Below are positions 1-64,000 of a stretch of DNA of 64,000 nt, one piece after another; the stretch's first letter is position 1, and every line of letters starts with the position of its first letter. The stretch is taken from assembly GCF_041248615.1 (NCBI RefSeq), contig NZ_CP158426.1; one strand, given 5' to 3'. The stretch is from Escherichia coli (GTDB lineage Bacteria; Pseudomonadota; Gammaproteobacteria; Enterobacterales; Enterobacteriaceae). The notes under the pieces are model-generated. The model was not told the origin of the DNA and did no database searches. It saw only the letters and a list, made by a program, of their open reading frames with translations. The translations under genes were made by a program, and so were the position numbers.

Positions 1-134
1 TGCATGGCGTTGCCTCATAATCATGTAATGGGATAACAGTTTACGAACCCGTTATGGCTTTATATGTGATCTGAATCTCATTAATTATGCAACGCGTGAA
101 ACTTACATCAAAAATGCGCGACGCATCGCAAATT

Positions 135-1261
<1,127 letters not shown>

Positions 1262-1355
1262 TTAATTCGTAAAACGTGCTACCGATCACATTAAGAATTC
1301 TCAGCATAGTTGAATTTTAGGGACGTAACCTCGGGCGAGCGCCCAGTTCAGCACA

Positions 1356-2264
1356 CTAATTCTGCTGTAAAAAGTGCAGAAACTGACTTAAAGCATAAGA
1401 AGGCGTTTCGTTATTGCGCCAGAACACACCGACGCTGCCTTTCTGTTCTATCTTTGGCAGGTTGAGGATCACCAGTTGTCCCTGGCTGGCATAACGTTGC
1501 GCCAGGCGTAATGACAAAATAGAGATCATATCGCTGCTTTGTAACAGGTTGGTACTGACGTTCATCGACGCCGACTCAATCGTGTTTTCTGGCAGCATCA
1601 CGCCGTGGTCTACCAGCGCATTATCAATACTGATGCGAATGGGGGTACCTGTCGGCCAGACTATCCACCGCCAGTTAGCAAGATCATTCCAACTGAGGGT
1701 GGCGTATTTCGCCAGTGGATGCTCAGCACGGGCGACAAAACACACCGGCTCGGTGTAGAGCACCTTATAATTCAGTGGCAGCTGCAAGGCGCGACCGCCA
1801 ATTCGCCCAACGACCACGTCGACAGAACCTGCCAACAGATCTTGCAGCAATGGGGTCATAACCTTCTCTTCAATATTCAGGTGTAGAGTTGGCATCTCCT
1901 TGAGCAAATGCAAAATCGCCTGGGATACGCAGTCAGTGGCGACGGGAGAACAGCCAATTTTCAGACTGCCGACCAGCCCACCTTGTTTAAAACGGGCCAG
2001 TTCATGTTGCGAGCGCTCCATGTCATTGATTAACCGCTGGGCATGTTGCAATAACAATCTACCGCCTTCGGTAGGGCGTAACCCTTTGCTGTGCCGCTCA
2101 AAGAGTGTGAGGCCGATCTCATCTTCGAGTTGTGACAACCATTTCGACAGCGCAGGCTGGGTGATATTCATCATCCGCGCGACATGGGTCAGATTGCCCT
2201 GTTCACCCAGCGCCACCAGCATTTGCAGGTGATGAAGCTTTAGTTTCTGCGCCCAGTTTGCCAT
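1356..2264 (-). CDS. mhbR: LysR-family transcriptional regulator, divergent from the catabolic operon (MhbR-like)
   Basis: N-terminal HTH (LKLHHLQMLVALGEQGNLTHVARMMNITQPALSKWL) followed by a LysR substrate-binding domain; divergent to the transporter gene; start set at Met17 of the ORF. Confidence 0.75.
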   Translation of the reverse strand: MANWAQKLKLHHLQMLVALGEQGNLTHVARMMNITQPALSKWLSQLEDEIGLTLFERHSKGLRPTEGGRLLLQHAQRLINDMERSQHELARFKQGGLVGSLKIGCSPVATDCVSQAILHLLKEMPTLHLNIEEKVMTPLLQDLLAGSVDVVVGRIGGRALQLPLNYKVLYTEPVCFVARAEHPLAKYATLSWNDLANWRWIVWPTGTPIRISIDNALVDHGVMLPENTIESASMNVSTNLLQSSDMISILSLRLAQRYASQGQLVILNLPKIEQKGSVGVFWRNNETPSYALSQFLHFLQQN

Positions 2265-2390
2265 TTGCCATAACCTCCAGGTTATCTCTCTGCCCGAAAT
2301 GCCATTGTACATTTCATCTCTTTAATCACAATATCGCAACATACATAAAACAAAAGAAACATCTACCTTACCTGCACTGAGGCATTTACT

Positions 2391-3749
2391 ATGACTCAAC
2401 GACGTGATTTACAAGCACTGATCGATGCTGCTCCGGTCGGCAAGATGCAGTGGCGCGTTATCATCTGCTGTTTTCTGGTGGTAATGCTCGATGGTTTAGA
2501 CACCGCGGCTATCGGCTTTATCGCCCCTGATATTCGCACTCACTGGCAACTCACCGCAGGCGATCTCGCCCCGCTTTTTGGCGCGGGTCTGCTGGGGTTA
2601 ACCGCAGGCGCACTGCTTTGTGGTCCGTTGTCCGATCGCTTTGGCCGCAAACGGGTGATTGAGCTGTGCGTCTTTTTGTTTGGCGCGTTAAGCCTCGCCT
2701 CGGCTTTCTCACCGGATCTGCAAACGCTGGTATTCCTGCGTTTCCTCACCGGCCTTGGGCTGGGTGGCGCGATGCCAAACACAATTACCATGACCTCGGA
2801 ATATCTGCCTGCCCGCCGCCGCGGCGCGCTGGTGACGCTGATGTTTTGCGGCTTTACCCTGGGTTCGGCGTTTGGCGGGATTGTCAGCGCGCAGCTGGTG
2901 CCGGTGATTGGCTGGCACGGGATCCTGGTGTTGGGTGGCGTATTACCGCTGATGCTGTTTGTTGCACTGCTGGTGGTTCTGCCGGAATCGCCACGCTGGC
3001 AAGTGCGCCGCCAGCTACCCCGGGCGGTGATTGCGAAAACCGTCAGCGCCATCACCCGCGAGCGTTATGTCGATACCCACTTTTATCTCATTGAATCAGC
3101 CTCCGTTACAAAAGGCAGCATTCGTCAACTGTTTATGGGGCGTCAGTTACCCATCACGTTGATGCTGTGGGTGGTGTTCTTTATGAGCTTGCTGATTATT
3201 TACCTGCTCTCAAGCTGGATGCCAACGCTGCTCAACCATCGCGGCATCGACCTGCAACATGCCTCCTGGGTTACCGCCGCGTTCCAGATTGGCGGTACGT
3301 TGGGCGCGCTGGCGCTGGGCGTGCTGATGGATAAGTTCAATCCTTTCCGCGTACTGGCGCTGAGCTATGCCATAGGCGCTGTATGCATCGTGATGATTGG
3401 CTTAAGCCAGGACGGATTATGGCTAATGGCGCTGGCGATTTTCGGCACCGGCATTGGCATCAGCGGATCGCAGGTGGGGCTGAATGCGCTGACCGCAACA
3501 CTTTATCCAACACAAAGTCGCGCCACGGGCGTGAGCTGGTCAAACGCCGTGGGCCGCTGCGGCGCGATTGTTGGCTCGCTGTCTGGCGGCGTGATGATGG
3601 CGATGAATTTCTCTTTCGACACCCTGTTTTTCATTATCGCTGTGCCCGCGGCGATCAGTGCGGTGATGTTAACCCTGCTGATCACCGTGGTTCGCCAGTC
3701 GACCTCTGTCCCTGACTCACTGCCTCACGCAGGTGTTGTGAACGAATAA
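2391..3749 (+). CDS. mhbT: MFS aromatic-acid transporter (3-hydroxybenzoate/gentisate type)
   Basis: 452 aa, about 12 TM segments, MFS signature motifs (GRKR after TM2); first gene of the catabolic operon. Confidence 0.8.
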
Positions 3750-3760
3750 GGAGCATCCCA

Positions 3761-4789
3761 ATGACTGATAACAATCAAAATAGCCGCGAGCAATTTTATC
3801 AGCATATTTCCGGGCAAAACCTGACCCCGCTGTGGGAGTCACTGCACCATCTGGTGCCAAAAACGCCCAACGCTAACTGTGCGCCAGCGTACTGGAATTA
3901 TCAGGAGATCCGCCCGCTGCTGCTGGAGAGCGGCAGCCTGATTGGCGCGAAAGAAGCCGTGCGCCGCGTGCTGGTGCTGGAAAACCCGGCGCTGCGCGGG
4001 CAGTCTTCCATCACCGCGACTTTATATGCCGGTTTGCAACTGATCATGCCGGGCGAAGTGGCACCGAGTCATCGCCATAACCAGTCGGCGCTGCGTTTTA
4101 TTGTTGAAGGTAAAGGGGCATTCACCGCCGTTGATGGCGAACGCACGCCAATGAATGAGGGCGATTTTATCCTGACTCCGCAGTGGCGCTGGCACGATCA
4201 CGGTAACCCTGGCGACGAACCGGTTATCTGGCTCGATGGGCTGGATCTGCCATTAGTGAACACTCTGGGCTGCGGTTTTGCCGAAGATTACCCGGAGGAG
4301 CAACAACCAGTAACGCGTAAAGAGGGCGATTACCTGCCGCGTTACGCTGCCAATATGTTGCCGCTGCGCCATCAGACCGGGAACTCCTCGCCCATCTTTA
4401 ACTACCGTTATGACCGTAGCCGCGAAGTGCTACACGATTTAACCCGCCTGGGCGATGCCGATGAGTGGGATGGCTACAAAATGCGCTACGTCAACCCGGT
4501 CACCGGTGGCTATCCGATGCCGTCGATGGGCGCTTTCCTGCAACTGCTGCCGAAAGGGTTTGCCTCACGCGTGGCGCGTACCACTGACAGCACCATCTAC
4601 CATGTAGTGGAAGGTAGCGGGCAGGTCACTATCGGCAATGAAACCTTCAGCTTTAGTGCAAAAGATATCTTCGTGGTGCCGACCTGGCACGGCGTGTCGT
4701 TCCAGACCACGCAAGATACCGTTTTATTTAGTTTTTCGGACAGACCGGTACAAGAAGCCCTGGGGCTGTTCCGCGAAGCGCGTTATTAA
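3761..4789 (+). CDS. mhbD: gentisate 1,2-dioxygenase (bicupin)
   Basis: 342 aa; cupin metal-binding His motifs ([11 protein letters not shown]...WHDHGN); operon context with fumarylpyruvate hydrolase and maleylpyruvate isomerase. Confidence 0.85.
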
Positions 4790-4804
4790 TTTGGGAGAGA
4801 GAAA

Positions 4805-5506
4805 ATGACTCAATACGTATTCGAACCACAAGCGCCCGTTACCGTACCGGTTGTTGGCAGTGATGAACAATTCCCCGTACGCCGCGTTTACTGCGTCGGA
4901 CGTAACTATGCCGCCCACGCCCGCGAAATGGGCTTTGATCCGGATCGTGAACCGCCATTCTTCTTCTGCAAACCGGCGGATGCCGTTGTTCCGGTTGCCG
5001 CTGGCGAAACGCTGGCGCTGCCGTATCCGGCGCAGACCGATAACTACCATTATGAAATTGAACTGGTGGTGGCGATTGGTAAAAAAGGCAGTGATATCCC
5101 GCTGGAAAACGCCCATGAATATGTCTGGGGTTATGCCACGGGTCTTGATATGACTCGCCGTGACCGTCAAATGGAAATGCGCCAGATGGGCCGCCCGTGG
5201 GAAATCGGCAAAGCGTTCGATCTCTCGGCCCCCATCGCGCCGCTGCACAAAGCCAGCGAAACTGGCGGTATTGATAACGCACCTATCTGGTTACAGGTTA
5301 ACGGCGAAGATCATCAGCGCAGCGATATTCGTCATCTCATCTGGTCAGTGAATGAAACCATCAGCTACCTGTCAGGCTTCTTTGAACTGCAACCGGGCGA
5401 TCTAATCTTTACCGGTACGCCGGAAGGGGTTGGCCCAGTAGTCAAAGGTGATGTGATCACGGGCAACGTCGAGGGCTTAACGCCTATCGCGGTGAAGATT
5501 GTCTGA
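4805..5506 (+). CDS. mhbH: fumarylpyruvate hydrolase (FAH family)
   Basis: 233 aa FAH-fold protein ([16 protein letters not shown]...GTPEGVG); position in gentisate operon. Confidence 0.8.
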
Positions 5507-5513
5507 GGTGATG

Positions 5514-6158
5514 ATGAAGCTGTACAGTTTTTTTAATAGTTCAGCGTCTTACCGGGTGCGCATTGCGCTGGCGCTGAAGGGTATCGATTACCAGACCGAA
5601 GGGGTGAATATCCGCATTGGTCAGCAAAACGAACTGGCCTACCGGCGGATGAATCCGGTCGGGCTGGTGCCGACGCTGCTGACCGACGAGGGCGAATCAC
5701 TCGGACAATCGCTGGCGATTATTGACTGGCTGGAGAGTCACTACCCGCAAGTTCCGCTGATGCCGCAGGAAGAACCGGCCCGCAACAAGGTGCTGGAAAT
5801 TGTCTATGCCATCGCCTGCGATATTCATCCATTGAATAACCTACGCGTGCTGCGCTACCTGACCGAAGAGCTGAACGTCAGTGAAGAAGATAAAAAACGC
5901 TGGTATGCGCACTGGATCCAGCAAGGGTTAAGCGCGGTGGAACAGCTACTGCGCCAGAGCCAGTCGGGGCAATTTTGTGTGGGCGAGACGCCGACGCTGG
6001 CAGATTGCTGCCTTGTTCCACAGTGGGCGAACGCGCTACGTATGAACTGCGATCTGAGCGGGTATCCGCGCTGCAAAGCGGTGTACGACGCCTGCACGCA
6101 GCTGCCAGCGTTCATTGCCGCAGCGCCAGAAAATCAACAAGATAAAATTTCAGCCTGA
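5514..6158 (+). CDS. mhbI: maleylpyruvate isomerase (glutathione S-transferase zeta-like)
   Basis: GST N-terminal thioredoxin-like fold (MKLYSFFNSSASYRVRIALALKGIDY); ORF begins at 5499 and overlaps the preceding gene, so start set at MKLYSF. Confidence 0.8.
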   Translation: MKLYSFFNSSASYRVRIALALKGIDYQTEGVNIRIGQQNELAYRRMNPVGLVPTLLTDEGESLGQSLAIIDWLESHYPQVPLMPQEEPARNKVLEIVYAIACDIHPLNNLRVLRYLTEELNVSEEDKKRWYAHWIQQGLSAVEQLLRQSQSGQFCVGETPTLADCCLVPQWANALRMNCDLSGYPRCKAVYDACTQLPAFIAAAPENQQDKISA

Positions 6159-6172
6159 CCAGGAGAACCATA

Positions 6173-7366
6173 ATGACTAAAGTGACACGCGCAGTAATTG
6201 TGGGAGGCGGGATCGGCGGTGCGGCAACTGCGTTGTCACTGGCCCGCCAGGGGATCAAAGTGGTGCTGCTGGAAAAGGCGCATGAGATCGGTGAGATTGG
6301 CGCAGGTATCCAGTTGGGGCCAAATGCGTTTTCGGCGTTGGATAGCCTCGGCGTCGGCGAAATCGCCCGCCAGCGCGCGGTATTCACCGATCACATCACC
6401 ATGATGGATGCGGTAAACGCCGAAGAAGTGGTGCGCATTGAAACCGGTCAGGCCTTTCGCGATCATTTCGGCGGCCCTTACGCGGTGATCCACCGGGTTG
6501 ATATTCACGCCTCGGTGTGGGAAGCGGTACTGACGCATCCGGACGTGGAATATCACACCTCCACCAACGTCGTGGATATTCGCGAGACAGAAGACGATGT
6601 CACCGTTTTCGACGATCGCGGCAATAGTTGGATCGGCGATATTCTGATTGGCTGTGACGGCGTGAAGTCAGTGGTGCGCCAGAGCTTATTGGGCGATGCG
6701 CCGCGTGTCACCGGGCATGTGGTCTACCGTGCGGTTATCGATTGTGCCGATATGCCGGAAGATTTGCGCATTAACGCACCAGTATTGTGGGCGGGGCCGT
6801 GCTGTCACTTGGTGCATTACCCTTTACGCGGCGGCAAGCAGTATAACCTGGTGGTGACATTCCACAGCCGCCAGCAGGAAGAGTGGGGCGTGAAGGATGG
6901 CAGTAAAGAGGAAGTGCTCTCTTACTTTGAAGGGATTCACCCCCGTCCGCGCCAGATGCTGGATAAACCGACCTCCTGGCGACGCTGGTCAACCGCCGAC
7001 CGTGAACCGGTAGCGAAGTGGGGAACGAAGCGCATTACGCTGGTGGGCGATGCGGCCCATCCGGTGGCGCAGTATATGGCGCAGGGTGCCTGTATGGCGC
7101 TGGAAGACGCGGTAACACTGGGTAAGGCGCTGGCGCAGTGTGAGGGTGATGCGGCACAAGCCTTTGCGCTGTATGAGTCGGTACGTATTCCGCGCACCGC
7201 GCGCATCGTCTGGTCGACCCGTGAAATGGGGCGGGTTTATCATGCCGCAGGAGTAGAGCGCCAGGTACGTAACCTGCTGTGGAAAGGGAAATCGCAGGCA
7301 GAGTTTTACCGCGGCATGGAGTGGCTGTACGGCTGGAAAGAAGATAACTGTTTGCAACCACGCTGA
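6173..7366 (+). CDS. mhbM: 3-hydroxybenzoate 6-hydroxylase (FAD-dependent monooxygenase)
   Basis: 397 aa; FAD-binding GxGxxG ([14 protein letters not shown]) and DG / GD flavoprotein monooxygenase motifs (GCDGVKS, GDAAH). Confidence 0.85.
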
Positions 7367-7387
7367 GTACTTTAATCCGTTGACCAT

Positions 7388-7415
7388 AGGCGCTAACATA
7401 GCGCCTCATTTTTTT
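7388..7415 (+). terminator. rho-independent terminator after mhbM
   Basis: hairpin AGGCGCT-aacat-AGCGCCT followed by a T7 tract, between the mhbM stop and the dusC start. Confidence 0.6.
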
Positions 7416-7427
7416 GCGGGTGATGAT

Positions 7428-8375
7428 ATGCGTGTGTTACTGGCACCGATGGAGGGAGTGCTTGACTCTCTGGTGCGTGAATTGCTGACCGAAGTTAACG
7501 ACTACGATCTGTGCATCACCGAGTTTGTCCGCGTGGTGGATCAACTGCTGCCGTTAAAAGTCTTTCATCGCATTTGCCCTGAGCTACAAAACGCCAGCCG
7601 GACACCATCTGGTACGCTGGTGCGCGTGCAGTTGTTAGGTCAGTTCCCACAATGGCTGGCAGAGAACGCCGCCCGTGCGGTGGAGTTAGGTTCCTGGGGC
7701 GTGGATCTCAATTGCGGCTGCCCGTCGAAAACGGTCAACGGTAGCGGTGGTGGGGCGACGTTACTCAAAGATCCTGAACTCATCTACCAGGGTGCAAAAG
7801 CGATGCGTGAAGCTGTACCGGCGCATTTGCCCGTCAGCGTGAAAGTGCGTCTGGGCTGGGACAGCGGTGAGAAGAAATTTGAAATCGCCGATGCGGTTCA
7901 ACAGGCTGGTGCTACGGAGCTGGTGGTGCATGGACGGACAAAAGAGCAGGGTTACCGCGCGGAGCATATTGACTGGCAGGCGATTGGCGAGATTCGCCAG
8001 CGGCTGAATATTCCGGTGATTGCCAACGGTGAAATCTGGGACTGGCAGAGTGCGCAACAATGTATGGCGATCAGCGGCTGCGACGCAGTGATGATTGGTC
8101 GCGGGGCGCTCAATATTCCCAACCTGAGCCGGGTGGTAAAATATAACGAACCGCGAATGCCGTGGCCGGAGGTGGTTGCTTTGCTGCAAAAATATACCCG
8201 TCTGGAAAAGCAGGGCGATACCGGGTTATATCACGTTGCGCGGATTAAACAGTGGTTGAGTTATTTGCGTAAAGAATACGATGAAGCAACGGAATTATTT
8301 CAGCATGTTCGGGTGTTGAATAATTCCCCTGATATTGCAAGGGCTATTCAGGCAATTGATATCGAGAAACTCTAA
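7428..8375 (+). CDS. dusC: tRNA-dihydrouridine(16) synthase C
   Basis: ORF 7380-8375; start set at [13 protein letters not shown] giving 315 aa; Dus TIM-barrel motifs; matches recalled DusC. Confidence 0.9.
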
Positions 8376-8416
8376 AAAACCATAGTGATGTTTTTTGACA
8401 ATGTGTTAGCTCTTTA

Positions 8417-8677
8417 TCAATAGGCCGCACGGTTGTTTGGTGGCGTCAAAATTGCCGAGGCGTTCCCTGAAGGCCGGGGCAGCCCACATGGATGTGGGCT
8501 GAGGGCGCGTTTTACAGGGATGTTACCTCGCGCCCGACCCGGTAGCCGTAAGGGATAAGCCGAGGGCACCGCGCAGCGGCGATTTTGTTCGCCAGAGCCC
8601 GGGGGTGCAGGGGGCGGCGGCGATTGGCCGCCCCCTGCGCGCTCCTTGCGCCAGTGATTATATGAAGCAATACACAT
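8417..8677. repeat. GC-rich palindromic intergenic element (not classic REP consensus)
   Basis: about 260 bp of very high GC with several perfect hairpins (CAGCCCACAT/ATGTGGGCTG; GCAGGGGGCGGC/GCCGCCCCCTGC); the 86-aa ORF on the minus strand is low-complexity Pro/Gly/Arg-rich and is probably not coding. Confidence 0.45.
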
Positions 8678-8747
8678 GACAGGAGCGCAACAGGATGAGA
8701 GACTGAAATATTCTCGTTATTTTCGGACCTGATGACATTAATTAATT

Positions 8748-8831
8748 TTAAAATATCATCTTAAATACGCCAGTCACCACCAGTAGCCCAATCAGGAAAA
8801 TAATCAATACAGCCCAGAGTATAATTTTCAT
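8748..8831 (-). CDS. yohP: 27-aa small membrane protein
   Basis: manual translation of the minus strand gives MKIILWAVLIIFLIGLLVVTGVFKMIF, identical to recalled YohP; below the ORF-track size cutoff. Confidence 0.85.
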   Translation of the reverse strand: MKIILWAVLIIFLIGLLVVTGVFKMIF

Positions 8832-9054
8832 TGGCGTTCCTTTATTTGTGAGTGCTGAATAAGTATAGGAAAAAACGAAGCCCTTTGCCGTTATCCATAA
8901 ACGATTAAGATAAATCGGAAGATATCATTCACTTAGTGTATATTTTTCTGGATATGTCGTTTTATTGCTACTGATGTATTGCCACGCGAAACTAAAAAAT
9001 ATATCGCAACACACGGTAATCTCCGCGCACCTTTTCTTACCTGATTATTCCCCC

Positions 9055-10491
9055 ATGAATCGTGATTCCTTTTATCCCGCCATCGCCTGTTTTCCGCTGT
9101 TACTGATGCTGGCCGGGTGTGCGCCTATGCATGAAACCCGCCAGGCGTTAAGCCAGCAAACGCCCGCTGCACAAGTTGACACCGCATTACCCACGGCGCT
9201 GAAAAATGGTTGGCCAGACAGCCAATGGTGGCTGGAGTATCACGATAATCAACTCACTTCCTTAATTAACAATGCACTACAGAACGCACCGGATATGCAG
9301 GTGGCTGAACAGCGCATTCAGCTAGCTGAAGCCCAGGCGAAGGCAATTGCTACTCAGGATGGTCCGCAGATCGACTTTTCTGCGGATATGGAGCGGCAAA
9401 AAATGTCGGCAGAAGGCTTAATGGGGCCGTTTGCTCTGAACGATCCGGCCGCAGGTACGACCGGTCCGTGGTACACCAACGGTACTTTTGGCTTAACGGT
9501 GGGCTGGCATCTCGATATCTGGGGAAAGAATCGGGCGGAGGTAACTGCTCGCCTGGGTACGGTTAAAGCACGAGCGGCGGAACGCGAGCAAACCCGCCAA
9601 TTGCTGGCTGGCAGCGTAGCCCGCCTGTACTGGGAGTGGCAGACCCAGGCGGCGTTAAACACGGTCTTGCAGCAAATCGAAAAAGAGCAGAACACTATTA
9701 TCGCGACCGATCGCCAGCTATATCAGAACGGGATTACTTCTTCAGTTGAAGGTGTGGAAACCGATATTAATGCCAGCAAAACCCGGCAGCAGCTCGACGA
9801 TGTCGCGGGGAAAATGAAAATTATTGAGGCACGGTTAAGCGCACTTACAAATCACCAGACAAAGGCATTGAAGCTTAATCCGGTCGCGTTGCCGAAAGTG
9901 GCAAGCCAGCTTCCTGATGAACTGGGGTACTCCTTACTGGCGCGGCGGGCAGATTTGCAGGCGGCGCACTGGTACGTTGAGTCATCGTTAAGCACTATTG
10001 ATGCGGCAAAAGCGGCATTTTATCCTGACATCAACCTGATGGCCTTCCTGCAACAGGATGCGTTGCACTTAAGCGATCTGTTCCGTCATTCCGCGCAGCA
10101 AATGGGCGTTACGGCAGGCCTGACGCTACCCATTTTCGATAGTGGTCGTCTTAACGCCAACCTCGATATCGCAAAAGCCGAAAGCAACTTGTCTATCGCC
10201 AGCTACAACAAAGCGGTGGTTGAAGCGGTGAATGACGTGGCGCGGGCAGCCAGTCAGGTTCAGACACTGGCGGAGAAAAACCAGCATCAGGCGCAAATTG
10301 AGCGCGATGCCTTGCGTGTAGTAGGTCTTGCGCAGGCGCGCTTTAACGCGGGCATCATTGCGGGTTCCCGCGTCAGCGAAGCCAGAATCCCCGCGCTGCG
10401 TGAGCGGGCCAATGGCCTGTTATTGCAAGGGCAGTGGCTGGATGCCTCCATTCAACTCACTGGTGCGTTGGGCGGGGGTTACAAACGTTGA
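9055..10491 (+). CDS. mdtQ: outer-membrane efflux lipoprotein (OMF/NodT family)
   Basis: ORF 8965-10491; start set at MNRDSF..., giving a lipobox LLMLAGC and 478 aa; OMF coiled-coil / beta-barrel architecture; intact single ORF. Confidence 0.8.
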   Translation: MNRDSFYPAIACFPLLLMLAGCAPMHETRQALSQQTPAAQVDTALPTALKNGWPDSQWWLEYHDNQLTSLINNALQNAPDMQVAEQRIQLAEAQAKAIATQDGPQIDFSADMERQKMSAEGLMGPFALNDPAAGTTGPWYTNGTFGLTVGWHLDIWGKNRAEVTARLGTVKARAAEREQTRQLLAGSVARLYWEWQTQAALNTVLQQIEKEQNTIIATDRQLYQNGITSSVEGVETDINASKTRQQLDDVAGKMKIIEARLSALTNHQTKALKLNPVALPKVASQLPDELGYSLLARRADLQAAHWYVESSLSTIDAAKAAFYPDINLMAFLQQDALHLSDLFRHSAQQMGVTAGLTLPIFDSGRLNANLDIAKAESNLSIASYNKAVVEAVNDVARAASQVQTLAEKNQHQAQIERDALRVVGLAQARFNAGIIAGSRVSEARIPALRERANGLLLQGQWLDASIQLTGALGGGYKR

Positions 10492-10543
10492 TGATATGCG
10501 CCTTCTATACTTAACGTTTATTCAGCGTTATGTGGAGAACTCG

Positions 10544-11305
10544 ATGGCACAGGTCGCGATTATTACCGCCTCCGATTCGGGGATCGGCAAAGAGTGCGCG
10601 TTATTACTGGCGCAGCAGGGGTTTGATATTGGTATTACCTGGCACTCTGATGAAGAAGGGGCAAAAGATACCGCGCGTGAGGTGGTTAGCCACGGCGTAC
10701 GTGCGGAGATCGTGCAGCTGGATCTCGGCAATCTACCAGAAGGGGCACTGGCGCTGGAGAAACTCATTCAACGGCTGGGGCGTATTGATGTGCTGGTGAA
10801 TAATGCGGGCGCAATGACCAAAGCGCCGTTTCTTGATATGGCTTTCGATGAGTGGCGCAAGATTTTTACCGTTGATGTCGATGGTGCATTTTTATGCTCG
10901 CAAATTGCTGCCCGCCAGATGGTGAAACAAGGGCAGGGTGGTCGCATCATCAACATTACGTCGGTGCATGAACATACGCCGTTGCCGGATGCCAGCGCTT
11001 ACACAGCCGCTAAACATGCGCTCGGTGGGTTAACTAAAGCGATGGCGCTGGAGCTGGTCAGGCATAAGATTTTGGTGAACGCAGTCGCACCTGGGGCGAT
11101 CGCCACGCCAATGAATGGCATGGATGACGGGGATGTGAAGCCCGATGCGGAGCCTTCGATTCCCTTGCGGCGTTTTGGCGCAACGCATGAGATTGCCAGC
11201 CTGGTGGTGTGGCTTTGTTCGGAGGGCGCAAATTACACCACTGGGCAGTCGTTGATAGTGGATGGCGGCTTTATGCTGGCGAATCCGCAGTTCAACCCAG
11301 AATAG
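10544..11305 (+). CDS. yohF: short-chain dehydrogenase/reductase
   Basis: start set at MAQVAIITASDSGIGKE (Rossmann TGxxxGxG), 253 aa; catalytic YxxxK (YTAAK). Confidence 0.85.
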   Translation: MAQVAIITASDSGIGKECALLLAQQGFDIGITWHSDEEGAKDTAREVVSHGVRAEIVQLDLGNLPEGALALEKLIQRLGRIDVLVNNAGAMTKAPFLDMAFDEWRKIFTVDVDGAFLCSQIAARQMVKQGQGGRIINITSVHEHTPLPDASAYTAAKHALGGLTKAMALELVRHKILVNAVAPGAIATPMNGMDDGDVKPDAEPSIPLRRFGATHEIASLVVWLCSEGANYTTGQSLIVDGGFMLANPQFNPE

Positions 11306-11334
11306 CGCAGTGAGGTGCGTGGATATTTCAATGG

Positions 11335-11420
11335 GTTAGGCCAGATAAGACACCAGCGTCGCATCAGGCATGGAACACCCGGTGCCGGATGTGGCGTGAA
11401 TGCTTATCTGTGGCAACTGC
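11335..11420. repeat. pair of REP elements (BIME-like) between convergent yohF and yohD
   Basis: one copy is the reverse complement of TGCCTGATGCGACGCTGGTGTCTTATCTGGCC; a second REP-like copy GCCGGATGTGGCGTGAATGCTTATCTGTGGC in opposite orientation. Confidence 0.7.
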
Positions 11421-11421
11421 T

Positions 11422-12000
11422 TTACGCCTGATTATCCGGCTTTTTCTTCCCGCGTCGTTTCAGCCACCAGCGCACGCCTACCACCAGAACCACGACCAGA
11501 ATCAACCAGACCCAGTGTTTCAAATGCTGGTCGAGATTGTGCAACCACGGCGCAATCACCTGACCACCAGCGTAACCGATAGTTGTAAAAATCAACGCCC
11601 AGGCAAATGCGCCAAGGATATTCAGTGGCAGAAAGATTTTCGGCGGCAGCTGGCTGGCACCAATCAGCGTCGGGCCAATCACCCGAAAGCCATACATAAA
11701 ACGCGTACCAATGACAAACAGATACGGATGGCGTTGGATCAGTTTCTGCGCCCGCTCAATTTTATCCTGATGCTTAGAGAAACGGCGTAATAGCTTGCCG
11801 CCAAACCGCCGCCCGCACAGATAAAGCACCTGGTCGCCAATCATGCCGCCAAGCGCCACAGAAAGTACCACCAGCGGGAACTTTAATAGCCCCTGATGTG
11901 CTGCAACGCCTCCCAGCAAAGTCACGGTTTCACCTTCCGCCAGGCTACCGATCACCAGCGCGGCATAACCATATTGTGAGATGAGTGTATTGAGATCCAT
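11422..12000 (-). CDS. yohD: DedA-family inner membrane protein
   Basis: 192 aa, DedA/SNARE-associated hydrophobic profile; matches recalled YohD. Confidence 0.85.
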   Translation of the reverse strand: MDLNTLISQYGYAALVIGSLAEGETVTLLGGVAAHQGLLKFPLVVLSVALGGMIGDQVLYLCGRRFGGKLLRRFSKHQDKIERAQKLIQRHPYLFVIGTRFMYGFRVIGPTLIGASQLPPKIFLPLNILGAFAWALIFTTIGYAGGQVIAPWLHNLDQHLKHWVWLILVVVLVVGVRWWLKRRGKKKPDNQA

Positions 12001-12169
12001 AGGCCAGTCTGTCTCCCTTTAGTTGCCTGTAAGCATACACCCTGTGAATAGTTCACGCTGAAAAAGGACGTACATCAGACGGTGCAAATTACATGAGCGA
12101 ACAAAAAATAATCACAAGCTGACTTATACTTGAACTGTCAGGTTCATGAACTCACAACAAGGGGGCGGT

Positions 12170-12757
12170 ATGAGCCATGTCTGGGGACTGTTTTCCCATC
12201 CCGATCGTGAAATGCAGGTGATTAATCGCGAAAACGAAACGATTTCTCACCATTACACCCACCACGTTTTGCTGATGGCGGCGATTCCGGTGATTTGCGC
12301 CTTCATTGGCACCACACAAATTGGCTGGAATTTTGGCGATGGCACTATTCTGAAGTTATCCTGGTTTACCGGACTGGCGCTGGCTGTCCTGTTTTATGGC
12401 GTTATGCTGGCTGGGGTCGCGGTGATGGGGCGGGTCATCTGGTGGATGGCGCGCAATTATCCGCAGCGTCCGTCACTTGCGCACTGCATGGTCTTTGCGG
12501 GCTACGTTGCAACTCCGCTGTTTTTAAGCGGTCTGGTGGCGCTTTATCCGCTGGTCTGGTTGTGTGCGCTGGTCGGCACGGTGGCGCTGTTTTACGCCGG
12601 CTACCTGCTTTATCTCGGTATTCCGAGCTTCCTGAATATCAACAAAGAGGAAGGCCTTAGCTTCTCCAGTTCGACGCTGGCGATTGGCGTGCTGGTGCTG
12701 GAAGTGCTGCTCGCCCTTACCGTTATACTATGGGGTTACGGTTATCGTTTGTTCTAG
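12170..12757 (+). CDS. yohC: Yip1-family inner membrane protein
   Basis: ORF 12146-12757; start set at MSHVWGLFSHP giving 195 aa; multi-TM. Confidence 0.8.
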   Translation: MSHVWGLFSHPDREMQVINRENETISHHYTHHVLLMAAIPVICAFIGTTQIGWNFGDGTILKLSWFTGLALAVLFYGVMLAGVAVMGRVIWWMARNYPQRPSLAHCMVFAGYVATPLFLSGLVALYPLVWLCALVGTVALFYAGYLLYLGIPSFLNINKEEGLSFSSSTLAIGVLVLEVLLALTVILWGYGYRLF

Positions 12758-12930
12758 AAAGTTCTTTTGTGTTGCATTGCTGGCGTAAATGTCAGCAATG
12801 CAGCATTTCCTCACGATTCTCCTTTGACGATCGCACTTTTTGCTCGTTATGATGGCGTCGCTAGCCTCAGTAAATCCTTACTCCGGCGGTGCGCAACCCG
12901 TGCGCGTGAACCACTATCTGAATGCTCATC

Positions 12931-13863
12931 ATGCCGAAATTTCGAGTTTCTTTATTTAGCCTGGCCCTGATGCTGGCTGTGCCTTTGGCACCGCAGGCCG
13001 TTGCGAAAACGGCAGCCGCTACCACCGCTTCACAGCCGGAAATTGCCTCCGGTAGCGCGATGATTGTTGATCTGAATACCAACAAAGTGATCTATTCGAA
13101 CCACCCGGATCTGGTGCGTCCGATTGCGTCTATCAGCAAATTAATGACCGCGATGGTCGTGCTGGATGCGCGACTGCCGCTGGATGAAAAACTAAAAGTG
13201 GATATCAGCCAGACGCCGGAGATGAAAGGGGTCTATTCGCGCGTACGACTGAACAGCGAAATCAGCCGTAAAGATATGCTGTTGCTGGCGCTGATGTCTT
13301 CAGAAAACCGCGCGGCGGCAAGCCTTGCGCACCATTATCCCGGTGGTTACAAAGCCTTTATTAAGGCGATGAATGCGAAAGCGAAATCGCTCGGAATGAA
13401 CAACACGCGCTTTGTTGAACCGACCGGATTGTCGGTGCATAACGTTTCAACCGCCCGTGACTTAACCAAACTGCTCATTGCCAGCAAACAATATCCGTTG
13501 ATCGGGCAGTTAAGTACTACCCGGGAAGATATGGCAACCTTCTCTAACCCGACGTATACGCTGCCGTTCCGCAATACTAACCATCTGGTGTATCGCGATA
13601 ACTGGAATATTCAGTTAACCAAAACGGGCTTTACCAATGCGGCGGGCCATTGTCTGGTGATGCGTACGGTTATCAATAATAAACCGGTGGCGCTGGTAGT
13701 GATGGACGCGTTTGGCAAATATACCCATTTTGCCGATGCCAGCCGTCTGCGTACCTGGATTGAGACCGGTAAAGTAATGCCTGTTCCGGCAGCAGCGTTG
13801 AGCTATAAAAAACAAAAAGCCGCCCAGATGGCGGCGGCGGGGCAGACGGCACAGAACGATTAA
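12931..13863 (+). CDS. pbpG: D-alanyl-D-alanine endopeptidase (PBP7)
   Basis: signal peptide [25 protein letters not shown]; SxxK active site (SISK), SxN (SEN) and KTG motifs; 310 aa. Confidence 0.9.
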
Positions 13864-13870
13864 ATGAATG

Positions 13871-13903
13871 ACGGATGGCGATACTCTGCCATCCGTAATT
13901 TTT
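13871..13903. terminator. bidirectional rho-independent terminator between pbpG and dld
   Basis: hairpin GACGGATGGC-gatactct-GCCATCCGT followed by AATTTTT. Confidence 0.6.
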
Positions 13904-15617
13904 ACTCCACTTCCTGCCAGTTTTTCCGCTTACTGGTTTTACCGATCCCCGGATTCATGCTGTTGGTCGGATCGTTCTCGCGATAAAACTTCTGCAACGT
14001 CTCCGGTGCTTTATACAAATGACCGACGTTATGCTCGGCAGGGTACTGCGCGCCGCGCTGCTGTAGCAGTTCCAGCATCTGTTCTTTCAACGCATGCACA
14101 TCCACGCCTTTTTTAACGATGTAATCCTGATGGAAGACATAGCACATAAAATGGCCGTAATAGAGCTTGTGCACCAGCTGGCTGTCGATGTCCGGCGGTA
14201 AATGCTCATACCACTCGGTGTCGTTACGCCGCAGAGCGATATCCAGTGCCAGAATGTCTTCGACTTCATCGGAATGCACCGCCTGATAACGAATTGCTGC
14301 GCCCGCAGCGGCGAAACGGTGTAAAAACGCTTTGCTACCTTCCTCCGGCGTACAGACAAAGAAATCGCCTTCGGCCTGTTTGAAATAATCCACCAGCCAC
14401 GATTTGGCTTCACCGACGCCATCGCCCGCCATTTTTAACAGCAGATGATGTTCATATTTATCGCGCCAGTTTTTCATGCGCGGCGGTAAATGGCTGGGGA
14501 ACAGGTGACCGAATTTTTGCATCGCACGGTCGGTAAAATGCGGACGGAAGAATTTCACTTTCTCCAGCATCGCATCGGTGCGCCCCTTGAGATTAAAGAA
14601 GAACGGCATCTTGTCGGTGCCTAACTTATCAATCATCAGGAAGGTGTCTTTGCCGTATTTTTCCGCAATATCGTAGATATCCCGGTGCATATATTCCCCG
14701 GCAACCGGCAGATTTTCGAAATTAGCCAGAATATGACGGCGGATTTCTGTCAGTACTTCCGGCTGGTTGGTGCCGATATAAAACACCTGCTGATTTTTTT
14801 CCGCTTCGAAGGTATCAAGACGTACCGCAAAGACGGCCAGCTTCCCGGCGCAACCAGAAGATTCAAATAACCGATCCGGATCGGCGTTATAACGTGCGGG
14901 CGTGTCGGCTTCAATATCACGAACGCGGTGGACATAGTCATAATCGTGGGCGTGACGGCCATCGTGACGCACATCGTCATCTTTGATGCGATCGTCATCC
15001 AGCTTGCTAAGGATCTGCTCCGGCGTTTCGCCCAGATCAATCCCGAGATGGTTAACCAGCGTCAGCTTGCCATCTTCATTTATACGCGCGAATAACGACA
15101 TTTCGGTATACGCCGGGCCACGTTGCACCAGCGAGCCGCCGGAGTTGTTACAAATACCGCCGATGACCGATGCGCCTATACACGATGATCCAATCACCGA
15201 GTGCGGTTCGCGTCCCAGCGGTTTGAGGGCTTTTTCCAGCGAATAAAGCGTTGTGCCCGGATAGGCCAGCACCTGTTCGCCCTTGCCAAGAACGTGCAGC
15301 TTGTCGAGACGCAGGGTGCTGATGATCACGATATCGCGATCATAGTCGTTACCGTTTGGCGTCGATCCTTCGGTCAGGCCTGTATTGGCAGCCTGCATGA
15401 GAATAATTTTGTCGGCGGTGACGCAGGCTTTCAGCACCCGCCACAATTCCAGTAGTGAGCCAGGGAAAACGACAGCCAGCGCGTCGCCCTGACCAGAACG
15501 GAAGCCCTTGCGATAGCGGGCCGTTTTTGCGGGATCGGTGAGCAGGTGTGAATGACCGACCAGACGGGCAAGTTCATTCAAAAAGGCTTTATTATCAGTT
15601 GTTGTCATGGAAGACAT
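13902..15617 (-). CDS. dld: FAD-dependent D-lactate dehydrogenase (membrane-associated)
   Basis: start set at MSSMTTTDNKAFLNELARLV, giving 571 aa; matches recalled Dld. Confidence 0.9.
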   Translation of the reverse strand: MSSMTTTDNKAFLNELARLVGHSHLLTDPAKTARYRKGFRSGQGDALAVVFPGSLLELWRVLKACVTADKIILMQAANTGLTEGSTPNGNDYDRDIVIISTLRLDKLHVLGKGEQVLAYPGTTLYSLEKALKPLGREPHSVIGSSCIGASVIGGICNNSGGSLVQRGPAYTEMSLFARINEDGKLTLVNHLGIDLGETPEQILSKLDDDRIKDDDVRHDGRHAHDYDYVHRVRDIEADTPARYNADPDRLFESSGCAGKLAVFAVRLDTFEAEKNQQVFYIGTNQPEVLTEIRRHILANFENLPVAGEYMHRDIYDIAEKYGKDTFLMIDKLGTDKMPFFFNLKGRTDAMLEKVKFFRPHFTDRAMQKFGHLFPSHLPPRMKNWRDKYEHHLLLKMAGDGVGEAKSWLVDYFKQAEGDFFVCTPEEGSKAFLHRFAAAGAAIRYQAVHSDEVEDILALDIALRRNDTEWYEHLPPDIDSQLVHKLYYGHFMCYVFHQDYIVKKGVDVHALKEQMLELLQQRGAQYPAEHNVGHLYKAPETLQKFYRENDPTNSMNPGIGKTSKRKNWQEVE

Positions 15618-15812
15618 TTTCCACTCCTTGTGGTGGCGAAAAAATATCACAAACTAGAATAGCGCCTTGTATGACAATTCAGCGAGTGAATATTTTGAAA
15701 ATTCAGACAATAAACTGAGCATTCTTTTTCTCTCTCCATCATGCTTATGGCAAACTACGGTTTTTGCACCATTTTCGCTGCCACGTCGGGCAACAAAGGA
15801 AGAAAAATCCAT

Positions 15813-18110
15813 ATGAAATGGCTATGTTCAGTAGGAATCGCGGTGAGTCTGGCCCTGCAGCCAGCACTGGCGGATGATTTATTCGGTAACCATCCATTAA
15901 CGCCTGAAGCGCGGGATGCGTTCGTCACCGAACTGCTTAAGAAAATGACGGTTGATGAGAAAATTGGTCAGCTGCGCTTAATCAGCGTCGGCCCGGATAA
16001 CCCGAAAGAGGCGATCCGCGAGATGATCAAAGACGGGCAGGTTGGGGCGATTTTCAACACCGTAACCCGTCAGGATATCCGCGCCATGCAGGATCAGGTG
16101 ATGGAATTAAGCCGCCTGAAAATTCCTCTTTTCTTTGCTTACGACGTGCTGCACGGTCAGCGCACGGTGTTCCCGATTAGCCTCGGTCTGGCCTCGTCTT
16201 TTAACCTCGATGCGGTGAAAACGGTCGGACGTGTCTCTGCTTATGAAGCGGCAGATGATGGCCTGAATATGACCTGGGCACCAATGGTAGATGTTTCGCG
16301 CGATCCGCGCTGGGGACGTGCTTCCGAAGGTTTTGGCGAAGATACGTATCTCACCTCAACAATGGGTAAAACCATGGTGGAAGCGATGCAGGGTAAAAGC
16401 CCGGCAGATCGCTACTCGGTGATGACCAGCGTCAAACACTTTGCCGCATACGGCGCGGTAGAAGGCGGTAAAGAGTACAACACCGTCGATATGAGTCCGC
16501 AGCGCCTGTTTAATGATTATATGCCGCCGTACAAAGCGGGGCTGGACGCAGGTAGCGGTGCGGTGATGGTGGCGCTGAACTCGCTGAACGGCACGCCAGC
16601 CACCTCCGATTCATGGCTGCTGAAAGATGTTCTGCGCGACCAGTGGGGCTTTAAAGGCATCACCGTTTCCGATCACGGCGCAATCAAAGAGCTGATTAAA
16701 CATGGCACGGCGGCAGACCCGGAAGATGCGGTGCGCGTGGCGCTGAAATCCGGCATCAACATGAGTATGAGCGACGAGTATTACTCGAAGTATCTGCCTG
16801 GGTTGATCAAATCCGGCAAAGTGACGATGGAAGAGCTGGATGACGCTGCCCGTCATGTACTGAACGTTAAATATGATATGGGGTTGTTTAACGACCCGTA
16901 CAGCCATCTCGGTCCGAAAGAGTCTGACCCGGTGGATACCAATGCCGAAAGCCGCCTGCACCGCAAAGAAGCGCGTGAAGTGGCACGCGAAAGCCTGGTG
17001 TTGCTGAAAAACCGTCTCGAAACGTTACCGCTGAAAAAATCAGCCACCATTGCGGTGGTTGGCCCGCTGGCAGACAGCAAGCGTGACGTGATGGGCAGCT
17101 GGTCCGCAGCCGGTGTTGCCGATCAATCCGTGACCGTACTGACCGGGATTAAAAATGCCGTCGGTGAAAACGGTAAAGTGCTGTACGCCAAAGGGGCGAA
17201 CGTCACCAGTGACAAAGGCATTATCGATTTACTGAATCAGTATGAAGAGGCGGTCAAAGTCGATCCGCGTTCGCCGCAAGAGATGATTGATGAAGCGGTG
17301 CAAACCGCGAAACAATCTGATGTGGTGGTGGCTGTGGTCGGTGAAGCTCAGGGGATGGCGCACGAGGCTTCCAGCCGTACCGATATTACTATTCCGCAAA
17401 GCCAACGTGACTTGATTGCGGCGTTGAAAGCCACTGGTAAACCGCTGGTGCTGGTGCTGATGAATGGGCGTCCGCTGGCGCTGGTGAAAGAAGATCAGCA
17501 GGCTGATGCGATTCTGGAAACCTGGTTTGCGGGGACTGAAGGCGGTAATGCAATTGCCGATGTATTGTTTGGCGATTACAACCCGTCCGGCAAGCTGCCA
17601 ATGTCCTTCCCGCGTTCTGTCGGGCAGATCCCGGTGTACTACAGCCATCTGAACACCGGGCGTCCGTATAATGCCGACAAGCCGAACAAATACACTTCGC
17701 GTTATTTTGATGAAGCTAACGGGGCGCTGTATCCGTTCGGCTATGGTCTGAGCTACACCACTTTCACCGTCTCTGATGTGAAACTTTCCGCGCCGACCAT
17801 GAAGCGTGACGGCAAAGTGACCGCCAGTGTGCAGGTGACGAACACCGGTAAGCGCGAAGGGGCGACGGTAGTGCAGATGTACTTGCAGGATGTGACGGCT
17901 TCCATGAGTCGTCCGGTGAAGCAGCTGAAAGGCTTTGAGAAAATCACCCTGAAACCGGGCGAAACTCAGACCGTCAGCTTCCCGATTGATATCGAGGCGC
18001 TGAAGTTCTGGAATCAACAGATGAAATATGACGCCGAGCCTGGCAAGTTCAATGTCTTTATCGGCACTGATTCCGCACGCGTTAAGAAAGGCGAGTTTGA
18101 GTTGCTGTAA
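15813..18110 (+). CDS. bglX: periplasmic beta-glucosidase (GH3)
   Basis: start set at MKWLCSVGIAVSLALQPALA (signal peptide), 765 aa; GH3 catalytic region. Confidence 0.9.
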   Translation: MKWLCSVGIAVSLALQPALADDLFGNHPLTPEARDAFVTELLKKMTVDEKIGQLRLISVGPDNPKEAIREMIKDGQVGAIFNTVTRQDIRAMQDQVMELSRLKIPLFFAYDVLHGQRTVFPISLGLASSFNLDAVKTVGRVSAYEAADDGLNMTWAPMVDVSRDPRWGRASEGFGEDTYLTSTMGKTMVEAMQGKSPADRYSVMTSVKHFAAYGAVEGGKEYNTVDMSPQRLFNDYMPPYKAGLDAGSGAVMVALNSLNGTPATSDSWLLKDVLRDQWGFKGITVSDHGAIKELIKHGTAADPEDAVRVALKSGINMSMSDEYYSKYLPGLIKSGKVTMEELDDAARHVLNVKYDMGLFNDPYSHLGPKESDPVDTNAESRLHRKEAREVARESLVLLKNRLETLPLKKSATIAVVGPLADSKRDVMGSWSAAGVADQSVTVLTGIKNAVGENGKVLYAKGANVTSDKGIIDLLNQYEEAVKVDPRSPQEMIDEAVQTAKQSDVVVAVVGEAQGMAHEASSRTDITIPQSQRDLIAALKATGKPLVLVLMNGRPLALVKEDQQADAILETWFAGTEGGNAIADVLFGDYNPSGKLPMSFPRSVGQIPVYYSHLNTGRPYNADKPNKYTSRYFDEANGALYPFGYGLSYTTFTVSDVKLSAPTMKRDGKVTASVQVTNTGKREGATVVQMYLQDVTASMSRPVKQLKGFEKITLKPGETQTVSFPIDIEALKFWNQQMKYDAEPGKFNVFIGTDSARVKKGEFELL

Positions 18111-18120
18111 TGCTTTAGTA

Positions 18121-18150
18121 AGGGCGCGACGTCTGCGCCCTTTAAGTATT
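18121..18150 (+). terminator. rho-independent terminator after bglX
   Basis: hairpin GGGCGC-gacgtct-GCGCCC followed by TTTAAGTATTT. Confidence 0.6.
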
Positions 18151-18258
18151 TATCTGATTCTGCAACTGAATCCGCCCAGACAGGCTAACCCTGTCATTAT
18201 CAACTATGCTTTTCTCTTAATTCGCTGAAAACAACAGTAAAAGAATGAGGAAAGCATC

Positions 18259-19176
18259 ATGCCACTCTCAAAGCTCTGGGCAGGTTCATTGGTTTTGTTG
18301 GCAGCCGTGAGCCTGCCGCTACAGGCGGCTTCCCCCGTTAAGGTTGGTTCAAAAATCGATACCGAAGGCGCGCTGCTCGGCAATATTATTTTGCAAGTGC
18401 TGGAAAGCCACGGCGTACCAACGGTCAATAAAGTGCAACTTGGAACGACTCCTGTGGTGCGCGGGGCGATCACTTCCGGTGAACTGGATATCTATCCGGA
18501 ATATACCGGCAATGGGGCGTTCTTCTTTAAAGATGAAAACGATGCTGCGTGGAAAAATGCCGGGCAAGGCTACGAGAAAGTCAAAAAGCTCGATGCAGAG
18601 CAAAACAAGTTAATCTGGCTGACGCCTGCGCCTGCAAATAACACCTGGACCATCGCCGTGCGTCAGGATGTGGCAGAGAAAAACAAACTCACTTCGCTTG
18701 CTGACCTGAGTCGTTATCTGAAAGACGGTGGCACCTTTAAACTGGCGGCCTCAGCAGAGTTTATCGAACGCGCCGATGCCTTACCCGCTTTTGAAAAAGC
18801 CTATGGCTTTAAGCTCGGTCAGGATCAGTTGCTTTCACTGGCTGGTGGCGACACGGCGGTGACGATCAAAGCCGCTGCCCAACAAACATCCGGCGTTAAT
18901 GCGGCGATGGCTTACGGCACTGACGGCCCGGTCGCGGCGCTGGGGCTGCAAACCTTAAGCGATCCGCAAGGCGTGCAACCTATCTACGCGCCTGCACCAG
19001 TGGTGCGTGAATCGGTGTTGAAGGAGTATCCGCAAATGGCACAGTGGCTACAGCCAGTCTTCGCCAGCCTCGATGAAAAAACATTGCAGCAACTGAATGC
19101 CAGCATTGCTGTGGAAGGACTGGATGCCAAAAAAGTGGCTGCCGACTACCTGAAACAAAAAGGGTGGACGAAGTAA
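18259..19176 (+). CDS. osmF: glycine betaine ABC transporter periplasmic binding protein
   Basis: 305 aa with signal peptide; first gene of a 4-gene ABC operon; matches recalled OsmF (YehZ). Confidence 0.9.
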   Translation: MPLSKLWAGSLVLLAAVSLPLQAASPVKVGSKIDTEGALLGNIILQVLESHGVPTVNKVQLGTTPVVRGAITSGELDIYPEYTGNGAFFFKDENDAAWKNAGQGYEKVKKLDAEQNKLIWLTPAPANNTWTIAVRQDVAEKNKLTSLADLSRYLKDGGTFKLAASAEFIERADALPAFEKAYGFKLGQDQLLSLAGGDTAVTIKAAAQQTSGVNAAMAYGTDGPVAALGLQTLSDPQGVQPIYAPAPVVRESVLKEYPQMAQWLQPVFASLDEKTLQQLNASIAVEGLDAKKVAADYLKQKGWTK

Positions 19177-19182
19177 TTTCCC

Positions 19183-20340
19183 GTGACTTATTTCCGTATT
19201 AATCCTGTTCTGGCGCTGCTGCTGTTGCTGACGGCAATCGCAGCGGCGCTGCCGTTTATCAGTTACGCGCCTAATCGTTTAGTTTCGGGTGAGGGGCGTC
19301 ATCTCTGGCAGCTGTGGCCGCAAACGATCTGGATGCTGGTGGGCGTTGGTTGCGCCTGGATGACAGCCTGTTTTATTCCCGCTAAAAAAGGCAGCATTTT
19401 TGCACTCATTCTGGCGCAATTCGTCTTCGTATTGCTGGTGTGGGGAGCAGGAAAGGCGGCGACACAACTGGCACAAAATGGCAGTGCGCTGGCGCGTACC
19501 AGCCTCGGCAGTGGTTTCTGGCTGGCTGCGGCGCTGGCATTGCTGGCCTGTAGTGATGCCATCCGCCGAATCTCCACGCATCCGCTGTGGCGCTGGTTGT
19601 TGCATATGCAGATTGCCATCATTCCGCTGTGGTTGCTGTACTCCGGCACGCTTAACGATCTCTCGCTAATGAAAGAATACGCCAACCGTCAGGATGTGTT
19701 TGACGACGCGCTGGCACAACATCTGACGTTGCTGTTTGGTGCGGTGCTGCCTGCGTTAGTGATTGGTGTGCCGCTGGGCGTCTGGTGCTACTTTTCCACT
19801 GCGCGGCAGGGGGCGATTTTTTCTCTGCTGAATGTCATTCAGACCGTGCCTTCGGTGGCGCTCTTTGGCCTGTTGATTGCGCCGCTTGCCGCACTGGTTA
19901 CGGCCTTTCCGTGGCTGGGTAAGCTCGGCATAGCAGGAACCGGAATGACACCCGCACTGATTGCGCTGGTGCTCTATGCCTTGCTGCCGCTGGTGCGCGG
20001 CGTGGTAGTCGGCTTGAACCAGATCCCGCGCGATGTGCTGGAGAGCGCCAGAGCGATGGGCATGAGCGGGGCGCAGCGATTCCTGCATGTTCAGTTACCG
20101 CTGGCGTTACCGGTATTTCTGCGTAGCCTGCGGGTGGTGATGGTGCAAACCGTCGGCATGGCGGTGATTGCGGCGTTAATCGGTGCAGGCGGTTTTGGGG
20201 CGCTGGTTTTCCAGGGGCTGCTAAGCAGCGCCATTGATTTAGTATTGCTGGGGGTGATCCCGGTAATTGTTCTGGCGGTGCTGATCGATGCGCTGTTCGA
20301 TTTGCTTATCGCACTGCTGAAGGTGAAACGTAATGATTGA
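19183..20340 (+). CDS. yehY: glycine betaine ABC transporter permease
   Basis: 385 aa multi-TM permease; 8-nt overlap with yehX. Confidence 0.85.
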
Positions 20341-21259
20341 ATTTAGCCATGTCAGCAAACTGTTCGGCGCACAAAAAGCCGTTAACGATCTCAATCTCAA
20401 TTTTCAGGAGGGGAGTTTTTCGGTGCTGATTGGTACATCAGGCTCCGGTAAATCCACCACTCTGAAAATGATTAACCGCCTGGTGGAGCATGACAGCGGC
20501 GTGATCCGCTTTGCCGGAGAAGAAATTCGCTCGCTGCCAGTGCTGGAGTTGCGCCGCCGGATGGGCTATGCCATTCAATCTATTGGCCTGTTTCCCCACT
20601 GGAGCGTGGCGCAAAACATCGCTACCGTGCCGCAATTACAAAAATGGTCACGGGCGCGGATCGACGATCGTATCGACGAATTAATGGCGCTACTGGGGCT
20701 GGAGCCAAATTTGCGTGAGCGTTATCCACATCAGCTTTCTGGCGGTCAGCAGCAACGTGTGGGAGTGGCGCGCGCACTGGCTGCCGATCCGCAAGTCTTA
20801 CTGATGGATGAACCTTTTGGCGCACTGGACCCGGTAACGCGCGGCGCGTTGCAACAAGAGATGACGCGCATTCACCGTTTGCTGGGGCGCACTATTGTGC
20901 TGGTCACTCATGATATTGATGAGGCGCTACGGCTGGCAGAACATCTGGTATTGATGGATCACGGTGAAGTGGTGCAGCAGGGCAATCCGCTGACGATGCT
21001 GACTCGTCCGGCAAACGATTTTGTCCGCCAGTTTTTTGGGCGCAGCGAACTGGGTGTCCGCCTGCTTTCGTTACGTAGTGTGGCGGATTACGTGCGTCGC
21101 GAAGAACGGGCAGAAGGTGAGGCACTGGCAGAAGAGATGACGCTACGCGATGCGCTCTCCCTGTTTGTCGCGCGGGGATGCGAGGTGCTGCCGGTGGTGA
21201 ACACGCAGGGCCAGCCTTGCGGCACGCTGCATTTTCAGGATCTGCTGGTGGAGGCGTAA
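20333..21259 (+). CDS. yehX: glycine betaine ABC transporter ATP-binding protein
   Basis: Walker [13 protein letters not shown] signature LSGGQQQRV, Walker B LLMDEP; 308 aa. Confidence 0.9.
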
Positions 21260-21263
21260 ACGT

Positions 21264-21995
21264 ATGAAGATGTTGCGCGATCCGCTGTTCTGGCTCATTG
21301 CTCTGTTTGTGGCGCTGATTTTCTGGCTGCCTTACAGCCAGCCGCTGTTTGCTGCCTTGTTCCCACAACTGCCACGACCCGTTTATCAGCAAGACAGTTT
21401 TGCTGCTCTGGCACTGGCTCATTTCTGGCTGGTGGGAATTTCGAGTTTGTTTGCGGTGCTCATTGGTACTGGTGCCGGAATTATTGTTACTCGCCCGTGG
21501 GGCGCGGAATTTCGCCCACTGGTGGAAACTATTGCCGCCGTTGGGCAGACTTTTCCGCCCGTTGCGGTGCTGGCGATTGCCGTTCCGGTGATTGGGTTTG
21601 GTCTGCAACCCGCGATTATCGCCTTGATCCTTTACGGTGTGCTGCCCATCCTGCAGGCGACACTTGCCGGGCTGGGAGCGATTGATGCCAGCGTGACAGA
21701 AGTTGCGAAAGGTATGGGAATGAGTCGAGGTCAGCGACTGCGTAAGGTCGAGCTACCGCTGGCGGCTCCGGTGATTCTGGCGGGCGTGCGAACTTCGGTG
21801 ATTATCAACATTGGTACGGCGACGATCGCCTCAACGGTAGGGGCCAGCACGCTGGGTACGCCCATCATCATCGGGCTTAGCGGATTTAATACCGCGTATG
21901 TGATCCAGGGGGCGTTACTGGTGGCACTGGCGGCGATCATTGCAGACCGCCTGTTTGAAAGGCTGGTGCAGGCGCTTAGCCAGCACGCAAAATAA
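21264..21995 (+). CDS. yehW: glycine betaine ABC transporter permease
   Basis: 243 aa multi-TM permease, last gene of the operon. Confidence 0.85.
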
Positions 21996-22083
21996 AGGTA
22001 TAACCTGCGAGCATGACGCCACCAATTCCGCCTAACGCCATAAACAGGAACAGGGCGATGACCCCAATTTTAGCTATGCGCAT
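21976..22083 (-). CDS. yohO: 35-aa small membrane protein
   Basis: manual translation gives [35 protein letters not shown] (recalled YohO); its 3' end overlaps the yehW 3' end convergently. Confidence 0.8.
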
Positions 22084-22142
22084 AATGCACTCCTTATGTT
22101 AACGAAAGGATTGTACAGTAAAGCGCATTTGTTAACGAATCA

Positions 22143-22874
22143 TTAAATGCCGAGTGGGAAAATATCATGGCCTTGTTCCTGCCAACTGGTGAGTTGCTGC
22201 TGTTGGGCGGAGGTTCGATTTTCACCGCACCACACCAGCAATGTACGGCCTTCGAACAGTTCAGGGCGTAGTTGATTGAGCGAGTGGGCGAGGACATCAA
22301 TGCGCCATCCTTGTTGACTGGCAATCCAGCCCTCTAGCCACAGACGGGTGGTATCATGAATATTCCAGCCAACTACCAGCGCATCTTTACCCTGTTTTTT
22401 ACGCGCCGAAGCCAGACAAATGGCGATGTAGTTGATCAGTACGCCGTCGAGGATCGCCAGCAGCGCCTGGAGAGTCGGTTGTTGGCACTGAAGTCGTCGG
22501 CGCAGAGGAATAAACAGATGCGTGGTGAGTGTCTGGGCGGGGTAATCCTGACCGCGCTCTTTGATCCACGTTCGCAGGCTATGCAGATTGCCGCTTTGCA
22601 GGTAAGTCAGTAATGTTTCTTGCTGATCGCGCCAGCCGTTCTGCACATCAACATTTTCATTACTGAGCAGCATTTTAACTTTGCTGACCTGCACGCCGTT
22701 GTCGATCCAGCGTTTGATCTCGCGGATCCGGTCAATATCGGCATCATTGAACAGCCGATGACCGCCGTCTGTCCGTTGCGGTTTCAGCAATCCGTAACGC
22801 CTCTGCCACGCGCGTAACGTGACAGGGTTAATATCACAAAGCAACGCCACTTCACCAATTGTGTAAAGCGCCAT
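22143..22874 (-). CDS. mlrA: MerR-family transcriptional regulator (activator of csgD)
   Basis: N-terminal MerR HTH (YTIGEVALLCDINPVTLRAWQRRYGLL); 243 aa. Confidence 0.9.
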   Translation of the reverse strand: MALYTIGEVALLCDINPVTLRAWQRRYGLLKPQRTDGGHRLFNDADIDRIREIKRWIDNGVQVSKVKMLLSNENVDVQNGWRDQQETLLTYLQSGNLHSLRTWIKERGQDYPAQTLTTHLFIPLRRRLQCQQPTLQALLAILDGVLINYIAICLASARKKQGKDALVVGWNIHDTTRLWLEGWIASQQGWRIDVLAHSLNQLRPELFEGRTLLVWCGENRTSAQQQQLTSWQEQGHDIFPLGI

Positions 22875-23095
22875 CGTCTCACCCTTGCTCGCGAGGTCCC
22901 GGTTTAACTTTAGACGCAGTTTTGCGAACCAGGTAGTTTTGCCCGTTTTTTGTGCATCTATAGGGTGATTTTATTTTTGCCAGGCGATTTTGAGTGATCG
23001 TACTCACGAATTCTCATTTTTCTGCAAGAGTTCAAAGAAAGTTAAACGCAGGCAATGTATGTTACGCGTTTTAAAGGGAAGTGTGGTTTGCGGGT

Positions 23096-24781
23096 ATGTA
23101 CGATTTTAATCTGGTGTTGCTGCTGCTTCAGCAGATGTGCGTTTTTTTAGTCATTGCGTGGTTAATGAGTAAAACGCCATTATTCATACCGTTAATGCAG
23201 GTCACGGTTCGTCTGCCGCATAAATTTCTCTGCTACATCGTCTTTTCCATCTTCTGCATCATGGGCACCTGGTTTGGGCTGCATATTGACGATTCTATTG
23301 CCAATACCCGTGCGATAGGCGCGGTAATGGGCGGCTTACTCGGCGGTCCGGTCGTCGGTGGGCTGGTTGGTCTGACCGGCGGGTTACATCGATATTCGAT
23401 GGGGGGCATGACCGCGCTAAGTTGCATGATCTCGACCATCGTTGAAGGATTGCTCGGCGGCCTGGTACACAGCATCCTGATCCGTCGCGGGCGCACTGAT
23501 AAAGTCTTTAACCCCATTACCGCCGGTGCCGTCACGTTCGTCGCTGAAATGGTGCAAATGTTGATCATCCTGGCGATCGCCCGACCTTATGAAGATGCGG
23601 TGCGTCTGGTGAGTAATATTGCTGCGCCAATGATGGTTACCAATACCGTCGGCGCGGCGCTGTTTATGCGTATATTGCTCGATAAACGCGCGATGTTTGA
23701 AAAATACACTTCGGCTTTTTCTGCCACTGCGCTAAAAGTGGCTGCCTCGACGGAAGGCATTTTGCGCCAGGGGTTTAACGAAGTGAACAGCATGAAAGTG
23801 GCACAGGTGCTGTATCAGGAGCTGGATATTGGTGCAGTCGCGATTACCGATCGAGAGAAATTGCTGGCCTTTACCGGAATTGGTGACGATCACCATTTAC
23901 CCGGCAAACCGATTTCTTCGACTTACACCTTAAAAGCGATTGAAACCGGTGAAGTGGTCTACGCTGATGGCAACGAAGTACCTTATCGTTGCTCTTTGCA
24001 TCCGCAATGCAAACTGGGGTCGACGCTGGTAATTCCGTTGCGTGGTGAAAATCAGCGGGTGATGGGCACCATCAAATTGTATGAAGCCAAAAACCGTTTA
24101 TTCAGTTCAATCAACCGCACGCTGGGCGAGGGGATTGCGCAACTGCTTTCGGCGCAGATCCTCGCCGGGCAATATGAGCGGCAAAAAGCGATGCTCACCC
24201 AGTCAGAGATCAAACTGCTTCACGCCCAGGTGAACCCCCATTTTTTGTTTAATGCGCTTAACACCATTAAAGCGGTGATCCGCCGCGACAGCGAACAGGC
24301 CAGCCAGCTGGTCCAGTATCTTTCCACTTTTTTCCGCAAAAACTTAAAGCGGCCTTCGGAGTTTGTTACTCTCGCAGACGAAATTGAACATGTGAACGCT
24401 TATCTGCAAATTGAAAAGGCGCGCTTCCAGTCGCGGTTGCAGGTCAACATTGCTATTCCGCAAGAATTATCCCAGCAGCAATTGCCCGCGTTTACCCTGC
24501 AACCGATAGTGGAAAACGCCATTAAACATGGGACATCACAACTGCTCGATACAGGGCGAGTGGCAATCAGCGCCCGACGTGAGGGGCAACATTTGATGCT
24601 GGAGATCGAAGACAATGCCGGTTTGTATCAACCGGTAACCAATGCCAGTGGGCTGGGGATGAATCTGGTGGATAAGCGTTTACGTGAACGGTTTGGCGAT
24701 GACTATGGGATAAGCGTCGCCTGTGAGCCTGATAGTTACACCCGAATAACGTTACGACTACCATGGAGGGACGAGGCATGA
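23096..24781 (+). CDS. btsS: LytS-type sensor histidine kinase (pyruvate sensing)
   Basis: start set at [13 protein letters not shown]; 5TM-LytS N-terminus, GAF domain, HisKA_3/HATPase ([12 protein letters not shown]...); 561 aa; overlaps btsR start. Confidence 0.9.
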
Positions 24782-25497
24782 TTAAAGTCTTAATTGTCGA
24801 TGATGAACCGTTAGCACGGGAGAACCTGCGCGTATTTTTGCAGGAGCAGAGCGATATTGAAATTGTTGGAGAGTGTTCAAACGCCGTGGAAGGGATCGGC
24901 GCGGTGCATAAACTGCGCCCGGATGTGCTGTTTCTTGATATCCAGATGCCGCGCATCAGTGGTCTGGAAATGGTGGGAATGCTCGACCCGGAACATCGTC
25001 CGTATATCGTTTTTCTCACCGCGTTTGACGAATACGCTATTAAAGCCTTTGAAGAACATGCCTTTGATTATCTGCTGAAGCCAATTGACGAAGCGCGACT
25101 GGAGAAAACGCTGGCGCGATTGCGTCTGGAGCGCAGCAAGCAGGATGTTTCGCTGTTACCGGAAAATCAACAGGCGCTGAAATTTATCCCTTGTACGGGG
25201 CATAGTCGGATTTATTTGCTGCAAATGAAAGATGTGGCATTTGTCAGCAGTCGGATGAGCGGTGTCTACGTTACCAGTCACGAAGGGAAAGAGGGCTTTA
25301 CCGAACTGACATTACGTACCCTGGAGAGTCGTACACCACTACTACGCTGCCATCGTCAGTATCTGGTTAACCTCGCGCATTTACAGGAGATTCGTCTGGA
25401 AGATAACGGCCAGGCCGAGTTGATTTTGCGTAATGGCTTAACCGTGCCGGTCAGCCGTCGTTATCTGAAAAGCTTAAAAGAGGCGATTGGCCTGTAA
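24778..25497 (+). CDS. btsR: LytTR-family response regulator
   Basis: receiver domain ([16 protein letters not shown]...) plus C-terminal LytTR DNA-binding domain; 239 aa. Confidence 0.9.
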
Positions 25498-25543
25498 AAG
25501 ACTGCTAAAATGGCTTTTTGCCTCATCAACACCTGAAGGCCTC

Positions 25544-26014
25544 ATGCTAAGTAACGATATTCTGCGCAGCGTGCGCTACATTTTGAAAGCCAATAATAAT
25601 GACCTGGTGCGTATTCTGGCGCTGGGTAATGTCGAAGCCACCGCGGAACAGATCGCCGTCTGGCTACGTAAAGAAGACGAAGAGGGTTTTCAGCGTTGTC
25701 CGGACATTGTTTTGTCTTCCTTCCTCAATGGCCTGATTTATGAAAAACGCGGCAAGGATGAGTCTGCTCCGGCACTGGAGCCGGAACGTCGCATTAATAA
25801 CAACATCGTGCTGAAAAAATTACGCATCGCGTTTTCGCTGAAGACCGATGACATTCTGGCGATCCTCACCGAACAGCAGTTCCGCGTTTCGATGCCGGAA
25901 ATTACGGCGATGATGCGTGCACCGGATCATAAAAACTTCCGCGAATGCGGCGATCAATTTTTACGTTATTTTCTGCGTGGACTGGCAGCGCGCCAGCATG
26001 TGAAGAAAAGCTAA
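25544..26014 (+). CDS. yehS: DUF1456-family protein
   Basis: start set at MLSNDILRSVRYILK giving 156 aa; internal duplication visible (LRSVRYIL... / LRIAFSL...). Confidence 0.8.
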   Translation: MLSNDILRSVRYILKANNNDLVRILALGNVEATAEQIAVWLRKEDEEGFQRCPDIVLSSFLNGLIYEKRGKDESAPALEPERRINNNIVLKKLRIAFSLKTDDILAILTEQQFRVSMPEITAMMRAPDHKNFRECGDQFLRYFLRGLAARQHVKKS

Positions 26015-26020
26015 GACGGG

Positions 26021-26050
26021 TATGGCGGCCATGCAAAAACATGGCCGCCG
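26021..26050. terminator. bidirectional terminator between yehS and yehR
   Basis: hairpin GGCGGCCATG-caaaaa-CATGGCCGCC. Confidence 0.55.
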
Positions 26051-26055
26051 ACAGA

Positions 26056-26517
26056 TTATTTCACTTCTTTAAAACCAGCGGCTTTCATCACCAGTTCCAT
26101 TTGCGCCATAGTGATACCTTTTTTGGCATCTTCAGCAGAAACGTTGATTCCTGAAATACCCTGCAGGGCTTTAAAATCCACTTTTTCCATATCGATAGTC
26201 ACGTTTTCCTGCGCGTAAGTATCGGTATAGGTTAATTTTTCTTCAACACCCGCGATGTTTTTGTATTTGGCGCTTAACGGCTCAAGTGTCTTGGCAGCAT
26301 CTTCTTTGGTGGTTGCACCAATGGAGGCAAATTGAATTTTGGTTTCAGAAGATTGCTTAAGCACCTTGTCACCTTTGTAGACATAGGTAATGGCAATTTC
26401 AGTGCCGTTCAGATTGGCGCTGAATTTCTTCGATTCTTCTTTGTCACCGCAGCCAGCAAGAGAGAAAACCAGAACAGATGCAACCACAAGGGAAAACAGC
26501 TTATTGAAAGCCTTCAT
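26056..26517 (-). CDS. yehR: DUF1307 lipoprotein
   Basis: start set at MKAFNKLFSLVVASVLVFSLAGC (lipobox); 153 aa. Confidence 0.85.
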   Translation of the reverse strand: MKAFNKLFSLVVASVLVFSLAGCGDKEESKKFSANLNGTEIAITYVYKGDKVLKQSSETKIQFASIGATTKEDAAKTLEPLSAKYKNIAGVEEKLTYTDTYAQENVTIDMEKVDFKALQGISGINVSAEDAKKGITMAQMELVMKAAGFKEVK

Positions 26518-26641
26518 GTAAAACTCCATTTTATTTAATCAAGGAACTGGTGACTCTCACCAGGGGCTATATAGGATATGCCTAATACTGTGGCGTGAGC
26601 AGTCCGGAACTGGAGTAGAACTCTTAGTAAAAAGCACTATT

Positions 26642-28642
26642 TCATCCTTGTTGCTGAAGCATGGGGAATAATTGTTCGCAAAGCAAAACACCGTTATTCA
26701 TTGCTTCTACCCGTGCCTCGCTTTCTGTATTACGAAATTGTGCCAACACATGTGCCAGCCGATAAAAACCGACCGCGGTGAGGTCATTCGCCAGCAACTC
26801 TGCCTGACCAATAGCACTCTGTTCCTGATAGCGCCAGCCGTTATGGAGCAGTTGAATAAGTAATGCCTGGCAGCGCATCAGCAACTGATGAGCGGTAGAC
26901 GGCACAGGCAAAACGCTGGCAGAAGGTAGCGGAGCCACAGGCGCAGTTTCTGCGTCCAGCGCCCAGGCGCGGGTTTTTGTCATCATCACCCGTGGTTCCA
27001 GTGTCAATTGCCCCTCTACAAAGCTGACAAAGCCAGAAACCAGACTCACGGGGTCGTCTGTTTGTTGCAACAGAGCTGCCATGCGTTCAACGGCAAAAGG
27101 AGAACAGGCAGATGCTGGAAGGGATAATGTCAGCACATTATCTTCCCCTTCGCCGCTAATGACCTGCGCATCCAGTGTCTGGCGGCTGCTATCCCAACCG
27201 AGCGAAATACACTCCGCTACCGGCAGAATAAATAAGTTATCGACCTGGTTGAGTGGTCGTATGCAGGCGGGGGGACGCTGGCGTAAATATTCCCGCAAAG
27301 CCACAATGCCCGGCTGGCGCAATGGCGCGCTCAACATTTGCCAGGCGTCTGGCGACAGCGGCACAACACTACTCAAGCGGTTGCGGGTAGCTAACAACAG
27401 CTCGCCATCGGCACTGCGTTTTGCTGCTTGTGAAACAATTTGCCCACCTGCCAGTGCGCCAGCCTGAAAACTAAATAGCCGACGTTTTGCCGCGGGAGCG
27501 TTTTCTTGTTCGCTTCTCGGCCAACTACGCGAAAGGTGCAAAATACTGCCGGTGTCGGGATCGGTGAACCAGATGCGTAAACCATACTGCTCAATATCCT
27601 GCCAGCAACGCATACCTAAAGACACCAGCCGCAGATGATCAAGCTTTGCTTCTCCGGCAATGCCAGCGCCAACGACCGTGCGCCACGGCACATGAGGAAC
27701 TTCACCAACACTGTCGCGCCGGGCCATCTCTTGTGCGCAATTTAATCGACTGTTTAATGCCGCAAGCTGACGTAAGCATTCCCCGGCATGATAGTGACTG
27801 GCGCGGGCGTGGAAGGCATCAACGCTGGCGCGCAGTTGCCGTAGCGATTCACTTACCCAGCGCCAGTTGCAGCGTTCCGCCGCTTGCTGCGCGCGGCTGA
27901 AAGCGGCCTCGTAGTGAATAAGCGGCTGGCTGATGCCGCCCAGCCATAATGCCTGGCTTAGTTGCTGAACATATTGACGACACGCGTTGCCCTTTTCGCT
28001 GGCAAACGGATCGTCAGATGATGTGACGTGTTCGCTGCGCATCTGCCAGATTAAATGAGTAAATTCCGCTTGCTGAGTTTTGGCCTCGAGGAAGGCCTGC
28101 ACAGCCAGTACGACATGTTCGCAAAGTGTGCCGTCAATACAATCACAACGGGCGAAACGAATACTGCTGCGGGAATAAAAACGCACATCGCTCATCGGTA
28201 AGCGGGCAGAGGGAATTTCGCCCGGCGTACAGAACAACTCAATGGTGATGCCTTTAGCGACCAGAGCCTGTGCGCGTTTGCGGGTGGCATCGGGAAGGGT
28301 AGCCAGTTCTTCCAGCCAGATTGCCGGATCCCATTCCTCTTCTTTTCCCGTAGGCTGGGCGGTAGCACAAAGTCGTTGATAACTTAACACCAGCATCACG
28401 CGATGACGGCACATGCCGCTGGCCCCGCAGGTGCACTGAGCCTCTTTCAGTGCCTGACCGTTCGCCAGCTGGGTACGGACACCGTCACTGAAGGTGGCGA
28501 TTAAAGCGCCGTTCTCATGGCTGATTTCCGGGACGTTGCCATTTTCCAGTTCCTTAAGGCTGCGCTTAACAAAACCGGCATTGCTTAACGCCGTCAGTGC
28601 CTGTGGTGTCAGTTCTAATAATTCCGGACGTAGTGAATTCAT
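26642..28642 (-). CDS. yehQ: SWIM zinc-finger protein, last gene of the MoxR/vWA operon
   Basis: two CxCx5CxH SWIM motifs (CTCGASGMCRH; CDCIDGTLCEH); start set at MNSLRPELLELT so that the ATG overlaps the yehP stop (ATGA coupling). Confidence 0.75.
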   Translation of the reverse strand: MNSLRPELLELTPQALTALSNAGFVKRSLKELENGNVPEISHENGALIATFSDGVRTQLANGQALKEAQCTCGASGMCRHRVMLVLSYQRLCATAQPTGKEEEWDPAIWLEELATLPDATRKRAQALVAKGITIELFCTPGEIPSARLPMSDVRFYSRSSIRFARCDCIDGTLCEHVVLAVQAFLEAKTQQAEFTHLIWQMRSEHVTSSDDPFASEKGNACRQYVQQLSQALWLGGISQPLIHYEAAFSRAQQAAERCNWRWVSESLRQLRASVDAFHARASHYHAGECLRQLAALNSRLNCAQEMARRDSVGEVPHVPWRTVVGAGIAGEAKLDHLRLVSLGMRCWQDIEQYGLRIWFTDPDTGSILHLSRSWPRSEQENAPAAKRRLFSFQAGALAGGQIVSQAAKRSADGELLLATRNRLSSVVPLSPDAWQMLSAPLRQPGIVALREYLRQRPPACIRPLNQVDNLFILPVAECISLGWDSSRQTLDAQVISGEGEDNVLTLSLPASACSPFAVERMAALLQQTDDPVSLVSGFVSFVEGQLTLEPRVMMTKTRAWALDAETAPVAPLPSASVLPVPSTAHQLLMRCQALLIQLLHNGWRYQEQSAIGQAELLANDLTAVGFYRLAHVLAQFRNTESEARVEAMNNGVLLCEQLFPMLQQQG

Positions 28643-29775
28643 GACTGAAGATTCTCCGCAAGCCATGATGCCAGCTCGCCCGGCGTCATGGCGGCTATTT
28701 GTGCGCCGACATTAACCAGCGCCTGGGCCGTATCGCGGTCATAGCAAGGCGTTGCTGTGCTATCGAGCGCTGCCAGTCCCAGCACTTTGATGCCGCTCTG
28801 GACACACTTTTTCACCTGATGCGTCAGCAATGATGATGAACCCCCTTCGTAAAAATCGCTCACGAGGATAATGACGCTTTTTGCAGGTTGTTCAATAAGT
28901 TGCCGACCATACTCCATGGCACTGGCGATATTGGTTCCGCCGCCTAATTGCACTTTCATTAATAACTCTACCGGATCGGCAACGTCGGCGGTGAGATCGA
29001 CGACGCTGGTGTCAAACGCCACCAGATGGGTACGAATGCCGGGTAACTGCCATAAACAGGCCGCCATCACCGCAGAGTGGATCACCGAGTCAACCATCGA
29101 TCCGCTTTGATCAACCAGTAAGACCAGTTGCCATTGATCGCTATGGCGCTTAATGCGGCTGTTAAAGCGGGGGGATTCGATATACAACTTGCCGTGTTGC
29201 GGATGCCAGTGTTGCAGGTTGGCACGCAGGGTACTTTTGAAATCGAAATTACGCGCCAGTGGAATAAATGAGCGGCGACGGCGATCGCGGACACCAGAAA
29301 AAGCCTGGCGAACGTCCTTTGCCAGTCGAGCCATAATTTCTTCAACAACCTGGCGTACTATCCGGCGGGCGGCAGCCAGTACTTCGGGATTCATCAGATG
29401 TTTGGTGTGCAAAACGGCGCGTAGCAGGCTTTCAGAAGGCTGCATACGTTCCAGCACGTCGAGATTCGTCACCACATCTTCAATGCCGTAGCGCAGTACG
29501 GCATCGCTTTCCAGCCGCTCAATCACCTGTTGCGGAAACAGCGTGTGAATACTGTTGATCCACTCAGGGGTGGTGAGATTTGAGCAACCTAATCCACCGG
29601 AGCGTTCACCACGCTGGAGCCGTTCAGGATCGCGCCCATACAGCCACTCCAGCGCGTGGTCTATCTGCCGGGCATTGTCATCCAGCCCACAAAGGGTCGT
29701 TTCTGCCGCTTCGCCAAGAATTAATCGCCAGCGTTGTAGCTCACGGGTGGTCAGAAGATCGTTCAGTTCAGACAT
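28639..29775 (-). CDS. yehP: von Willebrand factor A (vWA) domain protein with MIDAS motif
   Basis: start set at MSELNDLLTTRELQRW giving 378 aa; MIDAS DxSxS (LVDQSGSM); start overlaps the yehM stop by 8 nt. Confidence 0.85.
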   Translation of the reverse strand: MSELNDLLTTRELQRWRLILGEAAETTLCGLDDNARQIDHALEWLYGRDPERLQRGERSGGLGCSNLTTPEWINSIHTLFPQQVIERLESDAVLRYGIEDVVTNLDVLERMQPSESLLRAVLHTKHLMNPEVLAAARRIVRQVVEEIMARLAKDVRQAFSGVRDRRRRSFIPLARNFDFKSTLRANLQHWHPQHGKLYIESPRFNSRIKRHSDQWQLVLLVDQSGSMVDSVIHSAVMAACLWQLPGIRTHLVAFDTSVVDLTADVADPVELLMKVQLGGGTNIASAMEYGRQLIEQPAKSVIILVSDFYEGGSSSLLTHQVKKCVQSGIKVLGLAALDSTATPCYDRDTAQALVNVGAQIAAMTPGELASWLAENLQS

Positions 29776-32047
29776 GGAAAACTCCCCAGTGTTGCAGCGA
29801 TGCCAGTGCCTGCTGTTCGAGTTGTTGATGATGTGCAATGGCTTGCGGTGGACAATGCAACGGCATTTGCAGCGCTGAAACGGGAAGCTGTGCGAGCTGG
29901 TAATGCTCAAGCACCTGATGCGCCAGCGTCCCGCGTTCTCGTGGTGGTAGCCAGGCCATCGCCGCGCTTAAATCGGGCAGGGCGTTAATAAAATCGTCGT
30001 CACTCAGTTGATTTAAATGACTACTGAAACCGGCGATAAATGCCGGCTGACAGGCTAGTTGATGGCGGGCCAGCGCCAGCAAACCGTGCAGCGCTTCGCC
30101 GGATTGTGCCGGGGATAATTGCGCCAGCATTGTCAGCGCCGCTTCGGCACTGGCGTTGGGATGTTCCAGACGCATTAGTGCGCCAAGAGCCGCGCCGCGA
30201 TCCAGCGCCGGGGCATGAATCGCCTGACTGCGGCGCTCCAGTAAGGCTACCGCCGCAGAAAGCGAAACGCCGGATAAATTAACGCCGCTATGTAGATCGC
30301 GCAGGATATGGCAAAGCGCTTGCCAGCTATGCAGGTGAGCGTGAAACTCCTTTTCATCCGGTCTGCCGTTGGATTCACACAGCCACAGCGTGCGATCGAT
30401 AGCCGCGCATAACGTCGTCTGTAATATCTGCGCACCTTGCATACCGCTAATTTCATCCAGCCGCCATAAGGCATATAGCACTTCCAGCGCCGGGCCCATT
30501 TCGGCAAATTGATTTTCCTGGGCGATTAATAATGTGAGTTGCTCCAGTAATTGTTGACTGAAGGACGCCAGACCCGCTAACGCCGCCTGGCTAAGACATG
30601 TGGTGATGCAGCCGATTCCACCCGCGTCCAGCATATCGGCTTCTAATTTATGGCGTGCGGCTTCCTGGAGTGTTGCACCAAAGCAGGCGGCCTCAATCAA
30701 TGCCGCATGTTGGCTAAGCGGGCGGGTTAATTTCCAGCGTTCTTCACCGTTGCCTGCAAGTGTCAGTGTACTTCCCTGCTGGCGCACAACCCCTGGGATC
30801 TCCAGTATTACCAGCCGATGTAACACCTGACTTTGCGCCAGTCCATTGGAGTTAAAGCGATTTAAGGTAAGCTCCGCCGGAAGAGAGATTGCGGTACGTT
30901 CCAGTTCGCAGGTGACATCTTTTGGCAGAGGCGGTTGTGGCGTAGAAGGGGCAAGTTTACCGAATACGTCACCCGCTAATGTGTCTATCAACGTTAGCAG
31001 AATCGGATCGGTATCGGGATGAATAACGCCGCGATAGCTCCACGGCAACGGCGCATTCAGGGCTTCTTTAATCAGCGATCCTGCTATGGCATCCAGCCAG
31101 TCAGTGCGTAACGGTAGTGTATGACCGCGCAACTGTGCCAGTGCCATCGCATGCAGATGAGCGGCAGCCATATCCGCGGTCGAAGCAGGCAACTTGTGCT
31201 GGCGCAAACGGGTGAGAACCGTTTTTAGCAGTTGTTCTCCCGCCTGCTGTAAGCCCCACTGCCAGCACCAGTTTTGCCAGACCGGGGCAGGCATTCCTGA
31301 AAGGTATCCTGCCAGCACATCAAGGCGCTTTTCACTGTAGGGGGTGAGATAACAACCTGTAACGGCATCATCCAGTAAGAGCAATTCTGGCGTGTTAATT
31401 ACCTGCAGACATTCGCGCCACATTTTTGCCAGTGCCGGAGCGTGCCAGCCACCGCAGACAACTAACACGTCGCCATTATTTTGCTGCATCGCCCATCCAA
31501 TCCAGCGGGCCATAAAGGCTTCGCGCTGACGATTGAGAGCATCTCCGGGGGAGTCGCCCCGCAGTTGGGCAAAATAGTGCGCAAGTGCAGAGGGTAATGC
31601 AGTTTGCTGGCTTTCATCTTCGAACAAGTGATCCCACAGGGTGTCGCTGTTATCCATGCGGGTGGCACGCAGCAGCAAGGTCTGGCTTTCCTCTTGCGTA
31701 TCAGGCGAATCGTCCTCTTCTTCACTCTGCGCCCAGCAAGGCAAATCGATGAAGTAAGTTTGTGCCTGAATACGACGAGCGGCTTGTAGCGCCTGCCACT
31801 CCGGCGAAAATTCAGCAAATGGCGTCCAGGCACCACGCCCGGGGGCCGCACCGTCCTGATACTGGCAATAACTGTAAATAGCTACCGGAAGCTGGTGAGC
31901 TAACAACAGTTCGTCTACCCGGTCATTAAAATCAGCCGGGCCTTCAATCAACACGTATCGTGGCCGCTGGCTTTCGATTAACGATTTCACCAGCCGGGCG
32001 CAGGCCGGACTATGATGCCGGATGCCGACAATTAACGGCTCGCTCAT
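29768..32047 (-). CDS. yehM: uncharacterized 759-aa protein of the MoxR/vWA operon
   Basis: start set at MSEPLIVGIRHHSPACARL; no motif I can assign; 10-nt gap to yehL. Confidence 0.8.
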   Translation of the reverse strand: MSEPLIVGIRHHSPACARLVKSLIESQRPRYVLIEGPADFNDRVDELLLAHQLPVAIYSYCQYQDGAAPGRGAWTPFAEFSPEWQALQAARRIQAQTYFIDLPCWAQSEEEDDSPDTQEESQTLLLRATRMDNSDTLWDHLFEDESQQTALPSALAHYFAQLRGDSPGDALNRQREAFMARWIGWAMQQNNGDVLVVCGGWHAPALAKMWRECLQVINTPELLLLDDAVTGCYLTPYSEKRLDVLAGYLSGMPAPVWQNWCWQWGLQQAGEQLLKTVLTRLRQHKLPASTADMAAAHLHAMALAQLRGHTLPLRTDWLDAIAGSLIKEALNAPLPWSYRGVIHPDTDPILLTLIDTLAGDVFGKLAPSTPQPPLPKDVTCELERTAISLPAELTLNRFNSNGLAQSQVLHRLVILEIPGVVRQQGSTLTLAGNGEERWKLTRPLSQHAALIEAACFGATLQEAARHKLEADMLDAGGIGCITTCLSQAALAGLASFSQQLLEQLTLLIAQENQFAEMGPALEVLYALWRLDEISGMQGAQILQTTLCAAIDRTLWLCESNGRPDEKEFHAHLHSWQALCHILRDLHSGVNLSGVSLSAAVALLERRSQAIHAPALDRGAALGALMRLEHPNASAEAALTMLAQLSPAQSGEALHGLLALARHQLACQPAFIAGFSSHLNQLSDDDFINALPDLSAAMAWLPPRERGTLAHQVLEHYQLAQLPVSALQMPLHCPPQAIAHHQQLEQQALASLQHWGVFHV

Positions 32048-32057
32048 GCATCTTTCC

Positions 32058-33146
32058 TCACGGCAGGCGGTGGCGAGCTTGATAATAAGCCTGCCAGTGA
32101 GCTTCTTTATGTGTGGCGACGCGCTGTTCGAAGTAACGGCGCAGACGCGCGCGATCTTCTTCGTTATCTTTAACGATGGTTCCGGCAATACAGTCCACCA
32201 GGTCGGCAGGCTCCCCCGCGCGATTCGCTAAAAACCAGGCGCGGACGCCCACTGCGTGGGCCACGTTCACGGCTTCAGCGGTGGACATAATTGCCGTCAG
32301 GGTATCCATTGACGTTTTCTTTTCGCCGTTGGCACGCAGATCGCGGAAGGTGCGGACCAGTAACTCCAGTACCGCGTCAGGCACTTTATGCGGAATACCG
32401 CTATGGGCCAGCAAACGCGCCGAAGCACTGGCGACCAGTTCCAGCTCCTGGGCGAAATCCATAATCGGAAAGACGGTTTCAAAATCGAAGCGACGCTTTA
32501 GCGCGGCACTCATCTCATTGACGCCGCGATCGCGGGTATTGGCAGTGGCAATAATATTAAAGCCTTCCCGCGCATAGAGCTGACTGGCTTCACCGGTGAG
32601 TTCCGGCACCGTCATCACCCTGTCAGAAAGCATACCTAACAGACAGTCTTGTACTTCCAGCGGTGTACGTGTTATCTCTTCAAAACGGACGATTTTGCCG
32701 TCGCGCATTCCCTGGTAAAGCGGGGCAGGGACCAGTGCTTCCGTTGACGGACCATGGTTGATAAGCAGGGCGTAGTTCCAGCCGTACTTGATTTGATCTT
32801 CAGTAGTAGATGCGCCGCCCTGGATGGTTAACCCGGCATCGCCGCTAATAGCGGTTGCCAGTAATTCAGACAGGAGAGATTTTGCGGTGCCAGGTTCCCC
32901 CACCAACATCAAACCGCGCCCGGTGGCAAGAGTGACTAACATACGTTCGACAGCGGAGGGACTAATCACCACTTTACGGCTAATATTTTGCGCTCTATCG
33001 CCAAGGATAAAAGCACGGGCCGCAGGCAAACTTAACTGCCAACCGGGCGGGCAAGGTGCGTTATCATTTTGTTTTAATTTTGCCAGTTCATCGGCGTATA
33101 ACACAGCAGCAGGCGGACGCTGCAGATGATTATTCTGCGGTGACAT
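32058..33146 (-). CDS. yehL: MoxR-type AAA+ ATPase
   Basis: start set at MSPQNNHLQRPP giving 362 aa; Walker A LVGEPGTAKS; AAA+ sensor regions. Confidence 0.85.
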   Translation of the reverse strand: MSPQNNHLQRPPAAVLYADELAKLKQNDNAPCPPGWQLSLPAARAFILGDRAQNISRKVVISPSAVERMLVTLATGRGLMLVGEPGTAKSLLSELLATAISGDAGLTIQGGASTTEDQIKYGWNYALLINHGPSTEALVPAPLYQGMRDGKIVRFEEITRTPLEVQDCLLGMLSDRVMTVPELTGEASQLYAREGFNIIATANTRDRGVNEMSAALKRRFDFETVFPIMDFAQELELVASASARLLAHSGIPHKVPDAVLELLVRTFRDLRANGEKKTSMDTLTAIMSTAEAVNVAHAVGVRAWFLANRAGEPADLVDCIAGTIVKDNEEDRARLRRYFEQRVATHKEAHWQAYYQARHRLP

Positions 33147-33576
33147 ATATTCATCCCTGAAATGTATTAATGAAATAAACGATATTTTACGCGCAATAAA
33201 TGTTTGGCGCATTAGTTGTTTGAGCGAAAAATATCTGGAAAGCAGATCACAGTAAATAAAAAAACCTGCTGGTGAGGCAGGTTCTTTTATTTACTACAGT
33301 GACGCTAACTTGCTGATTGTGCAACATTTCGTACCAACGAATAAATTATAACCATATCCACACTCCATTGCAATTCAGTGAATGAGATTTATAATCCTGC
33401 CCGTTGGGAGGTTGTGCCGGATCGGACCAATTTTAAGTCCTGGCTGCTGGACGGGTGGTGCCGCAGGCGGTGCCCTGATCCGGAGAGCAACGTTTCGTAC
33501 CAACATACGTAAACCAGTATCGACAGGCAGTGTAAGGGTAAGGTGCTGGTGTTGCGCTCCTTAATAAGGAGAGCGG

Positions 33577-33666
33577 ATGGACACGCTGACACAAAAGTTA
33601 ACCGTGCTCATTGCTGTACTGGAGCTATTAGTGGCTCTGTTACGGTTGATTGATTTGTTGAAGTAA
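33577..33666 (+). CDS. candidate 29-aa hydrophobic peptide (type I toxin-like, DinQ-like composition); unannotated
   Basis: ATG with AAGGAG Shine-Dalgarno 5 nt upstream; translation MDTLTQKLTVLIAVLELLVALLRLIDLLK; SD lies in a CTCCT/AGGAG hairpin; terminator-like hairpin follows; below the ORF-track cutoff. Confidence 0.4.
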   Translation: MDTLTQKLTVLIAVLELLVALLRLIDLLK

Positions 33667-33687
33667 CGGGCAAATTGAAACGCATCT

Positions 33688-33719
33688 AAGGGGGAATACC
33701 GTTTCCCCCTTTAATAAAG
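33688..33719. terminator. hairpin terminator shared by the small ORF (+) and yehK (-)
   Basis: AAGGGGGAA-taccgtt-TCCCCCTT followed by TAATAAA. Confidence 0.5.
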
Positions 33720-34025
33720 CTATTTTTCTATTTGTTGGTTGAATATATTTTGTAGTTCGCGATTAAAAATTGCTATTACAGTTTCAGGTGATTCACCTCG
33801 TAATTTTCGCTCATCAATAAACTCATCTCTTATATAAATCAACGCATCATTTATTAGCGGGTCAGCATCATTAAATGTTGGACGTAGCCGGAATCGTTCC
33901 AGTCGATAGACGGAACCTGTAAATAATTCAGAGCGTTTATGGATCTCAAGCCTGAAGGAAAACGGCTCTTCAGGTACAGGGGCCTCATAATCGTAAATAG
34001 TGATCAGCTCTTTTTGCACGATCAT
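33720..34025 (-). CDS. yehK: uncharacterized small protein
   Basis: 101-aa ORF directly downstream of yehI on the same strand; matches recalled YehK. Confidence 0.7.
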   Translation of the reverse strand: MIVQKELITIYDYEAPVPEEPFSFRLEIHKRSELFTGSVYRLERFRLRPTFNDADPLINDALIYIRDEFIDERKLRGESPETVIAIFNRELQNIFNQQIEK

Positions 34026-34085
34026 CGCTTTTCCCGGTGGCAGGTCGTGTTAATAACGAGCAGTCGCATCACTGCCCGCTGTGTT

Positions 34086-37000
34086 TTAATGGAAAATGAC
34101 GTCGGGTGCGCTTAACGCCTCACTCAAATCAAACACATCAAGTTCGGCAAAAGTGACGGATTTATTCTCACGGTATACATGAAGAGAACGGAAGCTCATT
34201 AGCGCTTTGCTATCAACATTGTAGTGGTTAAAACCGGATGAAAACTTAAGGACCAGCCGGTACTCGCCCAAGTCATAGACAAATGCGTTCTCATAGCCTG
34301 ACTCCCAGCCTTTGTATCGCAATCCCATAAGTTGCCCAACGGTAGCAGATTTACCTTCCCAGCGATTCAAACTATTACTGGCTGACTCGTCAGGCGTGAG
34401 CAGCACCGTGCGGCGCGACAATTGGCGAAAAGGCGACATAATTTCGTAATCGGCAAAAAGCTGTGCAAATTCACTGCGCATTTCTGCTGTCATTTCTAAC
34501 GGGTGGGCAATGCCAATCAGAGCATCGGCAGGCAGGTCAATTGGCTCATCTTGCTCATTGCAGAACTCCCCCTCAGCGGCCACACGAAAGGCGTTGAGTA
34601 AACAACGCGGTTCATTTGCCGGATAAACACCCCATATCAATCGCTGAGTAACCAGGCGGGTAAAGGGATGATTAATAAACAGAGAATGAAAATCTGCCAG
34701 CGACCAGCGTCGGGTGGTGCGCAGGGCAGTTTCAAGACGCGGGAGCAGGTTTTTGCTCACCTGAGTAGCATCTTTTTTTAGCCCTTTTAGTCGGGCCAGT
34801 GCCTCGGGTGCTTTCAGTTGATCGTCATCGGCGCGCAACCGGGGAACGCTTTTCTGGCGAACGTTTTGCTGATCAAAGATAACCGGGTTGAGGTTTTCAT
34901 CGAAGCGAACGGTAAATTGCCGTGGACCAAAATCAAAAATCAACGCCTGCGGATCATCAAGACCCAGTGTTGGGACTAATCTGTCCGCTAACTGTTCCTG
35001 GCTTAGCCCGCGATTTTCTGCGACCACCTGAAGAAATTCCGCCGCGTTATCACGTAAGGGGCGGGATTTCGCCCGTTGCGATATATGATGCAGCTGCATC
35101 AGCGCCATATCATTATTCATCAGGGTAAGGATGTTCAGGCCACTGACAGCACGGGCAGATTTGCCTTCTTGTGGCCAGGCGAGGATCTGTGTCGTTAGAT
35201 CCCGTGTCGTGCTTTCGTCACCAAAGAGACTTAACGCCAGAAATGCCCAGTTGTCTTTTGCGGGGGCACCAGCTTGTTGCCACGCAGTGAAGAGATCCCA
35301 GGCAAAAGCTGCCAGCGTTTGTGGCTGGCAGAACGTTTTCAGTTGTTCCAGCCCGCTATAAAAACGTCCGCCTTGGGTAAAGCGCAGCATTTCGCCGATA
35401 ATTTCCAGAGCGTCATCGGTAACAGGCTGATTATTTGTGATAAGGCGCGGCCTGGACCGCATTTGCGGCTGCCAGAAATCAGGGGCTTTTGGAATGCGTG
35501 TCGGGTAAATCTCTATTGGACTCTGTTTAAGTAATTGCTCCAGGGCAGGCCATACATCTGTACGCTGCCAGCGGTTTGCCACGGTTTGCAGTAACTCGCC
35601 ATGTCCCTGTTCGTAAAGTAAACGCAGGGCAAGTAATGCAGCTTCGCTATTATCGCTGGATTTGGTGAAGACAAGAGGGATAAGTGCAGTAGCTGTATGT
35701 TCCGGCCAATGTAAAATCCACTGGCGAGCCAGATCACGCTGCGCCGCGAAACGTCGCCAGACGCGGGCAACGGGCAGGGCCAGTTCTGTTGCGCCAAAAT
35801 TTAAAATTAACGGAAATGTTTCTTTTGGACGATGTGAAAAAGCCAACAGCAGACCTGGTAGAGCATCCAATCCGAAGATACTGAGAAAATAGTCCTCACC
35901 CGCAGACAGATGCTTTTTCTCATTGATACGTAGCCAGAAAGTCAAAGCCATCTCACGCGGCAACTGCGCCAATAAATACAGGTTCCAGATACTCTTTTCC
36001 CGACGATAGCGTGAGTAGCTGTCATTTTCCCATATGTTAATGAACACTTCTACGTGACCGTTGCGAAGCGCCTGTTCTGCTAATTGAGCTTCCGGGGAGC
36101 TCCAGCCATTCATGATCTCTTCAACCCGCCCTGGGTAGTAATGCCACTGAACAATGAGTGAATTGCGTGCAGCATCCAGTTTTCCGGGGAGTATATAATT
36201 CAAAAACAGCCATACATCATCTCCAAAACCCAGCTCCTGTAATACAACTCGTCCACTTTTTTGTTCCATGCGTTCCGCAAGAGATTCCGTGCTGAAATAA
36301 CGGGCAGACTCAGTGGCGGCAAGCCTCTCTTGTTCGCCTGGTTGCCAGTAAACTTGCGGGGTTAATTCGAGCGGTGCCAAATCAAGACGTGGAGCTGTCA
36401 TTTTTTTCTTACTACGCCACGGTGGTGAAACGAGGATTTCAGGCAGATTGCTGTTATCGGTGCCATCAATAACCGGTTTGGGCGGTGCCGATAAATAACT
36501 ATTCAGCACTGCCCGGGCTTGAGTACTTAACCACGGCATCACTTCTGCTGCCAGTTGTGGCTGCGATGCCATCAGCGTTTGTAACAGCGTACGCCAGTAT
36601 TCATCACGTGCTTTTTGCTGTGCAGGCAGCTTTTTGTCTTCGATGATTGGATAACCAGGGCGCGTAGGTGGTTCTTTTAGCGCCAGCAGTTCTGCCAGTG
36701 CGGCAAGCGTCGCATGGGGGAAATTTTTACTGTATTTAGCTACACGTTGCAGGCTGGGTTTGTTTTTATCAGCAACTAACAGCAGGGTGCGGATGACCTG
36801 CGGATGGTTAATTTGTACCAGCAGACTGCCGCAATCTTCTTTATGGGCATACATTGCCAGGCGTGGAACGGCTGCCAGTCCTTGTTCGCGCAAAAGGGCA
36901 GCGCAGGCCGCGTAGCCGAAGTGGTTTTCATGCGACATGTAGCTGGCTTCCCGATCGCTAAATATATCCTGGCTCCAGTAGCGTTCGAGTTTTCTCACCG

Positions 37001-37718
37001 CTCTGGGGTCAATAGCAACAACTTTTAACCACTCCTTAGAATGAAAATGAGTCCACGGGCATTCAAGGCTTACCAACTCATTGGCGATTTCTGGTTTTTC
37101 CGGGAGGATCAGAGCAATAAAAGGGCGGCGAACTTTGGTTATTCCTGGCAGTGCGGCAATGAGTTTGTCGGCGCAACGCTGCCAGCTGCTTTCCTCTGCC
37201 AGAGAGAGATGCTTACGCAGTCGGAGATCGAATTCGTTATAGGTTTCTGATCGATAACCATAGCCATAATCCTCGTTCTGATACTGCAATGTCACTAGCA
37301 GAGGATCACTTTCATAACATCGTGTAATAAACTGGCGTGCAATCACCACCTCAGTCGCATATTCCAGTCCCTCTTGTTGGACGATTTCGTCGAGCAACTG
37401 TTGGCTATCATTTTGCGCGATACAGGCTAGCGCCGCCATTGTCCGGGCCGGAACTGAGGGTTTGTGTTCGCCAATCAAGTTGATGGCCTGCGTAATGGCC
37501 GACTGCCACTCCAGTGAAAAATTATCATAACGCCAGACAATGTTTTTTTTCTTCTCAGCTTTTTGTAGCAATTCATCACCCAGTGTCTGGATGAGGCTTT
37601 CAGTGATAACAGGCACCGGTTCGCCCGGCCAACTGCGATGGCTGAGCGGCGTTTTGCCTTTTTTATATTTCAGTTCCACTTGGGCGTTATCCGCCAGCCA
37701 CGGTAATTCCTTGTCCAT
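34086..37718 (-). CDS. yehI: 1210-aa DUF4132-family protein, paralog of MolR
   Basis: long ORF; C-terminal region clearly paralogous to the next gene (FAWDLFTAWQ.AGAP.K..WAF; LFADYE...PFRQL). Confidence 0.85.
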   Translation of the reverse strand: MDKELPWLADNAQVELKYKKGKTPLSHRSWPGEPVPVITESLIQTLGDELLQKAEKKKNIVWRYDNFSLEWQSAITQAINLIGEHKPSVPARTMAALACIAQNDSQQLLDEIVQQEGLEYATEVVIARQFITRCYESDPLLVTLQYQNEDYGYGYRSETYNEFDLRLRKHLSLAEESSWQRCADKLIAALPGITKVRRPFIALILPEKPEIANELVSLECPWTHFHSKEWLKVVAIDPRAVRKLERYWSQDIFSDREASYMSHENHFGYAACAALLREQGLAAVPRLAMYAHKEDCGSLLVQINHPQVIRTLLLVADKNKPSLQRVAKYSKNFPHATLAALAELLALKEPPTRPGYPIIEDKKLPAQQKARDEYWRTLLQTLMASQPQLAAEVMPWLSTQARAVLNSYLSAPPKPVIDGTDNSNLPEILVSPPWRSKKKMTAPRLDLAPLELTPQVYWQPGEQERLAATESARYFSTESLAERMEQKSGRVVLQELGFGDDVWLFLNYILPGKLDAARNSLIVQWHYYPGRVEEIMNGWSSPEAQLAEQALRNGHVEVFINIWENDSYSRYRREKSIWNLYLLAQLPREMALTFWLRINEKKHLSAGEDYFLSIFGLDALPGLLLAFSHRPKETFPLILNFGATELALPVARVWRRFAAQRDLARQWILHWPEHTATALIPLVFTKSSDNSEAALLALRLLYEQGHGELLQTVANRWQRTDVWPALEQLLKQSPIEIYPTRIPKAPDFWQPQMRSRPRLITNNQPVTDDALEIIGEMLRFTQGGRFYSGLEQLKTFCQPQTLAAFAWDLFTAWQQAGAPAKDNWAFLALSLFGDESTTRDLTTQILAWPQEGKSARAVSGLNILTLMNNDMALMQLHHISQRAKSRPLRDNAAEFLQVVAENRGLSQEQLADRLVPTLGLDDPQALIFDFGPRQFTVRFDENLNPVIFDQQNVRQKSVPRLRADDDQLKAPEALARLKGLKKDATQVSKNLLPRLETALRTTRRWSLADFHSLFINHPFTRLVTQRLIWGVYPANEPRCLLNAFRVAAEGEFCNEQDEPIDLPADALIGIAHPLEMTAEMRSEFAQLFADYEIMSPFRQLSRRTVLLTPDESASNSLNRWEGKSATVGQLMGLRYKGWESGYENAFVYDLGEYRLVLKFSSGFNHYNVDSKALMSFRSLHVYRENKSVTFAELDVFDLSEALSAPDVIFH

Positions 37719-37727
37719 GCTCTTTCC

Positions 37728-40700
37728 TTATTCAAACAGGGCTTCAATATCGTTAATGAGTTCGCTGGCGGTGATGTCGTCGAGCACGGAGAACTGCGCT
37801 TCCTGAGTTGAATTACTCCCCCAGCCATAGCTTTCCGCTTTGCCTTCCCATAGCCACAGCTTGCTTAAGACCTGCTCAGCGCTAAGATCGGCTGGTGACA
37901 TACCCACCGCAAAACCTTCGTCGATTTCCATGATTAACGACCAGCGACCGAGAGGTTTGATCATCCATCCGATCCAGCCTCCATCCTGTGGTTCGCCCTT
38001 TATCCAGCCTTTATTTGCCAGCCCCATGACCCGGCCGCTCGGGCATTTTCTGCCTGCCCAGCGGGTCAGTTCGCTGGCGTTGCGCTCGGCTTCTGTCAGG
38101 GCGTAACTGTTACGTTCAAGCTGACGGAACGGTGGTAGCAGTTCGTAGTCGGCAAAAAGCTGACCAAAGGCGACAGCATCCGTCGGTGATATTTCCAGAA
38201 CGTGAGGAATGCCGATAGAGATATCGCCTTCCTGCAAGGTGAAAAGATCATCGTCAGCGGTGCTGTAGCTGTTATCTTCCGCCACCCTAAAGCACGCCTG
38301 TAGCTGGTTTTCGGCGCTATAAACGCCCCAAATCAGACGGCGGGTTAAGTGACGAACCAGCGGATGCTCAACCAGGAAGAGCTGAAAGTTTTCCGGCGAC
38401 CAGCGGCGGCGCAGGCACATGGCGGATTCCAGCCTTGCTACCTGCTGGGCGGCGACGGTACGCGCATCTTTTTTCAGCAATTTGTAGCGGTTAACAGCAT
38501 CGTTTGCCTGTGATTCATCATCGCTTTTATTGGGTTTAGGTAAGTCTTTCAGGCGGCTGCCGGAAACATCGCGCACAAACGGTTTTAAGGTTTCATCAAA
38601 GCTGACGGTGAACTGCCGTGGGCCAAAATCCAGCAGCAGCGAACCGTTATCATCCAGACCGAGATCCGGTGCTAACCGGTCTTCAAGCTCCGGCACCGTG
38701 AGTTCGCGGCTCTCGGCAATGTCGGCAATTTTCTCTTTCGCCCGCTCCTGTAAGGCTTTGAATTTCAGTTTCTGGGCGATGCCGTTAAGCTGCATCAGGG
38801 CGATATCGCTGCCGATAGCGGCGAGAATATCCAACCCAACGGTGGCACGTTTATGCTGAGATTCGCCAGGCCAGGCGCGGATTAATGGCGTCAGTTTGCG
38901 GGCGGTGTCATCGTTACCGAGAACGCCTAACGCAGTGAACGCCCAACTTTCTTTCGACGGCGCGCCAGCGGTCTGCCAGGCGGTAAACAGATCCCAGGCA
39001 AATTCAGCCAGTGAGTCGGCGGTACAGGCATCTTTCACCTGCAATAATCCCGGATACAGCGCCTCCTCCTGATGGAAGCGGAGCATTTCACCGAGGTGGA
39101 GGAGGGCGCTATCTGGCAGTGATTGGGCATTTGCTTTTAATACCGGGCGGGTCCAGATCGATGGCTGATAAAAGGCCGGAAGAGTGGGGATTTTTGTCGG
39201 GTGATTATCTAAGGGATCGAGCGCAAGCATAGCGTTCACCGCATCTGTTACTTCCGGCTGGTTATAACGCCGGGCGATTTCTTGCAGTAATGGCTGATGA
39301 TCGTTTTCGATAAGCATACGCAAGGCAGCGCGGGCGTTATCCTGGGCTTCACCGGCTTTGCCGAGCGCCGCAGGCAGTAGGCCGGTAATGGCGTGTTCCG
39401 GGTATTTCAGCAGCCAGGTGCGGGCGTCTTGTCGTAGGGTTTTGAGTTTGTTGAAGGCGCGGGCGATCAGTGGCGCTAATTCGATAGCCGCAAAATATTG
39501 TGCTACAGGCAGAGCTTCTTGTGGATAGCGTGAAAAGGAGTGAATAAAACCCTGTAACCCAGCGAGTTGCAGGTGCGTCATGACAAACTCGACACCGACG
39601 TGTGGCTCTTTACTGAGGACATTCCACGCCTGCGCTGTTTTTTCGATAGGCAGGGCGGCTAACATGTAAAGCTGCCATTCCCGTTGATAGGAGTGCCAGA
39701 AGGTTTTAAATTCGCTGATTAGCGCAGAATAATCTCCCCTCTGCCAGAGTTCTACAACAGCATCAGACGCTTTCATATACTGGCCATTATTCCAGCGATT
39801 GAAACCCAGACGTGTCAGGTAGTTCTGAATATCCTCTTTTTGGCCGATGTCTATTTGATGTGCGTGCCAGCGATGCCTTGCATGAATCTCTTTTTCTGCC
39901 GTCTCGGTCAATGTGCAGCATGACTCCAGCGGTAATGGCGTTAAATCCAATACCGGCATTACAGATTTTTTCTTTTTCGAAAGCCAGGGCGGTGAGACTA
40001 ATACGGCAGGCAGCATATCGGCGCTGGCATGGTTTGAGGGCTGTGTCAGTTGTTGCTGGCATGATTTCAGCACTGCAACTGCGGGTGTTGAGAGCCAGGG
40101 AGTGACCTGTTCTGCTAGTGCCGGTTGCGAGATAAGCATCGTCATCAGCATAATGCGCCAACTATTCTCTTCTTTTTGCGCAAGAAGTTCCGCCAGTGCA
40201 GCCAGTGCTGCGTGTGGGAACGCAGCGCAAGCCTTAGTCATTCGTTCATGGCAGCGTTTAGTTTTGCCAGACACACGTATAAGTAGCATTAATGCTTGTG
40301 GGTGATTGATCTCTTCGAGAATACTTCCACAAAGATCAGCATAAGCATAGGGGGCGAAGCGAGCGATTCCGGCAATCCCTTGCTCCTGCAAAACGGTGAC
40401 ATTCCAGATGCAACCATGGTAATAGTCATTAAAAAGGTCGTACGCGCAATAAGATTCCAGCGCTTTGAGTAAGAAAGATTCTTGAACAACAAGTTTCAGC
40501 CATTCAACAGTTTGGACATTTTTCTGCTTCAGTAACCGTCGTGCGACTTCTTCTGCAATCTCCGGGCGTTCCGGTAGCATTAGCGCTACCATCGGTTGTT
40601 GAACGGGAGGAATATCAGGTAAAGCTGTAATGAATTTATCTACACAGCGTTGCCACAAAGTTTCTTCTGCAAGAGCCAAATGCTTACGCAGTCGAACGTC

Positions 40701-41477
40701 AAAGGGGGTAACACAATGTGCATGGTTTAATAATGGCTGAAAAGTAATGTGTATGCTTGTTCTGTGATAAGTGCAATCGAACGAGATATATTGCATGGCA
40801 ATAAACATATCCACGGCAAATTCTAGTCCGTAGACATAGACAATTTCATCCATGAGTTCAGGGCATTCGCCCCAGAATTTACGTGAAACCAGAACAACCT
40901 GTACAGCCAACGCAGCAGGAGAAAGTGGACCATTAGCGAGAGCTTCATTGATATTCTGCTGCCAGTTAGCAGAACATGCACTGAAATCGTATGTTGTTAT
41001 TTTTCCTGATAGATTATGAATATCCTGACCTAAATTCATAAGGAGGCTGTCTTGTGGTTCGCTTACAGCATCCCCAGGAAAACGTCGGGAAGGTAAGGCC
41101 TCCTGAGACTTTTTCTCCGATAGATGGATAGGGGAATCATCTGTCAGCCACGGGCATGGTGTCTCAGCAGGTTCAACAACCATACTTTGGTCAAATACGA
41201 CTGTGGTTTCTGCCACGCCAGTTGTATCTACTTCGATCGTTTCTATTTTGATTGCGGGTTGGGATGGCGAAGATAATTCTTCCACATACCCCTTCTTCAC
41301 CTTCTCCGCAATCAGCTTCAGTTCCGCTTTTTCCGCCGCCGCAGCATCTGCAAAGCTTTTTACCTGACTTTGCCCGTTAGTGCCGACTTTACCCCAGTTA
41401 ATATGCAGCTCGTTTCCCTGCTGCTCCACCGCCCAGAATTTATGTGATTTTTCGTCCTGATAGATAAAGTGTTTCAT
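37728..41477 (-). CDS. molR: 1249-aa WGR-domain plus DUF4132 protein (intact MolR/YehH)
   Basis: N-terminal WGR motif (KFWAVEQQGNELHINWGKVGTNGQ); C-terminal DUF4132 region paralogous to yehI; single uninterrupted ORF. Confidence 0.85.
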   Translation of the reverse strand: MKHFIYQDEKSHKFWAVEQQGNELHINWGKVGTNGQSQVKSFADAAAAEKAELKLIAEKVKKGYVEELSSPSQPAIKIETIEVDTTGVAETTVVFDQSMVVEPAETPCPWLTDDSPIHLSEKKSQEALPSRRFPGDAVSEPQDSLLMNLGQDIHNLSGKITTYDFSACSANWQQNINEALANGPLSPAALAVQVVLVSRKFWGECPELMDEIVYVYGLEFAVDMFIAMQYISFDCTYHRTSIHITFQPLLNHAHCVTPFDVRLRKHLALAEETLWQRCVDKFITALPDIPPVQQPMVALMLPERPEIAEEVARRLLKQKNVQTVEWLKLVVQESFLLKALESYCAYDLFNDYYHGCIWNVTVLQEQGIAGIARFAPYAYADLCGSILEEINHPQALMLLIRVSGKTKRCHERMTKACAAFPHAALAALAELLAQKEENSWRIMLMTMLISQPALAEQVTPWLSTPAVAVLKSCQQQLTQPSNHASADMLPAVLVSPPWLSKKKKSVMPVLDLTPLPLESCCTLTETAEKEIHARHRWHAHQIDIGQKEDIQNYLTRLGFNRWNNGQYMKASDAVVELWQRGDYSALISEFKTFWHSYQREWQLYMLAALPIEKTAQAWNVLSKEPHVGVEFVMTHLQLAGLQGFIHSFSRYPQEALPVAQYFAAIELAPLIARAFNKLKTLRQDARTWLLKYPEHAITGLLPAALGKAGEAQDNARAALRMLIENDHQPLLQEIARRYNQPEVTDAVNAMLALDPLDNHPTKIPTLPAFYQPSIWTRPVLKANAQSLPDSALLHLGEMLRFHQEEALYPGLLQVKDACTADSLAEFAWDLFTAWQTAGAPSKESWAFTALGVLGNDDTARKLTPLIRAWPGESQHKRATVGLDILAAIGSDIALMQLNGIAQKLKFKALQERAKEKIADIAESRELTVPELEDRLAPDLGLDDNGSLLLDFGPRQFTVSFDETLKPFVRDVSGSRLKDLPKPNKSDDESQANDAVNRYKLLKKDARTVAAQQVARLESAMCLRRRWSPENFQLFLVEHPLVRHLTRRLIWGVYSAENQLQACFRVAEDNSYSTADDDLFTLQEGDISIGIPHVLEISPTDAVAFGQLFADYELLPPFRQLERNSYALTEAERNASELTRWAGRKCPSGRVMGLANKGWIKGEPQDGGWIGWMIKPLGRWSLIMEIDEGFAVGMSPADLSAEQVLSKLWLWEGKAESYGWGSNSTQEAQFSVLDDITASELINDIEALFE

Positions 41478-41577
41478 TCTGCATCCCTGTAATTTTATCC
41501 AGTTGAATGCTGATGCTACCAGTATTTATGCGGGTTAGAGAGAGACAAAATCGCAAGAAAACAAATTTAGGAATTTA

Positions 41578-41607
41578 TAAAGAAAAGGCGCTGTCGATGC
41601 AGCGCCT
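41578..41607 (-). terminator. rho-independent terminator of metG
   Basis: minus-strand hairpin AAGGCGCTG-catcga-CAGCGCCTT followed by TTCTTT. Confidence 0.6.
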
Positions 41608-41617
41608 TGAAGGGGGA

Positions 41618-43651
41618 TTATTTCACCTGATGACCCGGTTTAGCACCGGCATCCGGGCTTAGCAGGAAAATATCTTTCCCGCCAGGACCGGCAGCCATCA
41701 CCATGCCTTCAGAGATACCGAAGCGCATTTTACGTGGTGCCAGGTTAGCCACCATAATGGTGTGACGACCAATCAGTGCCTGCGGATCCGGGTAGGCAGA
41801 ACGAATGCCGGAGAAGACATTGCGTTTTTCACCGCCGAGATCCAGCGTCAGGCGCAGCAGTTTGTCAGAACCTTCAACAAACTCTGCGTTTTCGATCAAC
41901 GCCACGCGCAGGTCAACTTTGGCGAAGTCGTCAAAGGTGATGGTTTCCTGAATCGGATCATCTGCCAGTGGGCCAGTTACTGGCGCGGCAGTGGCTTTCA
42001 CTTCTTCTTTAGAGGCTTCCACCAGTGCTTCAACCTGCTTCATGTCGATGCGGTTATACAGCGCTTTGAACGGATTCACTTTATGGCCCAACAGCGGTTG
42101 TTGGATACCATCCCAGGTCAGTTCCGTATTAAGGAATGCTTCTGCACGCTCGGTCAGTTTCGGCAGTACCGGCTTCAGGTAAGTCATCAGCACGCGGAAC
42201 AGGTTTATGCCCATCGAGCAAATTGCCTGCAGGTCGGCATCGCGGCCTTCCTGTTTTGCGACTACCCACGGAGCCTGTTCATCGACATAACGGTTAGCAA
42301 GATCAGCCAGCGCCATGATTTCGCGGATCGCTTTACCAAATTCGCGGCTTTCCCACGCTTCACCAATCACTTCAGCGGCATCAGTGAAGGTTTTGTACAG
42401 TTGCGGGTCAGCCAGTTCGCTTGCCAGCACACCGTCAAAACGCTTGTTGATAAAGCCCGCGTTACGGGAGGCCAGGTTAACCACTTTATTCACGATATCG
42501 GCATTCACACGCTGAACGAAATCTTCCAGGTTGAGATCGATATCATCAATGCGCGAAGAGAGTTTCGCAGTGTAGTAGTAACGCAGGCTGTCGGCGTCAA
42601 AATGATTCAGCCAGGTGCTGGCCTTAATAAAGGTACCGCGAGACTTAGACATCTTCGCGCCGTTCACCGTCACATAGCCATGAACAAACAGGTTAGTCGG
42701 CTTGCGGAAGTTGCTGCCTTCCAGCATTGCTGGCCAGAACAGGCTGTGGAAGTAAACAATATCTTTGCCGATGAAGTGATACAGCTCGGCGGTGGAATCT
42801 TTCTTCCAGTATTCATCGAAGCTGGTGGTGTCGCCGCGTTTGTCGCACAGATTCTTGAAGGAACCCATGTAGCCAATCGGCGCATCCAGCCAGACGTAGA
42901 AATATTTGCCCGGTGCGTTCGGAATTTCAAAACCGAAGTATGGCGCATCGCGGGAGATATCCCACTGTTGCAGGCCAGATTCAAACCACTCCTGCATTTT
43001 GTTTGCCACTTGCTCCTGCAACGCGCCGCTGCGGGTCCATGCCTGCAACATTTCGCTGAAAGAGGGCAGATCAAAGAAGAAGTGTTCAGAATCACGCATT
43101 ACCGGCGTAGCACCAGAAACCACCGATTTAGGCTCGATCAGCTCAGTCGGGCTGTAGGTCGCGCCACAAACTTCACAGTTATCGCCGTATTGATCCGGGG
43201 ATTTACATTTCGGGCAGGTGCCTTTTACAAAACGGTCCGGCAGGAACATGCCTTTTTCCGGATCGTACAGCTGAGAGATAGTGCGGTTTTTAATAAAACC
43301 GTTCTCTTTCAGGCGAGAATAAATAAGTTCTGAGAACTGGCGGTTCTCTTCGCTGTGCGTCGAGTGATAGTTGTCATAGCTGATGTTAAAGCCTGCGAAA
43401 TCAGTCTGATGCTCCTGACTCATTTCGCCAATCATCTGCTCCGGGGTGATACCAAGCTGCTGAGCTTTCAGCATGATCGGTGTGCCGTGGGCATCGTCGG
43501 CGCAAATGAAGTTGACCTCGTGGCCGCGCATTCGCTGGTAACGGACCCAGACATCAGCCTGGATGTGCTCCAGCATATGGCCGAGGTGGATTGAGCCGTT
43601 AGCGTACGGCAGTGCGCACGTCACCAGAATTTTCTTCGCGACTTGAGTCAT
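41618..43651 (-). CDS. metG: methionyl-tRNA synthetase
   Basis: start set at [25 protein letters not shown] (HIGH motif), KMSKS present, 677 aa; matches recalled MetG. The 523-aa plus-strand ORF 41762-43333 is its antisense shadow. Confidence 0.95.
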
Positions 43652-43782
43652 AGTAGGCATTACTTCTTAATAGTGAAAAGGGGTTAGATAGTACCAAATG
43701 GGAAAATGTTAAGTAAGTACTTCTCTATATTCTTCAGGTAAACTATCAGCTGATGGTTTATCTATACAAAAAAGGAGTCGGG

Positions 43783-44892
43783 ATGAACGAACAATCCCAG
43801 GCCAAATCACCAGAAGCCTTGCGCGCAATGGTCGCCGGGACACTGGCCAATTTTCAGCACCCAACCCTGAAGCATAACCTCACCACGCTGAAAGCGTTGC
43901 ACCATGTCGCCTGGATGGACGACACGTTGCATGTGGAACTGGTTATGCCATTCGTCTGGCATAGCGCGTTCGAAGAGTTAAAAGAGCAATGTAGCGCCGA
44001 ACTGCTGCGCATCACCGGGGCGAAAGCTATCGACTGGAAACTGTCGCACAATATCGCCACCTTAAAACGCGTGAAGAATCAGCCGGGAATTAACGGCGTG
44101 AAGAACATCATTGCGGTCAGCTCCGGTAAAGGCGGCGTGGGTAAATCTTCCACGGCGGTAAACCTGGCGTTGGCACTCGCGGCGGAAGGGGCGAAAGTCG
44201 GCATTCTGGACGCCGATATCTACGGCCCATCAATCCCCACCATGCTGGGCGCAGAAAATCAGCGTCCAACTTCGCCGGACGGTACCCATATGGCACCGAT
44301 TATGTCTCATGGACTGGCAACCAATTCAATTGGTTATCTGGTCACTGACGACAATGCGATGGTGTGGCGTGGTCCGATGGCGAGCAAGGCGTTAATGCAG
44401 ATGTTGCAGGAAACCTTGTGGCCGGATCTCGACTATCTGGTGCTTGATATGCCGCCAGGCACCGGTGACATTCAATTGACACTGGCACAAAACATTCCAG
44501 TAACTGGCGCGGTAGTGGTCACCACCCCGCAGGACATTGCGTTGATCGATGCGAAAAAAGGCATTGTGATGTTCGAGAAAGTCGAGGTTCCGGTGCTCGG
44601 TATTGTCGAGAACATGAGTGTGCATATTTGCAGTAACTGTGGTCACCATGAACCGATTTTCGGTACCGGTGGTGCTGAGAAACTGGCTGAAAAATACCAC
44701 ACACAGCTGCTGGGGCAGATGCCGTTACACATCTCCTTACGTGAGGATCTCGATAAAGGCACGCCAACGGTTATCAGCCGTCCGGAGAGCGAATTTACCG
44801 CTATCTACCGCCAGCTGGCTGACCGCGTTGCAGCTCAGCTCTACTGGCAGGGTGAAGTCATTCCAGGCGAGATTTCCTTCCGCGCGGTCTAA
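43783..44892 (+). CDS. apbC: Fe-S cluster carrier P-loop ATPase (Mrp/ApbC)
   Basis: start set at MNEQSQAKSP giving 369 aa; deviant Walker A SGKGGVGKSS; CxxC (CSNCGHH). Confidence 0.9.
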   Translation: MNEQSQAKSPEALRAMVAGTLANFQHPTLKHNLTTLKALHHVAWMDDTLHVELVMPFVWHSAFEELKEQCSAELLRITGAKAIDWKLSHNIATLKRVKNQPGINGVKNIIAVSSGKGGVGKSSTAVNLALALAAEGAKVGILDADIYGPSIPTMLGAENQRPTSPDGTHMAPIMSHGLATNSIGYLVTDDNAMVWRGPMASKALMQMLQETLWPDLDYLVLDMPPGTGDIQLTLAQNIPVTGAVVVTTPQDIALIDAKKGIVMFEKVEVPVLGIVENMSVHICSNCGHHEPIFGTGGAEKLAEKYHTQLLGQMPLHISLREDLDKGTPTVISRPESEFTAIYRQLADRVAAQLYWQGEVIPGEISFRAV

Positions 44893-44921
44893 CGCCTATT
44901 AACCATTCTGGTTATTCTTCA

Positions 44922-44963
44922 TACACCGCAGAGATGTTACATTGATGCGGTGTATTTGTTTTT
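44922..44963 (+). terminator. rho-independent terminator after apbC
   Basis: ATACACCGCA-(loop)-GCGGTGTAT followed by TTGTTTTT. Confidence 0.6.
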
Positions 44964-45154
44964 GCCGCATTAATGAACACTTATTTAATACTGCGAATAT
45001 TCTGCGGACCTTCGTCCGAAACTCTACAAAGTCGATTGATCGTACAGGCAATGCTTCATTATCATCCTTCGTGGCTGTGTAGTGGATGTACAGCTATAGT
45101 TTGTTATGCACTCATTCTATCCAGGCATAACCTTTACTACAGGGATAACGTTCA

Positions 45155-45436
45155 ATGAATAAGTATTGGCTGTCAGGAATTATTTTTCTTGCCTATGGAT
45201 TGGCTTCTCCCGCATTCTCTTCAGAGACTGCCACATTAGCGATTAATGGCAGGATCAGTCCCCCAACATGCAGTATGGCTATGGTTAATGGTCAACCTCA
45301 ACAGCATTGTGGTCAGTTAACGTATGATGTTGATACCCGTCATCAGGTTTCTTCGCCAGTCAAAGGTGTAACGACAGAAGTGGTTGTTGCAGGTAGCGAT
45401 AGCAAACGTCGAATCGTGTTAAATCGCTACGATTAA
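45155..45436 (+). CDS. yehE: small secreted protein
   Basis: 93 aa with signal peptide; matches recalled YehE. Confidence 0.8.
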   Translation: MNKYWLSGIIFLAYGLASPAFSSETATLAINGRISPPTCSMAMVNGQPQQHCGQLTYDVDTRHQVSSPVKGVTTEVVVAGSDSKRRIVLNRYD

Positions 45437-45469
45437 TTTGCCACCCTGGTTTTTTAATCGAATTTAGAA

Positions 45470-45507
45470 AGCTGAAATCATCCGTGTGAATGATTTCAGC
45501 TTTTTTA
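45470..45507 (+). terminator. rho-independent terminator after yehE
   Basis: AGCTGAAATCA-(loop)-TGATTTCAGCT followed by TTTTTT. Confidence 0.65.
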
Positions 45508-45730
45508 TTGATATCAATAATACCATTTACAAAAATCTGCATTAATTAATAGATGTGATAAATATTTAATATGCTTAAGTATTTGTTGTATTTATATTGC
45601 AATAGTTAATTTGTTTTAAATCAATAAAACAATATGTTTACATTGCTGCAACTTTTTTGATGTGAGAAATTTGTTTCCAAGAGATACAGACTCTTAACAA
45701 CCAAAAATAAATTTTATTAAGGAACATATT

Positions 45731-46273
45731 ATGAAACGTTCAATTATTGCTGCCGCTGTCTTTTCTTCTTTTTTTATGAGCGCTGGGGTATTTGCCGCAG
45801 ACGTTGATACCGGAACATTAACCATTAAAGGGAATATTGCAGAATCTCCGTGTAAATTCGAAGCGGGTGGCGATTCAGTAAGTATTAATATGCCAACTGT
45901 ACCAACCACTGTCTTTGAAGGTAAAGCTAAATACTCGACCTATGATGATGCAGTCGGTGTAACCAGCAGCATGTTAAAAATTAGCTGTCCGAAAGAAGTT
46001 GCTGGTGTAAAACTCTCGTTGATTACCAACGATAAAATAACCGGAAACGATAAGGCGATAGCCAGTAGCAACGATACCGTGGGGTACTATCTCTATTTAG
46101 GTGATAACAGCGATGTCCTGGATGTTTCTGCACCTTTTAACATTGAGAGTTATAAGACAGCGGAAGGTCAATATGCTATTCCGTTTAAAGCAAAATACCT
46201 GAAGCTGACAGATAATTCAGTGCAATCAGGTGATGTGTTATCTTCTCTGGTTATGCGTGTGGCGCAGGATTAA
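45731..46273 (+). CDS. yehD: fimbrial major subunit (chaperone-usher pilus)
   Basis: 180 aa, signal peptide, fimbrial subunit fold with a Cys pair; first gene of the yehDCBA operon. Confidence 0.85.
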   Translation: MKRSIIAAAVFSSFFMSAGVFAADVDTGTLTIKGNIAESPCKFEAGGDSVSINMPTVPTTVFEGKAKYSTYDDAVGVTSSMLKISCPKEVAGVKLSLITNDKITGNDKAIASSNDTVGYYLYLGDNSDVLDVSAPFNIESYKTAEGQYAIPFKAKYLKLTDNSVQSGDVLSSLVMRVAQD

Positions 46274-46309
46274 TAAATAAAATTTCAAGTTTCTCCAGGT
46301 AATAAACAT

Positions 46310-46336
46310 GGCCGCTATCCCCATGGCGGCCTTTTA
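46310..46336 (+). terminator. intra-operon attenuator hairpin between pilin and chaperone genes
   Basis: GGCCGC-(10 nt)-GCGGCC followed by TTTT; typical of fimbrial operons after the major subunit gene. Confidence 0.5.
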
Positions 46337-46353
46337 ATTTAAGAGGCATTAAG

Positions 46354-47028
46354 ATGAAAGGATTATTTGCTTTACTCATTTCTTCTATGGTCCTTCCTGC
46401 ACATGCCGGTATTGTTATCTACGGGACGCGCATTATTTACCCGGCAGAAAATAAAGAAGTGATGGTGCAGTTGATGAATCAGGGAAACCGTTCTTCGCTG
46501 CTGCAGGCGTGGATTGATGATGGCGATACGTCGTTACCACCAGAAAAAATTCAGGTTCCTTTCATGTTAACGCCACCAGTGGCAAAAATAGGGGCAAATT
46601 CCGGGCAGCAAGTAAAAATCAAAATTATGCCGAATAAACTGCCCACTAATAAAGAGAGCATTTTTTATCTGAATGTTCTGGATATTCCACCAAATAGTCC
46701 AGAGCAAGAGGGCAAGAATGCACTGAAATTTGCAATGCAAAACAGAATCAAATTGTTTTACCGGCCTGCGGGTATTGCACCGGTAAATAAAGCGACATTT
46801 AAAAAGTTACTGGTAAATCGCAGTGGCAATGGATTGGTGATAAAAAATGACTCAGCAAATTGGGTGACGATTTCGGATGTCAAAGCTAATAATGTCAAAG
46901 TCAATTATGAAACTATTATGATTGCCCCCTTAGAAAGTCAGAGTATTAATGTCAAAAGTAATAATGCGAATAACTGGCATCTGACCATTATCGATGACCA
47001 TGGCAACTATATTAGTGACAAAATTTAA
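46354..47028 (+). CDS. yehC: periplasmic pilus chaperone (PapD-like)
   Basis: 224 aa, signal peptide MKGLFALLISSMVLPAHA, chaperone motifs (RIIYP...). Confidence 0.85.
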   Translation: MKGLFALLISSMVLPAHAGIVIYGTRIIYPAENKEVMVQLMNQGNRSSLLQAWIDDGDTSLPPEKIQVPFMLTPPVAKIGANSGQQVKIKIMPNKLPTNKESIFYLNVLDIPPNSPEQEGKNALKFAMQNRIKLFYRPAGIAPVNKATFKKLLVNRSGNGLVIKNDSANWVTISDVKANNVKVNYETIMIAPLESQSINVKSNNANNWHLTIIDDHGNYISDKI

Positions 47029-47043
47029 TTGCAGGAGCTGCCT

Positions 47044-49524
47044 ATGTTGAGAATGACCCCACTTGCATCAGCAATCGTAGCGTTATTGCTCGGCATTGAA
47101 GCTTATGCAGCTGAAGAAACCTTTGATACCCATTTTATGATAGGTGGAATGAAAGACCAGCAGGTTGCAAATATTCGTCTTGATGATAATCAACCCTTGC
47201 CGGGGCAGTATGACATCGATATTTATGTCAATAAGCAATGGCGCGGGAAATATGAGATTATTGTTAAAGAAAACCCGCAAGAAACATGTTTATCAAGGGA
47301 AATTATCAAGCGGTTAGGCATTAATACCGATAACTTTTCCAGCGGTAAGCAATGTTTAACATTTAAGCAACTTATTCAGGGCGGGAGCTATACCTGGGAT
47401 ATCGGAGTTTTTCGTCTCGATTTCAGTGTCCCGCAAGCCTGGGTGGAAGAACTGGAAAGTGGCTATGTACCACCTGAAAACTGGGAGCGGGGTATTAATG
47501 CGTTTTATACCTCTTATTATATGAGTCAGTATTACAGCGATTATAAAGCGTCCGGTAATAGCAAGAGTACATATGTACGTTTTAACAGCGGGTTAAACTT
47601 ACTGGGGTGGCAACTGCATTCTGATGCCAGTTTCAGTAAAACAAATAACAATCCAGGGGTGTGGAAAAGCAATACCCTGTATCTGGAACGTGGATTTGCC
47701 CAACTTCTCGGCACGCTTCGCGTGGGTGATATGTACACATCAAGCGATATTTTTGATTCTGTTCGCTTCAGCGGTGTGCGGTTGTTTCGTGATATGCAGA
47801 TGTTGCCTAACTCGAAACAGAATTTTACTCCACGGGTGCAGGGGATTGCTCAGAGTAACGCGCTGGTAACTATTGAACAGAACGGCTTTGTGGTTTATCA
47901 GAAAGAGGTTCCTCCTGGCCCGTTTGCGATTACAGATTTGCAGTTGGCCGGTGGTGGAGCAGATCTTGATGTCAGCGTGAAAGAGGCGGACGGTTCGGTA
48001 ACCACCTATCTGGTGCCTTATGCAGCGGTGCCGAATATGCTGCAACCTGGCGTGTCGAAATATGATTTTGCGGCGGGTCGTAGCCATATTGAAGGGGCGA
48101 GCAAACAAAGTGATTTTGTCCAGGCGGGTTATCAGTATGGTTTTAATAACTTATTGACGCTGTATGGCGGATCGATGGTCGCGAATAATTATTACGCGTT
48201 CACTTTGGGGACTAGCTGGAATACACGCATTGGTGCCATTTCCGTCGATGCCACGAAGTCGCATAGTAAACAAGACAACGGCGATGTGTTTGACGGGCAA
48301 AGTTATCAAATTGCCTACAACAAATTTGTGAGCCAAACGTCGACGCGTTTTGGTCTGGCGGCCTGGCGTTATTCGTCGCGTGATTACCGGACATTTAACG
48401 ATCACGTTTGGGCAAACAATAAAGATAATTATCGCCGTGATGAAAACGATATCTATGACATTGCCGATTATTACCAGAACGATTTTGGCCGTAAAAATAG
48501 CTTTTCTGCCAATATGAGCCAGTCATTGCCAGAAGGCTGGGGTTCTGTGTCCTTAAGTACGTTATGGCGAGATTACTGGGGGCGTAGCGGCAGCAGTAAG
48601 GATTATCAGTTGAGTTATTCCAACAACCTGCGACGGATAAGCTATACCCTCGCGGCAAGCCAGGCTTATGACGAGAATCATCATGAAGAGAAACGTTTTA
48701 ATATTTTTATATCGATTCCCTTTGATTGGGGTGATGACGTTACGACGCCTCGTCGGCAAATATATATGTCTAACTCAACGACGTTTGATGATCAGGGTTT
48801 TGCCTCAAATAATACGGGATTATCGGGAACCGTTGGAAACCGGGATCAATTTAACTATGGGGTCAACCTGAGTCATCAGCATCAGGGAAATGAAACAACA
48901 GCTGGAGCGAATTTAACCTGGAACGCGCCGGTGGCAACGGTGAATGGCAGTTATAGTCAGTCGAGTACTTATCGACAGGCTGGAGCCAGTGTTTCAGGGG
49001 GCATTGTCGCCTGGTCGGGTGGCGTTAATCTGGCGAACCGTCTTTCCGAAACGTTTGCAGTGATGAATGCGCCAGGAATTAAAGATGCTTATGTCAATGG
49101 GCAAAAATATCGCACAACAAACCGTAATGGAGTGGTGGTATACGACGGAATGACACCTTATCGGGAAAATCACCTGATGCTGGATGTGTCGCAAAGCGAT
49201 AGCGAAGCAGAATTGCGCGGTAACCGGAAAATTGCCGCACCTTATCGCGGCGCGGTTGTACTGGTTAATTTTGATACCGATCAGCGCAAGCCCTGGTTTA
49301 TAAAAGCGTTAAGAACGGATGGGCAACCATTAACGTTTGGTTATGAAGTCAATGATATCCATGGTCATAATATTGGCGTTGTCGGCCAGGGAAGCCAGTT
49401 ATTTATTCGCACCAATGAAGTTCCGCCATCGGTTAATGTAGCAATTGATAAGCAACAAGGACTTTCATGCACAATCACCTTCGGTAAAGAGATTGATGAA
49501 AGTAGAAATTATATTTGCCAGTAA
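47044..49524 (+). CDS. yehB: outer-membrane fimbrial usher
   Basis: start set at MLRMTPLASAIVALLLGIEAYA; 826 aa usher. Confidence 0.9.
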   Translation: MLRMTPLASAIVALLLGIEAYAAEETFDTHFMIGGMKDQQVANIRLDDNQPLPGQYDIDIYVNKQWRGKYEIIVKENPQETCLSREIIKRLGINTDNFSSGKQCLTFKQLIQGGSYTWDIGVFRLDFSVPQAWVEELESGYVPPENWERGINAFYTSYYMSQYYSDYKASGNSKSTYVRFNSGLNLLGWQLHSDASFSKTNNNPGVWKSNTLYLERGFAQLLGTLRVGDMYTSSDIFDSVRFSGVRLFRDMQMLPNSKQNFTPRVQGIAQSNALVTIEQNGFVVYQKEVPPGPFAITDLQLAGGGADLDVSVKEADGSVTTYLVPYAAVPNMLQPGVSKYDFAAGRSHIEGASKQSDFVQAGYQYGFNNLLTLYGGSMVANNYYAFTLGTSWNTRIGAISVDATKSHSKQDNGDVFDGQSYQIAYNKFVSQTSTRFGLAAWRYSSRDYRTFNDHVWANNKDNYRRDENDIYDIADYYQNDFGRKNSFSANMSQSLPEGWGSVSLSTLWRDYWGRSGSSKDYQLSYSNNLRRISYTLAASQAYDENHHEEKRFNIFISIPFDWGDDVTTPRRQIYMSNSTTFDDQGFASNNTGLSGTVGNRDQFNYGVNLSHQHQGNETTAGANLTWNAPVATVNGSYSQSSTYRQAGASVSGGIVAWSGGVNLANRLSETFAVMNAPGIKDAYVNGQKYRTTNRNGVVVYDGMTPYRENHLMLDVSQSDSEAELRGNRKIAAPYRGAVVLVNFDTDQRKPWFIKALRTDGQPLTFGYEVNDIHGHNIGVVGQGSQLFIRTNEVPPSVNVAIDKQQGLSCTITFGKEIDESRNYICQ

Positions 49525-49539
49525 TAGTCAGGTGGTTCT

Positions 49540-50574
49540 ATGAAAATTCGCATAATGCTATTTATATTAATGATGATGGTTATGCCAGTGAGCTATGCAG
49601 CATGTTATAGTGAGTTATCTGTTCAGCACAATTTGGTTGTTCAGGGGGATTTTGCACTTATTCAAACACAAATAGCGACATATGAGCATAATTTTAATGA
49701 TTCGTCATGCGTGAGTACAAATACTATCACCCCTATGAGCCCGTCGGATATTATTGTTGGACTTTATAACGATACCATTAAATTAAATTTACATTTTGAA
49801 TGGACCAATAAAAACAACATCACGTTGTCAAATAATCAGACCAGTTTCACCAGTGGTTATTCGGTAACGGTGACACCTGCGGCCAGTAATGCAAAAGTGA
49901 ATGTTTCTGCGGGGGGCGGCGGTTCAGTAATGATTAATGGTGTTGCAACATTATCCAGTGCTTCATCATCGACACGCGGGAGTGCTGCAGTACAATTTTT
50001 ACTGTGTTTATTCGGTGGCAAGTCATGGGATGCATGTGTAAATAGCTACAGAAATGCATTGGCACAAAATGCAGGTGTCTATTCCTTTAATCTGACATTG
50101 TCATACAACCCGATAACCACAACCTGCAAACCGGACGATTTATTAATTACTTTAGAGAGTATTCCCGTTTCACAATTACCAGCCAAAGGTAACAAAGCAA
50201 CAATAAATAGTAACAAAGGGGATATTGTTCTGCGTTGTAAAAACTTATTAGGTCAACAAAATCAAACATCACGGAAAATGCAGGTGTATTTATCAAGTTC
50301 TGACTTGTGGGGCAGTAGTAACACGATCCTGAAAGGTGCGGAAGATAATGGCGTAGGATTTATTCTTGAAAGTAATGGTTCGCCAGTCACACTTTTAAAT
50401 ATCACTAACAGCAGTAAAGGATATACAAATTTAAAGGAAGTTGCTGCGAAGTCAAAACTTACAGATACAACGGTTTCAATTCCGATAACTGCCAGTTACT
50501 ACGTCTACGATACAAACAAAGTTAAATCTGGCGCACTGGAGGCAACCGCATTAATCAACGTGAAATACGACTAA
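49540..50574 (+). CDS. yehA: fimbrial adhesin-like tip protein
   Basis: 344 aa with signal peptide; last gene of the chaperone-usher operon. Confidence 0.8.
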   Translation: MKIRIMLFILMMMVMPVSYAACYSELSVQHNLVVQGDFALIQTQIATYEHNFNDSSCVSTNTITPMSPSDIIVGLYNDTIKLNLHFEWTNKNNITLSNNQTSFTSGYSVTVTPAASNAKVNVSAGGGGSVMINGVATLSSASSSTRGSAAVQFLLCLFGGKSWDACVNSYRNALAQNAGVYSFNLTLSYNPITTTCKPDDLLITLESIPVSQLPAKGNKATINSNKGDIVLRCKNLLGQQNQTSRKMQVYLSSSDLWGSSNTILKGAEDNGVGFILESNGSPVTLLNITNSSKGYTNLKEVAAKSKLTDTTVSIPITASYYVYDTNKVKSGALEATALINVKYD

Positions 50575-50629
50575 TAACAAGCAAGACGAGCAAGTGGCTA
50601 ATAATAAAAATAATAAGGTGTCTGCATTT

Positions 50630-50657
50630 CCCCCTCTCTTCGAGGGGGCTTTTTTTC
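50630..50657 (+). terminator. rho-independent terminator after yehA (convergent with rcnB)
   Basis: CCCCCTC-tcttc-GAGGGGG followed by CTTTTTTT. Confidence 0.65.
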
Positions 50658-50994
50658 AGCGATGATAAAAAATCTCACCGTCGTAGGCTTTAATGATTTT
50701 ACCGTCGGTGTCGTTGATCAACACGTACGCGCCACCCATATAGGTCCAGTGTGTCCCGGCATCAGGCGCGGGCAGGTTACGTAACTGCCACTGCTTAATG
50801 TTGTACTCATCGGTGCGGTACATCTCTGGGACGGTATCGCCTGGTTTGAAATGCTTAAAGTCAGCAATGAAACTGCTTAACTCATACTTAGAAATTCCCG
50901 AGGTATTGGTCGAACCCGCGGTGGCTGGTGCGGCCCAGGCGGCACTGGTAACCAGCAAAAGCACACCCAGCAACATCTTATTTTTAATGGTCAT
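50656..50994 (-). CDS. rcnB: periplasmic nickel/cobalt homeostasis protein
   Basis: ORF 50656-51174; start set at MTIKNKMLLGVLLLVTSAAWA giving 112 aa as recalled for RcnB (YohN). Confidence 0.85.
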   Translation of the reverse strand: MTIKNKMLLGVLLLVTSAAWAAPATAGSTNTSGISKYELSSFIADFKHFKPGDTVPEMYRTDEYNIKQWQLRNLPAPDAGTHWTYMGGAYVLINDTDGKIIKAYDGEIFYHR

Positions 50995-51212
50995 AAACTC
51001 TCCACTTTGGGGATCTGTAATATCAGTCGCATATCTTTCCTGCCATACAATATAACTGACAAGCGATATTTTGTTAGTGATCCCATGATTTCGTAAAAAG
51101 TGTAAATGAAAGGATGCCCTAAAAGCATCCTTAGCGAGCAGAGAGTCAGCGGAAATAGCTGATTTAAGAATCATCCTGGGCTGAAGATAACATGCAAGCC
51201 TAAAGGATTGAG

Positions 51213-52037
51213 TTATCGCATTATGCCCATGAAGCCATGTACGCCCATATACACACCAACTAAGCCAATCAACAGACTGGAAAAATAGGGGGCGCGTTTA
51301 GCGAGAGTGTTAAATCCGCTCCAGCGTTTTGCGACCTGCTGAACGCTGATTGCTGCGCCAACGCCTACGGTGACCAGCGTTAACGCCAGGCCAATGCTGA
51401 AACTGACGACCAGTGTTGCGCCCAGTGTCAGGGCTTTCAACTGAATGCAAATCAACAGCACGGTAATTGCTGCCGGGCAGGGGATAAGGCCACCGGTTAA
51501 GCCAAATAACAAAATTTGCCAGTTGGTGACCTCTCTACCATCAAAGCGTCGTTTAATGTCATTGGCATGGGCTCGTGCATGGGCATCCTGATACTCGCCA
51601 TGTTCGTGATGGTGATGATGTCCATGGTCGTGGTGATCTTCGTGATCGTGGTGATGATGCTCATGATCATGCTCGTGCATATTCTCCAGCCAGTTTCGTT
51701 CGCCGCGCCAGGTACGCCAGAACATCCAGAACGCGGTGCCAATAATGATCACTGCGGAAATCAACTGGAGCCACGGTTCTGCTGATTGAGCAGTAAAGCG
51801 CTTGCTGATCACCATCCCGCCAAAGGCAATCAACCAGACCACTGCGGTATGCGAAATGGTTGCTGCCAGTCCGAGCATCACCGCCTGTTTAATGGTGCCT
51901 TTGATGGCGATGATAAACGCCGCCATCATCGTTTTTGAGTGCCCTGGTTCCAGGCCATGAAGCGCACCAAGTAAGATGGCGCTGGGGATGAAGAACCAGG
52001 CGTTTCCTTGCTGAAGAAGAGTTGTAAATTCGGTCAT
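51213..52037 (-). CDS. rcnA: nickel/cobalt efflux permease with histidine-rich loop
   Basis: 274 aa; His-rich loop HEHDHEHHHHDHEDHHDHGHHHHHEHGE between TM segments. Confidence 0.9.
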   Translation of the reverse strand: MTEFTTLLQQGNAWFFIPSAILLGALHGLEPGHSKTMMAAFIIAIKGTIKQAVMLGLAATISHTAVVWLIAFGGMVISKRFTAQSAEPWLQLISAVIIIGTAFWMFWRTWRGERNWLENMHEHDHEHHHHDHEDHHDHGHHHHHEHGEYQDAHARAHANDIKRRFDGREVTNWQILLFGLTGGLIPCPAAITVLLICIQLKALTLGATLVVSFSIGLALTLVTVGVGAAISVQQVAKRWSGFNTLAKRAPYFSSLLIGLVGVYMGVHGFMGIMR

Positions 52038-52074
52038 GATAATAATTCTTAGTATTAATTCGGCAATCTGATTC

Positions 52075-52109
52075 TACTCCCCCCCAGTACCTGATACTAC
52101 CCCCCAGTA
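52075..52109. promoter_or_regulatory. two RcnR operator sites (TACT-G6-N-AGTA) in the rcnA-rcnR divergent promoter region
   Basis: plus strand reads TACTCCCCCCCAGTA and TACTACCCCCCAGTA 5 bp apart; matches the published RcnR recognition motif. Confidence 0.8.
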
Positions 52110-52157
52110 GATTAATAGTGCTATGATTTTTCATATTCTTATTAACCAGGTGTTGCC

Positions 52158-52430
52158 ATGTCTCATACCATCCGTGATAAACAGAAACTGAAAGCGCGTG
52201 CCAGTAAGATTCAGGGCCAGGTCGTGGCGCTCAAGAAAATGCTCGACGAGCCGCACGAATGCGCTGCAGTTTTACAACAGATTGCTGCTATCCGTGGCGC
52301 GGTAAACGGTCTGATGCGGGAAGTGATTAAAGGTCATCTGACGGAACACATCGTTCACCAGGGGGATGAGCTAAAACGTGAAGAAGATCTGGATGTCGTT
52401 CTGAAGGTGCTGGATTCTTATATCAAATAA
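52158..52430 (+). CDS. rcnR: Ni/Co-responsive transcriptional repressor (CsoR/RcnR family)
   Basis: 90 aa; matches recalled RcnR; divergent from rcnA. Confidence 0.9.
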
Positions 52431-52519
52431 TTTATTAACGCTATTGTAAAACTGCCGTTTTTCCTCGTTTACAACGCGTGCGCTGGACATTACCATCCTC
52501 CTCTGCGATTTATCATCGC

Positions 52520-52600
52520 AACCAAACGACTCGGGGTGCCCTTCTGCGTGAAGGCTGAGAAATACCCGTATCACCTGATCTGGATAATGCCAGCGTAGGT
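52520..52600 (+). ncRNA. TPP riboswitch aptamer (thi-box) of the thiM leader
   Basis: AACCAAACGACTCGGGGTGCCCTTCTGCGTGAAGGCTGAGAAATACCCGTATCACCTGATCTGGATAATGCCAGCGTAGG matches the recalled E. coli thiM TPP aptamer; similarity ends at about 52600. Confidence 0.85.
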
Positions 52601-52654
52601 TGCCAACATTCTGATTAGTATTCATGTGGTTACATTTCTTTTTGTCCGTGTGTA

Positions 52655-53986
52655 ATGCACCTAATGTACAAAAAGAGCGTAAACATGAGGTACAAAACTC
52701 TTCCATACACGTTTCAAAGAAACGGTAATTACTATCTACAGATTCGGCTTTCGAATGGTCGGATGTATAAAAAATCACTTCTCACTGACAGCTATCGTGA
52801 AGTCTCTGCTTTGATGATTGGTGTTGCTCCGTACATTCCTTTTGTTAAATCATTAGCCATCACAATCCCGATGTTTGATGCCTTTGTTTCAAACCTGATT
52901 ATGTCAAAACTTAGGGCTGTAAAAGTTCCGCTGCTATCACATCAGTCGGTAATTACCCCTGCTACATTCGAGGAACCAGCGACACAAGCCGAACCGCAAA
53001 ACATGCTAACTCTTTCTGATGCGTGGGCTATGTATAAAGCGGAAAAGGGTAAAACATGGACAAAGTCGATCTCAAGGGCGAATGAGCGTTACATGGAAGT
53101 CTTGATGGTTGTCTTGGGAGAGACAACTGACGTAGTTGCGATTTCTAAGCAGGACATCAAGCAGGTGATGGAAGTTGTTGAGAATTTGCCTAAGCGTGTT
53201 GTCCAACCGTATCGCTCAATGAACATCCAGCAACTGATTGAATGTGATGATGTATCACCGAATGAGTTAGTAGGAGTGGAAGCCATTCATAAGCATCTCA
53301 AAATCTACAAATCGCTTTTCAAGACTTTTCTAACAGAAAACAAAGATATTTTGATTAAATCCCCAACTGATGGGGTAGTAGCAGCACCATCTAAAGCAAG
53401 GTTTGGAGCATACAGTTCGGCGGAGATGAAGAAGTTTGTAGAGTGGGCACTTAAGCAGCCAGATGGCTGGCAGAAGTGGATAACATTGTTGTTGGCATAC
53501 ACAGGAGCCAGAAGGGGAGAAATTGCCAAACTGGAAAAATCACAAATAAAATATGATGAGGATAGCCATCGGTATTATTTCCTGATTGCAGAAGGAGGGC
53601 AGGGGAAAACCGAAAATGCTACCCGACAAGTAGTGATACACCCTAAGTTGATCGAATGGGGTTTCATGGAATACGTTGATCGCCAGTGGAAAGAACGGAT
53701 TTTTTCAGAAGTGGCTGGTACAAACATGACGAAGATCGGTAAAGAATTTGCTGATGTGCGTGACCAGCTTGACATTCCGTACTTAGACGATTTTGGACAG
53801 CGGAGGCTTTTGCATAGCATTCGTCATTCTGTTTGCTCTACTGCGATGGCTGGATGGGTAAAGAACATCTTGCATCTGCAACAAACAGTAGGCCATGAGA
53901 AAAGTGGAGGGATCACTAAACGCTACTTACATACGTTCCCACTATCATCAATTTGTTATGTTATTGATGGGATTAGTTGGGTCTGA
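52655..53986 (+). CDS. tyrosine-type site-specific integrase (island integrase)
   Basis: C-terminal catalytic box LHSIRHS...GH...Y (R-H-R-Y tyrosine recombinase motif); true start may be the Met at 52685. Confidence 0.75.
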   Translation: MHLMYKKSVNMRYKTLPYTFQRNGNYYLQIRLSNGRMYKKSLLTDSYREVSALMIGVAPYIPFVKSLAITIPMFDAFVSNLIMSKLRAVKVPLLSHQSVITPATFEEPATQAEPQNMLTLSDAWAMYKAEKGKTWTKSISRANERYMEVLMVVLGETTDVVAISKQDIKQVMEVVENLPKRVVQPYRSMNIQQLIECDDVSPNELVGVEAIHKHLKIYKSLFKTFLTENKDILIKSPTDGVVAAPSKARFGAYSSAEMKKFVEWALKQPDGWQKWITLLLAYTGARRGEIAKLEKSQIKYDEDSHRYYFLIAEGGQGKTENATRQVVIHPKLIEWGFMEYVDRQWKERIFSEVAGTNMTKIGKEFADVRDQLDIPYLDDFGQRRLLHSIRHSVCSTAMAGWVKNILHLQQTVGHEKSGGITKRYLHTFPLSSICYVIDGISWV

Positions 53987-54203
53987 AACTGCTAAGAATG
54001 ATAGGAAAAGCTACTTAATGATCCTTAGTTTTGGATGAAATTGAAGATTACAAAGATCTTGAGCGAATAAGAGCGTTTTTTAATCAAAAAAGCCATAAAA
54101 ACTTTTCTTGACTGTATATTAACACAGTGCTTCTACTATGTAGAAGAAATCGACATGAAAAATTTGATATGGTAAATTTTATCCATGATAACAAAAAGGT
54201 ATT

Positions 54204-55106
54204 GTGGATATGTTACTACCAATACGAGTTCATAAACGATTTCTAACTTTATTTAAGACTTTGCAAATTGACGATTGCCCACCGCAATCAACTTTAAATA
54301 TTCATGTACTTAATATCGAAAGCAATGAATTTATATACTGTAAATTAGTTGAAGAATTACGTGACATAATAATTACTTATGTACATTCGAATAGAAGGCT
54401 TGAGGAGTTTAAGGAAAGTTATCCTTCGTATAGCCCTAAACCTTTTTTCGAAGCAATACAAAAATTTCGCAATTATACGTCAAACGAAGGTGAGTTAGGT
54501 GAACTGCTTTTATACGCTTTTCTTGAAACAGGACTAAATGCTCCGAAATTACTTTCCAAAATGCAATTGAAAACAGATTCTAATGATTACATTAAGGGTT
54601 CTGATGGTGTACATCTGTTAGAATTAGATGATGGTTATCAATTAATATTTGGAGAATCAAAGCTCTATGCCGATCTTTTAGAAGGTGCTCGAGAAGCGTT
54701 TGATTCTATTTTAGATTTTAAAAGTAATGGAATGGCATTTGAAAGAGGGCTGATAGATACACACGTTATAAATGAAATGGTTTCAGAAGAAGGTTATGAG
54801 AAAATAAAATCAATTCTTCTTCCTTCTTCTGGCGATGATGGGCCAGATCTTGATTTATCCTTTGGTATATTTCTTGGTTTTGAATTGAAAATAGATAGCT
54901 CACAGTTATCATTGAAAAACAAAGAGTTTAGAGATTGGGTTAATGAGTCCGTGAAACAACATGCTACTCGCGTGGTCAGTACGATACGAAGGAAAATTAT
55001 TAATCATAAATTATATGGTCACGAATTCCACATATATATAGTTCCTTTTACCGATATTGATGTTACACGAAAAAAATTAATTCATGAAATGCTAACAATT
55101 AAGTGA
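54204..55106 (+). CDS. PD-(D/E)xK-like putative nuclease, HamA-like (Hachiman-type effector candidate)
   Basis: 300 aa; motif ELDDGYQLIFGESK (D...ExK); stop overlaps the start of the downstream helicase gene by 4 nt; low GC, island context. Confidence 0.5.
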   Translation: MDMLLPIRVHKRFLTLFKTLQIDDCPPQSTLNIHVLNIESNEFIYCKLVEELRDIIITYVHSNRRLEEFKESYPSYSPKPFFEAIQKFRNYTSNEGELGELLLYAFLETGLNAPKLLSKMQLKTDSNDYIKGSDGVHLLELDDGYQLIFGESKLYADLLEGAREAFDSILDFKSNGMAFERGLIDTHVINEMVSEEGYEKIKSILLPSSGDDGPDLDLSFGIFLGFELKIDSSQLSLKNKEFRDWVNESVKQHATRVVSTIRRKIINHKLYGHEFHIYIVPFTDIDVTRKKLIHEMLTIK

Positions 55107-57691
55107 ACACTATGAATGAATTAAATTCAAGTAAAAACATTCATTTGGCAGCTCGTCTTGCAGATGATGCTTTTGAAAGTGCTTATTTTAAAGAAATCAA
55201 TAAGTTTATAAGTGGTTTATACAATTACAGTTTATTTAACTGCGATTCAGATGTTAGTCTCTCCGAGAGTGATAACAATAAAATAGCACACGCTTTGCGT
55301 TTTGCAGATATATTTTCACATTCTTCAAAAGAAAATCATAGATCATGTGCATTTGAAATTATAAGTAGAATAGCCTTATTAAAAAAACATGATCCTTATT
55401 TTAAATTTATAGGTACTGCTGTTATTAATCGGCTTGGGGTTTATGCAGCAGAAAAACTCATATCAAAAGGGGTAAAATTACCCTTAGATAGAGAAGTTGA
55501 TTCTATTATTAAAAAATCAGTTCAGAAAACAGATGAAGATGGAGTATATTTCACTGATAAACAACATGAGTTATACAAACTTTTAAAAAGTAGCAAAACA
55601 ATTAGTTTTGCTGGTCCCACTTCGATGGGAAAGTCATTTGTTATTAATGCATACATTAAGGAAATAACTCTTAAAAAAGAGCTTAAAAATATAGCTTTAA
55701 TTGTTCCTACACGGGCTTTAATAAGCCAAAATGCACTTAAGTTAAAAATTGATATTGCATTGTATAAGAATGAAAGCCCTTATAAAGTTGTTACGACATC
55801 CTACATTATTAATGGTGATGAAAGTAAAAATAAAGGCTATATTTTTATTCTCACCCCAGAAAGGCTGGTTAGTCTCATAAGCACTATTCCTGGACTAATG
55901 ATTGATTATGTTTTTGTAGATGAAGCTCAAAAGTTAACAACAAAAAATGATTCGAGGAGTCTTGTTACTTATTCAGCTATAGAGCAAACAATTAGTAAAA
56001 ATCCTGAGGCAAGATTATTCTTCTCTTCACCTAATTTATCTAATCCTGAAATATTTAATATTTTGTTTGATAGAAAAGACGCTTCGGTATATAGAAATAC
56101 AGAAGGTGCAACTACTCAGAATATGTATTTTATTGATCTTTTAAATAGCAGCTTTAGCTATGTTAATACCGAGAAAAGGACGCTTGAAAAAATAGATGAG
56201 ATCTCTAATACTTACACGAATACAAATGATGTTATCTATAAATTAAATAATGGTAAAAGTAAAATAATTTATTGTGGGGGGATAGAAAGCACGCTTGAGA
56301 GAACACGTAGCTTTATCAATTATCTCAAAATTAATAAGAAAAAAAGAAAGCATTTAAATTTAGAAATATCTTCTGAGATAAGAAACTTTGTTCATGATAA
56401 CTATGAACTTGCAGAAGCCATCAACTATGGTGTTGCTTTCCACTTTGGAAACTTGCCTCAATCGATTCGAGATTTAATTGAGCATCATTTCAAAATAGGA
56501 AATATTGACTATCTATTCTGTACATCAACCCTACTTGAGGGAGTCAATTTACCTGCAAGATCCGTATTTATTCTTACGCATAAAAAAGGCCCCAGTCCAT
56601 TAGAGTCGGTTGATTTTTGGAATCTGGCTGGGAGAGCTGGGCGATTATCTATGGAATTGTCAGGGGATATTTTTTGTATTAGGGATGATAATAAGCTTTG
56701 GAATAAAAAAGCTGTTGATAATATCCTTCTGTCTGACAAAAATAACATTTCATTAAAGCCAAGCTTCTATATTGAAGACGAAAAAAGATTGAACGATTTA
56801 CACCATATAATTACGACTGGTAAAACAGGGAATATTAAAAATGCTGAGTTCCTTAGAACTTTAGGAGATATGATAAGAATAGACACTCTGAGGGATTCTA
56901 AAGAACTTCCTCTTATTAGTTATTTCCAAAGCAGTGGAAAATCAGAAATTTTGTTAAGTGCAGAAAAAAGCACTGAAAATATTACCATGCCAATGAATAT
57001 CCTTTTGGCAAATAGTCATATTGCGATTGATTCGCAGTATCATGCTTTTAAAAAAATAAAAAGCCTTACAGTTAAGGAACTGAAATTATCATGGCAGCCT
57101 ACATACGAAGAAATTAAAGAAAAATTGAATTTGATATTCGATATTTACCAAGTTGAAAAGTTTGCAACAGGTAGAGAACGTCTTTATTTAAATTCAATTC
57201 CATATTATGCAGTATTACTGTTTCAATGGATTCGTGGAAATAGTCTACAGGAAATTATCTCGGGGGCAATTGCTTATAGAAAGAACAAAAGTATATATAT
57301 TAAAAATACACCTGTTCTTTTTGACAGCGAAAACCCAGCTCATTTAACTGCATTAGTTAATGAAACTATAAAAGACATTGAGTTGCGTGTAGGTTACCAG
57401 TTACAAAATTATTTTTCACATTACTGTCAGCTTCTGAATTATGTGTTACAAGGAAATCCAGGGGCAAACTGGTCTCAGTTCATTGAGTTTGGCTCTAATG
57501 AGCCAATAGTATGGCACCTACAAATGATGGGCTTTTCAAGGGATAGTGCAGTTTTTCTCAAGAAGAATTTTTCAAAACATCTTAAACTTGATAATGAAAT
57601 GAATAAACTCATCATAATGGATAAGGAACTGATCAAGCGTTCTTTCAAAAAAGATGGACTACATTACTTAGAAATCCAATCGTTATTATAA
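55103..57691 (+). CDS. SF2 helicase, HamB-like (Hachiman-type helicase candidate)
   Basis: 862 aa; Walker A AGPTSMGKS, Walker B FVDEAQK, SSP motif, motif V TSTLLEGVNLP and motif VI AGRAGR. Confidence 0.55.
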   Translation: MNTMNELNSSKNIHLAARLADDAFESAYFKEINKFISGLYNYSLFNCDSDVSLSESDNNKIAHALRFADIFSHSSKENHRSCAFEIISRIALLKKHDPYFKFIGTAVINRLGVYAAEKLISKGVKLPLDREVDSIIKKSVQKTDEDGVYFTDKQHELYKLLKSSKTISFAGPTSMGKSFVINAYIKEITLKKELKNIALIVPTRALISQNALKLKIDIALYKNESPYKVVTTSYIINGDESKNKGYIFILTPERLVSLISTIPGLMIDYVFVDEAQKLTTKNDSRSLVTYSAIEQTISKNPEARLFFSSPNLSNPEIFNILFDRKDASVYRNTEGATTQNMYFIDLLNSSFSYVNTEKRTLEKIDEISNTYTNTNDVIYKLNNGKSKIIYCGGIESTLERTRSFINYLKINKKKRKHLNLEISSEIRNFVHDNYELAEAINYGVAFHFGNLPQSIRDLIEHHFKIGNIDYLFCTSTLLEGVNLPARSVFILTHKKGPSPLESVDFWNLAGRAGRLSMELSGDIFCIRDDNKLWNKKAVDNILLSDKNNISLKPSFYIEDEKRLNDLHHIITTGKTGNIKNAEFLRTLGDMIRIDTLRDSKELPLISYFQSSGKSEILLSAEKSTENITMPMNILLANSHIAIDSQYHAFKKIKSLTVKELKLSWQPTYEEIKEKLNLIFDIYQVEKFATGRERLYLNSIPYYAVLLFQWIRGNSLQEIISGAIAYRKNKSIYIKNTPVLFDSENPAHLTALVNETIKDIELRVGYQLQNYFSHYCQLLNYVLQGNPGANWSQFIEFGSNEPIVWHLQMMGFSRDSAVFLKKNFSKHLKLDNEMNKLIIMDKELIKRSFKKDGLHYLEIQSLL

Positions 57692-57697
57692 AACTGC

Positions 57698-57727
57698 CGA
57701 ATCAGAGTCTTTTATTGATTCTGATTC
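57698..57727 (+). terminator. hairpin downstream of the helicase gene (no clear U-tract)
   Basis: CGAATCAGA-(loop)-TCTGATTCG. Confidence 0.35.
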
Positions 57728-57999
57728 GCACTTATATAGTTAAATCAAAAGGAGCATTAAAATTTTTCAGTAGCGATTTAGTATGCTAAATCGCTGCATA
57801 ACGAATCTGCTTCTAAATCTTGATTAAGTGTTTCGAACTGCCTTGATTGTTTATTGCTACACTTTATAATTAATCGCAACACACAAAACAATACAATGTA
57901 GGCAGTTGCACAGAATTAATTACAGGCACATTATGGATATCGAGAGGATTCGAACAGTTTTAAACTGCAAGCCCTTTGACTTTATCCCCTCCTACTATA

Positions 58000-58575
58000 T
58001 CAGCGTTTGATGCCGCTAATACTGGCAAGCATTTCTTTCTTCACACGAAAAACTGTAGCCCTGCCGCAATCACATAACTTTGCTATCTCGTCTGGTGTAT
58101 TCTTCCCGGCCTGTAACATATCGATAATCTTGTTATGTAGCTCTTTGTTCTTTTGCTTGCCCTTGTACTTCTTAGCCTCTTTAGCAAGAGCAATCCCCTC
58201 ATTGCGACGAGATGCGATCATACCCCGCTCAAATTCTGCAGCGGCTCCCATCATGGTTAGGATAAGGCGTGATTGTGGGGAATTATCAAAACTCATAGAG
58301 TTTGCAAGGAATTGAACAGTGATTCCACGAGCCACGAGGTTATCAATCATTTCCAGCAAATCGCGGGTATTACGTGCAAGGCGATCAATCGAGTGAGTAA
58401 CGAGCGTGTCACCTTCGCGGAGGTGTGAAAGCAGGTTCAACAATTCAGGTCTTTCGCTGGTGGACTTACCTGATTCTTTCTCTGCCACAATTTTGTCACA
58501 AACAGGTTCCAGCACTGCCAACTGACGCTCAAGATTTTGATCCTTTGTTGAGACTCTCGCGTAACCAAAAATCAT
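58000..58575 (-). CDS. serine recombinase (resolvase/invertase family)
   Basis: N-terminal catalytic domain MIFGYARVSTKDQ with catalytic Ser, C-terminal HTH; 191 aa. Confidence 0.85.
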   Translation of the reverse strand: MIFGYARVSTKDQNLERQLAVLEPVCDKIVAEKESGKSTSERPELLNLLSHLREGDTLVTHSIDRLARNTRDLLEMIDNLVARGITVQFLANSMSFDNSPQSRLILTMMGAAAEFERGMIASRRNEGIALAKEAKKYKGKQKNKELHNKIIDMLQAGKNTPDEIAKLCDCGRATVFRVKKEMLASISGIKR

Positions 58576-58589
58576 TTTCCTGCCCTCAC

Positions 58590-58665
58590 TTACGTGAAAA
58601 GTATCATTTGAATTTACTTAATGATACAGTATCATTTAAATGCATTCAACATCTAAATGATACTA
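58590..58665. promoter_or_regulatory. res-like recombinase binding site (imperfect inverted repeats) upstream of the serine recombinase gene
   Basis: repeated TATCATTT(A/G)AAT half-sites in inverted orientation (GTATCATTTGAAT...ATGATACA; TATCATTTAAATG...ATCTAAATGATAC). Confidence 0.5.
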
Positions 58666-59125
58666 AACGAGACGAGAAAAGCGAGTATCGTTAGGGAGTA
58701 CCCAAAAGAGATTTTTGATCGTGCGTTTTTTAGTCAATGTAGGGTTAGTGAAAAGTTCAGTACCGAGATCTGAGTTCACGGCATTTTGTCGACGGGGTTG
58801 AACCTGATTAGGCGAACGAGATTTTAAATCAGGCGGAATAAAACAAGTTGTACTTTTATCTGAGTAAAAGATCCCTTTAACTTTTTAGTCAGAAATCGTG
58901 ATACTAGGGGTTTGGTTATTTTGTGTCCTTAAGGCCAGTACTTTTAGCGAGGACGAAAAAACGGCCTACATGAGAACGCTTACAGTAACTTAAGTATATT
59001 ATCCAAAAAGTCACTTAACTTAAATCAATTTGGATGCAAAATCGCCACACTTTGCAAGTGAACACATACCGGGCAACAAGCAAATAAAAAAGGCCACTTT
59101 CGCGACCTTGTACCAGTACAAACAC

Positions 59126-59485
59126 TCATTCAGAACGATCAAGTACCATATATGCTGGCTGACACATGCTGCCCCGCTCCTGTAGCCAGTAGTAATCAAG
59201 ATCGGCAACACGCACGTCCAATCCAGAATCTACACGGTTGATCTGTAACCGTAGCCCTACAGTATCCTTGTACGATAAACCAGATTTAACATTGTATTTG
59301 TACTTAACACCGTTTTCCTGTTCAAACTGTTTAAGGAAAGGCGTCATTTGTTTCTGAATTTCTTTCAAACAAATAACCTCATTATCAATAGCAAAGGGGG
59401 GTTCTGTTTTTCCATCAGGTACAGCAGCCTGTAAATGAAAGGAAGTACTCAACAATAACAGCATTGCAACAGAAGTCTTTTTCAT
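59126..59485 (-). CDS. small secreted protein of unknown function
   Basis: 119 aa; cleavable signal peptide MKKTSVAMLLLLSTSFHLQA; 43 nt downstream of the membrane protein gene. Confidence 0.6.
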   Translation of the reverse strand: MKKTSVAMLLLLSTSFHLQAAVPDGKTEPPFAIDNEVICLKEIQKQMTPFLKQFEQENGVKYKYNVKSGLSYKDTVGLRLQINRVDSGLDVRVADLDYYWLQERGSMCQPAYMVLDRSE

Positions 59486-59528
59486 TTTAATTCCTTATTA
59501 AAGAACAGTACATTATATTTCAATGGAC

Positions 59529-60569
59529 TTAATAACAATATTTTATATTTCCTTCGGGTTTTCTCATGCATTTAATTCCTTCAGGAATATAATCAGTTAC
59601 GGGAGCAGGTCTGGCATCAGGTCTTGAAAGACGATTGGATATAGAAGACAACAGACTGAAAACACACTCATTAAATGATTTTTGATATTTATTTTTTTCA
59701 TAAAAGTACTGCATGGTGATTTTATCTCTTTCGTATTGCAATTCTTTGCCAAGCTGAATCCTATCCATATCAATTCCATTTCTCATAGCATTAAATCTTT
59801 CGTTCAATAAATTAAATTGAGATTTATTCCATTCATTTAAAGGAAATAAAGAATTGTTAAGCCTTTGCCTACAATTAGATTGCTCGATAGCTGACATGTA
59901 TTCTTTCATACTAACGCCAATATCTAAGTATGTGAGTTGTCCAGCAGTTCTATCAACTGAGTTATTAGGGTAAGATTTAATTTCAGTAAGTATTGACTCT
60001 GTTAATACTGCATTTTCTTCTAAATCTTTGCTAATAGTTATTTGAGCTTGTTCTCTTTTATCCTTATCAAATATTGAAATGTATTTCTTTACTATATCCT
60101 GATTAGCTTTCTCGGCTGCTACTAACGCATCTTGAACCTTCTTTTCCGCCGCTTTAACTCGTTGTTCTTCTACAAATTTCGCGTAGTCATCAGTATTTGT
60201 AATGTGATTTTCACGAGCGATAGAAAACTCTTTACTATCTTTAAAACCAAGTTTTTGTGCTCTGGCTCCATCGCTTGAAGATCGGGCAGAACTTGCCACG
60301 AAAGCGAGCACAATGATCAGTACAGGAACCGTATAATTATTAACGAGTTTATAGGGTAAGAACTTCGCTTTAAGCGTACCATAACCCAAAACAGCCCAGC
60401 CTATCGCGGCAGTACTTGCCAGTAGCTGGCACAATCCAGCGACGGAAAGCATGATTACCGACCAGAAGCCTGTACCGACTGCGAAAAGATCACCAAATTT
60501 CTCCATTGACGCAAGGAATAAAAACACTCCCCAAATGCCATAAAATCCTATTTTCAAATATTTACTCAC
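59529..60569 (-). CDS. 3-TM membrane protein with large charged coiled-coil-like C-terminal domain, unknown function
   Basis: 346 aa; three N-terminal hydrophobic helices followed by a K/E/Q-rich soluble domain. Confidence 0.6.
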   Translation of the reverse strand: MSKYLKIGFYGIWGVFLFLASMEKFGDLFAVGTGFWSVIMLSVAGLCQLLASTAAIGWAVLGYGTLKAKFLPYKLVNNYTVPVLIIVLAFVASSARSSSDGARAQKLGFKDSKEFSIARENHITNTDDYAKFVEEQRVKAAEKKVQDALVAAEKANQDIVKKYISIFDKDKREQAQITISKDLEENAVLTESILTEIKSYPNNSVDRTAGQLTYLDIGVSMKEYMSAIEQSNCRQRLNNSLFPLNEWNKSQFNLLNERFNAMRNGIDMDRIQLGKELQYERDKITMQYFYEKNKYQKSFNECVFSLLSSISNRLSRPDARPAPVTDYIPEGIKCMRKPEGNIKYCY

Positions 60570-60779
60570 CGCAATTATCCTTTAATAATTTTCCAAATCG
60601 ATGGTTCGTTCTATTTGTATTATCGACAATAATTCGTTTGCCTTTAGGTAGATCCCTTAAAAAGGAATCCCCCCAAAATTTATAGATTAGCAGTTGTACC
60701 ACTCTCACTGTTTTGTCACTCCCATTATCTTCTCTCAGGTCAAAAGTACGGACTTAAAGCCGTCCGTGTTCAGGTGCTC

Positions 60780-60900
60780 AAGAGTAGCACGCATATCAAT
60801 AAATGATCGATAAAAACGATCAATTAATGGCTTATTGATCGCTATAACCTATCAATGACTATTAATTCAATACAAATCAATAGGTAAAATCGATCAAGAG
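60780..60900. repeat. AT-rich cluster of ATCAAT/ATTGAT repeats with GATC sites (iteron/origin-like or protein-binding array)
   Basis: five ATCAAT/ATTGAT copies and four GATC sites within about 120 bp, in an ORF-free region. Confidence 0.45.
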
Positions 60901-61552
60901 GATTCGTCATCCATGAAAGGGGTTATGTATCTGATTTCAATACAGGGAGTATTAGCGATACCATCACGCAAACGCTCTTAAAGCGTAGCTACGGCGTTTT
61001 GTAGGGTTTTTGGTCATTCATGTGTGTCAGTAATGAACATCGCATTCAGGGGCTTCCTGTGCGTTTTGTCCGAAACACCATCATGAAGGGGGACAGATCG
61101 GATCGGGGTCGCTTCGCTCTGGTCAGTACTGGATAGTTCTTTTCCAGTAACTGAAACCGCAGATACCCCACTAAGTACACAAAGGAATTATTTGTAGAAT
61201 AAGTAATGAAATAACAGTCAGTTATGTACTTACTGACAGAACTAAAAACGCGATTAGGTTCGCTCTGTCAGTGACCGAAGGGAACGCAACAGTAGAATCT
61301 AATCCAGCGAACAGTACACGCAAGCGGGTGCTGTTTAATTGTTTTATCTATGTAAACAATGGGATAGCTATCAAGTACTCACTGCGTGAGCACTCTCACT
61401 AACTACCCGAAACAGTTCGCTTGCTTCGCCGCTCCTACTTTCAGGTAGTTAATTCGCTTTCGCTCGTTGTGATGTCCGAAATTTATTACCTATAGTATTA
61501 TAAGGTATTATTTTCCGGACATTTATGTATTTTTATGATGGTGTTCTGGACA

Positions 61553-63028
61553 TCATTTTTTGCTTTTTTGTACTTCCTTTTCGTATTTGTTCCACATAGC
61601 CTTTTGCTCTTCGGGACTGAGTGCTGTATTACCACTGGCAAGAAACACCTTGAACGCTTCTAACTCAAGCCCTGGGTTGCGGCTTTTCCAGCGGCGAAAA
61701 CGCTTAGCGTGATTATCATCAAGAGTGAAACGCTTTTGCTTATTCTTTGAACCTTGCGGCCTGCCTCTCGACCTCTGCTCATCATCAATACCGATATCTA
61801 TATACTCAATATTATCTGTAAGAGATCTGGCTTGCCATTCATCAAAAACATAAACAGTCTGTGTTTCAGTACTGTCAAAATCCCTTGAAATTCCTCGTAG
61901 TACGAACTGGTGTAAACTTTCGTACTCCCTCGCAACATGTATCGCCTCGCCGTCAATCTCAAAGAACAATTCGCACTGTTTAGCCTCTGTTTCAGAGGGA
62001 CGCATACAAGCGAGCCAGACGCACGTGAGCAAGTGTTGGTACTGGTTAAACCCTCTGGCATCCGGGCTTATCTCTGTGCCGTTTTTGAGGCTCTGAGAAT
62101 CGCTTTTGTTCTTCGTCCAGTAGAAATCCTGTCCCTCAAGTTTTTTATCAATAAATGAGTATATTTTTTGTACTTTATCAGGGTTATTAGTCTTCCATGT
62201 CTTCGATAGTTTTTGATTTTTTGAGAAGTAATAAACCTTTAATCTGTCTTTGAGAGCTGTTTTTCGTGTCAGTAATCCTCCAAGTTCAGTACTTTCAAAG
62301 AGTTCTTTATTGCCTTTATAGATCAATGAATTTTCGAAATTAGCTCCGAGAAAGGTGATTGATACGTCTTTGTACTTACTGAGATCTTTCCATGCGGTAA
62401 TATTAAGCTGTTCCTTTTTCGCATCGGTAAAGTACTCATTATTCATGATGAACATATCATTTTCGTTAATTGCTGGTAGCTGGTTCAAAATATTCTTCAG
62501 TACTTCCCCTTGTATTTCTGGTTTTCTTTCTGCCGCAATATACATATTTTTATCATCTAATGTCAGTACATTGTGTATTAATGAATTAAGAATTGTATTT
62601 TTTATATTAGTATCACCCTCATTAATATTCTGAAAAGAGTGAAAATTAGTAACGTCGTCAATATAAATATTACAGTCAGATAACAATTCAGGAGGAATTT
62701 TGAAAAACGTTTTATCTGTTATGAGTAATGTTTTATTACTTCCAGATGAAAGAAAGTTAATAACTGAATTAATAACACTTTCATCTTTTGGTACTGTATC
62801 TGTAATTATATACTCGCAATTATTGATTTGCTTTGCTGTCTGCTTAATAAGTTCTTGAGTGTTCTGTACTAAAATATATTTTTCAGTACTGTTATTGATT
62901 ATATTGCATATAGCAGTAGTTTTACCTGAACCACAAGGGGCGGAGACATACTTAAATTTATTATAAATAGGTGTGGGATTAATCATTTGTACACGCTCCA
63001 TATTGATTAATGTAGAAAGGTCAGCCAT
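61553..63028 (-). CDS. P-loop NTPase with C-terminal AT-hook (RGRP-GSKNK) DNA-binding tail, unknown family
   Basis: 491 aa; Walker A APCGSGKTT near the N-terminus, candidate Walker B NIYIDDV; C-terminal RSRGRPQGSKNKQKR matches the AT-hook consensus. Confidence 0.6.
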   Translation of the reverse strand: MADLSTLINMERVQMINPTPIYNKFKYVSAPCGSGKTTAICNIINNSTEKYILVQNTQELIKQTAKQINNCEYIITDTVPKDESVINSVINFLSSGSNKTLLITDKTFFKIPPELLSDCNIYIDDVTNFHSFQNINEGDTNIKNTILNSLIHNVLTLDDKNMYIAAERKPEIQGEVLKNILNQLPAINENDMFIMNNEYFTDAKKEQLNITAWKDLSKYKDVSITFLGANFENSLIYKGNKELFESTELGGLLTRKTALKDRLKVYYFSKNQKLSKTWKTNNPDKVQKIYSFIDKKLEGQDFYWTKNKSDSQSLKNGTEISPDARGFNQYQHLLTCVWLACMRPSETEAKQCELFFEIDGEAIHVAREYESLHQFVLRGISRDFDSTETQTVYVFDEWQARSLTDNIEYIDIGIDDEQRSRGRPQGSKNKQKRFTLDDNHAKRFRRWKSRNPGLELEAFKVFLASGNTALSPEEQKAMWNKYEKEVQKSKK

Positions 63029-63359
63029 TCCAGTGTCTGGCCTTTCGTTGTTTTAGTTATTAGTCTTTTTGAGTTGCGACAACTGCAAGAGAATGTTTAT
63101 AAACAAGTGAAATAAGCAGTTTTACCGCCTCAAAAGCTACAGTCAGTTTCGTAATTATTTTCGAAAGCATCGTAAATTTCACTTCGCTATCTTCTATGCA
63201 AAAATTAGCAGCCTGAGGTATTTAATGATTGAGATGTGGCCTGTTGATAAGAGGGTTTGTATTGCTTGTTCTGCTCTTTGTTAATTTGTGACTTATTCCT
63301 TTCACAATGATCGGCTATGTTTGATAACTCTGTTAGGAAATCACCTATGGCTACCATAT

Positions 63360-64000
63360 TGGATTTGCCCCTATATTTCCAGACACCTGTTATCACTTAA
63401 CCCATTACTGGCCTGCTGCCGCAGATATTCCCGTGGCGAGCGATAACCCAGTGCACTATGCGGATGCCATTCGTTATAATGCTCGAACGCCTCTGCAAGG
63501 TTCTTTGCTGCCGTTAACCCGTCTGGTTTAGGCATGATACTGATGTAGTCACGCTTTATCGTTTTCACGAAGCTCTCTGCTATGCCGTTACTCTCCGGAC
63601 TCCGCACCGCCGTGTTCTTCGGTTCAAGCCCCAATATCCGGGCAAACTGCCGTGTTTCATTAGCCCGGTAGCATGAACCATTATCCGTCAGCCACTCTAC
63701 TGGAGACGCCGGAAGCTCGTTGCCGAAGCGGCGTTCCACCGCTCCCAGCATGACGTCCTGTACTGTTTCACTGTCGAAGCCGCCCGTAGTGACTGCCCAG
63801 TGCAGTGCCTCACGGTCACAGCAGTCCAGCGCGAACGTGACTCGCAGTTTTTCTCCGTTATCACAGCGGAACTCGAACCCGTCAGAGCACCATCGTTGAT
63901 TGCTTTCTTTCACGGCCACTTTGCCAGTATGTGCCCGTTTCGATGGCGGTACAGCGGTTTTTCGCTCAAGCAACAGCGCATTCTGGCGCATGATCCGGTA
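63360..64000 (-). mobile_element. IS2 (IS3 family), partial; right terminal inverted repeat at about 63360, element runs past the window end
   Basis: terminus TGGATTTGCCCCTATATTTCCAGACA matches the recalled IS2 end; encoded protein matches the recalled IS2 InsD (OrfB) C-terminus. Confidence 0.85.
63371..64000 (-). CDS. insD: IS2 transposase OrfB (InsD), 3' portion; 5' end beyond the window
   Basis: translation ...[39 protein letters not shown]...[19 protein letters not shown] matches recalled InsD (DDE integrase core). Confidence 0.85.

Follow-up and report, generated by a model that had tools for sequence, protein, structure and literature searches.

Comparable systems

Among described mobile islands, the SaPI/PICI group is one of the closest to the locus analysed here. 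In SaPIs, the origin directly follows rep, and its short iterons flank an AT-rich centre on both sides (PMC9371898); replication of the PLE satellite requires a repeat-rich non-coding region in cis together with an initiator (PMC7145576). Gene-free, conserved and hairpin-rich regions of a few hundred bases are also found in the ColE1 origin (RNA II/RNA I) and in the hok/sok mRNAs, where both-strand structure or long-range 5′–3′ pairing matters. Two SF2 helicases, herpesvirus UL9 and PriA, function where replication starts: at oriS, UL9 binds inverted boxes on both sides of an AT-rich spacer, with a preference for the hairpin form, and PriA recognises hairpins in single-stranded DNA, i.e., the primosome assembly sites. 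Transfer origins (oriT regions) typically contain inverted repeats and hairpins whose role is in the single-stranded form of the DNA. Finally, small E. coli islands that carry an integrase and defence cargo without recognisable mobility genes are common, and the mechanism of their spread has been left open (PMC10121019).

The island and its backbone

The window (the whole stretch of 64,000 nucleotides that was analysed) is E. coli chromosome. The region of interest, an ORF-free gap that runs from a membrane-protein gene to a helicase gene (60570–61552), is part of an island of ~11 kb whose insertion site is the thiM TPP riboswitch. The backbone of this island comprises an integrase, an SF2 helicase, the gap, two envelope-like proteins, variable defence cargo (Hachiman in the present island) and a small serine recombinase, and the same backbone was found at other integration sites and across the Enterobacterales. 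The gap is the non-coding core of this backbone, which belongs to a family of small integrative defence-carrying islands. In its size, its integrase and recombinase, its defence cargo and its lack of known mobility genes, the present island resembles those surveyed in PMC10121019. The family is little studied; neither the backbone nor its non-coding core was found described in that survey, in the PIME or iOriT preprints, or by literature searches with the protein accessions. The gene set of the island does not make up the PIME core (int, alpA, repA and trbJ/trbL), as the PIME preprint defines it.

The helicase and the integrases/recombinases are the only DNA-metabolism proteins identified in the backbone. 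The helicase (61553–63028, minus strand) had been described from the letters alone as an AT-hook NTPase; the AT-hook is present, but the protein is more exactly a two-RecA-domain SF2 helicase, with a Walker A motif near the N-terminus and helices following the C-terminal AT-hook. Its AF2 model (pLDDT 83) resembles the XPD/DinG/DEAD-box helicases in fold (best PDB matches, TM about 0.44), and we are confident in the predicted fold, which combines the two RecA domains of an SF2 helicase with the AT-hook and a helical domain at the C-terminus. The helicase matches phrog_2467 and has 230 homologues across the Enterobacterales. A scan of genome contigs with a single helicase sequence gave three loci, and a protein search with contig look-ups gave the other loci used below. 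One related helicase, that of L044, sits in a different arrangement. Pfam found neither a primase domain nor domain fusions in three longer helicase relatives, and the lone “VirE N-terminal” description among the AFDB matches is therefore weak evidence.

The two proteins downstream of the gap look like envelope proteins. The first is a membrane protein of 346 aa (59529–60569, minus strand), which is conserved beside the gap, and the second, according to sequence analysis, is a small secreted protein of 119 aa with a signal peptide (59126–59485, minus strand). For both the membrane protein and the helicase, PADLOC, NCBIfam, Pfam and PDB sequence searches returned P-loop-level matches at most. 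Further along, domain matches assign the small recombinase (58000–58575, minus strand) to the DNA invertase/resolvase family of serine recombinases, and the gene has its own AGTATCATTT repeats directly upstream (58590–58665).

A conserved gap made of two modules

The sequence-only reading had reported no ORF of at least 60 aa in the gap, and this was confirmed, the longest ORFs touching it being 59, 48, 47, 44, 43, 39, 38 and 33 aa long. Across the 84 E. coli genomes carrying the region, no annotated feature lies in the gap; in some of them the annotations of neighbouring genes overlap the ends of the match. Nor was an ORF common to the family found in the gap, where a 22-aa ORF at 60913 alone recurs and is broken in several loci. 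The gap shows no codon periodicity, with 62/59/61 variable sites at the three codon positions (p = 0.95; second periodicity p = 0.33) as against 214/177/387 (p = 2.5e-45) in the helicase gene, which served as the control. In addition, 181 of the 187 indels are not a multiple of three. Promoter and terminator scans of the region gave chance-level results. A 10-bp direct repeat, CACTCTCACT, is present at 60700 and 61391 as had been noticed, and its two copies could be chance.

The gap is strongly conserved and is composed of two modules, namely module A (61067–61552), next to the helicase gene, and module B (60570–61066), next to the membrane-protein gene.

Module A: boundaries, repeats and hairpins

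Module A is bounded by a 21-nt inverted repeat, the TGTCCGAAACACCATCA boxes (61067–61087 and 61532–61552, 86% complementary), which the sequence-only reading had not mentioned. The left box, TGTCCGAAACACCATCATGAA on the plus strand, is near-invariant in 31 sequences and gives an 18/18 match in the distant island L043. The right box, which reads TGTCCAGAACACCATCATAAA on the minus strand, adjoins the helicase stop codon. The alleles of the two boxes co-vary such that pairing is preserved, e.g., L022 and L034 carry GTCGGGAAC on both arms, and the spacing between the boxes is constant at ~470–474 bp. A Hin/Gin-type invertible segment was considered and rejected, given that all matches are collinear and no flipped copy was seen; the boxes were likewise rejected as sites of the small recombinase, whose upstream repeats differ from them.

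In every locus examined (E. coli, Yersinia, Dickeya, Hafnia, Morganella, Rouxiella and Providencia), module A begins at the helicase stop codon. Its mean identity is 0.87–0.96, versus 0.72–0.88 for most of the helicase CDS, and in L004 and L018, where the helicase DNA is 0.5–0.7 identical, module A is still ~0.75–0.95 identical. The module is retained in both island types, which carry closely related helicases and have module A as the sole common part of the gap. The interior is more changeable: L014–L016 have a deletion of 30–40 nt, L029 has a 32-bp duplication of the right arm of the long hairpin described below, and the Providencia locus L017 keeps the right box and the long hairpin around an interior of tandem repeats (199 bp, two copies; 96 bp, 1.9 copies). 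L043 keeps two boxes, one hairpin and GAGCGATAGCGA/TCGCTATCGCTC repeats, and the rest of its interior is unalignable. What divergence leaves is a set of short motifs, not the overall sequence of module A.

Three short motifs, whose enrichment also went unmentioned in the sequence-only reading, are each ~5–7-fold above the window background, i.e., TTCGCT with six copies, GTCAGT with five and AGTAC with eight. In the repeat family analysis, the GTCAGT copies start at 61026, 61122, 61217, 61232 (minus strand) and 61267 (61026–61272), so that five fall in about 250 bp, compared with a window rate of 0.7 per kb. Three of these copies are spaced by 96 and 95 bp, and a tandem repeat of 96 bp occurs in the Providencia homologue; when 96-bp units within the window were aligned, faint motif recurrence at most was seen. 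Two 17-nt direct repeats of the form TTCGCTCTG(G)TCAGTRAC, namely TTCGCTCTGGTCAGTAC (61113–61129, plus strand) and TTCGCTCTGTCAGTGAC (61259–61275, plus strand), are near-invariant in alignments A2 and A5. Between them lies an AT-rich stretch (61170–61219) with 26% G+C, which is thus flanked by 17-mers in the same orientation; opposite orientation is seen for the outer boxes alone. A further motif, TGTCCGRAA, occurs four times in module A, two of the copies being inverted and forming the outer arms of the long hairpin.

The hairpins of module A are maintained by compensatory changes. The long nested hairpin that had been noticed near the helicase stop codon (61472–61522) is real; it is AT-rich, stable as folded DNA (−8.8 kcal/mol, z = −4.3) and conserved with seven pairs changed on both sides, and both Providencia L017 and L043 retain it with inner stems that carry compensatory changes. 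The stem TAACTACCCGAAA...TTTCAGGTAGTTA (61400–61451), which encloses TTCGCT repeats, shows compensatory AU→GC changes in three sequences and a CG→UA change in one. In the nested hairpin GATTAGGTTC...GAATCTAATC (61250–61306), the inner CCGAAGG becomes CTGAAAG in three sequences and other pairs show double changes. The hairpin AACAGTACACGC..GCGGGTGCTGTT (61310–61335) has z = −2.1 and alternates between U-G and U-A in a ratio of 9:6. The GTCAGT/ACTGAC hairpin (61217–61237) proposed from the sequence is also present, but it is weak (z = −1.2) and is lost in L004, L014, L015 and L016. Counted on the plus strand, pairs changed on both sides number 16 versus 6.7 ± 1.8 in shuffles (0/500), and on the minus strand 13 versus 2.8 ± 1.4 (0/500).

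Module B: a replaceable, probable control region

Module B is the variable half of the gap and is probably a regulatory region for the membrane-protein operon downstream of it. It is replaced in sister islands; in L014 and L019 its place is taken by a gene pair encoding a cI-like protein (HTH_3 + Peptidase_S24) and an HTH_35 protein. The five ATCAAT/ATTGAT copies (60795, 60819, 60834 on the minus strand, 60851 and 60876) and the four GATC sites (60805, 60818, 60837 and 60892) that drew attention in the sequence-only reading are all there. They belong to an 18-mer, ATMGNTAWAANCNATCAA, which was found by a repeat scan as an array (60806–60897, plus strand) of three direct copies at 60806, 60838 and 60880 and one inverted copy at 60835–60852, with GATC within the copies or at their edges. 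Across the whole window, the 18-mer is matched 5 times against an expectation of 0.57, a count that none of 100 shuffles attained. Only type-1 loci carry the array. Because it is swapped for the cI-like/HTH_35 pair beside a closely related helicase, this array is not the element most closely tied to the NTPase.

Two smaller features accompany the array. The hairpin ACGGAC-N8-GTCCGT (60748–60767, minus strand), another of those claimed from the sequence, has z = −2.1 and a double change in L006, and is followed by ACTTTTG on the minus strand. From our reading of the alignment, its G-U pattern favours the minus strand, and it looks like a terminator or leader hairpin. The possible 22-aa ORF mentioned above, MKGVMYLISIQGVLAIPSRKRS (60913–60981, plus strand), is preceded by GAGGA. 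Its status is doubtful: L005, L007 and L013 keep it as the window does, L004 and L012 have an extended form, and in L006, L010 and L011 it is interrupted or missing.

Module A as a candidate origin-like site

The conservation of module A, its presence in both island types, its sharp edges and its fold mark it as a candidate origin-like site on which the helicase would act in cis. The anatomy of the gap, its conservation, its missing coding signal, the enriched repeats, the compensatory changes and the linkage to the helicase are observed directly. We tentatively prefer the reading that module A is the cis-acting site of the helicase, most likely an origin for copying the excised island, and that module B is regulatory; on this reading, we infer both the binding of the region by the helicase and the replication of the island. 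The sequence-only reading had suggested an origin or iteron array bound by the NTPase. That class of explanation is the best supported one, but the tie to the helicase lies in the ~490 bp by its stop codon, not in the array at 60780–60900.

In such a mechanism, the adjacent SF2 helicase would act on module A, with the two inverted TGTCCGAAACACCATCA boxes marking its ends. Proteins would recognise the boxes as well as the TTCGCT and GTCAGT repeats, and the AT-rich stretch at 61170–61219 would be the melting site. The hairpins would come into play in single-stranded DNA, or else in a transcript that serves as primer or leader. Module B, with its three GATC-bearing 18-mers, would control the membrane-protein operon, and a cI/cro-like switch would replace it in sister islands.

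The likeness to SaPI/PICI islands is that of an integrative island with a non-coding site right after a helicase gene, in which short repeats, an AT-rich stretch and opposed motifs are found (PMC9371898). As in those origins, the site is immediately downstream of the helicase gene, the right box adjoining the stop codon in all loci, and it is enriched in short motif copies (six TTCGCT, five GTCAGT, four TGTCCGRAA and the two 17-mers). In both cases, the helicase has a C-terminal DNA-binding region, which here is the predicted AT-hook. We note three differences. First, the SaPI Rep is a hexameric helicase that loads itself and ends in a winged-helix domain, whereas the helicase model here shows two RecA domains of the SF2 type and an AT-hook. 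Second, the SaPI site is a compact set of 6–12 iterons around one AT-rich centre, whereas module A extends over ~490 bp, is delimited by boxes and contains long hairpins. Third, no primase or packaging genes were found in the present island.

Like the islands described here, the PLE of Vibrio cholerae is of the satellite type, with a large serine recombinase and a long repeat-rich non-coding region. However, its initiator is of the RepA_N type rather than an SF2 helicase, there is no sequence similarity, and its replication is known, whereas that of the present island is a proposal. UL9 at oriS and PriA match the picture of a hairpin-rich module that is bounded by inverted repeats and adjoins an SF2 helicase gene, although they belong to eukaryotic-virus and host-restart systems, and we draw an analogy here and claim no homology.

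Several observations speak against the origin reading. The repeats of module A are few and heterogeneous, and they are not symmetric around a single AT-rich centre. The SF2 two-RecA helicase is not of the hexameric type usual for self-loading replicative helicases. The long near-invariant stretches and the folding z-scores of −5 to −8 suit an RNA equally well. None of the 16 full-length metagenome contigs was circular, no DnaA box or IHF consensus occurs in the region, and Pfam showed no primase domain in the three longer helicase relatives; the deviating arrangement at L044 also counts here.

Alternative explanations

The first alternative, which we regard as unlikely, is that module A gives rise to a structured non-coding RNA of ~480 nt that controls the helicase or the life cycle of the island. 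Such an RNA would come either from the minus strand, as the 3′ UTR of the helicase mRNA, with the box–box stem closing it and RNase III possibly releasing it, or from the plus strand, as an antisense transcript. Past the stop codon of the helicase gene, no intrinsic terminator was found on the minus strand, which makes read-through into module A plausible. Module A folds as RNA far better than its shuffles (z = −8.0 for the minus and −5.3 for the plus strand), and a closing stem of 15–19 bp is predicted on both strands. Pairing-preserving box alleles (L022, L034), compensatory changes in the local hairpins in excess of shuffle controls and conservation above that of the coding flank are also consistent with an RNA. 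However, the RNAalifold consensus energies of the two strands are nearly the same (−85.6 vs. −86.3 kcal/mol) with covariation terms near 0, G-U counts are symmetric, and a G-U versus C-A test likewise showed no strand preference. No Rfam family matches either: both strands were searched, as had been proposed, with no significant result. With Rfam 15 at the gathering threshold, three matches were obtained in the whole window, all outside the gap, and at E <= 10 the segment 60300–61800 gave IS102 (E = 0.42, 22.1 bits against a gathering score of 46) and a snoRNA, both judged to be chance. Furthermore, the box sequence itself, beyond its pairing, is kept over large distances; the interior tolerates the deletion in L014–L016, the duplication in L029 and replacement by tandem repeats in Providencia; and no conserved plus-strand promoter is found upstream of the left box across island types. 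On the plus strand, a hairpin with a T-rich tail precedes the right box, so that a transcript would end before the closing stem. For the large structured RNA of the sequence-only reading, double-sided changes thus exceed the shuffles on both strands, with no assignment to either one. Compared with the ColE1 and hok/sok regions, module A has no Rfam match to RNAI or Sok, lacks conserved promoters in our searches and has a dedicated helicase adjoining it.

A still less probable explanation is that module A is a site for cell-to-cell transfer, i.e., an oriT nicked by the relaxase of a helper plasmid or ICE, or a packaging site for a helper phage, and that the island is a hitchhiker without transfer genes of its own. 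An integrase is encoded on the island, but genes for a relaxase, mating-pair formation or a capsid are missing, in agreement with the “integrase-only islands with unclear mobilisation” of PMC10121019, and oriT-only islands are reported to be common in E. coli (bioRxiv 10.64898/2026.01.13.699239). The inverted repeats and hairpins of module A are of the oriT-like kind; some sister islands encode an SOS-type cI-like repressor, as in satellites, and IMG/VR places one related contig among its viral bins. However, blastn of the gap against 72,556 plasmids, including short sub-queries at E <= 10, returned nothing but chance matches of 21–27 nt (Firmicutes and Borreliella plasmids), so that mimicry of a known plasmid oriT in the iOriT manner, and with it an oriT of this kind as suggested in the sequence-only reading, is unsupported. 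The same holds for a cos/pac mimic, with no match in 50,697 phage records. A transfer site would also leave the constant junction with the helicase stop codon unexplained.

It is improbable that a site-specific recombinase uses the two boxes for crossover or binding, which would make module A a cassette or junction for exchange or inversion of island parts. The subtype-to-subtype homology that ends exactly at the outer edge of each box, the DNA-invertase-family serine recombinase in the backbone, and the third box copy of L043, which is in direct orientation such that two copies flank a single 8xMP gene, would be consistent with this. TGTCCGA also appears to resemble the outer part of Tn3/gamma-delta resolvase half-sites. 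However, module A has one orientation throughout, both in the 49 E. coli matches of full length and in a set of 33 distinct sequences, no second half-site is conserved beside either box, and the recombinase has its different AGTATCATTT repeats directly upstream, in the usual place of resolvase sites. Moreover, the conserved 440-bp interior would be left unexplained. Finally, a decayed gene (which the sequence-only reading had itself raised) or a functionless spacer would fit the missing annotation and the short ORFs, but is already contradicted, and very nearly dismissed, by the conservation of module A above the neighbouring gene, the lack of codon periodicity with frameshifting indels throughout, the lack of a family-wide ORF, and the enriched repeats and compensatory changes.

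Implications for integrase-only defence islands

The analysis defines one family of such islands across the Enterobacterales together with its invariant parts, namely the SF2 helicase and a ~490-bp non-coding core whose conservation exceeds that of any neighbouring gene, and with a swappable control region, either the 18-mer array or a cI/cro-like pair. It is conceivable, though doubtful, that a bacterial mechanism so far undescribed operates here, in which either the SF2 helicase is a sequence- and hairpin-specific origin recogniser in the manner of UL9 or PriA, with module A as its structured origin, or a new structured RNA of ~480 nt works with the helicase. If the helicase is an origin-binding protein, bacteria would here employ an SF2 helicase in an unusual way; if module A is an RNA, it would represent a new large RNA class linked to mobile defence islands. 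Either form, if true, would explain how “integrase-only” defence islands propagate.

The Gap and Its Two Modules

The 60570–61552 gap, between the gene of a 346-aa membrane protein and the helicase gene (61553–63028, minus strand), is a real, conserved, non-coding feature. As the sequence-only reading had stated, no ORF within it reaches 60 aa; the longest ones touching it measure 59, 48, 47, 44, and 43 aa. The five ATCAAT/ATTGAT repeats and four GATC sites described at 60780–60900 are all in place, as are the copies of a 10-bp direct repeat, CACTCTCACT, at 60700 and 61391. Among the hairpins proposed, the long one at 61472–61522 is clearly stable (z = −4.3), ACGGAC/GTCCGT is modestly stable (z = −2.1), and GTCAGT/ACTGAC is present but weak (z = −1.2) and not conserved. 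That reading missed a 21-nt inverted repeat (the boxes, 61067–61087 and 61532–61552) and a strong enrichment of TTCGCT, GTCAGT, and AGTAC. The part of the gap bounded by the boxes, which adjoins the helicase stop codon, is called module A (61067–61552), and the remainder module B (60570–61066).

Module A (~490 bp) is kept in all loci compared, and homology between island subtypes stops exactly at the outer edge of each box. Its mean identity is 0.87–0.96, versus 0.72–0.88 across most of the helicase CDS; in two related island loci, L004 and L018, helicase DNA identity is only 0.5–0.7, whereas module A remains at ~0.75–0.95. The boxes, of the TGTCCGAAACACCATCA type, lie at both ends in opposite orientation and at a constant distance of ~470–474 bp, and two more TGTCCGRAA copies form the outer arms of the 61472–61522 hairpin. 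Box alleles co-vary between the arms, with GTCCGAAAC on both, GTCGGGAAC on both (loci L022 and L034), or GTCGGRAAC paired with GTCAGAAAC. A 17-nt direct repeat, TTCGCTCTG(G)TCAGTRAC, with copies at 61113 and 61259, flanks a stretch of 26% G+C; TTCGCT occurs six times and GTCAGT five times, three of the latter being 96 and 95 bp apart.

DNA Element or Structured RNA

Module A folds more stably than shuffled sequence on either strand (z = −5.3 for plus, −8.0 for minus), and base pairing has been maintained. Seven pairs of the 61472–61522 hairpin show compensatory changes, which also occur in the stem at 61400–61451 (AU to GC in three sequences, CG to UA in one), in the nested hairpin at 61250–61306 (CCGAAGG to CTGAAAG in three sequences), and in the hairpin at 61310–61335. 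Pairs changed on both sides number 16 on the plus strand, compared with 6.7 ± 1.8 in shuffles, and 13 on the minus strand, compared with 2.8 ± 1.4; none of 500 shuffles reached either value. A 32-bp tandem duplication, GTATTATAAGGTATTATTTTCCGGACATTTAT, in locus L029 (~8049–8080) and in E. coli NZ_CP062811.1 amounts to an extra right hairpin arm. Since the hairpins are maintained, we argue that single-stranded folding of module A is probably important, whether it takes place in a transcript or in DNA that has been unwound.

The Rfam search suggested by the sequence-only reading, which had considered a large structured RNA, returned no family match. The consensus energies of the two strands are −85.6 and −86.3 kcal/mol with covariation terms near 0, G–U counts in a 31-sequence alignment are mirror-symmetric between strands, and the preferred strand differs from helix to helix. 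The interior cannot be aligned in L043, a distant island; there, the left box matches at 18/18 positions, the right box and adjoining hairpin are recognisable, and GAGCGATAGCGA and TCGCTATCGCTC repeats are present, so that short motifs outlast overall similarity. In Providencia rettgeri L017, the right box and hairpin are kept, CCCTATA/TATAAGGG having taken the place of ACCT/AGGT in the inner stem, and a tandem array (7667–8141; a 199-bp unit × 2.0 with 89% matches and a 96-bp unit × 1.9) sits between them and the 18-mer region, the 96-bp period equalling the GTCAGT spacing in the window. The interior also tolerates a 30–40 nt deletion (L014–L016) and the 32-bp duplication. Because of this motif persistence, the tandem interior, and the tolerated length changes, we lean towards module A being a DNA-level element that is recognised by protein.

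Module B and the Island Backbone

In module B, an 18-mer, ATMGNTAWAANCNATCAA, captures the ATCAAT/GATC pattern better; it has direct copies at 60806, 60838, and 60880 (spacing 32 and 42 bp) plus one inverted copy; the window holds five matches against 0.57 expected. Module B is confined to "type 1" islands; those of "type 2" (Pectobacterium L014, Hafnia L019) have instead a divergent cI-like (HTH_3 + Peptidase_S24)/HTH_35 gene pair. On the plus strand at 60913–60981, a possible 22-aa hydrophobic/basic peptide, MKGVMYLISIQGVLAIPSRKRS, follows a GAGGA ribosome-binding site. This ORF, which recurs in some islands and is broken in L006, L010, and L011, might represent a small toxin-like gene.

The 64-kb stretch is E. 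coli chromosome, with 100% identity to strain KE55 across the gap region, and the gap belongs to an ~11 kb island inserted at the TPP riboswitch upstream of thiM. The island duplicates 80 nt of this riboswitch (52520–52599, repeated at the far island end in KE55; Rfam match at 52522–52617). A tyrosine integrase gene follows directly (52655–53986), then a complete Hachiman defence system as cargo (54204–57691; HamA, DUF1837, E = 2e-120; HamB helicase, E = 8e-296), a small invertase/resolvase-family serine recombinase, a 119-aa protein (59126–59485) that carries a signal peptide and has conserved cysteines, and the 346-aa protein with a hydrophobic N-terminus (59529–60569). The last two look like envelope proteins and have no matches in Pfam, PADLOC, or PHROGs. 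Beyond the gap come the 491-aa protein annotated as "DEAD/DEAH helicase/type III res subunit" and a tiny ORF. At 63360–64000, where the sequence no longer follows KE55, it codes for the last 206 aa of an IS2 (IS3-family) transposase; in the source strain, the IS has therefore inserted between the last small island ORF and the right att site. Elsewhere, the window carries an OrzO-P type I antitoxin RNA (33258–33331, minus strand, 88.8 bits) and a Peptidase-S11 RNA motif (12846–12926, 72.8 bits).

The gap or part of it is present in 84 of 5,426 complete E. coli genomes, always chromosomal; these carriers have no annotated feature inside it, and annotations of neighbouring genes reach into the ends of some matches but no further. 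The backbone is also found at ffs/ybaA, where it has a different tyrosine integrase, and at yggR/yggS, where it has a large serine recombinase; its cargo varies by site (an AAA ATPase pair, a STAND ATPase, a dual-OB/DUF488/DUF4326 set, or HNH + DUF6998). L002 and L008 (E. coli NCTC86 type and an IMG/VR contig) represent a degraded relative without the helicase that retains only the left box region (window 61036–61133) and the 18-mer array (60797–60896); one contig of this type is classed as viral in IMG/VR. We found no description of this island family in the papers searched, and the island is not a PIME. The island fits the class of "integrase-only islands with unclear mobilisation" of Hochhauser et al. 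(PMC10121019).

The Neighbouring Helicase

Apart from integrases and recombinases, no backbone protein other than the helicase was identified as a DNA-metabolism protein. Its AF2 model is confident (pLDDT 83), with two RecA-like domains, C-terminal helices, and a disordered AT-hook segment (residues 418–432); among solved structures, its fold comes closest to the XPD, DinG, and DEAD-box SF2 helicases (TM ~0.44). Herpesvirus UL9 and bacterial PriA are SF2 helicases able to recognise inverted boxes or hairpins where replication starts. The 230 homologues (54–98% identity) come from Citrobacter, Enterobacter, Klebsiella, Cronobacter, Yersinia, Dickeya, Pectobacterium, Hafnia, Serratia, Morganella, Rouxiella, and Providencia, the family extends to Aeromonas and Alphaproteobacteria, and gene order is identical in the contigs examined. 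The protein matches phage family phrog_2467, and a Pfam scan of three longer relatives revealed no fused primase.

Alternative Roles

A recombination role for the boxes is possible, given the sharp homology breakpoints at them and a third box copy in L043. In that island, two direct copies, including the third, flank a single 8xMP membrane-protein gene (7991–8011, ATTGATGGTGTTTCGGACAAT; 8878–8898, ATCGAGGGCGTTTCGGACAAT); its cargo includes a reverse-transcriptase gene (RVT_1). Free circles were sought among 16 full-length contigs, none of which was circular. The boxes were rejected as sites of the small recombinase, whose gene has different repeats directly upstream: AGTATCATTT(A/G)A occurs there in both inverted and direct orientation (58590–58665), in what looks like the recombinase's own res-like site. 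An invertible segment was rejected since every genome compared is collinear, and oriT or cos/pac mimicry since searches of 72,556 plasmids, taken as far as E ≤ 10, and of 50,697 phage records found no similarity. The decayed pseudogene that the sequence-only reading had named as a counter-explanation is ruled out by flat codon-position variation in module A (62/59/61 variable sites, p = 0.95) and module B (69/75/82, p = 0.33; helicase gene, 214/177/387, p = 2.5e-45), by gap indels of which 181/187 are not multiples of three, and by the lack of any ORF common to the whole family.

A Possible Origin-like Site

The origin suggested by the sequence-only reading is the best reading available, but the key element is the helicase-proximal half rather than the ATCAAT/GATC array. 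In SaPIs, rep is followed immediately by the ori, in which short iterons flank an AT-rich centre (PMC9371898); the island likewise has a non-coding site directly downstream of its helicase gene, whereas both helicase type and repeat layout differ. The PLE satellite requires a repeat-rich non-coding region (PMC7145576), which the island also has. The island is a member of neither family.

The anatomy of module A, its conservation, and its linkage to the helicase are directly visible in the loci compared; from these we infer helicase binding and island replication. In the mechanism that we tentatively consider most likely, module A is the helicase's cis-acting, origin-like site after excision, and module B the control region of the envelope operon. 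The island would excise, and the adjacent SF2 helicase would then act at module A, where the end boxes and TTCGCT/GTCAGT repeats would serve for recognition. Melting would take place in the AT-rich stretch, and the hairpins would operate once the DNA is unwound. Module B, with its GATC-bearing 18-mers, would control the envelope-protein operon and would be functionally equivalent to the cI/cro-like switch of the sister islands.

Follow-up and report, generated by a model that had tools for sequence, protein, structure and literature searches.

What does a solitary helicase gene with an AT-hook-like tail do for the small chromosomal island that carries it, and why is it accompanied by almost one kilobase of noncoding DNA? 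Many defence islands of Escherichia coli are 'integrase-only' and have no known means of replication or mobilisation (Hochhauser et al. 2023), and the gene described here lies in an island that fits this description. We analysed it within a window, the whole stretch of 64,000 nucleotides of E. coli DNA, together with its homologs, its predicted structure, and its surroundings in related loci.

A divergent SF2 helicase with an AT-hook-like tail

The ORF at 61553..63028 (minus strand) encodes a 491-residue SF2 helicase-like ATPase that ends in an AT-hook-like tail. The PGAP gene model starts at Met15 (position 62986) and gives a protein of 477 residues (WP_001590329.1), which RefSeq names 'DEAD/DEAH box helicase family protein', while the RefSeq/PGAP name on most of its homologs is 'type III restriction endonuclease subunit R'. 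The first-pass annotation had proposed an N-terminal P-loop ATPase with a probable Walker B motif, and an alignment of 72 homologs, with identities down to 19%, bore out both proposals. The Walker A motif APCGSGKTT (residues 30–38; 62915..62941, minus strand) contains the invariant residues G33 and K36, and the Walker B motif NIYIDDV (residues 120–126; 62651..62671, minus strand) contains the invariant D124 and closes a beta strand at residues 120–124 in the AlphaFold2 model. Helicase motif VI, QFVLRGISR (residues 374–382; 61883..61909, minus strand), carries the arginine fingers, with Q374, R378, and R382 invariant in all 72 homologs. Conserved Walker A, Walker B, and motif VI arginines together characterize SF2 helicases. 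In agreement with this, the AlphaFold2 model calculated from the 72-sequence alignment (mean pLDDT of 91.6) folds residues 20–415 into two tandem RecA-like domains with a beta-rich insertion.

Structural comparison of the model revealed XPD/Rad3 and DinG/CasDinG as the best matches, which share with it the two RecA-like domains, the first of them interrupted by an insertion; the defence helicases CasDinG, DdmD, and Hna are among its structural neighbours. However, the sequence identity to XPD/DinG is 11–14%, and the proteins are unlike in their C-termini and genomic settings. The four-cysteine Fe-S cluster between Walker A and Walker B is also absent: residues 39–119 contain only the cysteines C41, C71, and C119, of which C41 alone is invariant. 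Because this cysteine cluster is missing, we place the protein outside the XPD/DinG family. Profile searches against PDB sequences yielded matches at the level of the Walker A motif only, and NCBIfam, Pfam, and PADLOC assigned no family, but phrog_2467, a family of unknown function, was matched with an E-value of 1e-38. The first-pass annotation could not assign the protein to a known helicase, terminase, or replication family from sequence alone; from the profile search and the structure prediction, its ATPase domain is a divergent SF2 helicase whose nearest modelled folds are XPD and DinG. It is an intact SF2 ATPase with an XPD/DinG-like fold, from a family so far uncharacterised.

Downstream of the motor, the AT-hook-like arm RSRGRPQGSKNKQKR occupies residues 419–433 (61730..61774, minus strand) and contains the invariant pattern GRPxGxxN. 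All of 24 homologs sharing 54–88% identity, which come from Escherichia, Enterobacter, Dickeya, Yersinia, Klebsiella, Pectobacterium, Morganella, Providencia, and other genera, keep G422, R423, P424, G426, and N429 unchanged. A family profile search of 1.84 billion representative proteins returned 880 members, and the more distant tails were analysed in the 93 of its top 150 representatives in which motif VI and a tail could be recognised. GRP was found in 40 of these 93, at a median distance of 44 residues past motif VI, compared with one occurrence in a total of 40,037 residues elsewhere in those proteins (a background of 2.5e-5 per residue). The distant tails read like 'KGGRPKKY..EEA' or 'GRP....T.AERQRRFRERR', in which the GRP arm leads into a basic helix, and only members of the Enterobacterales clade have the HMGA-like extension RGRPxGSKNK. 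In the AlphaFold2 model the arm is disordered (pLDDT of about 46 over residues 421–430 and below 50 over residues 423–430), and a model of the tail by itself again left it unstructured. The segment therefore combines the features by which AT-hooks are recognised, a GRP core with basic flanks and intrinsic disorder. The arm is followed by a C-terminal three-helix bundle (residues 438–490; 61559..61717, minus strand), which opens with the basic helix AKRFRRWK and whose fold is not diagnostic.

Two alternative explanations of these domains were weighed. The name given to most homologs suggests the Res subunit of a type III restriction enzyme, and Pfam ResIII indeed matches weakly (8.1e-5, residues 26–75), but this match spans only the region of the Walker A motif, the C-terminus is the three-helix bundle with no Pfam match to a nuclease, and no Mod methyltransferase is encoded in the island or in related loci. 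Since the nuclease domain and the methylase partner are both absent, the name is wrong; the Res identity, to which we assign next to no probability, is refuted, and the misleading RefSeq name is thereby corrected. The tail, in turn, might be a functionless low-complexity match that arose by chance. Pfam AT_hook (PF02178), a very short model whose silence is a weak negative, was not among the matches listed at E ≤ 10, and the one PDB match of the tail profile, the HMGA1 AT-hook 2 peptide KRPRGRPKGSKNKG (2EZD), has an E-value of 1.2, which alone is not significant. Against this stand the invariance of the motif in the 24 homologs and a GRP frequency at this position far above that elsewhere in the same proteins, which put the motif beyond chance. 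The chance reading, which we consider very improbable, is refuted by this conservation, and the possibility raised in the first-pass annotation, that homologs would lack the tail, turned out not to hold.

Judged from its sequence, the tail thus carries a true AT-hook-like motif that is conserved, with basic residues on either side of a GRP core and a surrounding segment predicted to be disordered. Its earlier description as 'eukaryote-like' was overstated, since bacteria and phages, too, have proteins with minor-groove motifs of the GRP or RGR type, H-NS and Lsr2 among them (PMC10011098); only the extended RGRPxGSKNK form looks HMGA-like. A descent shared between this tail and the eukaryotic AT-hook need not be invoked.

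The island backbone and its noncoding DNA

In the window, the left copy of the thiM TPP riboswitch (52522..52617, plus strand; Rfam RF00059, 58 bits) forms the left attachment repeat of the island, and the right riboswitch copy lies past the window end. In E. coli KE55, the island comprises approximately 11.3 kb between 82-bp perfect direct repeats inside the thiM TPP riboswitch. RefSeq annotation and ORF analysis place a tyrosine integrase at 52655..53986 (plus strand), followed by a cargo of the Hachiman genes HamA (DUF1837) and HamB helicase (54204..57691, plus strand) and by a small serine recombinase of the resolvase/invertase type (58000..58575, minus strand; 191 residues; phrog_125 'DNA invertase', E = 5e-58). 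A hypothetical secreted protein of 119 residues (59126..59485, minus strand) and a hypothetical membrane protein of 346 residues (59529..60569, minus strand) have no family match; the former is conserved in the module, and the latter is conserved there in its N-terminal 130–160 residues or so, with a variable C-terminus. Upstream of the helicase gene lies the remnant of a small ORF of 74 codons (63205..63396, minus strand), which is cut in the window strain by an IS3-family insertion extending from 63371 to beyond 64000. The order in the KE55 island is integrase, HamA/HamB, serine recombinase, 119-residue protein, 346-residue protein, noncoding DNA, helicase, and 74-residue ORF.

Comparison of about 30 loci from many Enterobacterales and metagenomes revealed a constant order of small ORF (where present), helicase, noncoding DNA, membrane protein, secreted protein, variable cargo, and serine recombinase, the last being conserved at the far end of the module. 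The integrase of these loci is of the tyrosine or the large serine type and may stand at either end. The cargo differs from locus to locus and includes Hachiman, a Cap4-nuclease cluster, PLD, kinase, and DUF3800 genes, among others. Because the module order is constant while the cargo differs, we assign the helicase to the backbone and not to the cargo: in this small integrating E. coli island, a carrier of phage-defence genes, it is one of the fixed components. The island encodes an integrase and lacks genes for a relaxase, packaging, or conjugation, which fits the 'integrase-only' class of Hochhauser et al. 2023, and the island family is present in many other Enterobacterales besides E. coli.

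The helicase gene was found in 54 of 5,426 complete E. coli genomes, on the chromosome in every case and nearly always as a single copy. The protein is essentially absent from the 72,556 plasmids and 50,697 phages searched, its sole phage matches being in the Straboviridae Cronobacter phages S13 and LPCS28 and in the jumbo phage Atu_ph07. In IMG/VR, a single contig encodes a homolog, beside prophage terminase genes and thus in an ambiguous context. Some distant homologs adjoin a gene for an S24-peptidase repressor of the CI/LexA type.

The noncoding stretch between the membrane protein and the helicase (60570–61552, 983 bp) had been described as a 1-kb AT-rich repeat region. Its noncoding character and its repeats are real, but it is not AT-rich overall, as its GC content of 40% exceeds the 36% of the helicase gene. 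AT-richness is limited to two sub-blocks, namely the first 100 nt or so past the stop codon (33% GC) and a segment of about 130 bp at 60783..60912 (block B, 31.5% GC). An inverted-repeat search and alignments identified an AT-rich palindrome directly 3' of the stop codon (61472..61522, no strand assigned), with 20-bp arms ATGTCCGGAAAATAATACCT and AGGTATTATTTTCCGGACAT, which persists even in the divergent elements of Providencia and Rouxiella and is a candidate binding or melting site. Block B contains overlapping inverted repeats, four GATC sites (shuffle mean 0.37), and five ATTGAT/ATCAAT copies (shuffle mean 0.16), and is present also in the Providencia loci.

The conserved segment termed block A starts at the helicase stop codon and extends over about 486 nt (61067..61552), with the AT-rich palindrome in its initial part. 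A 21-nt inverted repeat (61532–61552 and 61067–61087; TGTCCAGAACACCATCAT... / ...ATGATGGTGTTTCGGACA) encloses block A, which contains several conserved hairpins. AGCGAA occurs six times in the first 500 nt of the noncoding stretch (block A), compared with a shuffle mean of 0.23, and three of the five exact copies of TGTCCGRAA in the whole window fall in block A. The block further contains two copies of GCGAAGC and one of GCGAAAGC, which are known as DNA mini-hairpins of unusual stability. Block A is conserved above the protein, with an identity of 79–92% even where the helicases share just 55%. A noncoding motif 120–170 nt past the stop codon was found in 30 loci and has the same orientation in all 28 that retain the helicase gene; in the other two, the contig begins downstream of this gene. 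As the orientation of block A is constant in 30 of 30 loci, an invertible switch formed by the 21-nt inverted repeats and the invertase-like recombinase is ruled out.

Rfam at E ≤ 1 detected no RNA family within 58500–64000, and the noncoding motif is on no virome contig. No sequence similar to the noncoding DNA was found among the 72,556 plasmids and 50,697 phages, which leaves a borrowed cos, pac, or oriT site unsupported. The predicted folding energies of the two strands of block A are about equal (−88 and −85 kcal/mol), and a 24-sequence alignment of the block showed little covariation (covariation term of −0.97). Because block A outconserves the protein and its two strands fold alike, it could be an RNA or single-stranded DNA signal instead of a duplex origin.

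Replication, transfer, or defence

Analysis of the relatives indicated a link to DNA replication. About 50 of the 150 best representatives are long forms of 640–990 residues. All ten of those scanned contain the phrog_2467 domain, and seven contain a DNA-primase domain, N- or C-terminal (phrog_16950, 8e-22; phrog_1156, 5e-20; phrog_9765, 2e-16; 'replicative helicase-primase' phrog_3228, 4e-10); the relatives with such fusions are about 800–950 residues long. In a separate scan Pfam Prim-Pol was matched (4.9e-17) in one of 20 N-terminally extended relatives. Many of the long forms retain GRP after the helicase domain; profile and Pfam scans of the C-terminal extensions of long relatives found nothing.

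On the basis of these primase fusions and of the conserved synteny, we propose, as the most parsimonious and the likeliest of the interpretations considered, that the helicase may be both the replication helicase and the origin-binding protein of its small integrative island (about 11 kb), although we regard its chances of being right or wrong as evenly balanced. The noncoding DNA has origin-like features in its AT-rich palindrome, its GATC cluster, and its repeated short motifs. The integrase would excise the island from the thiM riboswitch, and the C-terminal tail would anchor the helicase on the adjacent cis-acting DNA. There, an A/T tract, for example in the palindrome past the stop codon or in the GATC/ATTGAT block, would accommodate the GRP arm in its minor groove, with the basic helix and the bundle touching neighbouring bases or grooves. 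The ATP-driven motor would then open and unwind AT-rich DNA, the host primase and polymerase would copy the circle, and the small serine recombinase would resolve multimers; relatives of the helicase carry a primase of their own. Several observations count against the origin proposal. The helicase lacks a primase domain, no other replication gene is present in the island, and monomeric SF2 helicases are not usual as replicative helicases. The proposal is weakened because a self-sufficient pair of Rep protein and origin ought to turn up on plasmids, whereas the protein and the noncoding DNA are nearly absent from the 72,556 plasmids and 50,697 phages. It is weakened further because none of 12 complete metagenomic contigs has the terminal overlaps of a circular form, because the noncoding stretch contains no exact DnaA box, and because block A is conserved more strongly than the protein. 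A tentative variant, which we hold to be possible but clearly less probable, is that the helicase and the hairpin-rich element of about 480 nt form an undescribed replication or transfer module that would be the hallmark of a family of small 'integrase-only' defence islands in Enterobacterales, with the helicase recognising structured single-stranded DNA or RNA and not a classical iteron origin.

The helicase might instead serve horizontal transfer and not vegetative replication, with block A as a single-stranded DNA signal such as an oriT or an initiation or promoter site; it would then be a motor of the 5'-3' type that unwinds or processes a strand while a helper plasmid or phage mobilises the island, positioned by its AT-hook tail. 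This reading strikes us as unlikely. The integrase-only gene content of the island and its fit to the Hochhauser class favour transfer, as do the hairpin density of block A, its bordering inverted repeat, and its mini-hairpin sequences, and the best fold matches, XPD and DinG, are helicases that translocate on single-stranded DNA. On the other hand, the noncoding DNA resembles no plasmid or phage sequence, the island encodes no nickase, the lone IMG/VR contig near terminase genes is ambiguous, and the primase fusions of the relatives favour replication. The module itself, comprising the helicase, the noncoding element, and the membrane and secreted proteins, might alternatively be an anti-phage or anti-plasmid defence system, in which the helicase would act as a sensor of foreign DNA or attack it, with the membrane protein as the effector. 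Its neighbours are Hachiman, Cap4-nuclease cluster, PLD, and kinase genes, CasDinG, DdmD, and Hna resemble the helicase in structure, and the membrane protein has a variable C-terminus. We nevertheless consider the defence reading, and the roles it gives to the two proteins, quite unlikely: among 5,027 PADLOC models only Cas3d responded, at E = 0.013 and in the Walker A region, which is no match; the module is constant while the cargo varies, with an integrase and the serine recombinase always alongside; it was never found in prophage, P4, or plasmid hotspots; and its relatives are fused to primases.

For one family of integrase-only islands, the helicase and the conserved neighbouring DNA are candidates for the replication or transfer module that such islands seem to lack. 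If the module built on a structured element is real, it would explain how such islands multiply or move. The protein would also offer a compact bacterial model, as predicted here, for the targeting of a helicase motor to DNA by an AT-hook.

Relation to known replication proteins and minor-groove arms

No description of the helicase protein or of its island was found in the literature searched, and the protein family is uncharacterised and foreshadowed by computation only. Kazlauskas et al. 2018 (PMC5862659) reported an SF2-like domain fused to AEP primases and predicted from it a novel family of viral and plasmid helicases (pVOG1685/9714), whose closest homologs occur in T4-like phages and SPbeta. 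Our family is probably the same, as the two share a remote SF2-like domain, fusion to AEP primases, residence in mobile elements, and homologs in T4-like phages, in our case in the Straboviridae (PMC5862659). In our family, too, the helicase domain was found fused to primase domains. The island helicase differs in standing alone without a primase, and the passages of the study consulted describe no AT-hook tail or island module (PMC5862659).

In the cyanobacterial plasmid Rep proteins CyRepA, which are experimentally validated, a DEXDc helicase domain occurs together with one that resembles a primase. The likeness of our protein to CyRepA1 and CyRepA2 lies in this DEXDc-type helicase domain within a replication initiator and in a weak NCBIfam match, CyRepA1 (NF042913) scoring 20.3 bits against a cut-off of 200 and only over residues 26–75 in the Walker A region. 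In contrast to CyRepA, our helicase has no DUF3854 and is encoded in a chromosomal island instead of a plasmid, so that it is not a member. Herpesvirus UL9 and the phage P4 alpha protein each join a helicase motor to a C-terminal origin-binding domain, a logic parallel to that proposed for the helicase described here, and P4 alpha includes a primase, like the relatives of our protein. P4 alpha differs in being an SF3 helicase with a winged-helix domain, and Pfam Herpes_ori_bp (PF02399) was absent from the helicase and from the 46 long relatives scanned. The fission-yeast origin recognition complex carries AT-hooks comparable to the helicase tail.

AT-hook-like motifs are already known in bacteria; the conserved tail of this helicase, its fixed noncoding partner, and the island backbone, as deduced here from sequence, were not found in the literature searched. 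The RGRPxGSKNK segment corresponds nearly residue for residue to AT-hook 2 of HMGA1 (2EZD), with the same GRP core, basic flanks, and disorder. In contrast to HMGA1, the helicase has a single copy, which is joined to a motor and followed by a helical bundle, and its distant relatives retain just GRP and the basic helix. The Hin recombinase has a GRP arm ahead of its helix-turn-helix, akin to the arrangement in the helicase tail. H-NS and Lsr2 likewise place a GRP or RGR arm beside a small helical DNA-binding domain, as the helicase tail does (PMC10011098). What distinguishes the helicase from H-NS, Lsr2, and Hin is that its arm is attached to an ATP-driven motor.

Noncoding block and reading frame at the helicase 3′ end

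Analysis of the region directly after the stop codon of the helicase gene, which encodes an SF2-type ATPase with an AT-hook-like tail, revealed a noncoding block of approximately 486 nt (61067-61552) enclosed by a 21-nt inverted repeat. Conserved hairpins are abundant in this block, which contains the motif GCGAAGC twice and GCGAAAGC once, and its cross-genus conservation is 79-92%, compared with 55% at the protein level for the adjacent helicase. The block has no match in Rfam. It could specify a structured RNA or act as a signal in single-stranded DNA.

The end of the helicase gene contains two A-runs (CAAAAAAGCAAAAAATGA), beyond which the +1 frame runs on as ...NDVQNTIIKIHKCPENNTL (61498-61641 on the minus strand, and 61553-61600). 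Comparison with the homologs revealed that the same NDVQNTIIKIHKCPENNTL peptide is fused in frame at the C-terminus of several of them (P0102, P0111, and P0118-P0120). These fusions may result from frameshifting or from indel variation at the A-runs, while an extended helicase isoform overlapping the inverted repeat is a possible alternative.

Insertion site, cargo, and backbone of the island

The island is inserted within the thiM TPP riboswitch. Because the insertion duplicates 82 bp of the riboswitch, a copy is located at both island ends, as in L001, a locus with a helicase homolog (14524-14605 and 25852-25948). In the window, the left copy (52522-52617) now directly precedes the integrase gene. 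The cargo is a Hachiman defence system (54204-57691), composed of HamA with a DUF1837 domain and the HamB helicase, and the same position in related islands is occupied by a Cap4-nuclease cluster, PLD, a protein kinase, or DUF3800. PHROGs and PADLOC gave no match for either of two conserved backbone proteins (59126-60569): a 346-aa membrane protein, which is conserved in its N-terminal ~130-160 aa and variable at its C-terminus, and a secreted protein of 119 aa.

The surroundings of the helicase gene also contain IS elements. A 74-aa small ORF, which precedes the helicase in other strains, is split in the window by an IS3-family element (63371-64000) whose transposase carries a programmed frameshift, and insertions of ISVsa5, IS2 or IS3 were found in or near the helicase gene of other strains.

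Repressor genes and a virome copy among the relatives

An S24-peptidase CI/LexA-like repressor and a divergent HTH_35 gene lie inside the related island L005 (16040-17824), and in L038 (161-1914) the same pair lies immediately upstream of the gene for a distant homolog of the helicase. The repressor genes hint at SOS-type induction of some members. The sole virome contig with a helicase homolog is L014 (IMG/VR UViG_2921219222_000004), in which approximately 6 kb separates this homolog (490-1866) from genes for both terminase subunits (small and large) and for head-tail joining (phage-gene region, 8191-11018). Either an integration in tandem with a prophage or a helicase gene carried by a phage could account for this arrangement.

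Follow-up and report, generated by a model that had tools for sequence, protein, structure and literature searches.

The 50-aa open reading frame (ORF) that abuts an IS2 element at one end of the window, the stretch of 64,000 nt of Escherichia coli DNA analyzed here (assembly GCF_041248615.1, contig NZ_CP158426.1), is the remnant of a longer gene. In the reading we favor, with a probability of about 0.8, IS2 transposed once, and recently, into a genuine small gene that lies at the attR end of a Hachiman island of 11.2 kb, itself integrated in the thiM riboswitch. IS2 entered between codons 24 and 25 and split the small gene, the promoter-proximal piece ending after 25 aa, and the protein is probably inactivated, as the first of its two modeled helices is parted from the second. 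Since the small gene probably belongs to the integrase/att module, its loss would more likely affect excision or control of the island than the function of the neighboring helicase. Transcription of the helicase gene after the insertion would come from a weak site in the spacer, from read-through out of IS2, or from an IS2/flank fusion promoter. The insertion is an ordinary strain-specific IS2 gene disruption and constitutes no new system.

The right inverted repeat (IRR) of IS2 was read directly as 41 bp at positions 63360-63400, where it starts TGGATTTGCC and ends CACTTAA. This segment, TGGATTTGCCCCTATATTTCCAGACACCTGTTATCACTTAA, is the IS2 IRR in reverse orientation, and it is followed by the transposase frame on the minus strand, co-directional with the helicase gene. 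The element leaves the window at position 64000, with a further 691 bp outside. A complete copy was found in NZ_LT599825.1 of E. coli NRZ14408, which is 100% identical to the window over 10,960 bases. Both ends of that copy were read directly and give a length of 1331 bp (L002 4661-5991), and RefSeq annotates it as a joined CDS for an IS3 family transposase with a programmed frameshift. The published IS2 ends are imperfect inverted repeats of 41 bp on the right (TGG...TTAA) and 42 bp on the left (TAG...TTAA) (PMC3299598). The 5-bp sequence CATAT forms a direct repeat on the two sides of IS2 (L002 4656-4660 and 5992-5996) and is present as a single copy in the IS-free allele L001, as read directly across the junctions. 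The length of 1331 bp, the 41/42-bp inverted repeats, the 5-bp duplication and the annotated frameshift transposase are all those of IS2, the orfA/orfB transposase of which is made by a programmed -1 frameshift, and the insertion is a canonical transposition that is probably recent.

Table 1 Coordinates of the features discussed, as positions in the 64,000-nt window.
Feature	Position	Strand	Basis or remark
attL core (80-bp repeat in thiM TPP riboswitch)	52520..52599	.	alignment of two riboswitch copies; attR copy beyond window
Tyrosine integrase	52685..53986	+	RefSeq annotation
Resolvase	58000-58575	opposite strand	island gene order
SF2 helicase-like NTPase, 477 aa by RefSeq start	61553..62986	-	ResIII, phrog_2467, fold matches; longest ORF from 63028
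Spacer between small gene and helicase ORF	63029..63204	-	promoter-like site 63182..63154; weak hairpin 63130..63114
Promoter-like site GTGAAA-17-AATAAT, in spacer	63182..63154	-	9/12; found by both scans
3' remnant (codons 25-74 and stop) of 74-aa gene	63205..63357	-	intact gene in IS-free genomes
Promoter-like site CTAACA-18-GATCAT, inside ORF remnant	63336..63307	-	at least 8/12 in our own scan
Promoter-like site TGGAAA-17-TATGGT, at IS2/flank junction	63381..63353	-	8/12; not called at 9/12; candidate fusion promoter
Target-site duplication CATAT, IRR-side copy	63355..63359	.	holds the ATG resembling an ORF start
IS2 (IS3 family), right-hand part	63360..64000	-	IRR sequence; complete copy in NZ_LT599825.1

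The initial annotation had placed an IS2 terminus at about 63360, exactly at the start of a possible 50-aa minus-strand ORF, and this was accurate to within 2 bp. The ORF opens with the minus-strand ATG at 63357-63355, starts MVAIGDFLTELSNIADHCERNKSQ, runs for 50 codons (translation MVAIGDFLTELSNIADHCERNKSQINKEQNKQYKPSYQQATSQSLNTSGC) and stops at 63207-63205, and two bases (63358-63359) separate its ATG from IS2. Read mechanically, the frame enters IS2 and reaches a GTG at 63396 (63 aa), an extension without biological meaning. The apparent start codon is an internal methionine, Met25, and lies within the duplicated ATATG. The start seen beside IS2 is a by-product of the insertion site, for its ATG comes from the target duplication and stands as codon 25 in the longer native gene.

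IS-free alleles were compared by means of a 660-bp query (62700-63359), which was matched full-length at 99.4% identity or more in 12 complete E. coli genomes; a 13th was interrupted elsewhere. The gene was intact, with 225 nt and the annotation of a hypothetical protein, in 11 of the 13 genomes with the upstream region; one carried IS2 (NRZ14408) and one an IS10-like element at another place. In IS-free genomes, which include KE55 and Res13-Sevr-PER07-33, the RefSeq gene (WP_001590328.1 / WP_001625470.1) encodes 74 aa, and its product begins MKMKEYYEEISLLKFKELEDEHDY-MVAIGDF. Its 24 additional codons, a Shine-Dalgarno site and a promoter are continuous with the ORF, which confirmed the truncation. 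No IS-free sister genome was found that begins the ORF at Met25 and has nothing before it. The insertion point lies between codons 24 and 25, and the 5' piece, now beyond the window, encodes 25 aa, MKMKEYYEEISLLKFKELEDEHDYM, and runs directly into the TAG that opens the left end of IS2. The distal 50 codons are thus cut off from the native start, ribosome-binding site and promoter, and the 50-aa ORF is a remnant that is not to be treated as a gene. The earlier suggestion that the element had truncated something upstream therefore holds for the flagged ORF itself, which lost 24 codons, its ribosome-binding site and its promoter, and fails for a separate gene, none of which was displaced. A displaced promoter had also been proposed; the small gene's own conserved promoter now lies beyond the window, with IS2 placing it 1.3 kb from all that lies downstream, the helicase gene included.

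Other variation was seen on the same backbone. The Hachiman island is IS-free in seven E. coli genomes (99.7-99.9% identity). In the thiM-type island of PSJ-23, an IS10-like ISVsa5 (L006 3676-5000, equivalent to window 62998-63006) lies 12-20 nt before the start codon of the helicase gene, and in E. coli MB06101 an IS2 lies in the gap between the helicase gene and the gene for a 346-aa protein of a yggS-type island (L024 about 8600-9950). These two further independent insertions may reflect either a preference of IS elements for AT-rich targets or recurrent selection. In the 5' untranslated region of the small gene, a poly-A tract (L001 about 4745-4760) lies directly before the Shine-Dalgarno site; its length ranges from A7 to A11 in L001, L003, L006, L020 and L021, E. 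coli islands that are otherwise about 99% identical, and this variation has the look of slippage.

The intact small gene has a Shine-Dalgarno sequence, AAAGGTGA, 5 nt before its ATG, and a conserved extended -10 promoter, ATGAAA-18-TGnTATAAT (10/12 consensus; TATAAT at L001 4790-4785), 55 nt upstream. The -35 element of this promoter is overlapped by an inverted repeat, ATTTCATT-N7-9-AATGAAAC, that is likewise conserved. Close homologs were found in Kosakonia and in metagenomes; they are 56-83 aa as called, share a common 56-aa core with 68-77% identity, and in all of them thiM is followed by the small ORF and then by the helicase gene. When 1.84 billion representative sequences were searched with a profile, six matched, and this added the distant homologs P0129 (57 aa) and P0130 (52 aa) with 37-49% identity. 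Scans with the conserved DNA motifs gave no matches in two scans of genome contigs, and in metagenomes returned near-identical E. coli copies and one already-known locus, with no added diversity. In E. coli, codons 57-74 form a specific, unconserved tail that arose by read-through of an ancestral TAA, now TAC, and that varies by frameshift.

AlphaFold2, run with eight sequences, predicted one helix from residue 2 to 28 and a second from 30 to 56, with block-mean pLDDT values of 79-94 for residues 1-50, and left the tail (58-74) disordered. Counted from the homolog sequences, the net charge is -3 to -6, and the protein is modeled as an acidic two-helix hairpin. No match was found in Pfam, NCBIfam or PHROG, and a fold search of the model against the PDB gave nothing (best E = 8.8). 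A PADLOC match of the 74-aa protein to PtuA (E = 0.005, 14 bits) was rejected as a low-complexity helical match. With so small a family, and with no known family or fold matched, any function given to the protein is a guess.

The island that carries the gene is bounded by an 80-bp direct repeat in the thiM TPP riboswitch and measures 11,249 bp without IS2, with a GC content of 36% compared to 51% for the chromosome. From attL it consists of the tyrosine integrase gene, HamA/HamB, a resolvase gene, genes for proteins of 119 and 346 aa, a gap of about 980 nt and the helicase gene (61553-62986), after which follow a 176-nt spacer, the small gene, about 420 nt of non-coding DNA, attR and thiM. The Hachiman cargo was confirmed by Pfam HamA (DUF1837; 1e-62) and by PADLOC HamA (2e-120) and HamB (8e-296). 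Rfam placed a TPP riboswitch at 52522-52617, and apart from the two TPP copies it had no match in the upstream region or anywhere in the island.

The initial annotation had considered an upstream regulatory gene of the NTPase module, and the distribution of the ORF does not support such a role for it. Its occurrence was confined to thiM-integrated islands with an integrase 88-95% identical in amino acid sequence to that of the window, and there it occurs with or without the helicase backbone. In L028 and L029 the small ORF lies near attR together with a 94.6%-identical integrase, and the interior of these islands, which lack the helicase, is taken up by a module of the CI/Cro type with TIR and STAND cargo. 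Conversely, the backbone from the resolvase to the helicase (58030-63068) recurs in E. coli yggS islands with 96-97% identity, a related backbone at ybaA has about 89% identity at the 5' end of the helicase gene, and homologous backbones across Enterobacterales have a large serine recombinase or another tyrosine integrase as their neighbor and in every case lack the small ORF. The island types cease to be homologous at window position 63068. This double dissociation, ORF without helicase and helicase without ORF, assigns the small gene to the integrase/att module, and the acidic protein has no recognizable DNA-binding domain that would suit a regulator.

After excision, the small gene would face the integrase gene across attP, with divergent transcription. 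It is co-inherited with one integrase and its att site, as is expected of an excisionase or recombination directionality factor, but it is not the small basic DNA-binding protein with a winged helix or helix-turn-helix (HTH) that such factors are. We have not filed it as a classical Xis because it is acidic and lacks a DNA-binding fold. A bolder proposal, that it is an unrecognized accessory or directionality factor of the thiM-riboswitch integrases and that IS2 both locks the Hachiman island in place and gives the helicase operon a constitutive fusion promoter of the circle-junction kind, appears quite unlikely.

Several further features of the island frame were observed. In three E. coli genomes (H49-H51) the same thiM frame carries a gene with a NACHT domain in place of Hachiman, and relatives in Kosakonia and metagenomes carry a Lamassu-like set, mSLOG/DUF488/DuOB, PAAR-pyocin with an immunity gene, or SMODS; cargo is swapped inside a constant frame. 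The TPP riboswitch aptamer at attL scores 58 bits, above the Rfam gathering threshold, matches the full-length model and lies 68 nt upstream of the integrase start; the integrase, standing behind the native thiM promoter, might be expressed through a thiamine-sensing leader. About 100 bp beside attR (L001 5040-5150, equivalent to about 65075-65185 with IS2) are highly conserved and contain TTGCAT-17-TAAGCT facing thiM. With the native thiMD promoter displaced to attL, this looks like a substitute provided by the island. Repeats of the type GGGGTAC / GAGGTAC(AAAA) near attR (L001 about 5040-5075) and attL (window about 52700-52720), conserved amid diverged non-coding DNA, are candidate arm-type binding sites for the integrase.

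Promoters that could serve the helicase after the insertion were sought with a consensus scan at a threshold of 9/12 and with a scan of our own at 8/12 or more, the latter on the minus strand from 63450 to 62980, which gave three sites (Table 1). No convincing promoter was found, by inspection or by either scan, in the leader common to all island types (62987-63068). At the junction site the -35 hexamer TGGAAA lies in the IRR, and the -10 hexamer TATGGT (4/6) lies in the flank and overlaps the duplication and the ATG. The promoter at the IS2 circle junction needs a 17-bp spacer, which is made by a 1-bp junction spacer (PMC3299598), and from this 17-bp rule and the left end TAGACT, rather than from a published figure, we infer that the -35 element of the IRR is TGGAAA. 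An outward -35 element in the IS end and a -10 element 17 bp away in the flank are therefore both present, as in documented IS2 fusion promoters and the circle-junction promoter. The outward -35 element of the IRR was used in the activation of ampC (Jaurin & Normark 1983) and of acrEF, reviewed in PMC9330008. A fusion promoter in the circle-junction register is thus plausible from the hexamers and their spacing. If it fires, the 50-aa remnant would not be on its transcript, because the -10 hexamer contains the Met25 ATG. In the native arrangement, the helicase operon was probably read at least partly from the small-gene promoter. The genes of L025 are closely packed, with gaps of 3 and 75 nt in the series of small ORF, 91-aa ORF and helicase gene, and in islands with a serine recombinase about 100 nt separate the end of its gene from the helicase gene. 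The helicase may also never have depended on an upstream promoter, since the spacer holds a 9/12 promoter-like site of its own.

Three other explanations were weighed against the disruption of a genuine gene by IS2. The small ORF could be no gene at all but a conserved non-coding att arm or helicase leader, over-called by PGAP, in which case IS2 would be neutral. Among the three close lineages the DNA does not argue strongly for coding: non-coding flanks are as well or better conserved (85-89%), dN/dS is 0.29-0.66, substitutions are not concentrated at third positions and codon-position bias is weak. The family also has very few members and resembles no known family or fold, and in E. coli the protein ends in a frameshift-variable tail beyond the ancestral stop. 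With the flanks of the close homologs equally conserved and their codon bias weak, the coding evidence comes mainly from the two distant lineages. Around the gene in their islands, L025 and L028, the DNA can essentially no longer be aligned, and yet the frame, the length of 52-57 aa, the start, the Shine-Dalgarno site, the promoter ((A/T)TGAAA-18-TATACT) and GTACC repeats near att have been kept. For these distant homologs dN/dS is 0.19-0.53 with dS of 0.9 or above, synonymous sites being saturated. The 56 codons are free of indels and stops in five lineages, whereas the flanks have indels. We consider it very improbable that there is no gene here, and very probable, on these sequence comparisons, that the 56-aa core is a real protein. 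It is still harder to maintain that the NTPase module has in the 50-aa ORF an intact regulatory gene that abuts IS2 by chance, some other upstream gene or promoter having been displaced. The position of the ATG 2 bp from the end of IS2 and the common direction of the ORF and the NTPase gene would suit that explanation, but IS-free alleles extend the ORF by 24 codons, a Shine-Dalgarno site and a promoter, its ATG is Met25 in the duplication, no other gene lies between it and attR in those alleles, and ORF and helicase each occur without the other; we regard it as extremely unlikely.

The remaining explanation accepts the disruption and holds that it was selected, either because a constitutive promoter resembling that of the circle junction freed the helicase operon from an operator-controlled, possibly H-NS-silenced AT-rich promoter, or because a costly or inhibitory small protein was removed. 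TGGAAA-17-TATGGT stands in the inferred register of the strong circle-junction promoter of IS2, where we estimate the chance of such a -10 hexamer at about 1 in 20, and IS2 fusion promoters are documented (PMC9330008). The inverted repeat over the native -35 element, the low GC content of the island relative to the chromosome and the two independent insertions in the same backbone in other strains also fit such adaptive rewiring. However, the insertion is present in only one of the 13 genomes, with no sign of spread, and IS elements favor AT-rich DNA in any case. The two other insertions differ from it in place and orientation, one being downstream of the helicase gene, and 150 bp of the IS2 right end alone had no detectable promoter activity (PMC12095673). 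Taken as a whole, with either mechanism, selection of the insertion is unlikely, and a plain disruption of the small gene is preferred.

The gene downstream of the spacer, initially described as an AT-hook NTPase, encodes a protein with the two RecA-like domains of SF2 helicases, in which the Walker A residues G19, G21, K22 and T23 and the residues D110 and D111 are invariant. An AT-hook-like GRP motif, G408-R409-P410, is also invariant and lies in a disordered linker. The AlphaFold2 model (pLDDT 81) matched XPD (E = 1e-8) and DinG (2e-7) in Foldseek, with TM-scores of about 0.44. Family libraries gave only a weak N-terminal match to Pfam ResIII and a full-length match to phrog_2467, a family of unknown function; a profile search of the family against PDB sequences gave no matches, and the RefSeq names are generic ('type III restriction endonuclease subunit R', 'DEAD/DEAH box helicase family protein').

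The spacer upstream of the helicase gene is 85-89% conserved among three island lineages. A model with an attenuator or leader peptide was dropped, as the RNA of the spacer and leader was not predicted to fold significantly (z = -0.2). The helicase leader holds an inverted repeat, GAAAGGCCAG...CTGACCTTTC (63013-63044); it is conserved in the aligned thiM-type islands and falls within the segment (to 63068) that can be aligned between thiM- and yggS-type islands. Between the helicase stop and the gene for the 346-aa protein is an ORF-free gap of about 980 nt (60570-61552), with a GC content of 0.40 compared to 0.36 for the island, which is 82-92% identical at the nucleotide level in islands of Kosakonia, Yersinia and Klebsiella and has no match in Rfam; this gap could represent an origin of the backbone or encode one of its RNAs, a large non-coding one. 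A basic ORF of 91-95 aa lies directly upstream of the helicase gene in L025 (8178-8453) and L019 (8616-8903), the two being 51% identical to each other. It is a better candidate for a helicase regulator than the flagged ORF, and no remnant of it was found in the spacer of the window.

The event is one more IS insertion in an AT-rich mobile island, found in a single strain, and it changes nothing general. The analysis corrects the gene model, in that the small gene is to be grouped with the integrase/att module and not with the helicase. NRZ14408 is mainly useful as a natural mutant of an uncharacterized small gene, and together with PSJ-23, set against KE55 and six other intact genomes, it offers a ready natural allelic series for the small gene and the helicase backbone.

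Compared with the IS2 disruptions and fusion promoters reviewed in PMC9330008, the present case likewise has a complete IS2 with a 5-bp duplication, a frameshifted transposase and an IRR facing the downstream genes. Its target differs, being a hypothetical small gene and not a resistance gene. The small protein resembles lambda Xis, P2 Cox and AlpA-type proteins in its size (52-74 aa) and its tie to one integrase lineage, but it is modeled as a plain acidic hairpin with no match to HTH, winged-helix or Xis families. Full membership of the helicase among XPD and DinG is argued against by its TM-score of 0.44 and its shorter length (477 aa).

In E. coli, defense islands termed 'integrase-only' have been described, the mobilization of which is unclear (PMC10121019; Hochhauser et al. 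2023). The thiM island is similarly small, carries defense cargo with an integrase and a resolvase and no phage, conjugation or transposon genes, occurs in few strains, and has variable cargo at one site (here Hachiman, NACHT, Lamassu-like and others). The main text of PMC10121019 makes no mention of thiM, rcnR or yggS and does not describe the backbone seen here, and our literature search turned up neither this backbone nor a thiM hotspot. The island of the window is distinguished by its backbone, with an SF2 helicase bearing a GRP motif, a conserved non-coding gap of about 0.8-1 kb, two proteins of unknown function and a small resolvase.

SCCmec-type elements combine a large serine recombinase with an element-encoded helicase, Cch, which is MCM-like (SF3). 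In the sister islands a large serine recombinase gene likewise lies directly upstream of the helicase gene, with variable cargo downstream, an arrangement that suggests a replicative excised form. In contrast to the SF3-type Cch, the helicase described here is of the SF2 type (XPD/DinG-like), and in the island of the window a tyrosine integrase stands at the opposite end.
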